Positions 1 through 64,000 of a stretch of 64,000 bases of DNA are shown in pieces (within the stretch, counting starts at the first letter, position 1; every line of letters begins with the position of its first letter). The notes under the pieces were generated by a model, which did not search any database, was not told where the DNA came from, and saw only the letters and a program-made list of their open reading frames with translations. Source of the DNA: Escherichia coli (GTDB taxonomy: Bacteria; Pseudomonadota; Gammaproteobacteria; Enterobacterales; Enterobacteriaceae); assembly GCF_003334815.1 (NCBI RefSeq), contig NZ_QOWO01000011.1. One strand, written 5' to 3'. The position numbers and the translations under genes are program-made.

Positions 1-7984: not shown

Positions 7985-8980
7985 ATGAAAAAGAAAAGAC
8001 CCGTACTTCAGGATGTGGCTGACCGTGTAGGCGTGACCAAAATGACGGTCAGCCGTTTTTTACGCAACCCGGAGCAGGTTTCCGTCGCTCTACGCGGCAA
8101 GATTGCCGCGGCTCTTGATGAACTGGGCTATATTCCCAATCGTGCGCCCGATATCCTCTCTAACGCCACCAGCCGGGCGATTGGCGTCCTGTTACCTTCT
8201 CTCACCAACCAGGTTTTCGCGGAAGTATTACGCGGAATCGAAAGCGTCACCGACGCGCACGGTTATCAGACCATGCTGGCGCACTACGGTTATAAACCGG
8301 AAATGGAGCAAGAACGCCTCGAATCCATGCTCTCCTGGAATATCGACGGCCTGATCCTCACCGAACGTACCCACACGCCGCGCACCTTAAAGATGATTGA
8401 AGTGGCGGGTATTCCCGTGGTGGAACTGATGGACAGCAAGTCGCCATGCCTTGATATCGCCGTCGGTTTTGATAACTTTGAAGCAGCACGCCAGATGACC
8501 ACTGCCATTATTGCTCGCGGGCATCGCCACATTGCCTATCTCGGCGCACGTCTCGACGAACGTACTATCATCAAACAGAAGGGATACGAACAGGCGATGC
8601 TGGATGCAGGCCTGGTGCCATATAGCGTGATGGTTGAGCAATCTTCTTCTTACTCTTCCGGTATTGAACTGATTCGCCAGGCGCGGCGGGAATATCCGCA
8701 GCTGGATGGCGTGTTCTGTACGAATGATGACCTGGCGGTCGGCGCGGCGTTTGAATGTCAGCGTCTGGGGTTAAAAGTTCCTGACGATATGGCGATTGCC
8801 GGTTTCCACGGTCATGACATTGGTCAGGTGATGGAGCCACGACTTGCGAGCGTGCTGACGCCGCGTGAGCGGATGGGCAGTATTGGCGCTGAACGCCTGC
8901 TGGCGCGTATTCGTGGCGAATCTGTGACACCGAAAATGTTAGATTTAGGTTTCACCTTGTCACCGGGCGGATCTATTTAA
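7985..8980 (+). CDS. gntR: Gluconate repressor, LacI/GalR family
   Basis: 331 aa; N-terminal HTH LQDVADRVGVTKMTVSRFL; periplasmic-binding-fold C-terminus; upstream of gntKU. Confidence 0.92.
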   Translation: MKKKRPVLQDVADRVGVTKMTVSRFLRNPEQVSVALRGKIAAALDELGYIPNRAPDILSNATSRAIGVLLPSLTNQVFAEVLRGIESVTDAHGYQTMLAHYGYKPEMEQERLESMLSWNIDGLILTERTHTPRTLKMIEVAGIPVVELMDSKSPCLDIAVGFDNFEAARQMTTAIIARGHRHIAYLGARLDERTIIKQKGYEQAMLDAGLVPYSVMVEQSSSYSSGIELIRQARREYPQLDGVFCTNDDLAVGAAFECQRLGLKVPDDMAIAGFHGHDIGQVMEPRLASVLTPRERMGSIGAERLLARIRGESVTPKMLDLGFTLSPGGSI

Positions 8981-9059
8981 GCCCACAAATTTGAAGTAGC
9001 TCACACTTATACACTTAAGGCATGGATGGATATTGCTTCTGATATTGTCCGGCTGGACA

Positions 9060-9088
9060 ATGTTACCGATAACAGTTACCCGTAACAT
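9060..9088 (+). promoter_or_regulatory. GntR operator(s) in the gntK promoter
   Basis: ATGTTACCGATAACAGTTACCCGTAACAT, overlapping palindromic ATGTTACCnnTAACAT-type sites just upstream of gntK. Confidence 0.65.
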
Positions 9089-9118
9089 TTTTAATTCTTG
9101 TATTGTGGGGGCACCACT

Positions 9119-9646
9119 TTGAGCACGACTAACCATGATCACCACATTTACGTCTTGATGGGCGTATCGGGCAGCGGCAAATCTGCGGTCGCCAGTGAAG
9201 TGGCGCATCAACTTCATGCCGCGTTTCTTGATGGCGATTTCCTCCATCCACGGCGCAATATCGAAAAAATGGCGTCTGGCGAACCACTGAATGACGACGA
9301 TCGCAAACCGTGGTTGCAGGCGCTGAACGACGCCGCGTTTGCTATGCAGCGCACTAATAAAGTGTCGCTGATCGTCTGTTCTGCATTGAAAAAACACTAT
9401 CGCGACTTGCTGCGTGAAGGTAATCCGAATCTCTCTTTCATCTATTTGAAAGGCGATTTTGATGTGATTGAAAGCCGCCTGAAAGCGCGCAAAGGCCATT
9501 TCTTTAAAACCCAAATGTTGGTGACGCAGTTTGAAACGCTGCAGGAGCCGGGTGCGGACGAAACCGATGTACTGGTGGTGGATATCGATCAACCGCTGGA
9601 AGGTGTTGTGGCAAGCACCATTGAGGTTATTAAAAAAGGCAAATAA
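9119..9646 (+). CDS. gntK: Gluconokinase (thermoresistant)
   Basis: ORF-track frame 9098..9646; likely TTG start at 9119 (STTNHDHHIYVLMG...); P-loop GVSGSGKS; 175 aa. Confidence 0.88.
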   Translation: MSTTNHDHHIYVLMGVSGSGKSAVASEVAHQLHAAFLDGDFLHPRRNIEKMASGEPLNDDDRKPWLQALNDAAFAMQRTNKVSLIVCSALKKHYRDLLREGNPNLSFIYLKGDFDVIESRLKARKGHFFKTQMLVTQFETLQEPGADETDVLVVDIDQPLEGVVASTIEVIKKGK

Positions 9647-9649
9647 GTA

Positions 9650-10990
9650 GTGACTACATTAACGCTTGTTTTAACAGCAGTAGGGTCTGTTTTACTGCTG
9701 CTGTTTTTAGTCATGAAGGCGCGTATGCACGCTTTCCTGGCTTTAATGGTGGTGTCCATGGGGGCTGGCCTTTTTTCTGGTATGCCGCTCGATAAAATCG
9801 CAGCGACGATGGAAAAAGGGATGGGAGGCACCCTCGGCTTCCTGGCGGTGGTTGTCGCCCTGGGAGCTATGTTTGGCAAGATCTTACATGAAACCGGCGC
9901 AGTCGATCAGATTGCCGTCAAAATGCTCAAATCCTTCGGTCACAGCCGCGCGCATTATGCCATCGGCCTTGCGGGGCTGGTCTGTGCGCTACCGCTGTTC
10001 TTTGAAGTGGCGATAGTTCTGCTGATTAGCGTTGCTTTCTCAATGGCGCGCCACACCGGTACGAACCTGGTGAAGCTGGTAATCCCATTATTTGCAGGCG
10101 TGGCGGCAGCGGCGGCATTTCTGGTGCCTGGACCAGCGCCGATGCTGCTGGCATCGCAGATGAATGCCGACTTTGGCTGGATGATCCTGATTGGCCTGTG
10201 TGCGGCAATTCCGGGAATGATTATTGCCGGGCCGCTGTGGGGTAACTTCATCAGCCGTTACGTTGAGCTGCATATTCCTGACGACATCAGCGAACCGCAT
10301 CTCGGCGAAGGCAAAATGCCATCTTTCGGATTCAGCCTGTCGCTGATCCTGCTGCCGCTGGTGCTGGTAGGGCTGAAAACCATTGCCGCGCGTTTTGTGC
10401 CGGAAGGATCAACTGCTTACGAATGGTTTGAGTTTATCGGTCATCCGTTTACCGCGATTCTGGTTGCTTGTCTGGTGGCGATTTACGGTCTGGCAATGCG
10501 TCAGGGCATGCCAAAAGACAAAGTGATGGAGATTTGCGGTCACGCGCTGCAACCGGCGGGGATCATTCTGCTGGTGATTGGTGCGGGCGGCGTGTTCAAA
10601 CAGGTGCTGGTTGACTCTGGCGTAGGTCCGGCACTGGGCGAAGCGTTAACCGGCATGGGCCTGCCGATTGCTATCACCTGCTTCGTGCTGGCAGCTGCAG
10701 TGCGCATCATTCAGGGTTCTGCCACCGTAGCCTGTTTAACGGCGGTAGGACTGGTGATGCCGGTTATTGAACAACTGAACTACTCCGGTGCGCAAATGGC
10801 GGCGCTGTCGATTTGTATCGCTGGTGGTTCGATTGTTGTCAGCCACGTTAACGACGCCGGTTTCTGGTTGTTCGGTAAATTTACCGGCGCGACCGAAGCC
10901 GAAACGCTGAAAACCTGGACCATGATGGAAACCATCCTCGGCACTGTCGGTGCCATCGTTGGGATGATTGCGTTCCAGCTGTTGAGTTAA
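9650..10990 (+). CDS. gntU: Low-affinity gluconate permease (GntP family)
   Basis: 446-aa polytopic membrane protein, GntP-family sequence; 3 bp after the gntK stop. Confidence 0.9.
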   Translation: MTTLTLVLTAVGSVLLLLFLVMKARMHAFLALMVVSMGAGLFSGMPLDKIAATMEKGMGGTLGFLAVVVALGAMFGKILHETGAVDQIAVKMLKSFGHSRAHYAIGLAGLVCALPLFFEVAIVLLISVAFSMARHTGTNLVKLVIPLFAGVAAAAAFLVPGPAPMLLASQMNADFGWMILIGLCAAIPGMIIAGPLWGNFISRYVELHIPDDISEPHLGEGKMPSFGFSLSLILLPLVLVGLKTIAARFVPEGSTAYEWFEFIGHPFTAILVACLVAIYGLAMRQGMPKDKVMEICGHALQPAGIILLVIGAGGVFKQVLVDSGVGPALGEALTGMGLPIAITCFVLAAAVRIIQGSATVACLTAVGLVMPVIEQLNYSGAQMAALSICIAGGSIVVSHVNDAGFWLFGKFTGATEAETLKTWTMMETILGTVGAIVGMIAFQLLS

Positions 10991-10999
10991 GTTTGTTCG

Positions 11000-11032
11000 C
11001 CCGGTAGTTGTGACGCTACCGGGTTCTTTTCG
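11000..11032 (+). terminator. Rho-independent terminator after gntU
   Basis: CCCGGTAG-ttgtgacg-CTACCGGG followed by TTCTTTTCG. Confidence 0.6.
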
Positions 11033-11046
11033 AAAAACTCTCCTCG

Positions 11047-11640
11047 TTACCCCTTCATCCACATTCGAATGCCGTCGAGGAACATCTGGGTTGCCATCAT
11101 CACCAGAATCAATCCCATCAGGCGTTCAAGTGCGTTCACCCCTTTCTCGCCCAGCAGACGTAAAAATAGCGAAGACTGTAGCAGGATGACAAAGGTGCCG
11201 CCCCAGGCCAGCAGCAGAGCAATCACCAGATGCCCCATCTGATTCGGGTACTGATGAGACAACAACATCAGCGTGGCGAGAATAGTCGGCCCGGCGACTA
11301 ACGGAATTGCCAACGGCACGATAAATGGCTCTTCACCTGCCGGAAGCCCGCTGCTATTTCCTGAAGCGCTGGGGAAAATCATTTTAATGGCGATCAGAAA
11401 CAGAATGATGCCGCCAGAAATGGAGACGGTTTCTGCTCGTAGGCTAAGAAATGCCAGAATTTTCTCACCCGCAAACAGGAACACCAGCATCACCAGGAGA
11501 GCAATAAGCAACTCTCGCACCATGATTGCCCGCCGTCTTTTCGGTTCAGTATGTTTCAGTACGGACATGAAAATAGGTAGGTTTCCGAGCGGATCCATAA
11601 TCAGGATCAATAAAACTGCTGCAGAAATGATTTCATTCAT
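11047..11640 (-). CDS. yhgN: MarC-family (UPF0056) inner-membrane protein
   Basis: 197-aa hydrophobic protein; synteny between gntU and asd. Confidence 0.85.
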   Translation of the reverse strand: MNEIISAAVLLILIMDPLGNLPIFMSVLKHTEPKRRRAIMVRELLIALLVMLVFLFAGEKILAFLSLRAETVSISGGIILFLIAIKMIFPSASGNSSGLPAGEEPFIVPLAIPLVAGPTILATLMLLSHQYPNQMGHLVIALLLAWGGTFVILLQSSLFLRLLGEKGVNALERLMGLILVMMATQMFLDGIRMWMKG

Positions 11641-11832
11641 AACTCAAATTCCCTGATAATTGCCGCGGACTTTCTGCGTGCTAACAAAGCAGGATAAGTC
11701 GCATTACTGATGGCTTCGCTATCATTGATTAATTTCACTTGCGACTTTGGCTGCTTTTTGTATGGTGAAAGATGTGCCAAGAGGAGACCGGCACATTTAT
11801 ACAGCACACATCTTTGCAGGAAAAAAACGCTT

Positions 11833-12936
11833 ATGAAAAATGTTGGTTTTATCGGCTGGCGCGGTATGGTCGGCTCCGTTCTCATGCAACGCATGGTTGA
11901 AGAGCGCGACTTCGACGCCATTCGCCCTGTCTTCTTTTCTACTTCTCAGCTTGGCCAGGCTGCGCCGTCTTTTGGCGGAACCACTGGCACACTTCAGGAT
12001 GCCTTTGATCTGGAGGCGCTAAAGGCCCTCGATATCATTGTGACCTGTCAGGGCGGCGATTATACCAACGAAATCTATCCAAAGCTTCGTGAAAGCGGAT
12101 GGCAAGGTTACTGGATTGACGCAGCATCGTCTCTGCGCATGAAAGATGACGCCATCATCATTCTTGACCCCGTCAATCAGGACGTCATTACCGACGGATT
12201 AAATAATGGCATCAGGACTTTTGTTGGCGGTAACTGTACCGTAAGCCTGATGTTGATGTCGTTGGGTGGTTTATTCGCCAATGATCTTGTTGATTGGGTG
12301 TCCGTTGCAACCTACCAGGCCGCTTCCGGCGGTGGTGCGCGACATATGCGTGAGTTATTAACCCAGATGGGCCATCTGTATGGCCATGTGGCAGATGAAC
12401 TCGCGACCCCGTCCTCTGCTATTCTCGATATCGAACGCAAAGTCACAACCTTAACCCGTAGCGGTGAGCTGCCGGTGGATAACTTTGGCGTGCCGCTGGC
12501 GGGTAGCCTGATTCCGTGGATCGACAAACAGCTCGATAACGGTCAGAGCCGCGAAGAGTGGAAAGGGCAGGCGGAAACCAACAAGATCCTCAACACATCT
12601 TCCGTAATTCCGGTAGATGGTTTATGTGTGCGTGTCGGGGCATTGCGCTGCCACAGCCAGGCATTCACTATTAAATTGAAAAAAGATGTGTCTATTCCGA
12701 CCGTGGAAGAACTGCTGGCTGCGCACAATCCGTGGGCGAAAGTCGTTCCGAACGATCGGGAAATCACTATGCGTGAGCTAACCCCAGCTGCCGTTACCGG
12801 CACGCTGACCACGCCGGTAGGCCGCCTGCGTAAGCTGAATATGGGACCAGAGTTCCTGTCAGCCTTTACCGTGGGCGACCAGCTGCTGTGGGGGGCCGCG
12901 GAGCCGCTGCGTCGGATGCTTCGTCAACTGGCGTAA
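11833..12936 (+). CDS. asd: Aspartate-semialdehyde dehydrogenase
   Basis: ORF-track frame 11710..12936; start moved to ATG 11833 ([17 protein letters not shown]...); 367 aa. Confidence 0.93.
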
Positions 12937-13208
12937 TCTTTATTCATTAAATCTGGGGCGCGATGCCGCCCCTGTTAGTGCGTAATACAGGAGTAAGCGC
13001 AGATGTTTCATGATTTACCGGGAGTTAAATAGAGCATTGGCTATTCTTTAAGGGTGGCTGAATACATGAGTATTCACAGCCTTACCTGAAGTGAGGACGA
13101 CGCAGAGAGGATGCACAGAGTGCTGCGCCGTTCAGGTCAAAAAAATGTCACAACCAGAAGTCAAAAATCCAATTGGATGGGGTGACACAATAAAACAGGA
13201 AGACAAGC

Positions 13209-15395
13209 ATGTCCGATCGTATCGATAGAGACGTGATTAACGCGCTAATTGCAGGCCATTTTGCGGATCCTTTTTCCGTACTGGGAATGCATAAAACCAC
13301 CGCGGGACTGGAAGTCCGTGCCCTTTTACCCGACGCTACCGATGTGTGGGTGATTGAACCGAAAACCGGGCGCAAACTCGCAAAACTGGAGTGTCTCGAC
13401 TCACGGGGATTCTTTAGCGGCGTCATTCCGCGACGTAAGAATTTTTTCCGCTATCAGTTGGCTGTTGTCTGGCATGGTCAGCAAAACCTGATTGATGATC
13501 CTTACCGTTTTGGTCCGCTAATCCAGGAAATGGATGCCTGGCTATTATCTGAAGGTACTCACCTGCGCCCGTATGAAACCTTAGGCGCGCATGCAGATAC
13601 TATGGATGGCGTCACAGGTACGCGTTTCTCTGTCTGGGCTCCAAACGCCCGTCGGGTCTCGGTGGTTGGGCAATTCAACTACTGGGACGGTCGCCGTCAC
13701 CCGATGCGCCTGCGTAAAGAGAGCGGCATCTGGGAACTGTTTATCCCTGGGGCGCATAACGGTCAGCTCTATAAATACGAGATGATTGATGCCAATGGCA
13801 ACTTGCGTCTGAAGTCCGACCCTTATGCCTTTGAAGCGCAAATGCGCCCGGAAACCGCGTCTCTTATTTGCGGGCTGCCGGAAAAGGTTGTACAGACTGA
13901 AGAGCGCAAAAAAGCGAATCAGTTTGATGCGCCAATCTCTATTTATGAAGTTCACCTGGGTTCCTGGCGTCGCCACACCGACAACAATTTCTGGTTGAGC
14001 TACCGCGAGCTGGCCGATCAACTGGTGCCTTATGCTAAATGGATGGGCTTTACCCACCTCGAACTACTGCCCATTAACGAGCATCCCTTCGATGGCAGTT
14101 GGGGTTATCAGCCAACCGGCCTGTATGCGCCAACCCGCCGTTTTGGTACTCGCGACGACTTCCGTTATTTCATTGATGCCGCACACGCAGCTGGTCTGAA
14201 CGTGATTCTCGACTGGGTGCCAGGCCACTTCCCGACTGATGACTTTGCGCTTGCCGAATTTGATGGCACGAACTTGTATGAACACAGCGATCCGCGTGAA
14301 GGCTATCATCAGGACTGGAACACGCTGATCTACAACTATGGTCGCCGTGAAGTCAGTAACTTCCTCGTCGGTAACGCGCTTTACTGGATTGAACGTTTTG
14401 GTATTGATGCGCTGCGCGTCGATGCGGTGGCGTCAATGATTTATCGCGACTACAGCCGTAAAGAGGGGGAGTGGATCCCGAACGAATTTGGCGGGCGCGA
14501 GAATCTTGAAGCGATTGAATTCTTGCGTAATACCAACCGTATTCTTGGTGAGCAGGTTTCCGGTGCGGTGACAATGGCTGAGGAGTCTACCGATTTCCCT
14601 GGCGTTTCTCGTCCGCAGGATATGGGCGGTCTGGGCTTCTGGTACAAGTGGAACCTCGGCTGGATGCATGACACCCTGGACTACATGAAGCTCGACCCGG
14701 TTTATCGTCAGTATCATCACGATAAACTGACCTTCGGGATTCTCTACAACTACACTGAAAACTTCGTCCTGCCGTTGTCGCATGATGAAGTGGTCCACGG
14801 TAAAAAATCGATTCTCGACCGCATGCCGGGCGACGCATGGCAGAAATTCGCGAACCTGCGCGCCTACTATGGCTGGATGTGGGCATTCCCGGGCAAGAAA
14901 CTACTGTTCATGGGTAACGAATTTGCCCAGGGCCGCGAGTGGAACCATGACGCCAGCCTCGACTGGCATCTGTTGGAAGGCGGCGATAACTGGCACCACG
15001 GTGTCCAGCGTCTGGTGCGCGATCTGAACCTCACCTACCGCCACCATAAAGCAATGCATGAACTGGATTTTGACCCGTACGGCTTTGAATGGCTGGTGGT
15101 GGATGACAAAGAACGCTCGGTGCTGATCTTTGTGCGTCGCGATAAAGAGGGTAACGAAATCATCGTTGCCAGTAACTTTACGCCGGTACCGCGTCATGAT
15201 TATCGCTTCGGCATAAACCAGCCGGGCAAATGGCGTGAAATCCTCAATACCGATTCCATGCACTATCACGGCAGTAATGCAGGCAATGGCGGCACGGTAC
15301 ACAGCGATGAGATTGCCAGCCACGGTCGTCAGCATTCACTAAGCCTGACGCTACCACCGCTGGCCACTATCTGGCTGGTTCGGGAGGCAGAATGA
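13209..15395 (+). CDS. glgB: 1,4-alpha-glucan branching enzyme
   Basis: 728 aa; GH13 catalytic core; first gene of the glycogen cluster. Confidence 0.95.
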
Positions 15396-17365
15396 CACAA
15401 CTCGCCATTGGCAAACCCGCTCCCCTCGGCGCGCATTACGACGGTCAGGGCGTCAACTTCACACTTTTCTCCGCTCATGCCGAGCGGGTAGAACTGTGTG
15501 TCTTTGACGCCAATGGCCAGGAACATCGCTATGACTTGCCAGGGCACAGTGGCGACATTTGGCACGGTTATCTGCCGGATGCGCGCCCGGGTTTGCGTTA
15601 TGGTTATCGCGTTCATGGCCCCTGGCAACCCGCCGAGGGGCATCGCTTTAACCCGGCGAAGTTGTTGATTGATCCTTGCGCGCGGCAAATTGACGGGGAG
15701 TTTAAAGATAACCCGCTGCTGCACGCCGGTCATAATGAACCTGACTATCGCGACAACGCCGCCATTGCGCCGAAATGCGTAGTGGTGGTTGATCACTATG
15801 ACTGGGAAGATGATGCCCCGCCGCGCACGCCGTGGGGCAGCACCATCATTTATGAAGCCCATGTCAAAGGATTAACGTACTTGCACCCGGAGATCCCGGT
15901 CGAGATCCGTGGCACTTATAAAGCCCTCGGGCATCCGGTGATGATCAACTATTTGAAACAATTGGGCATTACCGCGCTGGAACTGCTGCCAGTGGCGCAG
16001 TTTGCCAGTGAACCACGTCTGCAACGCATGGGGCTAAGTAACTACTGGGGTTACAACCCGGTGGCGATGTTTGCGCTGCATCCGGCGTATGCCTGCTCGC
16101 CAGAAACGGCGCTGGATGAGTTTCGCGATGCAATCAAAGCACTGCATAAAGCGGGTATCGAAGTCATTCTTGATATCGTGCTCAACCATAGTGCGGAACT
16201 GGACCTCGACGGCCCGTTATTCTCGCTGCGTGGGATCGATAACCGTAGCTATTATTGGATAAGAGAAGACGGCGATTATCACAACTGGACCGGTTGCGGC
16301 AACACGCTCAATTTGAGTCATCCGGCGGTGGTGGATTATGCCAGCGCCTGCCTGCGTTATTGGGTAGAAACCTGCCACGTCGATGGTTTCCGCTTTGATC
16401 TGGCGGCAGTCATGGGCCGTACGCCAGAGTTCCGTCAGGATGCGCCGTTGTTTACCGCTATCCAGAACTGCCCGGTGCTCTCGCAGGTGAAGTTAATTGC
16501 TGAACCGTGGGATATCGCTCCTGGTGGTTATCAGGTGGGAAATTTCCCGCCGCTGTTTGCCGAGTGGAACGATCATTTCCGCGATGCTGCCCGTCGTTTC
16601 TGGCTACATTATGATTTGCCTCTGGGGGCGTTTGCCGGGCGTTTTGCTGCCTCCAGCGATGTTTTTAAACGTAATGGTCGTCTGCCGAGTGCCGCGATTA
16701 ATCTCGTCACCGCGCATGACGGTTTTACGCTTCGCGACTGCGTTTGCTTCAACCATAAACACAATGAAGCAAACGGAGAAGAAAATCGCGACGGGACCAA
16801 CAACAATTACAGTAACAATCATGGTAAAGAAGGGTTAGGCGGTTCTCTTGACCTGGTTGAACGGCGGCGCGACAGCATTCACGCCCTGTTAACAACGTTG
16901 TTGCTCTCCCAGGGTACGCCGATGTTACTGGCCGGTGACGAACATGGTCACAGCCAGCATGGCAATAACAATGCCTACTGTCAGGATAACCAATTAACCT
17001 GGTTGGACTGGTCGCAGGCAAGCAGTGGTTTAACCGCATTTACCGCCGCGTTAATCCATCTGCGCAAGCGCATTCCCGCTTTGGTGGAGAATCGCTGGTG
17101 GGAAGAAGGCGACGGCAATGTCCGTTGGCTAAATCGATATGCTCAACCTTTAAGCACGGATGAGTGGCAAAACGGGCCGAAACAGCTGCAAATTCTGCTC
17201 TCGGATCGCTTTTTGATCGCAATTAACGCCACGCTTGAGGTAACAGAGATTGTTTTACCTGCTGGGGAGTGGCACGCCATTCCCCCATTCGCTGGAGAGG
17301 ATAACCCAGTGATTACGGCTGTCTGGCAGGGACCTGCACACGGATTGTGTGTGTTCCAGAGATGA
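15392..17365 (+). CDS. glgX: Glycogen debranching enzyme
   Basis: 657 aa; GH13; start overlaps the glgB stop (ATGA at 15392-15395). Confidence 0.95.
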
Positions 17366-17382
17366 TAAAAAAGGAGTTAGTC

Positions 17383-18678
17383 ATGGTTAGTTTAGAGAAG
17401 AACGATCACTTAATGTTGGCGCGCCAGCTGCCATTGAAATCTGTTGCCCTGATACTGGCGGGAGGACGTGGTACCCGCCTGAAGGATTTAACCAATAAGC
17501 GAGCAAAACCGGCCGTACACTTCGGCGGTAAGTTCCGCATTATCGACTTTGCGCTGTCTAACTGCATCAACTCCGGGATCCGTCGTATGGGCGTGATCAC
17601 CCAGTACCAGTCCCACACTCTGGTGCAGCACATTCAGCGCGGCTGGTCATTCTTCAATGAAGAAATGAACGAGTTTGTCGATCTGCTGCCAGCACAGCAG
17701 AGAATGAAAGGGGAAAACTGGTATCGCGGCACCGCAGATGCGGTCACCCAAAACCTCGACATTATCCGCCGTTATAAAGCGGAATACGTGGTGATCCTGG
17801 CGGGCGACCATATCTACAAGCAAGACTACTCGCGTATGCTTATCGATCACGTCGAAAAAGGCGCACGTTGCACCGTTGCTTGTATGCCAGTACCGATTGA
17901 AGAAGCCTCCGCATTTGGCGTTATGGCGGTTGATGAGAACGATAAAATTATCGAATTCGTTGAAAAACCTGCTAACCCGCCGTCAATGCCGAACGATCCG
18001 AGCAAATCTCTGGCGAGTATGGGTATCTACGTCTTTGACGCCGACTATCTGTATGAACTGCTGGAAGAAGACGATCGCGATGAGAACTCCAGCCACGACT
18101 TTGGCAAAGATTTGATTCCCAAGATCACCGAAGCCGGTCTGGCCTATGCGCACCCGTTCCCGCTCTCTTGCGTACAATCCGACCCGGATGCCGAGCCGTA
18201 CTGGCGCGATGTGGGTACGCTGGAAGCTTACTGGAAAGCGAACCTCGATCTGGCCTCTGTGGTGCCGGAACTGGATATGTACGATCGCAATTGGCCAATT
18301 CGCACCTACAATGAATCATTACCGCCAGCGAAATTCGTGCAGGATCGCTCCGGTAGCCACGGGATGACCCTTAACTCACTGGTTTCCGGCGGTTGTGTGA
18401 TCTCCGGTTCGGTGGTGGTGCAGTCCGTTCTGTTCTCGCGCGTTCGCGTGAATTCATTCTGCAACATTGATTCCGCCGTATTGTTACCGGAAGTATGGGT
18501 AGGTCGCTCGTGCCGTCTGCGCCGCTGCGTCATCGATCGTGCTTGTGTTATTCCGGAAGGCATGGTGATTGGTGAAAACGCAGAGGAAGATGCACGTCGT
18601 TTCTATCGTTCAGAAGAAGGCATCGTGCTGGTAACGCGCGAAATGCTACGGAAGTTAGGGCATAAACAGGAGCGATAA
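17383..18678 (+). CDS. glgC: Glucose-1-phosphate adenylyltransferase
   Basis: ORF-track frame 17347..18678; start at ATG 17383 after AAGGAG SD ([16 protein letters not shown]...); motif LAGGRGTRL; 431 aa. Confidence 0.95.
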
Positions 18679-20111
18679 TGCAGGTTTTACATGTATGTTC
18701 AGAGATGTTCCCGCTGCTTAAAACCGGCGGTCTGGCTGATGTTATTGGGGCATTACCCGCAGCACAAATCGCAGACGGCGTTGACGCTCGCGTACTGTTG
18801 CCTGCATTTCCCGATATTCGCCGTGGCGTGACCGATGCGCAGGTAGTATCCCGTCGTGATACCTTCGCCGGACATATCACGCTGTTGTTCGGTCATTACA
18901 ACGGGGTTGGCATTTACCTGATTGACGCGCCGCATCTCTATGATCGTCCGGGAAGCCCGTATCACGATACCAACTTATTTGCCTATACCGACAACGTATT
19001 GCGTTTTGCGCTGCTGGGGTGGGTTGGGGCAGAAATGGCCAGCGGGCTTGACCCATTCTGGCGTCCTGATGTGGTGCATGCGCACGACTGGCATGCAGGC
19101 CTTGCGCCTGCGTATCTGGCGGCGCGCGGGCGTCCGGCGAAGTCGGTGTTTACTGTGCACAACCTGGCCTATCAAGGCATGTTTTATGCACATCACATGA
19201 ATGACATCCAATTGCCATGGTCATTCTTTAATATTCATGGGCTGGAATTCAACGGACAAATCTCTTTCCTGAAGGCCGGTCTGTACTATGCCGATCACAT
19301 TACGGCGGTCAGTCCAACCTACGCTCGCGAGATCACCGAACCGCAGTTTGCCTACGGTATGGAAGGTCTGTTGCAACAGCGTCACCGTGAAGGGCGTCTT
19401 TCCGGCGTACTGAACGGCGTGGACGAGAAAATCTGGAGTCCAGAGACGGACTTACTGTTGGCCTCGCGTTACACCCGCGATACGTTGGAAGATAAAGCGG
19501 AAAATAAGCGCCAGTTACAAATCGCAATGGGGCTTAAGGTTGACGATAAAGTGCCGCTTTTTGCAGTGGTGAGCCGTCTGACCAGCCAGAAAGGTCTCGA
19601 CCTGGTGCTGGAAGCCTTACCGGGTCTTCTGGAGCAGGGCGGGCAGCTGGCGCTACTCGGCGCGGGCGATCCGGTGCTGCAGGAAGGTTTCCTTGCGGCG
19701 GCAGCGGAATACCCCGGTCAGGTGGGCGTTCAGATTGGCTATCACGAAGCATTTTCGCATCGCATTATGGGCGGCGCGGACGTCATTCTGGTGCCCAGCC
19801 GTTTTGAACCGTGCGGCTTAACGCAACTTTATGGATTGAAGTACGGTACGCTGCCGTTAGTGCGGCGCACCGGTGGGCTTGCTGATACGGTTTCTGACTG
19901 TTCTCTTGAGAACCTTGCAGATGGCGTCGCCAGTGGGTTTGTCTTTGAAGATAGTAATGCCTGGTCGCTGTTACGGGCTATTCGACGTGCTTTTGTACTG
20001 TGGTCCCGTCCTTCACTGTGGCGGTTTGTGCAACGTCAGGCTATGGCAATGGATTTTAGCTGGCAGGTCGCGGCGAAGTCGTACCGTGAGCTTTACTATC
20101 GCTTGAAATAG
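18678..20111 (+). CDS. glgA: Glycogen synthase
   Basis: 477 aa; ADP-glucose binding KTGGL motif near the N-terminus; start overlaps the glgC stop (TAATG). Confidence 0.95.
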
Positions 20112-22577
<2,466 letters not shown>

Positions 22578-22594
22578 GTTCACCAATAAATAGA

Positions 22595-22620
22595 ACGGGG
22601 CCAAAGGGTCCCGTTTTTTT
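22595..22620 (+). terminator. Rho-independent terminator after glgP
   Basis: AACGGGGCC-aaa-GGGTCCCGTT followed by T7. Confidence 0.7.
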
Positions 22621-22693
22621 CCGCCATCATTTCGGAAAAGTGTCCAGAAGGGGCAAGGGGACTCGGGGAGTATAATTTCACCATTCAAAAAGA

Positions 22694-22999
22694 ATGGAAA
22701 GAATAATGCAAAACAGAAAATGGATTTTGACCTCGCTGGTAATGACTTTTTTCGGCATCCCCATACTGGCGCAATTTTTGGCGGTGGTTATTGCCATGCT
22801 GGGTGTCGGACTTGCCGGTATTATTGAAGTTTGTAATATCCTTATCACGCCAACAATTTACCTTCTGCTCAAAATTTTTATGCTGGCGCTGGGCGCATTA
22901 ATGCTATTTTTCTCGGGGCGAGTGGGGAACGTGCCTGAGTTTTGTTACGTTGGGTATGATGGCGTGGGCTTTGCGGTAATTCCCCGAATTAAAAAGTAG
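22694..22999 (+). CDS. Hypothetical small hydrophobic protein (about 101 aa)
   Basis: ORF between glgP and glpD with two predicted membrane helices; weak SD; real coding status uncertain. Confidence 0.3.
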   Translation: MERIMQNRKWILTSLVMTFFGIPILAQFLAVVIAMLGVGLAGIIEVCNILITPTIYLLLKIFMLALGALMLFFSGRVGNVPEFCYVGYDGVGFAVIPRIKK

Positions 23000-23031
23000 G
23001 TTAGATTTTTGACAAAGTGCGCTTTGTTCAT

Positions 23032-23129
23032 GCCGGATGCGACGTGAACGTCTTATCTGGCCTACAAGACCATGCAAATTCAATATATTGCATAAACCAC
23101 GTAGGCCTGATAAGCGTAGCGCATCAGGC
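23032..23129. repeat. REP/BIME element (two inverted REP units)
   Basis: GCCGGATGCGACGTGAACGTCTTATCTGGCCTAC ... GTAGGCCTGATAAGCGTAGCGCATCAGGC. Confidence 0.8.
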
Positions 23130-23192
23130 AGTTTTGTGTTTGTCATCAGTCTCAGGCCAGATTGAAATCTGACCTGATCACCTTACGTTAAT

Positions 23193-24698
23193 TTACGACG
23201 CCAGCGATAACCTCTGCTGCGTATACTCCACCAGCCACTGACTCACACGAGATTGTTGATCCGCATTTAGCCACATGCCTTGTTTTGTGCGACGCCACAG
23301 GGCGTCGTCGGCGCGGCGGACCCATTCGTGATCCACCAGGTATTTCAGCTCCGCTTCGTAGAACTCATGACCGAAATCTTCCCCGAGATCGCTTACCGTT
23401 CCCGCATTGCCGAGCAGCAGCTCGCTGTTGCTGCCGTAAGTGCGAGCGTAATGACGCGCCAGCGATTCAGTCAGGAACGGATAGCGGCGGCGCAGGCGAG
23501 CGGCATAATCGTCGCGGTCGCCTTCAATGGCGCCACCCGGTAGCACACTCTCTTTCGTCCATGCCGGGCCAATACCCTGATAATACGGCGTTAGTTTTTC
23601 CAGCGCATGTTCCGCCAGTTTTCGGTAGGTGGTCAGCTTACCGCCGAATACCGACAGCAGCGGTGCTTTGCCATTTTCATCATGAATATCAAGGGTGTAA
23701 TCACGGGTAATAGCCTGCGGCGAGTCGGACTCATCATCACACAGCGGACGCACACCGGAGTAGGTCCAGACGATATCGTCACGGCTTAACTGCTTTTTAA
23801 AGTGCGTGTTATACACATTCAGCAGGTAATTGATTTCACTCTCTTCAATCTTCACCGCTTTCGGATCGCCTTTGTACTCGACATCGGTAGTGCCGATGAT
23901 GGAAAACTCGTCCATCCACGGGATCACGAACACAATACGTTTATCTTCGTTTTGCAGAATGTAGGCTTGCTTCTGGGTATGCACGCGCGGCACCACAATA
24001 TGGCTGCCTTTGATCAGGCGAATGCCATAAGGCGAAGGCAGATGCATCCCGTCGTCGAAGAACTGTTTCACCCACGGGCCGGTGGCGTTAACCAAGCCGC
24101 GCGCTTGCCAGCTATATTTTTTGCCGGTATCGATATCTTCCGCTTCCACAATCCACAGGCCGTTTTCGCGGCGAGCAGAGGTGGCGCGAGTCCGAGTAAG
24201 CACTTCGCCGCCTTTACGCACCACCATCTGGGCGTTGGCGAGTACCAGACGGGCGTCGTCTACCCAACAGTCAGAATATTCGAATCCGCGCTTAATTTCC
24301 GGTTTTAACACTGAATTTGCGCCAAAACGCAAACCAGTTGATCCCGGCAAGCTGGTGCGTTTACCCAGATGATCGTACATAAACAGACCAATGCGAATCA
24401 TCCACGCCGGGCGCAGATGCGGACGATGTGGCAGGCGAAAACGCATCGGGAAGGCGATATGCGGGGCCATTTTCAGCAGCACTTCACGTTCAGCCAGCGC
24501 CTCGCTGACCAGGCGGAATTCATAGTGCTCAAGGTAGCGCAGGCCACCGTGAATGAGTTTTGAACTGGCGGAAGAGGTCGCGCAAGCGAGATCCTGCGCC
24601 TCCAGCATCAGCACGGATAAACCGCGTCCAGCGGCGTCTGCCGCGATACCAGCACCATTGATGCCGCCCCCTATCACAATCAGATCTTTGGTTTCCAT
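23193..24698 (-). CDS. glpD: Aerobic glycerol-3-phosphate dehydrogenase (FAD)
   Basis: ORF-track frame 23193..24713; start at ATG 24696-24698 (METKDLIVIGGGINGAG...); FAD-binding GGGxxG; 501 aa. Confidence 0.94.
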   Translation of the reverse strand: METKDLIVIGGGINGAGIAADAAGRGLSVLMLEAQDLACATSSASSKLIHGGLRYLEHYEFRLVSEALAEREVLLKMAPHIAFPMRFRLPHRPHLRPAWMIRIGLFMYDHLGKRTSLPGSTGLRFGANSVLKPEIKRGFEYSDCWVDDARLVLANAQMVVRKGGEVLTRTRATSARRENGLWIVEAEDIDTGKKYSWQARGLVNATGPWVKQFFDDGMHLPSPYGIRLIKGSHIVVPRVHTQKQAYILQNEDKRIVFVIPWMDEFSIIGTTDVEYKGDPKAVKIEESEINYLLNVYNTHFKKQLSRDDIVWTYSGVRPLCDDESDSPQAITRDYTLDIHDENGKAPLLSVFGGKLTTYRKLAEHALEKLTPYYQGIGPAWTKESVLPGGAIEGDRDDYAARLRRRYPFLTESLARHYARTYGSNSELLLGNAGTVSDLGEDFGHEFYEAELKYLVDHEWVRRADDALWRRTKQGMWLNADQQSRVSQWLVEYTQQRLSLAS

Positions 24699-24731
24699 GC
24701 TGCCCTCATTCACTTTCGTTAAAGCTCATAA

Positions 24732-24749
24732 ATGTTCGTTATCGAACAT
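24732..24749. promoter_or_regulatory. GlpR operator in the glpD/glpE divergent control region
   Basis: Perfect inverted repeat ATGTTCGTTATCGAACAT 34 bp upstream of the glpD start. Confidence 0.65.
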
Positions 24750-24809
24750 ATTAGCAAAGAATCGCGCTTTAGGTAACATTGAAAAAACATTTTAGAGTGA
24801 TATGTATAA

Positions 24810-25214
<405 letters not shown>

Positions 25215-25246
25215 CGCTTTATACTGTCCCCTTTTGTGTGGAATAA

Positions 25247-26089
<843 letters not shown>

Positions 26090-26105
26090 TTCCAGGGATT
26101 TATAA

Positions 26106-26864
26106 ATGAAACAAACACAACGTCACAACGGTATTATCGAACTGGTTAAACAGCAGGGTTATGTCAGTACCGAAGAGCTGGTAGAGCATTTCTCCGTCAG
26201 CCCGCAGACTATTCGCCGCGACCTCAATGAGCTGGCGGAGCAAAACCTGATCCTGCGCCATCATGGCGGTGCGGCGCTGCCTTCCAGTTCGGTTAACACG
26301 CCGTGGCACGATCGCAAGGCCACCCAGACCGAAGAAAAAGAGCGCATCGCCCGCAAAGTGGCGGAGCAAATCCCCAATGGCTCGACGCTGTTTATCGATA
26401 TCGGCACCACGCCGGAAGCGGTAGCGCACGCACTGCTCAATCACAGCAATTTGCGCATTGTCACCAACAATCTCAACGTTGCTAACACGTTGATGGTAAA
26501 AGAAGATTTTCGCATCATTCTCGCCGGTGGCGAATTACGCAGCCGCGATGGCGGGATCATTGGCGAAGCGACGCTCGATTTTATCTCCCAGTTCCGCCTT
26601 GATTTCGGCATTCTGGGGATAAGCGGCATCGATAGCGACGGCTCGCTGCTGGAGTTCGATTACCACGAAGTTCGCACCAAACGCGCCATTATTGAGAACT
26701 CGCGCCACGTTATGCTGGTTGTCGATCACTCGAAATTTGGCCGTAACGCGATGGTCAATATGGGCAGCATCAGCATGGTAGATGCCGTCTACACCGACGC
26801 CCCGCCGCCAGTAAGCGTGATGCAGGTGCTGACGGACCACCATATTCAACTGGAGCTGTGCTGA
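26106..26864 (+). CDS. glpR: Glycerol-3-phosphate regulon repressor (DeoR family)
   Basis: 252 aa; N-terminal HTH, DeoR-type sugar-phosphate domain. Confidence 0.93.
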   Translation: MKQTQRHNGIIELVKQQGYVSTEELVEHFSVSPQTIRRDLNELAEQNLILRHHGGAALPSSSVNTPWHDRKATQTEEKERIARKVAEQIPNGSTLFIDIGTTPEAVAHALLNHSNLRIVTNNLNVANTLMVKEDFRIILAGGELRSRDGGIIGEATLDFISQFRLDFGILGISGIDSDGSLLEFDYHEVRTKRAIIENSRHVMLVVDHSKFGRNAMVNMGSISMVDAVYTDAPPPVSVMQVLTDHHIQLELC

Positions 26865-28444
26865 TCCTGCACGGCTTCCCACGTCAGACCAAAACGCGCC
26901 AGGTATTTGCGTAGCCGATCCGCGTCATTGACGCTGGCTTTGCCCTGGCGCGAAACGTCAAAAAGCTGGCGTCCGGCTGCGGAAAGCGACTTTGCCTGGC
27001 GGCAGATAGCGATAACGTGTTCCAGTTGCATACGGTCGAAGAGATCGATGTTTTCTGCCTCTGCGCCCAGCAACGCCGTAAGCGCGGAGGGGCGGCTCTC
27101 CTGCCAGTTATAGCGCAGACGGTTTATCTCATCTTCAACCACGTCCAGAGTGATGCGTCCGCTAGTGGCAAAGGTGGCCATCCGCGTGACGCTGGCAGAA
27201 AGTTCGCGAAAGTTACCGCGCCATGTTGCCTGGGGAGAGGTCGCAAAAGCCAACCAGGCGCGCCGCGCTTCGGTGTTAAAACGCACGCTGTCGCCAGTGA
27301 GTGAGGCGTGGCGCTCCACTTCATAATCCAGGTTCGGTTCAATATCTTCCTGGCGCTGGCGTAGACCCGGCAGGGTGAAGGTCCAGAGATTGATCCGCGC
27401 GTACAGATCTTCGCGAAATTTGCCTTCGGCAACCAGCTGGCGCAAATCGCGCACCGTTCCGGCGATAAGCTGAAAATCACTGCTCACCTGGCGATCGCTG
27501 CCAAACGGGTAAAAGGTTTTCTCTTCAATGGCTTTCAGCAGCATTGCCTGTTCGTCTGCGCCCAGTTCGCCAATCTCATCAAGAAACAACATTCCGCCGT
27601 TGGCGCTGCGTAATAAACCTTCACGAGATTCCCGCGCCCCGGTAAACGCGCCTTTTACATGACCAAACAGCGTCGACATGGCGGTATCGCCGCGCAGGGT
27701 GGCGCAGTTCACTTCCACAAACGCGCCGCTAAACTGATGCCGCGCCTGTTTTAACTCGAAGATGCGTCGCGCCAGAAATGACTTGCCCGCGCCGGTTGGA
27801 CCGTTAAGCAGAATCGGCGCGCGGGATTTGATCGCCACTTTTTCGATCTGCTCAATCATGCGGTTGAAGTGGGGGTTACGCGTGGCAATGCCGGACTTAA
27901 GAAAATCAAGCGTTTGCTGGCGTTCCTCGGCAAAGCGGCTGGCGATGGCGTTATAACGGCTTAAATCGAGATCGATAATCGTTACTTCACCTGGGCCGCG
28001 CGGCTGTTCTTTTTTGCGCGGAGGTGAAGATTGTATCAGCCGGGCGGGCAGGTAACGCGCTTCTGCCAGCAGAAACCAGCAAATCTGCGCGACGTGGGTA
28101 CCGGTGGTGATGTGAATTAAATAGTCTTCTTTTTCTGGCTGAAACTCGTAACCACGGGCGAAATCATGCAGGCAGGCGTAGACCTCTTCGAAATCCCACG
28201 GGTTATGCAGTTCAATCTCAACGCTCACCACTTCTGTTTCTGGCGAAACGCTGGCGATATCGCGTTTAAGCGTTTCAAATAGCGAGCGCGAGCGGGCGTC
28301 GTGCAACAATTCCAGTCGATCGATGACCAACGATTCTTGCTGGCATAAACAGAGTGTCGGACGCCATTTTGACCAGCGCTGACTGCCGCGCCCGGCATAA
28401 TCCAGTACGGTACCGACAAAGCCAAAAGCCACTGTTTTACGCAT
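26846..28444 (-). CDS. rtcR: Sigma54-dependent transcriptional activator of rtcBA
   Basis: 532 aa; AAA+ Walker A GPTGAGKS and the GAFTGA motif typical of bacterial enhancer-binding proteins; divergent from rtcB. Confidence 0.93.
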
Positions 28445-28578
28445 CTTAGATATCCTTATAAAAGACGATATTTCATTATCGGTAAATTGGCTTTGCGGGA
28501 AATCTCCGGTTACGGACGTAAAGATATAATCTTTTTTAAAACAATGAATTAAAAAATTAAGCTGCTTATTTAATTTTC

Positions 28579-28594
28579 TGGCACGACGGTTGCA
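28579..28594 (+). promoter_or_regulatory. Sigma54 (-24/-12) promoter of rtcBA
   Basis: TGGCAC-gacgg-TTGCA, a match to the TGGCAC-N5-TTGCA consensus, 39 bp upstream of the rtcB ATG. Confidence 0.8.
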
Positions 28595-28632
28595 ATTATC
28601 AGGACAGCAAACAACGAAAAGAGAAAAACAAA

Positions 28633-29859
28633 ATGAATTACGAATTACTGACCACTGAAAATGCCCCGGTAAAAATGTGGACCAAAGGCGTGCCGGTAGA
28701 GGCCGATGCGCGTCAGCAACTTATTAATACGGCGAAGATGCCGTTTATTTTCAAACATATTGCGGTAATGCCTGATGTACACCTGGGTAAAGGTTCCACC
28801 ATTGGTAGCGTGATCCCGACCAAAGGGGCGATTATTCCGGCGGCGGTGGGCGTGGATATTGGCTGTGGAATGAACGCGCTGCGTACCGCGTTAACGGCGG
28901 AAGACCTGCCTGAAAACCTGGCAGAGCTGCGTCAGGCGATTGAAACGGCCGTGCCGCACGGGCGTACCACTGGCCGTTGTAAACGTGATAAAGGTGCCTG
29001 GGAAAATCCACCTGTTAACGTCGATGCTAAATGGGCTGAGCTTGAAGCCGGTTATCAGTGGTTAACGCAAAAATATCCCCGTTTCCTGAATACCAATAAC
29101 TATAAACACCTGGGAACGCTGGGAACCGGTAACCACTTTATTGAAATCTGCCTTGATGAGTCGGACCAGGTGTGGATTATGCTGCACTCCGGTTCACGCG
29201 GAATTGGTAACGCCATCGGGACTTACTTTATCGATCTGGCACAAAAAGAGATGCAGGAAACGCTTGAGACGTTGCCGTCGCGTGATCTGGCGTACTTTAT
29301 GGAAGGTACGGAATACTTTGATGATTACCTGAAAGCCGTGGCCTGGGCGCAGCTTTTTGCCAGCCTTAACCGCGATGCGATGATGGAAAACGTGGTAACG
29401 GCATTGCAGAGCATTACGCAGAAAACGGTCAGACAGCCACAAACGCTGGCGATGGAAGAGATCAACTGTCACCACAACTATGTGCAAAAAGAACAGCACT
29501 TTGGTGAAGAGATCTACGTGACGCGTAAAGGCGCGGTGTCTGCGCGTGCTGGTCAATATGGAATTATTCCCGGTTCGATGGGAGCAAAAAGCTTTATCGT
29601 CCGTGGGCTGGGAAATGAAGAGTCGTTCTGTTCGTGCAGCCACGGTGCCGGGCGGGTAATGAGCCGAACTAAAGCGAAAAAACTGTTCAGCGTGGAAGAT
29701 CAAATTCGTGCCACCGCGCATGTGGAATGCCGTAAAGATGCCGAAGTGATCGACGAAATCCCGATGGCGTATAAAGATATTGATGCGGTGATGGCGGCAC
29801 AAAGCGATCTGGTGGAAGTTATCTATACCCTGCGTCAGGTGGTGTGCGTAAAAGGATAA
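28633..29859 (+). CDS. rtcB: RNA-splicing ligase RtcB (3'-phosphate/5'-OH RNA ligase)
   Basis: 408 aa; RtcB family sequence. Confidence 0.94.
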   Translation: MNYELLTTENAPVKMWTKGVPVEADARQQLINTAKMPFIFKHIAVMPDVHLGKGSTIGSVIPTKGAIIPAAVGVDIGCGMNALRTALTAEDLPENLAELRQAIETAVPHGRTTGRCKRDKGAWENPPVNVDAKWAELEAGYQWLTQKYPRFLNTNNYKHLGTLGTGNHFIEICLDESDQVWIMLHSGSRGIGNAIGTYFIDLAQKEMQETLETLPSRDLAYFMEGTEYFDDYLKAVAWAQLFASLNRDAMMENVVTALQSITQKTVRQPQTLAMEEINCHHNYVQKEQHFGEEIYVTRKGAVSARAGQYGIIPGSMGAKSFIVRGLGNEESFCSCSHGAGRVMSRTKAKKLFSVEDQIRATAHVECRKDAEVIDEIPMAYKDIDAVMAAQSDLVEVIYTLRQVVCVKG

Positions 29860-30879
<1,020 letters not shown>

Positions 30880-30892
30880 TGCAGAGATGTAA

Positions 30893-30916
30893 GCCGGATC
30901 TGGCGCGTTATCCGGC
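30893..30916. terminator. REP-like hairpin between the convergent rtcA and malT ends
   Basis: GCCGGAT-ctggcgcgtt-ATCCGGC palindrome in the 42-bp convergent gap. Confidence 0.35.
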
Positions 30917-30921
30917 TAAAC

Positions 30922-33633
<2,712 letters not shown>

Positions 33634-34134
33634 TCACTTCACTGTGGAAAATGAGGAAATATTATTTTTTTTGCGCTTCGTAATTAATGGTTATAAGGTC
33701 GGCCAGAAACCTTTCTAATGCAAGCGATGACGTTTTTTTATGTGTCTGAATTTGCACTGTGTCACAATTCCAAATCTTTATTAACAACTCACCTAAAACG
33801 ACGCTGATCCAGCGTGAATACTGGTTTCCCTTATGTTCATCAGATTCATTTAAGCAAGGGTTTCTTCTTCATTCCTGATGAAAGTGCCATCTAAAAAGAT
33901 GATCTTAATAAATCTATTAAGAATGAGATGGAGCACACTGGATATTTTACTTATGAAACTGTTTCACTCCTTTACTTAATTTATAGAGTTACCTTCCGCT
34001 TTTTGAAAATACGCAACGGCCATTTTTTGCACTTAGATACAGATTTTCTGCGCTGTATTGCATTGATTTGATGCTAATCCTGTGGTTTGCACTAGCTTTA
34101 AGTGGTTGAGATCACATTTCCTTGCTCATCCCCG

Positions 34135-34175
34135 CAACTCCTCCCTGCCTAATCCCCCGCAGGATGAGGAAGGTC
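34135..34175 (+). promoter_or_regulatory. MalT-box region of the malPQ promoter
   Basis: GGATGA / GGAGGA-type hexamers (CTCCTCCC ... CAGGATGAGGAAGG) 60-100 bp upstream of malP. Confidence 0.45.
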
Positions 34176-34214
34176 AACATCGAGCCTGGCAAACTAGCGA
34201 TAACGTTGTGTTGA

Positions 34215-36632
<2,418 letters not shown>

Positions 36633-36641
36633 GGAAGCTCG

Positions 36642-38726
36642 ATGGAAAGCAAACGTCTGGATAATGCCGCGCTGGCGGCGGGGATTAGCCCCAATTACAT
36701 CAATGCCCACGGTAAACCGCAGTCGATTAGCGCCGAAACCAAACGGCGTTTGCTTGACGCGATGCATCAACGTACCGCCACGAAAGTGGCGGTAACGCCA
36801 GTCCCGAATGTCATGGTTTATACCAGCGGCAAAAAAATGCCGATGGTGGTGGAGGGCAGCGGCGAATATAGCTGGCTGCTGACCACCGAAGAAGGAACGC
36901 AGTACAAAGGCCATGTAACGGGGGGCAAAGCGTTCAATCTACCGACGAAGCTGCCGGAAGGTTATCACACGCTGACACTCACCCAGGACGACCAGCGCGC
37001 GCATTGCCGGGTGATTGTCGCCCCGAAACGCTGTTACGAACCGCAGGCGTTGCTGAATAAACAAAAGCTGTGGGGTGCCTGCGTTCAGCTTTATACGCTG
37101 CGATCGGAAAAAAACTGGGGTATTGGGGATTTTGGCGATCTCAAAGCGATGCTGGTGGATGTGGCAAAACGTGGCGGGTCGTTCATTGGCCTGAACCCGA
37201 TTCATGCGCTCTATCCGGCAAATCCGGAGAGCGCCAGCCCATACAGCCCGTCTTCTCGCCGTTGGCTGAATGTGATTTATATCGACGTTAACGCCGTTGA
37301 AGATTTCCATCTTAGCGAAGAGGCTCAGGCCTGGTGGCAGTTGCCGACCACGCAACAGACGCTGCAACAGGCGCGCGATGCCGACTGGGTCGATTACTCC
37401 ACGGTTACCGCCCTAAAAATGACAGCATTACGAATGGCGTGGAAAGGTTTCGCGCAACGTGATGATGAGCAGATGGCCGCGTTTCGCCAGTTTGTTGCAG
37501 AGCAGGGCGACAGCCTGTTCTGGCAGGCAGCCTTTGATGCGCTACATGCCCAGCAAGTGAAAGAGGACGAAATGCGCTGGGGCTGGCCTGCATGGCCAGA
37601 GATGTATCAGAACGTGGATTCACCAGAAGTGCGTCAGTTCTGCGAAGAACATCGTGATGACGTCGATTTTTATCTCTGGTTGCAGTGGCTGGCTTACAGC
37701 CAGTTTGCCGCCTGCTGGGAGATAAGCCAGGGCTATGAAATGCCGATTGGCTTGTATCGTGATCTGGCGGTTGGCGTAGCGGAAGGTGGGGCGGAAACCT
37801 GGTGTGACCGTGAACTATATTGCCTGAAAGCATCGGTTGGCGCGCCGCCGGATATCCTCGGCCCGTTGGGGCAGAACTGGGGATTACCGCCAATGGACCC
37901 GCATATCATCACCGCGCGTGCCTATGAACCGTTTATCGAGCTGTTGCGTGCCAATATGCAAAACTGCGGCGCATTACGAATTGACCATGTGATGTCGATG
38001 CTGCGTTTGTGGTGGATACCGTATGGCGAGACGGCAGATCAGGGCGCGTATGTTCACTATCCGGTGGATGATCTGCTCTCGATTCTGGCACTCGAAAGTA
38101 AACGTCATCGCTGTATGGTGATTGGTGAAGATCTCGGTACCGTACCGGTAGAGATTGTCGGTAAGCTGCGCAGCAGCGGTGTGTACTCTTACAAAGTGCT
38201 CTATTTCGAAAACGACCACGAGAAGACGTTCCGTGCACCGAAAGCGTATCCGGAGCAGTCGATGGCGGTTGCGGCGACACATGACCTGCCAACGCTGCGC
38301 GGTTACTGGGAGAGCGGGGATCTAACGCTGGGCAAAACCCTGGGGCTGTATCCGGATGAAGTGGTACTGCGCGGTCTGTATCAGGATCGCGAACTGGCGA
38401 AGCAAGGGCTGCTGGATGCACTGCATAAATATGGTTGTCTGCCGAAACGTGCCGGGCATAAGGCATCGTTGATGTCGATGACGCCGACGCTGAACCGTGG
38501 TTTGCAGCGCTACATTGCCGACAGTAACAGTGCTCTGTTAGGACTACAGCCGGAAGACTGGCTGGATATGGCCGAACCGGTGAATATTCCTGGCACCAGT
38601 TACCAGTATAAAAACTGGCGACGCAAGCTTTCCGCAACGCTTGAGTCGATGTTTGCCGATGATGGCGTGAACAAGTTGCTGAAGGATTTGGACAGACGGC
38701 GCAGAGCTGCAGCGAAGAAGAAGTAG
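36642..38726 (+). CDS. malQ: 4-alpha-glucanotransferase (amylomaltase)
   Basis: 694 aa; GH77 family; follows malP by 9 bp. Confidence 0.95.
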   Translation: MESKRLDNAALAAGISPNYINAHGKPQSISAETKRRLLDAMHQRTATKVAVTPVPNVMVYTSGKKMPMVVEGSGEYSWLLTTEEGTQYKGHVTGGKAFNLPTKLPEGYHTLTLTQDDQRAHCRVIVAPKRCYEPQALLNKQKLWGACVQLYTLRSEKNWGIGDFGDLKAMLVDVAKRGGSFIGLNPIHALYPANPESASPYSPSSRRWLNVIYIDVNAVEDFHLSEEAQAWWQLPTTQQTLQQARDADWVDYSTVTALKMTALRMAWKGFAQRDDEQMAAFRQFVAEQGDSLFWQAAFDALHAQQVKEDEMRWGWPAWPEMYQNVDSPEVRQFCEEHRDDVDFYLWLQWLAYSQFAACWEISQGYEMPIGLYRDLAVGVAEGGAETWCDRELYCLKASVGAPPDILGPLGQNWGLPPMDPHIITARAYEPFIELLRANMQNCGALRIDHVMSMLRLWWIPYGETADQGAYVHYPVDDLLSILALESKRHRCMVIGEDLGTVPVEIVGKLRSSGVYSYKVLYFENDHEKTFRAPKAYPEQSMAVAATHDLPTLRGYWESGDLTLGKTLGLYPDEVVLRGLYQDRELAKQGLLDALHKYGCLPKRAGHKASLMSMTPTLNRGLQRYIADSNSALLGLQPEDWLDMAEPVNIPGTSYQYKNWRRKLSATLESMFADDGVNKLLKDLDRRRRAAAKKK

Positions 38727-38739
38727 AGTGCGGTTGATG

Positions 38740-38826
38740 CCGGATGCGATGCTTGACGCGTCTTATCCGGCCTACTAATTCATCCCGAATCGTAGGCCGG
38801 ATAAGGCGGTCACGCCGCATCCGGCA
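38740..38826. repeat. REP/BIME element between malQ and gntT
   Basis: GCCGGATGCGATGCTTGACGCGTCTTATCCGGCCTAC ... GTAGGCCGGATAAGGCGGTCACGCCGCATCCGGCA. Confidence 0.85.
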
Positions 38827-38836
38827 GTCAGTGTTA

Positions 38837-40153
38837 TCAAATCACCATATTCAGCAGCAGACAGCCTACCAGACCGCACACCGAGATAATGGTTTCCAGC
38901 ATCGACCAGGATTTGATGGTCTCGCCGATAGTCAGGTTAAAGTACTCTTTGAACAGCCAGAAGCCCGGATCGTTCACATGAGAGAAAATCACACTACCGG
39001 AACCAACCGCAATAACCATCAGCTCCGGGCTAACACCCGTCGTTGCAATCAGCGGTGCCGCGATACCACCCGCAGTGATTGCCGCAACGGTTGCGGAACC
39101 CAGCGCGATACGCAGTACGGCAGCAATCGACCAGGCCATCAGCAGCGGAGAAATGTTGGTTTCGTGCATCATGGAAGCAATGTATTTGTCCACGCCGCTG
39201 TCTACCAGCACCTGCTTGAACGCACCGCCACCACCGATGATCAACAGCATCATCGCAATGATTTTGATGGAAGAAACCAGCGTGTCGTTAATCTGATCCA
39301 TTGAACGACCACGGTTTAGACCAAAGGTGAACATCGCAATCAGCACGGCAATCAGCGTTGCCATTACCGGGTCACCGAGGAACTCCGCTACCGGCAGGAA
39401 AGCGTGACCTTTCGGCAGGATCATTTCGGCAATCGCACGCATCGCCATCAGTACTACCGGCACCAGAGAGGTCCAGACGCTGACGCCAAAGCTCGGCATC
39501 TCTTCTTCGCTGAAGGTTTTCGCGCTGTAGAGACCTTCCGGAATTGGCTTATCGATACCTTTCAACACGCGAGCGTAAACCGGACCGGCGAGAATCACGG
39601 TCGGGATTGCCAGAATAGTACCGTACAGCAGGGTTTTACCCATATCGGCATTGAAAATGGTGGCAATCGCAGTCGGACCCGGATGCGGTGGCAGGAAGCC
39701 GTGGGTCACAGACAGTGCAGCCGCCATTGGTACACCAACATACAGCAGTGGAATATTCGCAGAAGCCGCGATGGTAAACACCAGCGGCAGCATCAGCACA
39801 AAGCCCACTTCATAGAACAGGGCAAAACCAACGGTAAAACCGGTCAGTACCACCGCCCACTGGATGTGTTTTTTACCAAATTTGGCAATCAGCGTGGTGG
39901 CGATACGTTGTGCGCCACCGCAGTCTGCCAGCATTTTGCCCAGCATTGCGCCAAAACCCATGATCAGGGCAAGGCTACCGAGCGTCCCGCCGACACCGGC
40001 TTTGATGGAGCCAATAACTTTATCCAGCGGCATTCCTTGCATTAATCCAACAGCAAGCGCCACGAGGACGAGAGCGATGAAGCCGTTCATTTTGAAGCGG
40101 ATCATCAGGAGCAACAACAAGATTACACCGATAGCAACAATGACTAATGGCAT
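38837..40153 (-). CDS. gntT: High-affinity gluconate permease (GntP family)
   Basis: 438-aa membrane protein paralogous to gntU in this window. Confidence 0.92.
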   Translation of the reverse strand: MPLVIVAIGVILLLLLMIRFKMNGFIALVLVALAVGLMQGMPLDKVIGSIKAGVGGTLGSLALIMGFGAMLGKMLADCGGAQRIATTLIAKFGKKHIQWAVVLTGFTVGFALFYEVGFVLMLPLVFTIAASANIPLLYVGVPMAAALSVTHGFLPPHPGPTAIATIFNADMGKTLLYGTILAIPTVILAGPVYARVLKGIDKPIPEGLYSAKTFSEEEMPSFGVSVWTSLVPVVLMAMRAIAEMILPKGHAFLPVAEFLGDPVMATLIAVLIAMFTFGLNRGRSMDQINDTLVSSIKIIAMMLLIIGGGGAFKQVLVDSGVDKYIASMMHETNISPLLMAWSIAAVLRIALGSATVAAITAGGIAAPLIATTGVSPELMVIAVGSGSVIFSHVNDPGFWLFKEYFNLTIGETIKSWSMLETIISVCGLVGCLLLNMVI

Positions 40154-40313
40154 GATTTACCTGGCCTTTCATTTGTTATGGGTAACGTCAATTTTCTGAC
40201 GACAAACTCTAATTATCCCAATCGGGAACAGAGATATTGCGGCACCACGACTGATACCCACTAAAACTAATTATTGTAGTCAGATGTCAGGAGTATGTTT
40301 GGTACCCATGTGA

Positions 40314-40329
40314 ATGATACGGGTAACAT
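40314..40329. promoter_or_regulatory. GntR operator in the gntT promoter
   Basis: ATGATACGGGTAACAT, same half-site architecture as the gntK operator. Confidence 0.55.
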
Positions 40330-40456
40330 CTGGCGTTTGAGAATCACCAGAGCGGGGTAAATTTAAATTATGAGAGGTTGGTCATATTATCGCGGGGAAA
40401 CGAACCGAGGATTTGACAAAGCAATGCTGCGCCAACGTCTGGCACATGTTCAACGT

Positions 40457-40512
<56 letters not shown>

Positions 40513-41088
40513 TTAGTAGTAGGAGTGTTCGCCGCGCTGGTGTTCGGTGAGATCGCGCACACCTTTCAGCTCCGGGAATTCGTTCAGCAGCTGCTTCTCG
40601 ATCCCTTCTTTCAGCGTCACATCGACCATGGAACAACCGTTACAGCCGCCGCCAAATTGCAGAATGGCGTAACCGTCTTCGGTGATTTCCATCAGCGAAA
40701 CGCGACCACCGTGACCAGCAAGCTGTGGGTTGATCTGCGACTGCAGCATATACTCCACGCGCTCCATCAGCGGTGCATCGTCTGCCACTTTACGCATTTT
40801 GGCGTTCGGGGCTTTCAGCGTTAACTGGGAACCCAACTGGTCGGTAACAAAATCGATCTCTGCATCTTCCAGGTATGGTGCGCTTAACTCATCAACATAC
40901 GCGGTCAGCAGGTCAAATTTCAGGGCTGTGTCGGTGGCTTCCACAGCGTCCGGCGGACAATAAGAAACGCCACATTCAGCGTTAGGCGTGCCAGGGTTAA
41001 TCACAAATACGCGGATTTGTGTCCCTTCTTCCTGATTTGCCAGCAGTTTGGCAAAGTGCGCTTGTGCAGCATCGGAAATACGGATCAT
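40513..41088 (-). CDS. nfuA: Fe/S cluster carrier protein NfuA
   Basis: 191 aa; C-terminal Nfu domain with GGGCNGC (CxxC) motif. Confidence 0.92.
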
Positions 41089-41146
41089 AGTAATGGCCTA
41101 ATAGTTGACTATTTTAGTTGGTTATAATACGCCCATCATCGAGGCT

Positions 41147-42638
<1,492 letters not shown>

Positions 42639-42666
42639 GTGGCTTTTGAAATGGCGAGACAGAACT

Positions 42667-43545
42667 TTACTGACTCGCCGCAGCCAACTCTTCTTCTGAC
42701 AGCCCGGTAAAGCGCATGATGTCTGCAAGAGGAACTCCGGATTCAAGCATTATTTTGGCTATATGCAGGGCTTTGGATTGTTCCCCCTCCTGCCGCAATC
42801 TTTCCGCAATAGTCATTAAACTCTCCTTGTGTTTCGGTGAACGTTCGGCAACGCCGTCGATAAAATCGTTAAAACGTACAGCGTCGCCAGTTTGCAGTAT
42901 GTAATTAAACAGCCCTTTGATTTGTCTGTCATTAGCGTATCCACTACTTAATAAGCAGGCCATTTGCTCTACCAGCCCCATCAGGTCGCGTTGACGAATA
43001 TGTTTTTGAATTAACTCCAGCAGCGCCATACGTCGGTGCTGCATGATTTCATCATCAGGCATGACGGTGACATCAATCAGCGGAAATGCGGAGGCATAAA
43101 GCTGCCTTGCCAGTTTGGGATCGGCGAAACAATCCAGCCAACACAGCGAATAGGGATAGGGGCTTTCAATACCGTGGTAAAACAACAATGGCACCACCAT
43201 CGGCAACGTTTTGTATCCAGCATCAAGGTGATTTTGCATTGCGGCAATAGCGTAACGCATCATGCGAAATGCGATCAGTTTGTTTGAGGTGCTTTGATGT
43301 TCAATCAGACAATAGATGTATCCTGGTCCTTGTTCCGTTTTCACCGACCACAGCACATCGGAATAGCTTTCACGCAGATCGTCATCAATAAAGCTGCTCG
43401 ACTCCAGCTTGAGGGTTTTCATATCACAAAGCGCGTGAATGGGTGCCGGTAAATGAAACGCAAGAAAATCACGAGCCGTGTCCGGTTGGCGTAAAAAGAG
43501 TTTGAACAGCGCATCGTGTGGGGTGGAACTCTGCTTTTTGCTCAT
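42667..43545 (-). CDS. rpnA: Rpn-family recombination-promoting nuclease / transposase-like protein
   Basis: 292-aa protein (yhgA) of the Rpn/YhgA-like family; no flanking inverted repeats or target duplication visible. Confidence 0.8.
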
Positions 43546-43690
43546 GGCGTTCCTTCACCTGTTGTTTGAATGCCGCGACTCTACGCGCCACTCCACACCT
43601 GTGTATTAGCGAGTTTTCATCCCTGCGAGATGCTTTCAAAGGAACTTACGCCGTGCTGCAAGAGTTGCATTTTTATGGAAAGCCGCACGC

Positions 43691-43725
43691 AAAAAAGCCC
43701 GGATGCAGACGCATACCGGGCTTTC
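43691..43725 (-). terminator. Rho-independent terminator of feoABC
   Basis: Minus strand reads AAAGCCCGG-tatgcgtctgcat-CCGGGCTTTTTTGCG just 3' of feoC. Confidence 0.6.
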
Positions 43726-43747
43726 CAAAACAGGCGATGGAGTAAGG

Positions 43748-43984
43748 TTAACGCAGCGCCCACCACTCGCGCAGACAGGCTTTTCCTTCCGGGCAGCTTT
43801 TACAACTGCCAGAGAGGCAGCCGTCAGGTTCTTCCTGAATCCGCACGGCTTTGCCCATACTTTCCAGTTGTTGCAGCATGGCGTTAATCATTGGCTGTGG
43901 AGTGTTCAATGTCTGGCTTATCTGGGCCGCTTCCATACGGCCCCGTAACGCCAGCAAATCGCGCACCTGAATAAGTGAAGCCAT
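43748..43984 (-). CDS. feoC: Ferrous iron transport protein C
   Basis: ORF-track frame 43748..43993; start at ATG 43982-43984 ([11 protein letters not shown]...); C-terminal Cys cluster; 78 aa. Confidence 0.88.
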
Positions 43985-46305
43985 TAATGGCAATCACCGG
44001 TGGTGCTGGCTGCGCAGCAACTGCTTACCGACTTGCGGGTTGCCAGCAGTTCGATATCCACCCGGCTACGCGCGCGGCGCAGCAGACCGATAACCACGAT
44101 GTTAAACAGGATAACCGCCAGAATGCACACCAGGCTGTAAGTTGGATGCTGACTGTAGCTGGCGACCTGATAGAACAATGTTGCCAGTGAGTAAGCGATA
44201 TTCAGCCCCCACAGGATGGAGAAGCCCATCCAGCCACGGCTTGATTCACGGGCGATAGCCCCCATCACCGAGATACATGGTACATACAGCAGGACGAAAA
44301 TCAGGTAGCTGTAAGCTGCTGCTGCGCTACCGAATTTCTGATCCATCACGCCCATCGCCCCGGTACCCATTTCGCCGTCGCCTTTGCTGGCTTCAATGGG
44401 GTTCATCAGTACGCTAAGGCTGAAGGTGTCTTTCAGGCTCTGCCAGGTTTCATCTATCGCACTGAACAGCTCTTCACCGAGGTTAAATTCTGCCGGATTG
44501 AACTCTTCGTCCTGAATATTTTCTGCGGTGTAGAGGGTGTTGAGCGTACCCACTACCACTTCTTTCGCCATGGCACCTGTAAACAGGCCAACCGTTGCCT
44601 GCCAGTTATCTTCATGCACGCCAATTGGCTTGAAGACCGGGGTGATCACCCGGCTGACGGACGCCAGCGCCGAGTCGTTGATGTTATCGACGATTTTCCC
44701 GCTCAGCGAGAAGCTGTTGAAAGCGCTCAGGAAAATGCTGACGATGATGATCACTTTACCAGCACGCAGAACGAAGCCTTTCAGACGCTGCCAGGTCTGG
44801 ATAATCAGGCTTTTAACGTGTGGTACATGATAGACCGGCAACTCCATGACAAACGGCGTCGCTTCACCGCGCATGATGGTGTACTTGAGCATCAGGCCAG
44901 TCAGCACCGCCATCACAATACCCAGCATATACAGCGAGAAGACCGCCAGCGCACCGTTCTGCCCGAAGAAGGCAGCCGCGAATACTGCGAAGATAGCCAG
45001 ACGCGCGCCGCAGGACATAAACGGTGCCATCATGATGGTCATCAGACGTTCACGCGGTGCATCAAGCGTACGTGCACCCATTACCGACGGTACGTTACAA
45101 CCGAAACCGACGATCAGCGGCACAAAGGATTTCCCCGGCAAGCCCAGCGCCTGCATCAGACGGTCCATCACAAACGCCGCACGCGCCATATACCCGGAGT
45201 CCTCAAGGAAGGAGAGGAACAGGTACATCATGCCAATCTGCGGCACCAGTGGCAGCACGGTGTTAATGCCGCCACCCAGGCCCTGGGCGAGGAAGATAGT
45301 CAGCCAGTCCGGGAAGTGGAGCGTGTAGCCAATCCATTGAATACCATGCACAAATAGCGCCACGGAGCCGACGTCAAACAGCGGCTGTAACGCCCCGCCG
45401 ATGTTGATAGCCAGCAGGAACATCAGGTACATCACAAAGAGGAAAATCGGCAGACCGAGGAAACGGTTGAGCACGATTTTATCTACCGCAGTGGTGAAAC
45501 GGCTGGGTTCTGCCGTCAGGGTGTTGCTTACCACATCACAGATGGCAGCAATGCACTGGTAACGCGCATCGGCAATGTGCAGCGCCGGATCGTCCATCTC
45601 ATTACGCAGACGGGCGAGGGCGGCATCCAGATGCTGCGACGCTTCACCGGCGTAGGCGCGGCTGTAGATATCGCCTTCCAGCATTTGCAGGCCCAGCCAG
45701 CGACGTTGTTTCAGCGGGATGTCGGAAGGCATCACTTTTGCCAGTGAATCTGCTTCGTTGAGCAGCGGCTGTGCGTAATGCACCAGTTCCACATTCTCGT
45801 TAGCTTTATAGCGATCAATCGCCAGCTTGAGCGCTTCAATACCGCGACCACGGGTTGAAACCAGCGGGATCACCGGACAGCCCAGACGCGCCGACAGAGC
45901 ATCAATTTCAATACGAATATTTTGCTTCTCGGCAATGTCGAGCATGTTCAGTGCCACAATGCAGGGAATGCCGAGTTCCAGCAGTTGTAGCGTCAGGTAC
46001 AGGTTACGCTCAAGGTTAGACGCATCCACCACGTTAATCAGCAGGTCGGCGTCGCCACTCAAAATGTAGTGACAGGCGATTTGCTCATCGAGCGAGGTCT
46101 GCGATGAGATGGTGGTCAGAGAATAGGTGCCGGGCAGGTCCACCAGCGTGACCTGATGATCGGTGGTGGAGAATTGCCCTTCTTTACGTTCGACGGTAAC
46201 GCCAGCCCAGTTACCTACACGCTGACGTGAGCCAGTGAGCTGGTTAAATAACGTTGTCTTGCCAGAATTTGGATTACCAATTAAGCCAATGGTTAATTTT
46301 TTCAT
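43984..46305 (-). CDS. feoB: Ferrous iron transporter B (GTPase plus membrane domain)
   Basis: ORF-track frame 43984..46317; start at ATG 46303-46305 ([21 protein letters not shown]); G1 motif GNPNSGKT; 773 aa. Confidence 0.95.
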
Positions 46306-46321
46306 TGTTGTTATCACCGTA

Positions 46322-46549
46322 TTAACAGGAAACCGCTTCCACTTCTAATAAGGCCAGATCTTTTTTGCGTAATACCAGGCTCACACGACGGGTTTCGATA
46401 TGAATGGGGTCGCCGAGTGGAGCGACGCGCACCACATTAAAAGAGGAGCCAGGTAACATGCCAAGAGAAAGCAGTTTTTGGCGATATGCCGGGCTGATTT
46501 CACGGGAAAAGCCAGTGATTTTCCACGCAGTATCTGGAGTGTATTGCAT
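46322..46549 (-). CDS. feoA: Ferrous iron transport protein A
   Basis: 75-aa SH3-like FeoA protein directly upstream of feoB. Confidence 0.92.
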
Positions 46550-46657
46550 AGGTGCCTACTTGTTTCTCATTAACTGGATAACTACCTCATGGGGCGTTTG
46601 ACAGCGACATGAGACCAGATGATTTGCCAACAAAGGAGAGATTAAATAATCAACAAC

Positions 46658-46685
46658 ACAATGATAATGAGAATGGTTTCTATCA
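46658..46685. promoter_or_regulatory. Fur box in the feoABC promoter region
   Basis: CAATGATAATGAGAATGGTTTCTATC, AT-rich Fur-type operator about 110 bp upstream of feoA; shares the AATGAGAATG core with the ryhB Fur box. Confidence 0.6.
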
Positions 46686-46880
46686 GCAATACTTAAAATG
46701 TGTGCGAATGTTGGTTTGAATAATAATCTGACTCAATGTTGATGTGGCTCAAGGTTATATCGCAGCGAAAATATAATTCGAATAGTGAATTACCCGGACT
46801 GGCTAATGTTTAATTAAGGTTTCAGTTGTTAATGAAATGATAAATATTGCCGGAATATATTATGAGTTTGGCTGTGGAAT

Positions 46881-46912
46881 AAAAATGCCGGAGATATTCT
46901 CCGGCACTTTTA
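46881..46912. terminator. Bidirectional hairpin terminator (probably for yhgF)
   Basis: GCCGGAGATATTCTCCGGC stem-loop flanked by an A-run and a T-run. Confidence 0.5.
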
Positions 46913-46931
46913 TGTCAGGCAAGGCGTTCGT

Positions 46932-46966
46932 TGCCAGATGCGGCGTGAACGCCTTATCTGCCCTAC
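46932..46966. repeat. REP element
   Basis: GCCAGATGCGGCGTGAACGCCTTATCTGCCCTAC. Confidence 0.7.
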
Positions 46967-47005
46967 GATTTCGTGCAAATTCGAACCGTAGGCCAGTACG
47001 GGCGT

Positions 47006-49327
47006 TTAACGTTTTTTGCCCATTGCCGCCGCCAGCGCATCCATCATCGCGCTATTACCGGCAGGCTGCGCTTCACGACCGCGTGGTTTGGCTGCCGGGC
47101 GGTTGTTTTGCGGGCGTTCATTACCGCCGCCGCGACGAGCGTTGGTTTCGCCAGGCTGCTCATCCAGGCGCATAGTCAGGGCGATACGTTTACGCTGAAG
47201 ATCCACTTCCAGCACTTTCACCTTCACAATGTCGCCCGCTTTCACCACGGTATGCGGATCTTCCACAAACTTGTTCGACAATGAAGAGATGTGAACCAGG
47301 CCGTCCTGATGCACGCCAATATCGACAAACGCGCCAAAGTTGGTGACGTTGGTCACTGCGCCTTCGAGGATCATACCCGGTTGCAGGTCGTTCATTGTCT
47401 CGACGCCATCGGCAAACTGAGCGGTTTTAAATTCCGGACGCGGATCGCGACCCGGTTTTTCCAGCTCTTTGATGATGTCGGTTACCGTCGGCACACCGAA
47501 TTTCTCATCAGTAAAGTCAGACGCTTTCAGGTTACGCAGTTCGCTGCTGTTACCCATCAGATCTTTCAGTGCCTGCTGTGTTGCTGCCAGAATGCGTTCC
47601 ACCACCGGATAGGCTTCCGGGTGAACGGTAGACGCGTCCAGCGGGTTATCACCGTGGTTAATGCGCAAGAAGCCCGCGCACTGCTCGAAGGCTTTCGGCC
47701 CCAGACGGCTCACTTTTAACAGTTGCTGACGGTTCTGGAACTGACCGTTCTCATCGCGCCAGGCAACGATGTTTTGCGCCATCATGCGCGTCAGGCCCGC
47801 CACGCGGGTTAACAGCGGAACAGAAGCAGTGTTGAGATCGACGCCAACGGCGTTTACGCAGTCTTCTACTACTGCGTCCAGTTTGCGGGCCAGTTGCGTC
47901 TGGCTGACGTCATGCTGATACTGACCTACGCCGATAGATTTCGGATCGATTTTCACCAGCTCCGCCAGCGGATCCTGCAAACGGCGGGCGATAGACACCG
48001 CGCCACGCAGCGAAACGTCGAGATCCGGGAACTCCTGTGCAGCCAGCTCGGAAGCCGAGTAAACCGACGCGCCTGCTTCGCTGACGATTACTTTCTGCGC
48101 GGTCACTTTCGGGAACTGCTTCTGCACATCGAGATAGAAACGCTCAGTTTCGCGGGAAGCTGTACCGTTACCGATCGCTACCAGTTCAACGTTATGTTTT
48201 TCACACAGCGCAGCAACGGTCATCGCTGCTTTTGCGGCCTGTCCGGTGTGCGGGTAAATGGTGTCGGTCGCCACCAGTTTGCCAGTGGCATCGACCACCG
48301 CCACTTTTACCCCAGTACGCAGACCCGGATCGAGGCCCATCGTTGCACGCAGTCCGGCAGGGGCCGCCATCAGCAGATCGTGCAGGTTACGGGCAAAGAC
48401 GTTGATTGCTTCATCTTCCGCACGTTCGCGCACGGTGCCCATCAGTTCGGTTTCCAGATGCATCAGCACCTTGATGCGCCACGTCCAGCTCACCACGCCT
48501 TTGCGCCAGCTATCCGCCGGGGCATTGTTCAGGCGCAGGCCAAGGTGATCCATGATGATTTGCTCGCAATAGCTCTCTTTGGGCGGCTCATCGAACTGTG
48601 GATCGGCATTCAGCGAAAGCTGAAGTACGCCTTCGTTACGCCCACGGAACATCGCCAGCGCGCGGTGAGAAGGCACCGTGGACAACGGTTCGTGATGATC
48701 GAAATAGTCGCGGAATTTCGCCCCTTCCTCTTCTTTACCGCTCACCACCGTAGAAACCAAATGCGCGTTCTTCCACAGATAATCACGCACTTTCGCCAGC
48801 AGCGCGGCATCTTCGGCAAACCGTTCCATCAGGATATAGCGCGCGCCATCCAGCGCGGCTTTGGTATCTGCCACGCCTTTATCGGCATCAACATATTGTG
48901 CAGCGGCGACTTCTGGCGTGTGTGACGGATCGCTCCACAGCAGGTCAGCCAACGGCTCAAGCCCTGCTTCAATGGCGATTTGCCCGCGGGTGCGGCGTTT
49001 AGGTTTGTAGGGCAGGTAGAGGTCTTCGAGTTCGGTTTTGCTTAGGGTGGCGTTGATGGCCTTCGCCAGATCATCGGTGAGTTTGCCTTGCTCGGAAATG
49101 GACTTGAGGATCGCCTGACGTCTCTCTTCCAGCTCGCGCAGATAGCTCAGACGCGTTTCCAGATTACGCAGCTGCGTGTCATCCAGACCGCCGGTGATTT
49201 CCTTACGATAACGTGCGATAAACGGCACGGTATTCCCTTCGTCAAGCAGGCGAACGGCAGCGTCAACCTGTTCCGGGCGCGCCTGAATTTCACCCGCAAT
49301 AATGCGGCAGAACGAATCATTCATCAT
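47006..49327 (-). CDS. yhgF: Tex-like transcription accessory protein (S1 RNA-binding)
   Basis: 773 aa; YqgF/RNase H-like and HhH regions and a C-terminal S1 domain followed by an R/G/K-rich tail. Confidence 0.93.
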
Positions 49328-49423
49328 GGTTTGAGTTCATCTTTTCGGATCAAAAATCAGGGGATAGTTATACGGACTGGCTGGCAAAAATGCCAGCCAT
49401 CGGCAGGAGGTTAAGACTCTTCC

Positions 49424-49900
49424 TTACGGTTTCACGTACTCGATAGCATTAACATACCAGCTCGCTTCCCCGGCAGGGGTATTCACCACCGCCAGATCGC
49501 CGACTTCTTTTTTCAGCAATGCGCGGGCCATCGGGGAATCGATAGAGATGTAATCTTTACGGCCAAAAATTTCATCGTAGCCGACAATACGGAAACGGTG
49601 AGTCACGCCATCGTCGTTTTCAATCTCCACCCACGCGCCAAAAAAGACTTTGCCTTCCTGCTGAGGGGAGTAATCGACGATTTTGAGATTTTCCAGGCAT
49701 TTAGTGAGATAGCGCACGCGACGGTCGATTTCACGCAGACGCTTTTTATTATACTGATAGTCAGCATTTTCGCTGCGGTCGCCCAGACTTGCGGCCCAGG
49801 TCACCTTTTTTGTGACCTCCGGGCGTTCTTCACGCCAGAGATAATTAAGCTCTTGTTTGAGTTTTTCATACCCTTCCCGGGTAACCAGGGGCGTTTTCAT
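49424..49900 (-). CDS. greB: Transcription elongation factor GreB
   Basis: ORF-track frame 49424..49936; start at ATG 49898-49900 (MKTPLVTREGYEKLKQEL...); 158 aa. Confidence 0.92.
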   Translation of the reverse strand: MKTPLVTREGYEKLKQELNYLWREERPEVTKKVTWAASLGDRSENADYQYNKKRLREIDRRVRYLTKCLENLKIVDYSPQQEGKVFFGAWVEIENDDGVTHRFRIVGYDEIFGRKDYISIDSPMARALLKKEVGDLAVVNTPAGEASWYVNAIEYVKP

Positions 49901-50127
49901 CTCGTTGATTCCCTTTGTCTGTTTGATAATGCGCACATTGGGTATAACGTGATCATATCAACAGAATCAATAATGTTTCGCCGAATAAATTGTATACTTA
50001 AGCTGCTGTTTAATATGCTTTGTAACAATTTAGGCTGAAATTCATACCAGATTTAGCTGGTGACGAACGTGAGCTTTTTTAAGAATACACGCTTACAAAT
50101 TGTTGCGAACCTTTGGGAGTACAAACA

Positions 50128-52196
<2,069 letters not shown>

Positions 52197-52198
52197 AT

Positions 52199-52232
52199 AA
52201 ACGGGAGGCGAAGGTGCCTCCCGTTTTGCTTT
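52199..52232. terminator. Terminator between the convergent envZ and pckA ends
   Basis: AACGGGAGGC-gaaggt-GCCTCCCGTT followed by TTGCTTTC. Confidence 0.65.
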
Positions 52233-52271
52233 CTATAAGATACTGGATAGATATTCTCCAGCTTCAAATCA

Positions 52272-53894
52272 TTACAGTTTCGGACCAGCCGCTACCAGCG
52301 CGGCACCCGCAGGGGTGTCGGTGTATTTATCGAAGTTGTCGATAAACAGTTTCGCCAGGGTTTCGGCTTTTTCCTGCCACTGTTCCGGAGAAGCGTAGGT
52401 GTTACGCGGATCGAGAATCTTCGTGTCTACGCCCGGCAGTTCGGTTGGGATCGCCAGGTTAAACATCGGCAGAGTGAAGGTTTCTGCATTATCCAGCGAA
52501 CCGTTGAGGATGGCGTCGATAATGGCGCGGGTATCTTTAATCGAGATACGTTTGCCAGTGCCGTTCCAGCCAGTGTTAACCAGATAAGCCTGCGCGCCCG
52601 CCGCCTGCATACGTTTCACCAGCACTTCTGCGTACTGAGTCGGGTGCAGCGACAGGAATGCCGCGCCGAAGCAAGCGGAGAAGGTTGGCGTCGGTTCGGT
52701 GATGCCACGCTCAGTACCGGCCAGTTTGGCGGTGAAGCCAGAGAGGAAGTGATACTGGGTTTGATCGGCAGTCAGGCGAGAAACCGGCGGCAACACGCCG
52801 AAAGCATCAGCAGTCAGGAAGATAACCTTAGTCGCGTGGCCCGCTTTGGAAACCGGCTTAACAATGTTATCGATGTGATAGATCGGATAAGAAACGCGGG
52901 TGTTCTCGGTTTTTGAACCATCATCAAAGTCGATAGTGCCATCTTCACGCACGGTGACGTTTTCCAGCAACGCATCACGACGGATAGCGTTGTAGATTTC
53001 AGGTTCCGCTTCTTTCGACAGCTTGATAGTTTTTGCGTAGCAGCCGCCTTCGAAGTTAAACACGCCGTCATCGTCCCAGCCGTGTTCGTCATCGCCAATC
53101 AGGCGACGTTTCGGGTCGGTGGAAAGGGTGGTTTTACCGGTGCCGGAAAGGCCGAAGAACACCGCAACATCGCCTTTCTCACCAACGTTGGCGGAGCAGT
53201 GCATAGAAGCGATACCTTTCAGCGGCAGCAGGTAGTTCATCATCGAGAACATCCCTTTCTTCATTTCGCCGCCGTACCAGGTGCCGCCAATCAGCTGCAT
53301 GCGCTCGGTCAGGTTAAACGCCACGAAGTTTTCGGAGTTGAGACCCTGTTCTTTCCACTGCGGGTTAGTGCACTTCGCGCCGTTCATAACGATAAAGTCT
53401 GGTTTGAAACCTGCCAGTTCTTCATCGCTCGGGCGAATAAACATGTTTTTGACAAAATGCGCCTGCCAGGCCACTTCGGTGATGAAACGGACGGAAAGAC
53501 GAGTATCCGGGTTCGCACCACAGAAAGCGTCGACAACGAACAGACGTTTGCCGGAAAGCTGCCTGGTCACCAGGCCTTTCAGATGCTGCCAGGTTTCCGG
53601 AGAGAGAGGTTTGTTGTCGTTCTTACCTTTGCCTTTGTCTGCCCACCAGAAAGTATCGCGAGTGGTATCGTCACGGACGATATACTTATCTTTTGGTGAA
53701 CGACCGGTGAAGATCCCGGTATCGACGGCAACGGCACCCAGATTAGTTAACACCCCGCGCTCATAACCTGTCAGGCTCGGATCGAGCTCTTCCTGATACA
53801 GCAGGTCGTAGCTTGGGTTGTAAACGATATCATGTACGTCACTGATACCATAAGCCTCGAGTTCTTGCGGGGTCAAACCATTGTTAACGCGCAT
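52272..53894 (-). CDS. pckA: Phosphoenolpyruvate carboxykinase (ATP)
   Basis: ORF-track frame 52272..53963; start at ATG 53892-53894 ([16 protein letters not shown]...); kinase P-loop [11 protein letters not shown]; 540 aa. Confidence 0.95.
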
Positions 53895-54272
53895 TTCACT
53901 GCTCCTTAGCCAATATGTATTGCCTGAATAGTAAAGTCTTTTTGGGGGTGTTAACCGCGACAAGGCTCATAGATTTACGTATCTGGAGAAATTCATATTT
54001 GACAAAAAACTCCGTGATTCCTGTCACGAAACGGTTGCTATTATCGCAGAAATAGCATTTTAGGTGTGGAAAATGTTCTCAAAAGGTTAAATCTTGGTTT
54101 ATATGGCGGGAATATTGTGAGTGGAATCGCATTCCTGAATGAAATTGATGCAAATTCAACCGGTAAAGTATCGATTCACCACGCTAACTTTTTTTGATTA
54201 TTTTCTGAAAAAAGCAAAATACTACTGCCCGGATGCGATAATTAACCCACCTTTTGATTCTGGATAACCAAC

Positions 54273-55997
54273 ATGGATAACGTTGAACTTTCACCCGCAA
54301 CACGCTGGGGGATGATTGCTACCGGATTACTTCAGGGTCTGGTTTGCTACCTGCTGATCGCCTGGCTTTCCGGAAAAAATCACAGTTGGATTGTTTATGG
54401 CGTGCCTGCGACCGTCGCGTTTTCATCCGTTTTACTCTTCTCCGTGATCTCTTTTAAACAGAAGCGCCTTTGGGGATGGCTGGCGCTAGTGTTTATTGCC
54501 ACGCTGGGGATGAGCGGCTGGCTGAAGTGGCAAACTGATGGCATGAACCCCTGGAGAGCTGAAAAGGCGCTTTGGGATTTTGGTTGCTATCTGCTGTTGA
54601 TGGCAATGTTGTTGCTACCGTGGATACAACAAAGCCTTCGCATCCGCAATGACAGTAGCCGCTATCGCTATTTTTACCAGTCAGTATGGCATAACGTACT
54701 TATATTACTGGTGATTTTTCTCGCCAATGGCTTGACGTGGCTGGTGCTTTTACTGTGGAGTGAGTTGTTTAAACTTGTTGGCATCACGTTTTTCAATACG
54801 CTCTTTTTTGCAACCGACTGGTTTATTTATCTCACGTTAGGTCTGGTTACCGCGCTGGCGGTGATCCTCGCGCGAACACAGTCACGTTTAATCGACTCTA
54901 TTCAAAAGTTGTTCACGTTAATCGCCACGGGGTTGCTGCCGTTAGTATCATTGCTAACCCTGATGTTTATCATCACCCTGCCGTTTACGGGCCTGAGCGC
55001 GATTTCTCGCCACATCTCCGCCGCCGGGTTGCTGTTGACGCTGGCCTTTTTGCAATTGATCTTAATGGCTATTGTCCGCGATCCGCAAAAAGCGTCACTT
55101 CCCTGGACAGGGCCGTTGCGTTGCCTGATTAAAACCGCTTTGCTGGTTGCTCCGCTGTATGTGTTCGTCGCCGCCTGGGCGTTATGGCTGCGGGTCGCTC
55201 AGTACGGCTGGACTGTCGACCGCTTGCAGGGCGTGCTGGCGGTGCTGGTGTTACTGGTGTGGTCGCTGGGGTATTTTGTCAGCATCGTCTGGCGTAAAGG
55301 GCAAAATCCCGTTGTTCTTCAGGGCAAAGTGAACCTTGCGGTTTCGTTATTGGTGTTGGTGATACTGGTGCTTCTTAATTCGCCGGTGCTGGACAGTATG
55401 CGCATTAGCGTGAACAGCCATATGGCGCGTTATCAGAGCGGCAAAAACACGTCAGACCAGGTAACTATCTACATGCTCGAGCAGAGCGGTCGCTATGGAC
55501 GTGCTGCGCTTGAGTCGCTGAAAAGCGATGCCGGGTTTATGAAAGACCCGAAACGCGCGCGGGATCTGCTGATGGCGTTAGATGGAGAGCAACATCTTCA
55601 GCAACAGGTATCGGAAAAAGTATTAGCCGATAATGTGTTAATTGCCCCTGGTTCTGTTAAACCTGATGCGACATTCTGGTCGGCCTTAATCCAGGATCGC
55701 TATAACGTGATGACCTGTATTGAAAAAGACGCCTGCGTCCTGGTCGAGCAAGATCTGAATAGTGATGGTCAGGCGGAGCGGATCCTGTTTGCTTTTAATG
55801 ATGACAGAGTCATTGTCTATGGCTTTGACTCAGACAGAAAAGAATGGGACGCGCTTGATATGAGTTTACTTCCGAACGAAATAACGAAAGAAAAATTACT
55901 CACAGCTGCGAAGGATGGAAAACTGGGGACGAAGCCTAAAGCGTGGCGCGATCTTGTAGTGGATGGTGAAAGGCTGAATGTGAATCTGAATGAGTGA
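54273..55997 (+). CDS. yhgE: Polytopic inner-membrane protein of unknown function
   Basis: 574 aa; about 10 hydrophobic helices then a soluble C-terminal domain; synteny. Confidence 0.85.
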
Positions 55998-56026
55998 CAA
56001 AGCGCATCAGGTGTATTAGTCGTAAA

Positions 56027-56050
56027 ATCCGGCAGAGCCCTCTCTGCCGG
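56027..56050. terminator. Bidirectional hairpin between the convergent yhgE and hslO ends
   Basis: TCCGGCAGAG-ccct-CTCTGCCGGA perfect 10-bp stem. Confidence 0.5.
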
Positions 56051-56059
56051 ACATACTCA

Positions 56060-56938
56060 TTAATGAACTTGCGGATCTGCCGGAGACGCGTTGTTGCGGA
56101 TTTCAGCAATATCCATCGCATTGAACAGATAGTGGTTACCGCAGTAATCACAATGCATGTCAATTTCGCCATCTTCCGCCAGGATGCTATCAACTTCTTC
56201 ATCAGGCAGCGTTTTCAGCGCATCGGCGCAACGTTCACGCGAGCAGGTGCATTTGAACTCCACATCCTGCGGATCGTAAACCGTCACCTCTTCTTCGTGA
56301 TACAAACGCCACAACACTTCGTTTGCCGGTAAGGTCAGCAGTTCTTCGGTTTTGATGGTTTCGGTTAGCGTCGCCAGGTGGTCAAAGTCGTCCTGCTGGG
56401 CATTTTGCGCAGGCATTACCTGCAACAACATACCGCCTGCAGCCGGTTTGCCGTCTACGTCGCCGGTGCGAATAAACAGGCGCGTCGGCAGCTGTTCAGA
56501 ACGCATAAAGTAATCTTCCAGGCAGGCCGCCAGGGTATCACCTTCCAGACCAACTACGCCCTGATAGCGTTCGCCTTCGCTCGGGGTAATGGTGATCACC
56601 ACGTAACCATTGCCGACCAGCGTTTTCAGGTCGGCATTTTCTGGAATTTCGCCCTGCACGCGCGCCACACCGCGCATCTGCTGGTTATTGTTACCGTTAA
56701 TAACCGCCAGATTCATCGGACCGTCGCCCTGCAGCTGTACGGTGATATCACCATCAAACTTCAGCGTAGCGGTTAACAGGCTGGTCGCAACCAGCAGTTC
56801 TGCCAGCACGTTTTTAACGGGCTGCGGATAATCGTGGTTCTCAAGGATCTGTTGCAGGGTTTCCGAAACGGTTACCAGTTCGCCGCGCACGGCAAAGTTT
56901 TCAAACAGATAGCGATGTAATTGGTCATGTTGCGGCAT
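56060..56938 (-). CDS. hslO: Redox-regulated chaperone Hsp33
   Basis: ORF-track frame 56060..56944; start at ATG 56936-56938 ([12 protein letters not shown]...); C-terminal zinc centre CTC ... C ... CDYC. Confidence 0.94.
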
Positions 56939-56962
56939 AATCATCTCTCTTGCAGGTGACAG

Positions 56963-57364
56963 TTATTCACTGTCGCCGTGTTTAAATCGTAACAGGTCGC
57001 GGCGCTCTTTTTTGTCCGGGCGTCGGTCCGGGTGCGGCATGGTTAAGGCATTAAGTTTACGTGCCAGCGCCATTTTTTCGCGTTTCTCTACACTTTCCGC
57101 AGTCTCTTCATACAGCAAGGCTGCCTCGCTGGCGGGGCGACGCTGTTCAGTAATCGCCTTTACAATCACCGTGCGTTCGTCATTTCCCTGGCGCAGAGTG
57201 AGCGTGGCATTCAGCTCGACGATTTTGCTCGGCTTGCTGCGCTGCCCGTTGTAATGCACCTTACCGCCTTCAATCATTTCACGGGCCAGCGCGCGGGTTT
57301 TATAAAAACGGGCAGCCCATAGCCATTTATCCAGTCGAACCTCAACAGCAGGTTTCTCTTTCAT
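56963..57364 (-). CDS. hslR: Heat-shock protein Hsp15 (S4-domain, ribosome-associated)
   Basis: 133 aa; S4 RNA-binding motif VRLDKWLWAARFYKTRALA. Confidence 0.93.
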   Translation of the reverse strand: MKEKPAVEVRLDKWLWAARFYKTRALAREMIEGGKVHYNGQRSKPSKIVELNATLTLRQGNDERTVIVKAITEQRRPASEAALLYEETAESVEKREKMALARKLNALTMPHPDRRPDKKERRDLLRFKHGDSE

Positions 57365-57374
57365 GGCGTCTCCT

Positions 57375-64000: not shown

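Follow-up and report, generated by a model that had tools for sequence, protein, structure and literature searches.

The stretch of DNA analysed here (64,000 nucleotides of an Escherichia coli contig, hereafter 'the window') carries two physically separated groups of gluconate genes. In the first, yhhW (a gene call at 7066-7761, plus strand) is followed on the same strand by gntR (7985-8980), annotated as such in E. coli genomes and encoding the LacI-family gluconate repressor (it matches the NCBIfam equivalog NF011563 with 776 bits, the cut-off being 433). Then come gntK, encoding gluconokinase (9119-9646, plus strand, with a TTG start; NF008583, 374 bits against a cut-off of 265), and gntU, encoding the low-affinity gluconate transporter (9650-10990, plus strand; NF007781, 916 bits against 625), both also supported by annotation. 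The genes asd, glgBXCAP, glpD/EGR, rtc, malT and malPQ come next in order before gntT, which encodes the high-affinity gluconate transporter (38837-40153, minus strand; NF011560, 931 bits against 744, and annotation). A gene call for nfuA lies beyond it on the minus strand (40513-41088). All four gluconate proteins (GntR, GntK, GntU and GntT) are thus matched at the equivalog level, and the gene assignments of a preliminary description of this DNA, including that of the repressor at 7985-8980, are correct. That description had also placed the two gluconate loci far apart, on either side of the glycogen and maltose genes; the gntK and gntT sites considered below are indeed separated by 31.25 kb with these genes between them. 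The mechanical open reading frame of gntK begins at a TTG at 9098. The annotated start, the TTG at 9119, is favoured because positions 9089-9112 are poorly conserved across genera.

Of 5426 complete genomes, 5425 have an E. coli chromosome that matches the region of the locus. The window is of K-12-like type: positions 4711-42712 align in reverse orientation with MG1655 3544000-3582000 at 99.976% identity (8 substitutions and 1 indel), and none of these differences falls inside the operator or promoter sites discussed here. The window has an extra C at 26256 relative to MG1655 3560455, inside glpR; since MG1655 glpR carries a pseudogene annotation, the copy in the window is probably intact. 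Two insertions of E. coli strain 720632 are missing from the window: one of about 3.4 kb between glgP and glpD, comprising a PstS-like gene and three hypothetical genes (window 22927-23193), and an IS1 between rtcR and rtcB (window 28523-28529). Upstream of the gluconate genes, the small RNA RyhB (Rfam RF00057, 83 bits; 5724-5788, plus strand), located between yhhX and yhhY, is the sole Rfam match at the gathering threshold within the window. The gene yhhZ (3670-4848, minus strand), an Hcp1-family type VI secretion effector by the annotation of one genome, is adjoined by the small genes yrhA, yrhD and yrhB.

In the spacer between gntR and gntK, positions 9060-9088 read ATGTTACCGATAACAGTTACCCGTAACAT, exactly as previously written. 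The preliminary description had taken this 29-mer as a single operator element. It is a GntR site, but it consists of two overlapping 16-bp operators, O_K1 (ATGTTACCGATAACAG, 9060-9075) and O_K2 (CAGTTACCCGTAACAT, 9073-9088), which share 3 bp and have their centres 13 bp apart. Together they occupy the interval 31-59 bp ahead of the gntK start codon, over the putative transcription start, at about -7 to +9 (O_K1) and +7 to +22 (O_K2) in the numbering that follows from that start.

Further upstream, a CRP-like site (TTTGAAGTAGCTCACA, 8990-9005) has one mismatch to TGTGA-N6-TCACA. The RegulonDB v8 paper (PMC3531196) puts the CRP site that activates gntKp at -69.5, and we infer that the two are the same; as the centre of the site in the window is at 8997.5, this would put the gntK start at about 9067. 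The corresponding candidate -35 hexamer is TTGCTT (9033-9038, plus strand), part of which belongs to an ATTGC (9032-9036) that is invariant in 78 loci. It is followed after 17 bp by a conserved candidate -10 hexamer, GACAAT (9056-9061, plus strand). Both were assigned from conservation and the published CRP position. They are weak (7 of 12 matches), and a consensus promoter scan of the gntK region missed them, its sole call there being a minus-strand artefact in the end of gntR.

The conservation of this spacer was followed in 80 Enterobacteriaceae loci whose GntR proteins show 93-100% identity; two of these end just after gntR, leaving 78 that are readable. Every one of the 78 has the double operator, always with the 13-bp offset, and both O_K1 and O_K2 are kept throughout, variation being almost confined to the junction base (A or T) and the last base. 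A per-column profile of the 78 loci resolves four conserved islands. The first (8985-9009) includes the strongly conserved CRP-like site, the second is ATTGCTTCT with the candidate -35, the third is GGACAAT with the candidate -10, and the fourth is formed by the operators. Conservation is lost in the 25 bp that follow the operators. Within the species, a 44-nucleotide megablast query recovered the gntK operator region from 5403 of 5426 genomes (4382 identical), and the same test matched the gntT sites in 3982 and 4500 genomes; these counts are not site-specific, as the 28-nucleotide exact word loses genomes with SNPs in the flanks.

The inverted repeats at 9060-9088 lie 80 bp past the gntR stop codon and are followed by a run of T, an arrangement that could also suggest an RNA hairpin acting as a terminator or attenuator of read-through from gntR. 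Folded as RNA, 9050-9100 reaches no more than -5.7 kcal/mol, its z-score relative to shuffled sequences is 0.00, and no terminator-like site was found at 8900-9200. The conservation at 9060-9088, moreover, tracks the half-sites of a DNA palindrome. On the folding and terminator results we rejected the hairpin, and consider this reading very improbable.

At the second locus, positions 40314-40329 read ATGATACGGGTAACAT, again exactly as previously written; this is the reverse complement of ATGTTACCCGTATCAT, the operator O_T1 on the minus strand. Here the preliminary description was right but incomplete, in that it overlooked a second operator, O_T2 (ACGTTACCCATAACAA on the minus strand, 40173-40188), about 141 bp downstream of O_T1, 20 bp before the gntT ATG and just ahead of the ribosome-binding site. 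In this case the promoter scan did identify hexamers on the minus strand: a -10, TATCAT (40314-40319), which lies inside O_T1 and is also named in bioRxiv 10.1101/2023.01.10.523462, and, across an 18-bp spacer, a -35, TTCTCA (40338-40343), within the block GGTGATTCTC. From the predicted -10 the start would be at about 40307 on the minus strand; the numbering derived from it puts O_T1 at about -22 to -7, O_T2 at about +120 to +135 and the centre of a CRP-like site (TATGACCAACCTCTCA on the minus strand, 40371-40386, with two mismatches to the consensus) at about -71.5. A terminator-like hairpin with a T-rich tail (40428-40446, minus strand), downstream of nfuA and just upstream of this CRP site, probably insulates gntT from nfuA read-through.

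For comparison, gntT orthologues were collected by protein search and the DNA of eight loci was compared (E. coli, Salmonella enterica subsp. diarizonae, Klebsiella pneumoniae, Kosakonia, two species of Shimwellia and two metagenome contigs). All 16 positions of O_T1 are invariant in the eight loci, as is the O_T2 core TTACC-ATAACA. The block GGTGATTCTC, identical in the four upstream regions aligned first, is mostly kept in all eight, and the CRP half-sites are largely conserved. The leader between O_T1 and O_T2, on the other hand, has diverged and contains many indels.

A third operator-like sequence, CTGTTACCCGTATCTT, occurs 120 bp upstream of the promoter operator in Kosakonia (L085 1205-1220) and is absent from E. 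coli. Tandem operators with an offset of 14 bp, rather than 13, are found at a gntT-like transporter gene in a contig with a Yersinia aleksiciae-named GntT orthologue (L088 1224-1501), in Brenneria izadpanahii (L089 1242-1501) and in a contig with a Pantoea agglomerans orthologue (L087 1360-1389). In the first two the gntT-like gene is divergent from gntK, and it lies beside gntR in L088 and beside yhgN and asd in L089. Because of these arrangements in Yersinia, Brenneria and Pantoea, the position of E. coli gntT away from gntRKU looks derived.

The four sites can be described by a 16-bp imperfect palindrome with the consensus ATGTTACCCGTAACAT, from which each differs by 1-3 mismatches, or by its 14-mer core TGTTACCCGTAACA, from which each differs by 1-2. 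Two of the four have a CC centre instead of a CG step. We carried out the motif scan proposed in the preliminary description with this LacI-type palindrome. A scan for sites of this repressor must use the E. coli motif of that type and not the motifs of the winged-helix GntR family, since E. coli GntR is a LacI-family protein. Allowing up to two mismatches to the core, the window contains five matches at four distinct sites (9061-9074, 9074-9087, 40315-40328 and 40174-40187), compared with an expectation of 0.26, and none falls outside the two gluconate promoter regions. With up to three mismatches there are 13 matches compared with 3.6 expected. No candidate for autoregulation was found with up to three mismatches upstream of gntR (7762-7984), which is consistent with the statement in PMC12195362 that GntR is expressed constitutively.

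Short AT-rich intergenic palindromes might recur by chance with no shared regulator, and weak matches with three mismatches do occur elsewhere in the window. Only one of these is palindromic (56689-56702); it lies inside the long open reading frame hslO and is itself probably a chance match. None of 100 shuffled sequences reached the observed five matches at up to two mismatches, and the sites are invariant across genera while the neighbouring bases diverge. Chance similarity was rejected on the shuffles and the conservation; as the function of these sequences has also been published (PMC10450161; bioRxiv 10.1101/2023.01.10.523462), we give it practically no weight.

Each putative start has a conserved CRP-like site about 70 bp upstream, although consensus CRP matches are not enriched in the window (20 found compared with 25 expected). 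The identification of the two CRP sites therefore relies on conservation and the literature. Both promoters may be of the class I CRP-activated type, in which the CRP site is centred near -61.5, -71.5 or similar and on the face of the DNA that RNA polymerase occupies. A CRP site was detected at seven of the eight gntT loci, and in each of these O_T1 is offset from it by exactly 57 bp; in all eight, 19-21 bp separate O_T2 from the ATG. The O_T1-O_T2 offset, in contrast, is 141, 144, 141, 146, 141, 144, 144 and 65 bp, spacings that span almost a whole helical turn with no conserved phase. The shortest belongs to one metagenome contig (L095 1401-1481) with a shortened gntT leader and the synteny nfuA-gntT-malQ. 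The geometry from CRP site to operator is thus fixed across genera and the distance between the two gntT operators is variable.

These spacings bear on how O_T2 works. The original gntT study reportedly proposed looping and found that both operators are needed for full repression. LacI tetramerises through a C-terminal helix; GntR, with 331 amino acids, is shorter than the 360-amino-acid Lac repressor chains that it matches. O_T2 might then act alone, as a roadblock or auxiliary site, without forming a helically phased repression loop together with O_T1. The constant distance to the ATG, against an unphased distance to O_T1, could mean that its position is set by the translation start and not by O_T1. 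In supercoiled DNA, however, a loop of about 140 bp can accommodate changes of phase, and only eight loci were sampled, with the 65-bp case being a single contig. We therefore regard an O_T2 that works alone as unlikely, if worth considering, while noting that the unphased spacing is explained no less well by an O_T2 that acts independently, or without regard to phase, than by a loop with strict phasing. At gntK, GntR may bind the two overlapping operators in turn and not both at once. A combined scheme, in which O_T2 is placed relative to the translation start and represses as an independent roadblock or by a phase-insensitive contact, with the gntK pair perhaps similarly occupied in alternation, is offered as a speculation that we think quite unlikely to hold in full.

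For binding and induction we draw on the literature, which complements our own analysis of sequence, statistical excess, conservation and repressor family. In a mammalian system, ATGTTACCGATAACAG and the consensus ATGTTACCCGTAACAT drove gluconate-responsive GntR switches, and deletion of the site or a 2-bp insertion at its centre abolished the response to gluconate (PMC10450161). In a cell-free system, ATGTTACCCGTATCAT conferred GntR repression that was relieved by gluconate (bioRxiv 10.1101/2023.01.10.523462, which cites Peekhaus and Conway 1998 and Izu 1997). As summarised in PMC2230225, gluconate inhibits GntR binding at the gntT promoter, 6-phosphogluconate does so at higher concentration, and cAMP-CRP activates the gnt genes. 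The promoter gntTp has been described as having two GntR sites and a CRP site (bioRxiv 10.1101/2024.12.09.627516). At gntKU, the statement in PMC4052901 that cites Tsunedomi 2003a describes the overlapping upstream sites, about 13 bp apart, as functional for GntR; the overlapping arrangement is conserved in more than half of the GntR-regulated operons of gamma-proteobacteria (PMC4052901). Comparison of an inactive gntR with the wild type showed changes of at least 2-fold in the gntT, gntK, gntU and idnK transcripts, and PgntK was employed as a GntR-responsive promoter (PMC13386637). The earlier claim of matching GntR operators at both loci is borne out by these publications, since both sequences are published GntR operators, and the phylogenetic footprints obtained here agree.

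The same palindrome occurs at other members of the regulon. In MG1655 it is found upstream of edd as ATGTTACCGGTAAAAT, 195-210 bp before the ATG and near the end of zwf, and as TTGTTACGCGTAACAA, 12-27 bp inside the edd coding region (the pair being at L090 5078-5093 / 5300-5315), as well as in the idnD/idnK spacer as ATGTTACGCATAACGT. Judged from sequence, the gntK and gntT sites qualify as GntR operators of the GntI regulon: they have the palindrome, the position at a core promoter, the cognate repressor, the conservation and the other regulon members.

The idn site raises the question of whether the LacI-family paralogue IdnR (GntH) binds the gntK and gntT sites mainly or in addition, integrating signals from idonate and 5-ketogluconate (GntII). 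Among the NCBIfam matches of the GntR protein, IdnR ranks second (402 bits), and the motif in the idnD/idnK spacer is the same as in the gntK and gntT operators. GntR recognises IdnR sites (PMC4052901), and the title of Tsunedomi 2003a, cited in that paper, states that GntH negatively controls the GntR-regulated genes of GntI. Cross-binding is thus plausible and published, but such cross-talk would supplement GntR control and leave it in place. In the cell-free and mammalian systems, GntR needs no second regulator to repress through these very sequences (bioRxiv 10.1101/2023.01.10.523462; PMC10450161), and the transcript changes cited above for gntT, gntK and gntU follow inactivation of gntR alone (PMC13386637). 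In addition, idnR is absent from the window and unlinked to the gntK and gntT loci. We consider a main or shared role of IdnR at these sites possible, though on balance rather unlikely.

We conclude that the four sites are almost certainly GntR operators of the E. coli GntI gluconate regulon, with repression released by gluconate and activation by CRP. In the mechanism that best explains them, dimers of GntR (7985-8980) bind the 16-bp imperfect palindromes. At gntKU, O_K1 and O_K2 would cover the region of the transcription start (about -7 to +22) and, at gntT, O_T1 covers the -10 hexamer with O_T2 about 141 bp downstream. GntR on O_K1/O_K2 and on O_T1 occludes the core promoter and blocks RNA polymerase, and O_T2 adds to the repression of gntT. 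Gluconate, or 6-phosphogluconate at higher concentration, frees the operators of GntR, and cAMP-CRP, bound about 70 bp upstream of each putative start, activates both promoters. Release of GntR combined with activation by cAMP-CRP results in an AND-type logic that restricts expression to conditions with gluconate available and preferred sugars lacking.

The GntR operators at gntKU and gntT are already known and published. Control of these genes by GntR has been a textbook regulon since 1996-2003, the operators already serve as parts in synthetic biology, and the result contains nothing new for biology. Its value is that of a positive control: a validated regulatory link between loci 31 kb apart was recovered from raw sequence, and the analysis fills in four operators and two CRP sites.

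The repressor itself must be distinguished from its namesakes. GntR has the domain architecture of LacI. Every NCBIfam match of GntR is of the LacI type, its best matches among solved structures are LacI/PurR/CcpA-type regulators and PMC4797297 places it in the LacI family; among these matches none was to the winged-helix GntR family (FadR/HutC type). Bacillus subtilis GntR and the 'GntR family' called after the Bacillus protein (for example, the FadR and HutC subfamilies) share with it the name and the gluconate-responsive repression of gnt genes, but the fold of the B. subtilis protein and its DNA motif are unrelated. The relevant comparison is with the operators of LacI, PurR, GalR and CcpA, which are likewise 16-bp imperfect palindromes bound by dimers through an N-terminal helix-turn-helix, and the auxiliary operator downstream of the gntT promoter recalls lac O2 and gal OI. 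Unlike LacI-family operators generally, two of the four GntR operators have CC centres, one pair overlaps with a 13-bp offset (a feature of GntR-group regulons; PMC4052901) and the phase between O_T1 and O_T2 is unconserved. The operators of IdnR (GntH) at idnK/idnDOTR and those of GntR at edd-eda have the same palindrome as the gntK and gntT sites; they differ in that the idn and edd loci lie outside the window and the primary regulator of the idn genes is another. Finally, the sites at gntT are at the same locus as, and identical in sequence to, the promoter operators described by Peekhaus and Conway (1998, J Bacteriol 180:1777) and Porco et al. (1997), with no difference, and those at gntK are at the same locus as the tandem gntKU elements of Izu et al. 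(1997, J Mol Biol 267:778) and Tsunedomi et al. (2003, J Bacteriol 185:1783), again with no difference.

Follow-up and report, generated by a model that had tools for sequence, protein, structure and literature searches.

Stop/start overlaps at five Escherichia coli gene junctions permit translational coupling without implying equal protein amounts

Five overlapping gene pairs between ggt and mrcA

The window (the whole stretch of DNA analyzed, 64,000 nt) is a segment of an Escherichia coli K-12-type chromosome that extends from ggt to mrcA. Among its 29 co-directional neighbor pairs only yhhZ/yrhA, glgB/glgX, glgC/glgA, feoB/feoC and ompR/envZ overlap, the same five that a first-pass annotation had listed. 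Inspection of the sequence placed every overlap where it had been claimed, with a spacing of -4 in three pairs and -1 in two, and all ten ORFs translate cleanly. The RefSeq annotation of an identical K-12 sequence has identical overlap coordinates, and all five downstream starts match. The features discussed below are as follows.

3667..3673, minus strand: ATGATGA, in which the yrhA start (ATG 3673-3671) overlaps the yhhZ stop (TGA 3672-3670)
3670-3668, minus strand: second yrhA ATG, one codon in
3669-3667, minus strand: second in-frame TGA, directly after the yhhZ stop
15382..15387, plus strand: GGGAGG, Shine-Dalgarno (SD) site of glgX, within the end of glgB and 4 nt 5′ of the ATG
15392..15395, plus strand: ATGA common to the glgB stop (TGA 15393-15395) and the glgX start (ATG 15392-15394)
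17362..17365, plus strand: decoy ATGA, in which the glgX stop (TGA 17363-17365) overlaps an ATG in the glgC frame
17371..17385, plus strand: AAGGAG SD (17371-17376) and accepted glgC start (ATG 17383-17385)
18668..18672, plus strand: AGGAG, SD site of glgA, which in E. coli is formed by the last GlgC codons (..Q-E-R-stop)
18676..18680, plus strand: TAATG common to the glgC stop (TAA 18676-18678) and the glgA start (ATG 18678-18680)
43982..43986, minus strand: TAATG of the feoB stop (43986-43984) and the feoC start (43984-43982), with 43984 as the common base
50844..50847, plus strand: ATGA common to the ompR stop (TGA 50845-50847) and the envZ start (ATG 50844-50846)

No other spacings are nearly as common at prokaryotic gene junctions as -4 and -1 (PMC12548453), and termination-reinitiation coupling is most effective at these distances (PMC12548453, PMC10666635). 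All five pairs lie within the range expected of coupled pairs (co-directional, -8 to about +10 nt), as do 820 E. coli pairs spaced -8 to +10 nt (PMC10666635). Overlaps occur in about 15% of ORF pairs in E. coli (PMC5318159), compared with 5 of 29 in the window. Fourteen pairs in the window are spaced within +/-25 nt, and five of these are at exactly -4 or -1 (P = 1.4e-4 under a null of uniform spacing). The overlap motif by itself is not rare: 14 of 48 stop codons in the window have an ATG, GTG or TTG overlapping at -4 or -1. Eight of these overlapping starts lead into ORFs of 78 codons or more, and three of those starts are not real.

The glgBXCAP genes are reported as a single unit with an extra promoter within glgC, according to PMC4301808; the title of Montero 2011, cited via the same paper, states that a promoter inside glgC drives glgAP. 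Our consensus scan of positions 13000-22800 returned no plus-strand promoter, the reported glgC-internal one included, and terminator-like sites were no more frequent than in shuffled sequences. An Rfam scan found no structured RNA at the junctions, the sole match in the window being RyhB, located elsewhere.

Predicted ribosome recruitment at the downstream starts

Start strength was computed as anti-SD duplex energy for 47 starts in the window, and ribosome binding site (RBS) accessibility for the 47 starts is a thermodynamic prediction on 240-nt fragments, not a measured value. The SD of glgX (-10.3 kcal/mol) is the strongest among the 47, and GGGAGG or a near variant occurs at most related loci. 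The glgA SD has a duplex energy of -6.6 kcal/mol, and the predicted accessibilities of both sites lie within 0.52-0.55. The envZ start has no good SD; its score of -5.7 kcal/mol is reached only via a bulged, badly spaced GGACGG 9 nt upstream, and its predicted accessibility of 0.33 is within the lowest four of 47. No SD precedes feoC (-3.0 kcal/mol; predicted accessibility 0.33), nor yrhA (-3.0 kcal/mol), but the start region of the latter is predicted to be open (0.63). Self-recruitment of ribosomes appears weak for feoC and envZ, partly weak for yrhA and not weak for glgX and glgA. With a weak SD yet an open RBS, yrhA departs from a two-class pattern.

Probable coupling as dependence of the downstream gene

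We consider it very probable that these are five ordinary cases of the commonest bacterial junction, at which the overlap sets dependence and not a 1:1 ratio. A ribosome ending the upstream gene would already be at the next start and able to reinitiate, and downstream translation would depend partly or wholly on upstream translation. Coupling of glgX and glgA, which combine a strong SD with average predicted accessibility, would probably be partial because their own SD lets ribosomes also load independently, and the level of the downstream protein would not follow that of the upstream one. Three starts would likely be fed mainly by terminating ribosomes: those of envZ and feoC, without a usable SD and in predicted structure, and that of yrhA, without an SD in a predicted open region. 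The level of the upstream protein would then be a ceiling for the downstream one, and EnvZ would be held far beneath that ceiling.

Evidence for such dependence comes from the Salmonella typhimurium ompB operon, where envZ translation falls at least 10-fold if ompR translation ends off its normal stop (Liljestrom 1988, as summarized in PMC3843671). The first-pass annotation had proposed an upstream stop-codon experiment as a check, and this earlier work amounts to one. The Salmonella operon has the same genes and the same 4-nt ATGA overlap and no material difference; the E. coli junction is its orthologue, the experiment having been done in Salmonella. The ATGA is retained in all three lineages sampled (ompR DNA 86-99% identical to the window), including four of four loci in the second lineage. 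Some Salmonella genomes are said to have ompR and envZ “separated” (PMC3843671). The annotation's reading of the overlaps as signs of translational coupling thus holds to the extent that the spacing permits coupling at all five junctions and that ompR/envZ is coupled in the Salmonella experiment as summarized; at the other four junctions we infer it.

Overlap does not always bring coupling. Among five E. coli ATGA pairs tested, coupling was shown in three (PMC6728339). In hyfHI, astDB and ydbH/ynbE (Huber et al. 2019), which resemble the pairs here in having a native E. coli 4-nt overlap with the SD inside the upstream gene, an early upstream stop abolished downstream translation (PMC6728339). 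The tested pairs were picked mostly among complex subunits, and the five pairs of the window are absent from it. The bioBF ATGA pair showed zero coupling and menDH only about 60%, and bioF starts de novo despite a weak SD (PMC6728339). Weakness of the SD is therefore no guarantee of coupling, because bioBF combines a weak SD and ATGA with independent translation. By analogy, bioBF and menDH, which share an ATGA-type overlap within a metabolic operon with the glg pairs, are likely models for glgX and glgA, both with their own strong SD. Compared with bioF, the SD sites of glgX and glgA are much stronger, and glgA is also reported to have the glgC-internal promoter. Our literature search found no coupling experiments on glgB/glgX, glgC/glgA, feoB/feoC or yhhZ/yrhA, and glgB/X/C/A, feoB/C and yhhZ are not among the genes in the Burkhardt 2017 supplements.

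Conservation of the overlaps among related genomes

Alternatively, the overlaps could be neutral by-products of small deletions or stop shifts in short spacers, harmless and with the downstream genes translated independently. We regard this as possible, on balance unlikely, and it fares differently at different junctions. The spacing of glgC/glgA in 74 loci is -1 in 18, +11 in 3 and 28-151 nt in 53. The string CAGGAGCGATA-ATG is also found 5′ of glgA in several genera (Phytobacter, Kosakonia) whose spacer measures 82-92 nt, and close GGAG variants occupy this place in other genera with a spacer. The glgA SD thus appears older than the overlap, because CAGGAGCGATA-ATG precedes glgA in genera with the spacer. 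The E. coli arrangement looks as though a spacer of 80-90 nt had been deleted, joining the glgC frame to a pre-existing glgA SD, and Pluralibacter, with an 11-nt spacer, represents an intermediate between the spaced and overlapping states.

At feoB/feoC, Salmonella, Kluyvera and Lelliottia have spacers of 12, 8 and 9 nt, each with an SD, and E. coli lacks this SD-bearing spacer. The loss cuts against full independence: having lost its SD, E. coli feoC needs another means of ribosome recruitment.

The yhhZ/yrhA relatives have spacers of 16 or 59 nt, and the ATGA overlap was seen in E. coli only. YhhZ has an Hcp domain at residues 1-147 (TIGR03344, 118 bits; also PF05638) and a weak HNH match at residues 322-343 (E = 0.013), and it has been classed as a His-Me finger nuclease (PMC5714182). 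Its C-terminal 211 residues are 69% identical to Leclercia and Dryocola proteins with a DUF8093 N-terminus, each of which is followed by a YrhA homolog. The YrhA family model, the only one to match, covers YrhA residues 4-163, a Pfam search of YrhA gave zero matches, and some database records label its homologs SMI1/KNR4 family (a label only). From gene content, the pair fits the layout of polymorphic toxin-immunity systems, with a delivery domain, a variable putative toxin domain at the C-terminus and a small cognate gene that travels with it. The likeness to such cassettes lies in an Hcp domain joined to a putative nuclease and followed by a candidate immunity gene; unlike Hcp toxin-immunity cassettes, YhhZ/YrhA is known here from its genes, with a YrhA that has no Pfam match. 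K-12 is not known to possess a type VI secretion system that could deliver YhhZ.

Comparison of these loci suggests that the glgC/glgA, feoB/feoC and yhhZ/yrhA overlaps are limited to E. coli or its closest relatives and arose as short spacers were lost. That the nearest other genera sampled lack three of these five overlaps fits little functional weight, and the bioBF result (PMC6728339) demonstrates that overlap without coupling exists. The remaining two junctions argue against a neutral origin. In 74 Enterobacterales loci glgB/glgX is spaced at -4 in 41 and -1 in 17 (58 of 74 together), with the remainder between -23 and +19 nt, and it is the sole junction to remain tight at every one of the 74 loci scored. 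The ompR/envZ ATGA is conserved, as described above, and coupled in the Salmonella experiment as summarized.

Protein amounts

The first-pass annotation also held that the overlaps point to stoichiometric co-expression. Selection for fixed, matched amounts of both proteins of each pair is, in our view, improbable. A toxin and its immunity protein need matched supply, and FeoB and FeoC are reported to interact. The classical cases of translational coupling are reportedly trpE-trpD and trpB-trpA of the E. coli trp operon, described by Oppenheim and Yanofsky in 1980. These pairs likewise have a stop-start overlap in a biosynthetic operon, and downstream translation depends on upstream translation. 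The trp pairs, however, encode subunits of heteromeric enzymes in equal amounts, whereas OmpR:EnvZ is ~35:1, and we take GlgB/GlgX and GlgC/GlgA to be separate enzymes and not heteromeric complexes, unlike the trp pairs.

The OmpR and EnvZ numbers (about 3500 and about 100 molecules per cell; PMC543474) contradict matched amounts for this pair, and the envZ translation efficiency of 0.126 is among the lowest in a ribosome-profiling table for Salmonella. Roughly 70% of closely spaced E. coli pairs do not code for a complex (PMC10666635). In E. coli ribosome profiling, relative translation is equally variable in 73 overlapping and 253 non-overlapping pairs (PMC5318159). Moreover, glgA has its own SD and a promoter reported to lie inside glgC, and sister genera that carry the same genes lack three of the five overlaps. 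Given the OmpR and EnvZ counts and overlapping pairs that are no more uniform genome-wide, the stoichiometric part of the annotation is not supported.

A decoy overlap and the assignment of start codons

The glgX stop forms a further ATGA whose in-frame ATG lies 7 codons (21 nt) upstream of the accepted glgC start and occurs at no more than 14 of the 73 related loci. The accepted start, 17383 in RefSeq, has an SD with a duplex energy of -8.2 kcal/mol, and nearly all related loci have a GGAG-type SD a few nucleotides 5′ of an ATGGT-type glgC start. In the PDB, every GlgC chain from E. coli has 431 residues, the first being the methionine at 17383.

It is very improbable that the decoy is a second, coupled glgC start in Escherichia, Enterobacter, Lelliottia and some Citrobacter. 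In such a case, ribosomes on the long glgBXCAP transcript would terminate at the glgX stop, reinitiate at the decoy ATGA and read the CsrA-bound SD region as codons, yielding GlgC with seven additional N-terminal residues (MIKKELV). The glgC leader is a target of CsrA action (PMC3971182), and a second start, if real, would provide a CsrA-insensitive trickle of ADP-glucose pyrophosphorylase. Against a minor isoform stand the small share of loci with the in-frame ATG and the constraint that the SD and the CsrA site already place on the seven extra codons. An overlap is no certificate of a start, because the decoy is in frame and yet is not the glgC start. The overlaps had been said to help confirm the downstream starts; the starts are correct, in agreement with RefSeq, family models and residue-1 alignments, and the support that the overlaps lend them is weak.

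That one or more downstream genes start at another codon and do not overlap at all is hardly credible: the decoy, the second yrhA ATG, an in-frame TTG 3 codons upstream of feoC and several in-frame TTG and GTG codons within the first 40 codons of envZ leave some room for it, but glgX has no in-frame alternative start from 28 codons upstream to 40 downstream, in-frame stops lie 5, 2 and 4 codons upstream of glgA, envZ and feoC, alignments of GlgX, GlgA and GlgC begin at residue 1 in almost all of the 80 loci (including those with glgA behind a spacer; wherever both genes are listed, GlgA does so at an ATG), the NCBIfam FeoC model spans all 78 residues (1-78), the EnvZ N-termini of three lineages align from Met1, and the second yrhA ATG would also overlap the yhhZ stop, as TGATG. 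Mis-called starts were accordingly rejected on upstream in-frame stops, cross-locus alignment, family models and PDB chains.

Implications

The five overlaps are ordinary, already known features of well-studied E. coli operons, and their significance beyond good annotation practice is small. Their use is as a caution. A junction of the ATGA or TAATG type makes coupling possible and does not imply equal protein amounts. The glgX/glgC decoy illustrates that overlap alone does not prove a start codon. Loss of short spacers appears to have produced three of the five overlaps, which should not be taken as conserved design.

Stop/start overlaps in the window

Five downstream genes have start codons that overlap the preceding stop codon, as seen in the sequence:

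glgB/glgX: 15392-15395 (+), ATGA
glgC/glgA: 18676-18680 (+), TAATG
ompR/envZ: 50844-50847 (+), ATGA
feoB/feoC: 43984 (-), the base common to both genes within TAATG
yhhZ/yrhA: 3673-3670 (-), ATGA, then another ATG and another in-frame TGA

Translation gave clean reading frames at all five junctions. The first-pass annotation had located each overlap exactly and its list is complete, as 5 of the 29 co-directional neighbor pairs in the window overlap and they are these five. Spacings of exactly -4 (ATGA, four nucleotides common to stop and start) or -1 (TAATG, one nucleotide) account for 5 of the 14 pairs lying within ±25 nt (P = 1.4e-4 against a null of uniform spacing). This is a genuine enrichment, of the kind well known from whole genomes. 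Across bacteria and archaea no other spacings approach -4 and -1 in frequency (PMC12548453; PMC10666635), overlaps account for about 15% of ORF pairs in E. coli (PMC5318159), and 820 E. coli pairs have spacings of -8 to +10 nt (PMC10666635). Overlaps of this sort have long been known and are ordinary in well-studied operons.

Gene order in the window runs from ggt to mrcA and agrees, coordinate for coordinate from yrhA onwards, with the RefSeq annotation of an MG1655 assembly; the glg region is 100% identical to that of K-12 and of several further E. coli strains. The sole structural difference seen from MG1655 is the IS1A copy that splits yrhA. The 777 bp involved (IS1A plus target duplication) are absent from the window (about 3179-3260 (-), versus 2531-3228 in the MG1655 locus, L001), which leaves a 164-codon yrhA uninterrupted, a state shared with many other E. 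coli. Between yhhY and yhhX, Rfam places the RyhB small RNA gene (5724-5788, +; RF00057, 83.1 bits, full length); no other Rfam family matched in the window. The 3′ ends of the convergent glpR (+) and rtcR (-) genes overlap by 19 bp (26846-26864). In some E. coli-type comparison loci (L084, L091; 4601-5273) the envZ-pckA interval holds two inserted genes, one RelE-like and one HTH, that the window does not have.

Ribosome-binding sites divide the junctions into two kinds

By anatomy, glgX and glgA are distinct from envZ, feoC and yrhA. The glgX start is preceded at 4 nt by GGGAGG (15382-15387; -10.3 kcal/mol, unsurpassed among the 47 starts examined) and glgA at 5 nt by AGGAG (18668-18672; -6.6 kcal/mol). 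Neither feoC nor yrhA has a usable Shine-Dalgarno (-3.0 kcal/mol each), and the match at envZ is bulged and badly spaced, with nothing better available. Accessibility, as thermodynamic prediction rather than measurement, is average for glgX (0.55) and glgA (0.52), among the four lowest of the starts in the window for envZ and feoC (0.33), and high at the open start region of yrhA (0.63).

Conservation of the junctions

A single scan with GlgC recovered 80 loci across Enterobacterales, and spacings were scored in 74. The glgB/glgX junction is tight in all 74 (-4 in 41, -1 in 17 and the remainder -23 to +19). Only 18 of the 74 have glgC/glgA at -1 (Escherichia, Citrobacter, Enterobacter, Lelliottia, Klebsiella, Trabulsiella and Pseudocitrobacter), three Pluralibacter-type loci have +11, and 53 have a spacer of 28-151 nt, including Kosakonia, Pantoea, Serratia, Yersinia, Pectobacterium and Dickeya. 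The bases directly 5′ of the glgA start (CAGGAGCGATA) are identical in several of the spacer-bearing genera and have close GGAG variants in the others, and the glgA ribosome-binding site thus predates the overlap. A spacer deletion in E. coli appears to have fused the glgC frame onto the older glgA ribosome-binding site, so that CAG-GAG-CGA-TAA is now read as the GlgC C-terminus (Q-E-R-stop). The 80-100 nt spacers of several genera (loci L021-L024, L029 and L037-L039) contain a GC-rich inverted repeat, e.g., ggcgcgctttttcgcgcc, a candidate terminator, RNA-processing site or REP-like element.

Three lineages, with ompR DNA 86-99% identical to that of the window, retain the ATGA at ompR/envZ. 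The feoB/feoC spacing is -1 in E. coli versus +12 in Salmonella, +8 in Kluyvera and +9 in Lelliottia (loci named by the NCBI names of their FeoC proteins); each of these spacers holds a Shine-Dalgarno that was lost in E. coli. The yhhZ/yrhA genes, at -4 in E. coli, are separated by 59 nt in Citrobacter youngae and by 16 nt in both Leclercia and Dryocola.

A putative toxin-immunity pair

The label of toxin and immunity genes is a reasonable one for yhhZ/yrhA, although putative. In YhhZ, an Hcp domain is accompanied by a weak HNH match, and PMC5714182 classes the protein as a His-Me finger nuclease; YrhA had no match in Pfam. Leclercia and Dryocola carry the C-terminal 211 residues of YhhZ (69% identity) attached to another N-terminal domain, and a YrhA homologue comes next in each case, an arrangement that reads as the signature of a polymorphic toxin-immunity cassette. 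In Leclercia (locus L101, 3083-3971), the homologue of this C-terminal domain and its yrhA-like gene adjoin genes with Imm70 and Imm63 immunity-protein domains, which suggests an island of toxin-immunity genes.

Start codons and a decoy overlap

The five downstream starts, which the overlaps had been thought to help confirm, are right, and RefSeq has the same ones. No alternative in-frame start for glgX occurs from 28 codons upstream to 40 downstream, and in-frame stops lie 5, 2 and 4 codons upstream of glgA, envZ and feoC, respectively. In nearly all 80 Enterobacterales loci the alignments of GlgX, GlgC and GlgA begin with residue 1, at an ATG, and model matches cover residues 1-78 of 78 for FeoC and 4-163 for YrhA. 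The overlap itself is not the proof. A potential start overlaps the stop at -4 or -1 for 14 of the 48 stops in the window; eight of the 14 open ORFs of ≥78 codons, and three of those eight are not real starts.

The glg operon has a third overlap motif that had gone unlisted, in which the glgX stop lies within ATGA (17362-17365, +) and the ATG is in frame with glgC. The accepted glgC start at 17383 is 21 nt (7 codons) 3′ of this decoy and is preceded by AAGGAG. Every PDB chain of E. coli GlgC has 431 residues and begins at 17383; nearly all related loci have a GGAG-type Shine-Dalgarno a few nt 5′ of the equivalent start, and only 14 of 73 loci have the upstream in-frame ATG. The decoy is apparently not used. 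Initiation there in coupling with glgX, yielding small amounts of a GlgC with an N-terminal extension and free of CsrA control, is very improbable.

Elsewhere, the rtcB stop TAA is followed immediately by ATGATG (29857-29865, +). RefSeq places the rtcA start at 29863; the longest ORF begins at 29860, with zero spacing from the stop, and by sequence alone the choice is ambiguous. GTGA at the yhgE stop and TTGA at the rtcR stop begin two ORFs absent from the annotation, one of 112 codons (55994-56332, +) antisense to hslO and one of 104 codons (beyond the rtcR stop, -) antisense to glpR; both are probably spurious.

Coupling and stoichiometry

The first-pass annotation read the overlaps as signs of translational coupling and stoichiometric co-expression, an interpretation that is partly supported overall. 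The -4/-1 spacing allows termination-reinitiation coupling. The stop-codon experiment that the first-pass annotation proposed had already been done on ompR/envZ in Salmonella, where, as PMC3843671 describes Liljestrom 1988, envZ translation fell at least 10-fold once ompR translation ended off its normal stop. Five native E. coli ATGA pairs have been tested for coupling, which was strict in three, about 60% in menDH and absent in bioBF (PMC6728339), so an overlap makes coupling likely but is insufficient as proof. Our literature search found no coupling tests for glgB/glgX, glgC/glgA, feoB/feoC or yhhZ/yrhA.

Stoichiometric co-expression is unsupported. GlgB and GlgX are separate enzymes that are not known to form a complex, and the same holds for GlgC and GlgA. 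OmpR is given as about 3500 molecules per cell and EnvZ as about 100 (PMC543474, citing Cai and Inouye), and the envZ translation efficiency of 0.126 is among the lowest in a Salmonella ribosome-profiling table (PMC10710512 supplement). Relative translation efficiency in E. coli is as variable for 73 overlapping pairs as for 253 non-overlapping ones (PMC5318159). Complex subunits are enriched at short spacing, yet some 70% of E. coli pairs with tight spacing encode no complex (PMC10666635).

In the mechanism we propose, envZ and feoC, and probably yrhA, would be fed mainly by terminating ribosomes, and glgX and glgA could also load ribosomes independently. A promoter inside glgC that additionally serves glgA is reported in the title of Montero 2011; on transcripts from it, full-length glgC would be wholly untranslated. 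Reinitiation coupling imposes a ceiling and a dependence on the downstream gene, not a 1:1 ratio.

Follow-up and report, generated by a model that had tools for sequence, protein, structure and literature searches.

One described feature between glgP and glpD of Escherichia coli is yzgL (b3427), annotated in K-12 MG1655 as a 'putative uncharacterized protein YzgL' of 93 aa at 3563724-3564005 of NC_000913.3. Mentions of yzgL/b3427 in the literature are in lists, and among the papers found none is, by its title, a functional or translation study. One such mention lists it as a predicted OmrA target. The same position in other strains is occupied by the gene for a 502-aa PstS family protein (e.g. 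WP_122987171.1, WP_000982774.1, WP_122987105.1), and the glp-glg interval has been listed as a structural hotspot on the basis of synteny (PMC13185298). The third described system is BIME-1, a z1 and a y REP in single copy, with a long L linker between them in which an IHF site is frequent (PMC3333891).

The window considered here is a stretch of 64,000 nt from a single E. coli contig, and the gap under study is 22578-23192, which lies between the glgP stop and the glpD stop. glgP is on the plus strand (20130-22577) and ends at 22577, while glpD is on the minus strand with its stop at 23193 onwards. The whole interval is explained by known entities, namely the glgP terminator, the pseudogene remnant yzgL and a BIME-1. 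We argue with high confidence that the gap is a scar left when the island of the 502-aa gene was deleted, with yzgL as what remains of it, and that a standard BIME-1 sits beside the scar. Both the identity of the ORF and the type of the repeat turn out to be already known.

Each of the two flanking genes has a hairpin close to its 3' end. The initial annotation placed a terminator after glgP and this is borne out: an 11-bp hairpin on the plus strand (22592-22617) runs into a 7-T tract (22614-22620), together spanning 22592-22620. The hairpin folds with a dG of -17.1 kcal/mol (z -3.59) and none of 200 shuffles was equally stable. Its core and the T tract are kept in 8 of 8 aligned alleles, with variation at loop or adjacent columns 35 and 37 and in the length of the tract. 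A simple pattern scan for terminators did not list it; the hairpin was found by folding. Folding also gives a hairpin at 23152-23177 on the glpD strand (minus), 15 nt downstream of the glpD stop and without a trailing U tract. It has a dG of -19.2 kcal/mol (z -3.75), again with 0/200 shuffles as stable, and it is kept in the O157 and BL21-type alleles. This is probably the 3'-end structure of glpD.

The ORF that had been reported in this gap exists. It covers 101 codons on the plus strand (22694-22999), and its product has a GRAVY of 1.19 with two hydrophobic blocks by hydropathy, at about residues 10-45 and 46-77. The hint that it might be an under-annotated small membrane protein finds no support, since the ORF is already annotated as yzgL/b3427, PGAP calls it incomplete, and its parent is the 502-aa gene. 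The identification comes from a megablast with the gap as query, covering 5,426 complete E. coli genomes, and from comparison of annotations. The locus is the same as in MG1655, between convergent glgP and glpD. Compared with NC_000913.3 3563724-3564005 it has 281 identities in 282 nt, and both start and junction coincide. The annotated MG1655 gene starts at what is ATG 22706 here and ends at what is 22987 here. The figure of 101 codons was counted from the upstream ATG at 22694, whereas the K-12 annotation has 93 codons, and the ORF here runs past the lost stop to a TAG at 22997-22999.

PGAP annotates only 22703-22924, as a pseudogene named 'protein YzgL, incomplete; missing C-terminus', and in a more divergent strain it names the yzgL piece 'phosphate ABC transporter substrate-binding protein'. 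The RefSeq start of the 502-aa proteins and of the yzgL pseudo-CDS is an ATA one triplet upstream of the conserved ATG (window 22703; L002 4124). O157:H7 carries an ATG where this ATA sits in the others. We consider ATG 22706 a more plausible start than ATA 22703. Searches of the ORF against Pfam, NCBIfam and PADLOC matched no family. A search for protein homologues returned only short YzgL forms and fragments; the 502-aa parents were absent from it and were found by DNA comparison. All relatives of the ORF are either the deletion allele itself or fragments and N-termini of the 502-aa gene.

It is the DNA comparison that reveals what the ORF once was. The whole gap matches in only 1,261 of the 5,426 genomes, which carry the K-12 lineage deletion allele. 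In the other genomes only the first 350 nt match, and the annotation over them is a complete 'PstS family phosphate ABC transporter substrate-binding protein'. About three quarters of the complete genomes have an island of 3 or 4 genes between glgP and glpD, with 885-901 genomes carrying the O157/BL21-type island and 2,278-3,021 the CX05-type island. Strain CX05 has four genes here, encoding proteins of 502, 236, 255 and 201 aa. O157:H7, C41(DE3)/BL21, KFu014 and HCM-26C-1 have three, encoding the 502-aa protein, a 330-aa PstS-like lipoprotein and a 200-aa membrane protein. Examples of the island are L002 4124-7735 (CX05 type), L004 1926-5054 (O157:H7) and L007 1467-4595 (also of three genes). 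The island is uncharacterised and has at least 2 gene contents; in the 4-gene type the 502-aa transmembrane and PstS-like protein is accompanied by three hypotheticals, one of them 'YbbD family'. PADLOC matched no defence model to any of the island proteins, so there is no support for reading it as a defence island.

Within residues 1-200 of the 502-aa protein there are about five or six hydrophobic segments, which form an N-terminal multi-helix membrane domain. Pfam PBP_like_2 follows at residues 247-482 (E 3.8e-30), as a C-terminal, PstS-like periplasmic binding domain. TIGR02136 is matched at an E of 3e-35 but short of its curated cut-off, and solved PstS proteins in the PDB are matched at an E of about 1e-18. 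The alleles of this gene are deeply divergent, with a dS of 0.29-0.44, yet their dN/dS is 0.11-0.15. The intact gene is under purifying selection.

The gap is a composite of the two ends of this island. Window positions 22578/22579-22927 match the 5' end of the 502-aa gene, with 97.1-97.4% identity to CX05 and C41(DE3)/BL21 and 87.7% to O157:H7. The window has the upstream region, -10 hexamer and start of the intact gene, and the first 73 residues are 88-99% identical to those of the 502-aa proteins. By DNA identity and hydropathy, these 73 codons (22706-22924, plus strand) hold the first hydrophobic helices of the membrane domain. In contrast to the intact gene, the window is without residues 74-502, and so without the larger part of the membrane domain and all of PBP_like_2, and the downstream island genes are absent too. 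From 22920 to 23192 the window follows the intact locus colinearly, through the 3' end of its last gene and the BIME into the glpD flank (94.2% identity to O157, 90.9% to BL21; the O157:H7 counterpart is L004 4995-5268). Three-frame translation assigns 22925-22979 (plus strand) to the 3' end of that last gene, the one for the 200-aa membrane protein.

Between these two parts about 2.84 kb is lost (the equivalent of L007 1693-4535) at a 9-10-nt direct repeat, GGGGCGAGTG. Junction alignments place the sole surviving copy of this repeat at 22915-22924 on the plus strand. At the join the window reads CTCGGGGCGAGTG on the left and GGGAACGTGCC on the right. The left parent reads CTCGGGGCGAGTG followed by TGGGCGGACG, which begins TGGGCGG after the join. 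The right parent of the BL21/O157 type reads GAGTGAGTG and then GGGAACGTGCT (also given as GAGTGAGTG and then GGGAACGTGC), and that of the KFu014 type reads GTGGGGCGAGTG and then GGTAATGTG, which begins GGTAATG after the join. The last island gene in its own frame ends with (E)WGTCLSFVTLGMMAWALR and a stop, the TAA at 22977-22979. The yzgL frame crosses this segment out of frame and reads GNVPEFCYVGYDGVGFAVIP past the join. Since the join falls out of frame after 73 codons, the ORF is a chimera of 73 real codons and frame-shifted filler. The odd composition of yzgL is explained too, since its hydrophobic helices come from the start of the membrane domain that was lost and a frame-shifted tail follows them. 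One would recognise a truncated pseudogene by in-frame homology to the N-terminus of a longer intact gene at the same locus, and by loss of the defining domain together with an out-of-frame C-terminus past a mapped breakpoint; yzgL has all of these. In our view the ORF is most likely a remnant without function. A chimeric query for an intact island with exactly the K-12-type 3' flank found none, the best match being BL21-type with a 3' flank of 91%, so the immediate ancestor is a reconstruction rather than something observed.

The end of the ORF in this window differs from yzgL in one further respect. Genome comparisons show that position 22985 (plus strand) has changed from T to C, which turns the TGA stop of yzgL into CGA and adds Arg-Ile-Lys-Lys, a gain of 4 codons over b3427. 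It is the only difference from MG1655 in the 1,000 nt around yzgL. The position is T in MG1655, WP7-S17-ESBL-04 and JMF1 as well as in the intact O157 and BL21-type alleles, and its presence in those intact alleles makes T the ancestral base. C at 22985 is found in none of the 5,426 complete E. coli genomes. For a 103-nt segment, the best of the 1,855 matching genomes is 99.0% identical, with one mismatch, and the RIKK extension is carried by 0 of 117 protein homologues. The initial annotation described two helices followed by a lysine-rich tail. The two hydrophobic blocks are real, but 'lysine-rich' is overstated, as the tail is GNVPEFCYVGYDGVGFAVIPRIKK with 2 Lys, and its final RIKK is a private four-residue accident of this window. 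The stop loss is without consequence for the annotation of yzgL elsewhere. A resequencing note gives a point difference in yzgL at 3563722 (PMC8406316). This cannot be equated with the change seen here, as 22985 corresponds to NC_000913.3 3563726.

Over 38 kb the window differs from MG1655 by 8 substitutions, the change at 22985 among them, and one indel. Its strain is K-12-like but is not MG1655. At window 3281-3292 the IS1E insertion that interrupts yrhA in MG1655 is absent. At 26256 the window has one extra C relative to MG1655; going by its position it may lie in glpR, which is annotated as a pseudogene in MG1655 and may be intact here.

We propose the following history. The ancestral state, which most E. 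coli still have, was an island of 3-4 genes at this place, headed by the 502-aa gene. The direct repeat stood there twice, at about codons 70-73 of the first gene and again close to where the last gene ends. Recombination or slippage between these 9-10-nt repeats would then have removed about 2.84 kb in the K-12 lineage. The promoter region, the start and 73 codons thereby came to be joined out of frame to the final 55 nt of the last gene, giving the 93-aa yzgL. The private mutation of the stop codon lengthens it by 4 codons in this window. The remnant may still be transcribed, and weakly translated, from signals that it inherited. The BIME-1 belonged to the 3' flank of the island and lies between the two convergent transcription units.

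Other deletion alleles suggest that this has happened more than once. The allele of strain HS-02 (L010) is 98.8% identical in its 5' part and 100% identical in its 3' part to an intact KFu014-type island. Its junction is an exact join at the GGGCGAGTG repeat of the KFu014 haplotype (L010 3170-3330 versus L008 1671-1692 and 4532-4560). Its divergence from the K-12 allele is 12.6% on the 5' side and 9.1% on the 3' side, and some of the differing bases lie within 3-15 nt of the junction. Because the two alleles differ on both flanks so near to the junction, we argue that the same 2.8-kb deletion very probably arose independently at least twice, directed by the repeat. The exact HS-02 allele is a singleton among complete genomes. 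A mixed-flank deletion allele, O157/KFu-like on its 5' side and K-12-like on its 3' side, is found in 38 further genomes.

One can imagine instead that yzgL is a genuine small membrane protein, translated, inserted in the inner membrane and kept for a function of its own, e.g. modulating another membrane protein. Several small E. coli membrane proteins do modulate other membrane proteins. We consider this very unlikely here, although a number of observations speak for it. In each of the four deletion alleles that were sampled the frame stays open, also where their 5' parts are about 12% different in DNA. Upstream there is a perfect TATAAT at 22671-22676 (plus strand, from reading the sequence), a -10-like hexamer without a recognisable -35, and across the same roughly 12% divergence this hexamer and both ATGs are invariant in 8 of 8 aligned alleles. 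A promoter pattern scan did not report the hexamer, there being no -35. It is possibly a promoter that came with the parent gene. The open frame and these signals carry no independent weight, because they are inherited from a parent under purifying selection. The upstream signals serve the intact gene, so their conservation says nothing specific about the remnant. The ORF is not conserved independently of its longer parent gene, and the frame of its tail is an accident of out-of-frame filler. No homologous family of small proteins was found outside the locus.

The initial annotation held that the ORF would be refuted if it had neither a translation signal nor a conserved frame. The translation signal is weak: the anti-SD duplex is -3.3 kcal/mol for ATG 22706 and -0.9 kcal/mol for ATG 22694, against a mean of -2.45 over all ATGs in the window. 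The frame is indeed conserved, but this conservation is inherited from the 502-aa gene and so cannot decide the matter. Remnants compared with the nearest intact allele have a dN/dS of 0.33-1.05, each pair having only 4-10 changes, too few to show constraint, and a fourth pair, L003 against BL21, has a single synonymous change. Both of the changes specific to the K-12 remnant are nonsynonymous (A to V and N to K), which argues against a protein kept for its own function. So do the losses that occur: the stop codon is gone in this window, and in the French isolate F829 an IS1 splits yzgL about 18 codons in (L012 531-1423). The transcript is detected on arrays, where yzgL changed 2-fold on a Cpx/NlpE microarray (PMC2731931). 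The deletion allele is common, with its 1,261 genomes of 5,426, and the same fusion arose at least twice by the above argument, both of which could be taken as signs of a useful product. However, the recurrence of an identical fusion is dictated by the repeat and needs no selection.

A related scenario is that the two-helix peptide is made from the promoter and start that it inherited and is kept, or regenerated, for a role in the membrane, or else that loss of the PstS-like island was itself selected. If it were true, selected loss of the island would explain the at least 2 independent identical deletions. We give this little credence. The deletion scar with its non-functional remnant is the better account of the ORF.

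The last feature of the gap is the repeat. The initial annotation described two inverted REP units forming a BIME, and this stands, at 23032-23129. Unit 1 is a Y-type REP of 34 nt, GCCGGATGCGACGTGAACGTCTTATCTGGCCTAC, on the plus strand (23032-23065), recognised from pairing, folding and the consensus. A 35-nt L linker at 23066-23100, unstranded, was characterised by motif scan and carries an IHF-like site and a small palindrome (23078-23093). Unit 2 is a short Z-type (Z1) REP of 29 nt, GCCTGATGCGCTACGCTTATCAGGCCTAC, inverted on the minus strand (23101-23129) and recognised by its consensus match. The typing of both units as Y and Z1 follows the Gilson/Bachellier consensus. The arms at 23052-65 and 23101-14 are 93% complementary, and the units pair in the predicted fold. 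Unit 2 gives one exact match to the short Z-type consensus, with 0.00 expected by chance, and the element is far beyond what chance would give. The IHF-like site ATTCAATATATTG at 23078-23090 agrees with WATCAANNNNTTR at 12 of 13 positions; one such site was found, versus 0.15 expected per region of this size. The window has a further REP at 38739-38775, GCCGGATGCGATGCTTGACGCGTCTTATCCGGCCTAC, which was the sole match of a pattern whose loop was set to 13 nt; the Y REP of the gap escaped that pattern.

The likeness to the BIME-1/RIB/RIP elements of E. coli is close. There are two inverted REPs of different types in a single non-tandem copy, the linker is long and has an IHF-like site, and the element is extragenic at the 3' ends of convergent transcription units. 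The differences are small: in the Y unit a T stands in place of the A/C of the consensus (CTTATCTGG), and one position of the IHF core does not match. The repeat beside yzgL is an ordinary single-copy BIME-1. It belongs to the 3' flank of the O157/BL21/KFu/K-12 type, which 1,855 genomes carry. The one CX05-type locus that was compared (L002 7736-7786) has no BIME. It has a different glpD 3' flank with a GC-rich hairpin of its own, GCCCGGTTG...CAACCGGGC. As this flank differs too, the whole gap, including the region downstream of glpD, differs between haplotypes.

By analogy with other BIME-1/RIB elements, this one would bind IHF. Its stem-loops would, again by analogy, protect the 3' ends of the glpD transcript and of the island or yzgL transcripts. 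What the initial annotation said of REP clusters in general, that they can stabilise mRNA and serve as insertion targets, is standard.

The REP pair could also be considered part of a dedicated sRNA gene, resembling naRNA4/REP325 or ES036/CssrF. Rfam does give matches to both families. ES036/CssrF (RF02751) scores 31 bits on the linker, at window 23066-23108 (E 9e-4), and naRNA4 (RF02564) scores 20-29.5 bits on the REPs. However, all of these scores are below the gathering thresholds, which are 37.6 and 59.5 respectively. The 107-nt unit, linker included, is also dispersed, with a median of 18 occurrences per E. coli genome at 89-100% identity. We regard an sRNA gene here as very unlikely. The sub-threshold scores and the dispersed unit mean that the Rfam families themselves are best read as containing REP/BIME sequence. 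ES036 matches the BIME-1 linker over the full length of its model. This suggests that the ES036 family was itself built on a copy of a BIME-1 linker.

Finally, an intergenic frame that is open by chance and never coded for protein would fit the lack of a Pfam/NCBIfam match and of a strong SD, but it is refuted by homology to the intact 502-aa gene, with whose N-terminus 73 codons align in frame at a dN/dS of 0.2-0.4 for those codons in the intact gene, and we consider it almost certainly wrong.

This reading prevents the mistaken entry of a pseudogene remnant among the new small membrane proteins, which in itself matters little. There are modest by-products for population genomics, which leave our assessment of the window unchanged: a junction mapped to a 9-10-nt repeat, evidence of a recurrent deletion, and a deeply polymorphic island between glgP and glpD that encodes membrane-anchored PstS-like proteins.

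Follow-up and report, generated by a model that had tools for sequence, protein, structure and literature searches.

Two pairs of convergent genes in a stretch of Escherichia coli DNA, glpR/rtcR and ugpQ/yhhA, run into each other tail to tail, so that the members of each pair share their last codons. The question raised by this arrangement is whether a coding overlap between convergent genes is a regulatory device, or an ordinary product of tight gene packing. The stretch analysed, referred to below as the window, comprises 64,000 nucleotides of contig NZ_QOWO01000011.1 (RefSeq assembly GCF_003334815.1) and corresponds to the reverse complement of approximately 3.5227 to 3.5875 Mb of the MG1655 genome. 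Both overlaps are already known: they are part of standard annotation, overlaps of their class have been counted and modelled since the 2000s, and there are published transcript maps. We consider it likely that they are ordinary convergent coding overlaps, which arose by drift of stop codons between tightly packed genes, and that the overlap as such has no dedicated function.

Position, frame and frequency of the overlaps

The gene glpR (26106..26864, + strand), the final gene of glpEGR, encodes a DeoR/GlpR-family repressor of 252 aa that ends in HHIQLELC, with its TGA stop at 26862-26864. Facing it is rtcR (26846..28444, - strand), which encodes the 532-aa sigma-54 activator of rtcBA and has its TGA at 26846-26848 on the - strand. 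The two coding sequences thus have 19 bp in common (26846-26864, both strands, stops included). This segment contains the rtcR stop, rtcR codons 528-532 and one nucleotide of D527, and these face the glpR stop, the last five glpR codons and one further nucleotide; the phase is 123:213, in which the third codon positions of the two genes are opposed. At the other junction, the 3' end of ugpQ (1..118, + strand) runs in from the start of the window; the gene encodes a GDPD-family glycerophosphodiester phosphodiesterase (PF03009) ending in GPNFTAQ, with TAG at 116-118. Its neighbour yhhA (105..545, - strand) encodes a Q-rich DUF2756 protein (PF10956) of 146 aa with a signal peptide, which ends in PLKTIGP, with TAA at 105-107. 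These two genes share 14 bp (105-118, both strands, stops included) in phase 123:132. At both junctions the genes lie on opposite strands with facing 3' ends and at least one shared nucleotide, as in convergent overlapping gene pairs generally.

The preliminary description had given these overlaps as 19 bp and 14 bp; both lengths are exact in the sequence and agree with RefSeq. In MG1655, rtcR (3558268..3559866) and glpR (3559848..3560605) have 19 bp in common, and yhhA (3586943..3587383) and ugpQ (3587370..3588113) have 14 bp. RefSeq annotation of further E. coli strains gives identical overlaps, and both junctions, taken as 100-bp and 200-bp sequences, are present in about 5423 of 5426 complete E. 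coli genomes. GlpR, RtcR, UgpQ and YhhA each have homologues as well as RefSeq annotation, which indicates that all four genes are real protein-coding genes. As the overlaps are set by stop codons alone, ambiguity in the choice of start codon cannot abolish them.

The reference glpR of MG1655 carries a 1-bp deletion at nucleotide 151 (codon 51), which leads to a premature stop at codon 106 (window 26106-26864 compared with L001 3849-4606). The gene is intact in the window, and the strain from which the window derives is therefore not the MG1655 reference. Elsewhere in the window, the RyhB sRNA at 5724-5788 (+ strand) is the sole Rfam match, and ggt and ryhB lie closer together than in MG1655, which fits the absence of the IS1E insertion in yrhA.

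Among the 11 convergent junctions in the MG1655 equivalent of the window, two overlap and the remaining ones are separated by 28-205 bp. Convergent coding overlaps in E. coli have been counted as 58 (Lillo & Krakauer 2007, PMC2174442) and as 75 (Huvet & Stumpf 2014, PMC4161906); they have been ascribed to mutation of stop codons, and their length turns over fast (PMC2174442; PMC4161906). For a null expectation, we took 42 long ORFs of the window and let a simulated ORF enter each from its 3' end, in every antisense phase, and continue until its first stop. The median antisense run was 40 bp in the phase of glpR/rtcR and 57 bp in that of ugpQ/yhhA; 71% of simulated runs reached at least 19 bp and 90% at least 14 bp. 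Simulated runs are mostly longer than the overlaps observed, which therefore lie on the short side of what is expected of an unterminated frame. The overlaps are not above chance expectation.

In their opposite strands, common 3' ends, short extent and length that is labile between species, the two pairs resemble the convergent overlapping pairs described earlier (PMC2174442; PMC4161906). Among convergent overlaps of at least 5 nt, the phase of ugpQ/yhhA is the commonest, whereas that of glpR/rtcR is the least common (18%), yet it is the phase of all 4-bp overlaps (PMC2174442).

The two junctions among relatives

A scan for RtcR with one genome per species yielded 21 loci, and eight genomes were sampled per junction. 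We found glpR as the convergent neighbour of rtcR in five Escherichia genomes other than E. coli and in Klebsiella oxytoca, Intestinirhabdus alba and Superficieibacter electus. The C-terminus of GlpR (QLELC, then the stop) is invariant across all relatives examined. The five Escherichia genomes and K. oxytoca have an overlap of 19 bp with the RtcR tail QDQHSSS. In I. alba a 7-nt deletion shifts the frame of the rtcR tail, so that the protein ends in ISTAPAEYGDR and the overlap is 35 bp, and in S. electus, where RtcR ends in VKEMAN, the overlap is 4 bp (CTAA).

When RtcR proteins of 16 genomes are aligned, the last conserved motif of the family ends at E. coli V525; between 2 and 11 unrelated residues follow it, and the E. 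coli tail QDQHSSS is unconserved. The codon for Q526 sits 2 nt outside the glpR stop codon. The conserved part of RtcR thus ends before the glpR stop is reached, so the overlap comprises only the unconstrained tail of RtcR, antisense to the constrained end of GlpR. All four substitutions found within the 19-mer (in locus L006, in L007/L008 and in L025) lie where third codon positions of the two genes coincide, and they leave both proteins unchanged.

About 570 of the 5426 complete E. coli genomes are without most of the rtcR region, yet retain the 100-bp glpR/rtcR junction. At locus L025 (2880-3130) the rtc locus is gone, and a remnant of approximately 115 bp from the rtcR 3' end lies between a 906-aa ORF, probably malT, and an intact glpR. 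Other changes to the region were also seen: E. coli NZ_AP022221.1 (L034 1841-3127) encodes an RtcR shortened to 428 aa by an internal deletion, with the 19-bp overlap with glpR kept, and other strains carry insertions of ISVsa5, IS1A or IS30 in the 2.6-kb glpR/rtcR region.

The comparison of the yhhA/ugpQ junction was based on contigs that encode homologues of YhhA. The overlap is 14 bp in E. albertii, 17 bp in a Citrobacter with a divergent YhhA tail, and 4 bp (TTAA or CTAA) in Salmonella, Yokenella, Enterobacter and Phytobacter; in Buttiauxella the genes do not overlap and are separated by a gap of 91 bp. The spacer in Buttiauxella agrestis (L029 1954-2044, 91 bp) is a long REP-like palindrome (approximately -39.6 kcal/mol) that is absent in the other genera. 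Within E. coli, changes in the Q-rich repeats of YhhA give proteins of 96 to 165 aa.

An unconserved tail and an overlap whose length varies among relatives, the two features that characterize an origin by loss or shift of a stop codon, were found here, with lengths of 19, 35 and 4 bp at one junction and of 14, 17 and 4 bp, or the 91-bp gap, at the other. The 4-bp CTAA and TTAA overlaps of the relatives have the form that is typical of the convergent class. Where packed genes have no spacer between them, one frame would continue antisense into its neighbour until it met a stop. At glpR/rtcR the end of glpR would be fixed by its conserved C-terminus, and the last six codons of RtcR would form an unconstrained tail, the sequence of which is dictated by the antisense strand of glpR; the same sort of drift at ugpQ/yhhA would have given 14 bp in Escherichia.

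Transcript ends at overlapping and gapped junctions

The preliminary description had pointed out that no gap is left in which either transcript could have a terminator of its own. This is correct, and the terminator must sit within the coding sequence of the neighbour, an argument put forward in 2007 about convergent overlaps in E. coli (PMC2174442).

On the glpR strand, a Rho termination region designated 'antisense rtcR' has been reported at MG1655 3559514 (- strand) (Adams et al. 2021, PMC7815308, supplementary file 2). This position maps to window 27198 (+ strand), approximately 334 nt past the glpR stop and inside rtcR, and is approximate, as the published method works in windows of 800 nt. 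DirectRNA-seq gave 154 reads upstream and 29 downstream of it without bicyclomycin, and 153 and 256, respectively, with bicyclomycin (Rho score 8.9, p = 2.7e-27; PMC7815308). These data are from MG1655, in which glpR is frameshifted, and Rho may load differently in a glpR+ strain like the one from which the window derives. In ending in a bicyclomycin-sensitive region, one of 1078 tabulated, the glpR-strand RNA is like other Rho-terminated antisense transcripts; 51.5% of the mapped Rho regions are antisense to genes (PMC7815308).

The 19-bp overlap was rejected as a terminator in its own right, as neither strand folds better there than shuffled sequence (z about -0.6), and an Rfam scan of the whole window placed no family on it. 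On the rtcR strand, a weak terminator-like site lies inside glpR (26340..26374, - strand), approximately 470 nt past the rtcR stop, and is at chance level in a simple scan (d = 1.8). Scans for consensus terminators and promoters around both junctions gave results at or near shuffle expectation, and the C:G skew downstream of the stops offers no more than a modest C>G patch over the 80 nt that follow glpR, which does not decide the matter. Adams et al. 2021 (PMC7815308) report Term-seq ends at neither junction, none of these genes appears in the TERMITe or SMRT-Cappable-seq supplements, and no 3' ends were found for rtcR, for ugpQ or for the 3' end of yhhA. A literature search for rtcR and glpR jointly, or for antisense transcription of rtcR, in terms of an overlap found no paper.

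For yhhA there is a candidate intrinsic terminator within the ugpQ coding sequence (20..57, - strand), 48-85 nt beyond the yhhA stop; it consists of a hairpin (57..26) with the tail UUUAUU. The hairpin has 14 pairs and a 2-nt bulge (approximately -22.7 kcal/mol), its folding z is -4.6 to -5.4, and none of 200 shuffles matches it; the palindrome folds on both strands (z -4.6 and -4.7). The element (57..20, -) thus has the G+C-rich hairpin and the U-tract 3' of a stop that characterize intrinsic terminators. By a hairpin-plus-U-tract score, it is one of only 20 matches in 128 kb, and most of the others lie at obvious gene ends. All eight genera have a hairpin at this position, even Buttiauxella, in which a spacer separates the genes. 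Across these genera, however, 84% of cells are paired compared with 81.5% in shuffles (50 of 500 shuffles reach the observed value), with only two double changes; as pairing is not above that of shuffles, constraint on the UgpQ protein could explain the conservation of the hairpin. In three Term-seq conditions no RNA 3' end was found at the yhhA U-tract (MG1655 35874xx), which is a weak negative given the low yhhA signal. Judged from sequence and folding, the yhhA transcript probably ends at this hairpin and U-tract inside ugpQ.

A second, weak terminator-like hairpin lies in the other direction at 140..169 (+ strand), 22 nt past the ugpQ stop and inside yhhA, with the tail CGUUUCUCCU and z -1.85. 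It was rejected as a terminator of ugpQ, as it fails a stricter score and its host gene is full of CAG/CTG palindromes. YhhA has a recurring QHML motif whose coding sequence is the perfect palindrome CAGCATATGCTG, hence the many hairpins of the gene. A published Term-seq 3' end at window 494 (- strand; MG1655 3586994, + strand) falls 51 nt into the yhhA ORF, among the signal-peptide codons; it was seen in two growth conditions and is not Rho-dependent (Rho score 0.65). Genomic SELEX has also placed a sigma-28 holoenzyme binding peak inside ugpQ, either before the start of the window or within 1-118 (PMC5493296).

Transcripts also run into their neighbours at junctions with normal gaps. Rho regions are reported antisense to mrcA, downstream of convergent nudE (MG1655 3524915, - strand; approximately window 61800), and antisense to gntT, downstream of convergent malQ (MG1655 3547196, - strand; approximately window 39500) (PMC7815308). 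The gaps at these junctions are 165 bp (nudE/mrcA) and 110 bp (malQ/gntT). The pair rpnA-bioH, also from this window and with a gap of 28 bp, is listed as a convergent excludon (PMC12288877). As neighbours are invaded at gapped junctions too, the coding overlap is not the cause of the invasion. Bidirectional intrinsic terminators, with palindromic hairpins and U-tracts on both strands, were seen in ordinary intergenic gaps at 46886-46907, 52202-52223 and 61267-61282; the second (pck/envZ) and the third (mrcA/nudE) are at convergent junctions.

These observations divide the preliminary suggestion that such overlaps can cause transcriptional interference or antisense pairing of 3' ends. Its transcriptional half stands, in that transcripts do enter the neighbouring gene, as seen in the Rho region at 27198 and in the yhhA-ugpQ excludon. 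The link from coding overlap to interference does not, as gapped junctions behave alike, overlap lengths are unconserved, and about 570 genomes are deficient in rtcR. Under the reading that we favour, in which the overlaps come from stop-codon drift, transcripts would stop inside the neighbour, through Rho for glpEGR according to the published data and probably through the ugpQ-embedded hairpin and U-tract for yhhA. The mRNAs would then overlap at their 3' ends, as they do at many other convergent junctions, whether or not the coding sequences overlap too.

Alternative explanations and significance

The most serious alternative is that the overlaps are selected regulatory devices, or convergent excludons, in which transcription of one gene represses its partner, either because RNA polymerases interfere with each other or because RNase III cuts the paired 3' ends. 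In that case rtcR would be linked to the glp regulon, and yhhA to the ugp operon, which is under Pho control. It counts in favour of this explanation that yhhA-ugpQ is among the 165 convergent excludons of MG1655 in the ExcludonFinder map, found in at least 50% of 58 transcriptomes (PMC12288877); however, the listing records overlap of transcripts and not reciprocal regulation, and glpR-rtcR is absent from the list. As in 146 of the 165, there is a predicted terminator inside the transcription unit of the neighbour, but excludons need no coding overlap and have a mean intergenic distance of 95 nt in E. coli (PMC12288877). Transcription on the glpR strand covers approximately 330 nt of the rtcR 3' end and goes up when Rho is inhibited, although in normal conditions Rho limits this antisense transcript. 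An RpoS-holoenzyme 'constitutive promoter' has been reported by Genomic SELEX in the ggt-yhhA spacer (window approximately 546-637) (PMC5493296), and with such a promoter upstream of yhhA the two partners would answer different signals.

Comparative evidence likewise bears on both sides. Gene adjacency is conserved across several genera, and excludon pairs in general show higher synteny (PMC12288877). That adjacency and a zero or negative spacer persist over several enterobacterial genera speaks against the neutral view, as regulatory coupling would also predict it. Neither the length nor the phase of the overlaps is conserved, however; Buttiauxella has its 91-bp spacer, most of rtcR has disappeared from some 570 E. 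coli genomes in which glpR is intact, and junctions with normal gaps behave in the same way. We therefore regard selection of the overlaps as regulatory devices as unlikely, and a regulatory effect of either overlap on gene expression is not supported.

A more specific proposal would combine two elements. Read-through from glpEGR, capped by Rho approximately 330 nt into rtcR, would act as a condition-dependent antisense brake on rtcR, and the ugpQ hairpin (codons PQR...RWG) would be a selected terminator that fixes a reciprocal switch between yhhA and ugp. We treat this combination as a long shot; if it were true, glycerol-3-phosphate status or Rho activity would, through the brake, govern the expression of an RNA-repair regulator.

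It is also scarcely probable that the junctions are collision-driven bidirectional terminators, in which a hairpin in the overlap pauses the converging RNA polymerases and head-on collisions set both 3' ends, as in the SEnd-seq model. That model has been described for hundreds of E. coli convergent pairs, and the likeness to bidirectional terminators (Ju et al. 2019; Wang et al., 10.1101/2022.10.23.513370) lies in the convergent genes and in the ugpQ-embedded palindrome that folds on both strands. Terminators of this class are described as Rho-independent and intergenic, with sharp overlapping 3' ends, whereas at the two overlaps the genes leave no space between them, the only end that has been mapped depends on Rho, and sharp ends are undocumented. 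A small hairpin does lie at 26852-26878, but at glpR/rtcR folding is no better than that of shuffles (z -0.6), the glpR-strand transcript extends approximately 330 nt further to its Rho-dependent end, and Term-seq 3' ends are reported at neither junction. Efficiency in the model climbs with expression, and this too counts against it for glpR, rtcR, ugpQ and yhhA, which we take to be weakly expressed.

Finally, the preliminary description had named stops upstream of those inferred as the finding that would remove the overlaps; the chance of such an annotation artefact, through sequencing error or a mis-assigned frame, is negligible and we reject it, as nothing was found in its favour, homology backs each frame up to its last few residues, the identical sequence occurs in about 5423 complete genomes, and independent annotations concur.

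The reading by stop-codon drift accordingly implies that regulation should not be deduced merely from the fact that convergent genes overlap in their coding sequences. An overlap of the kind found at glpR/rtcR marks, in this case, the unconstrained tail of one protein running into a constrained neighbour.
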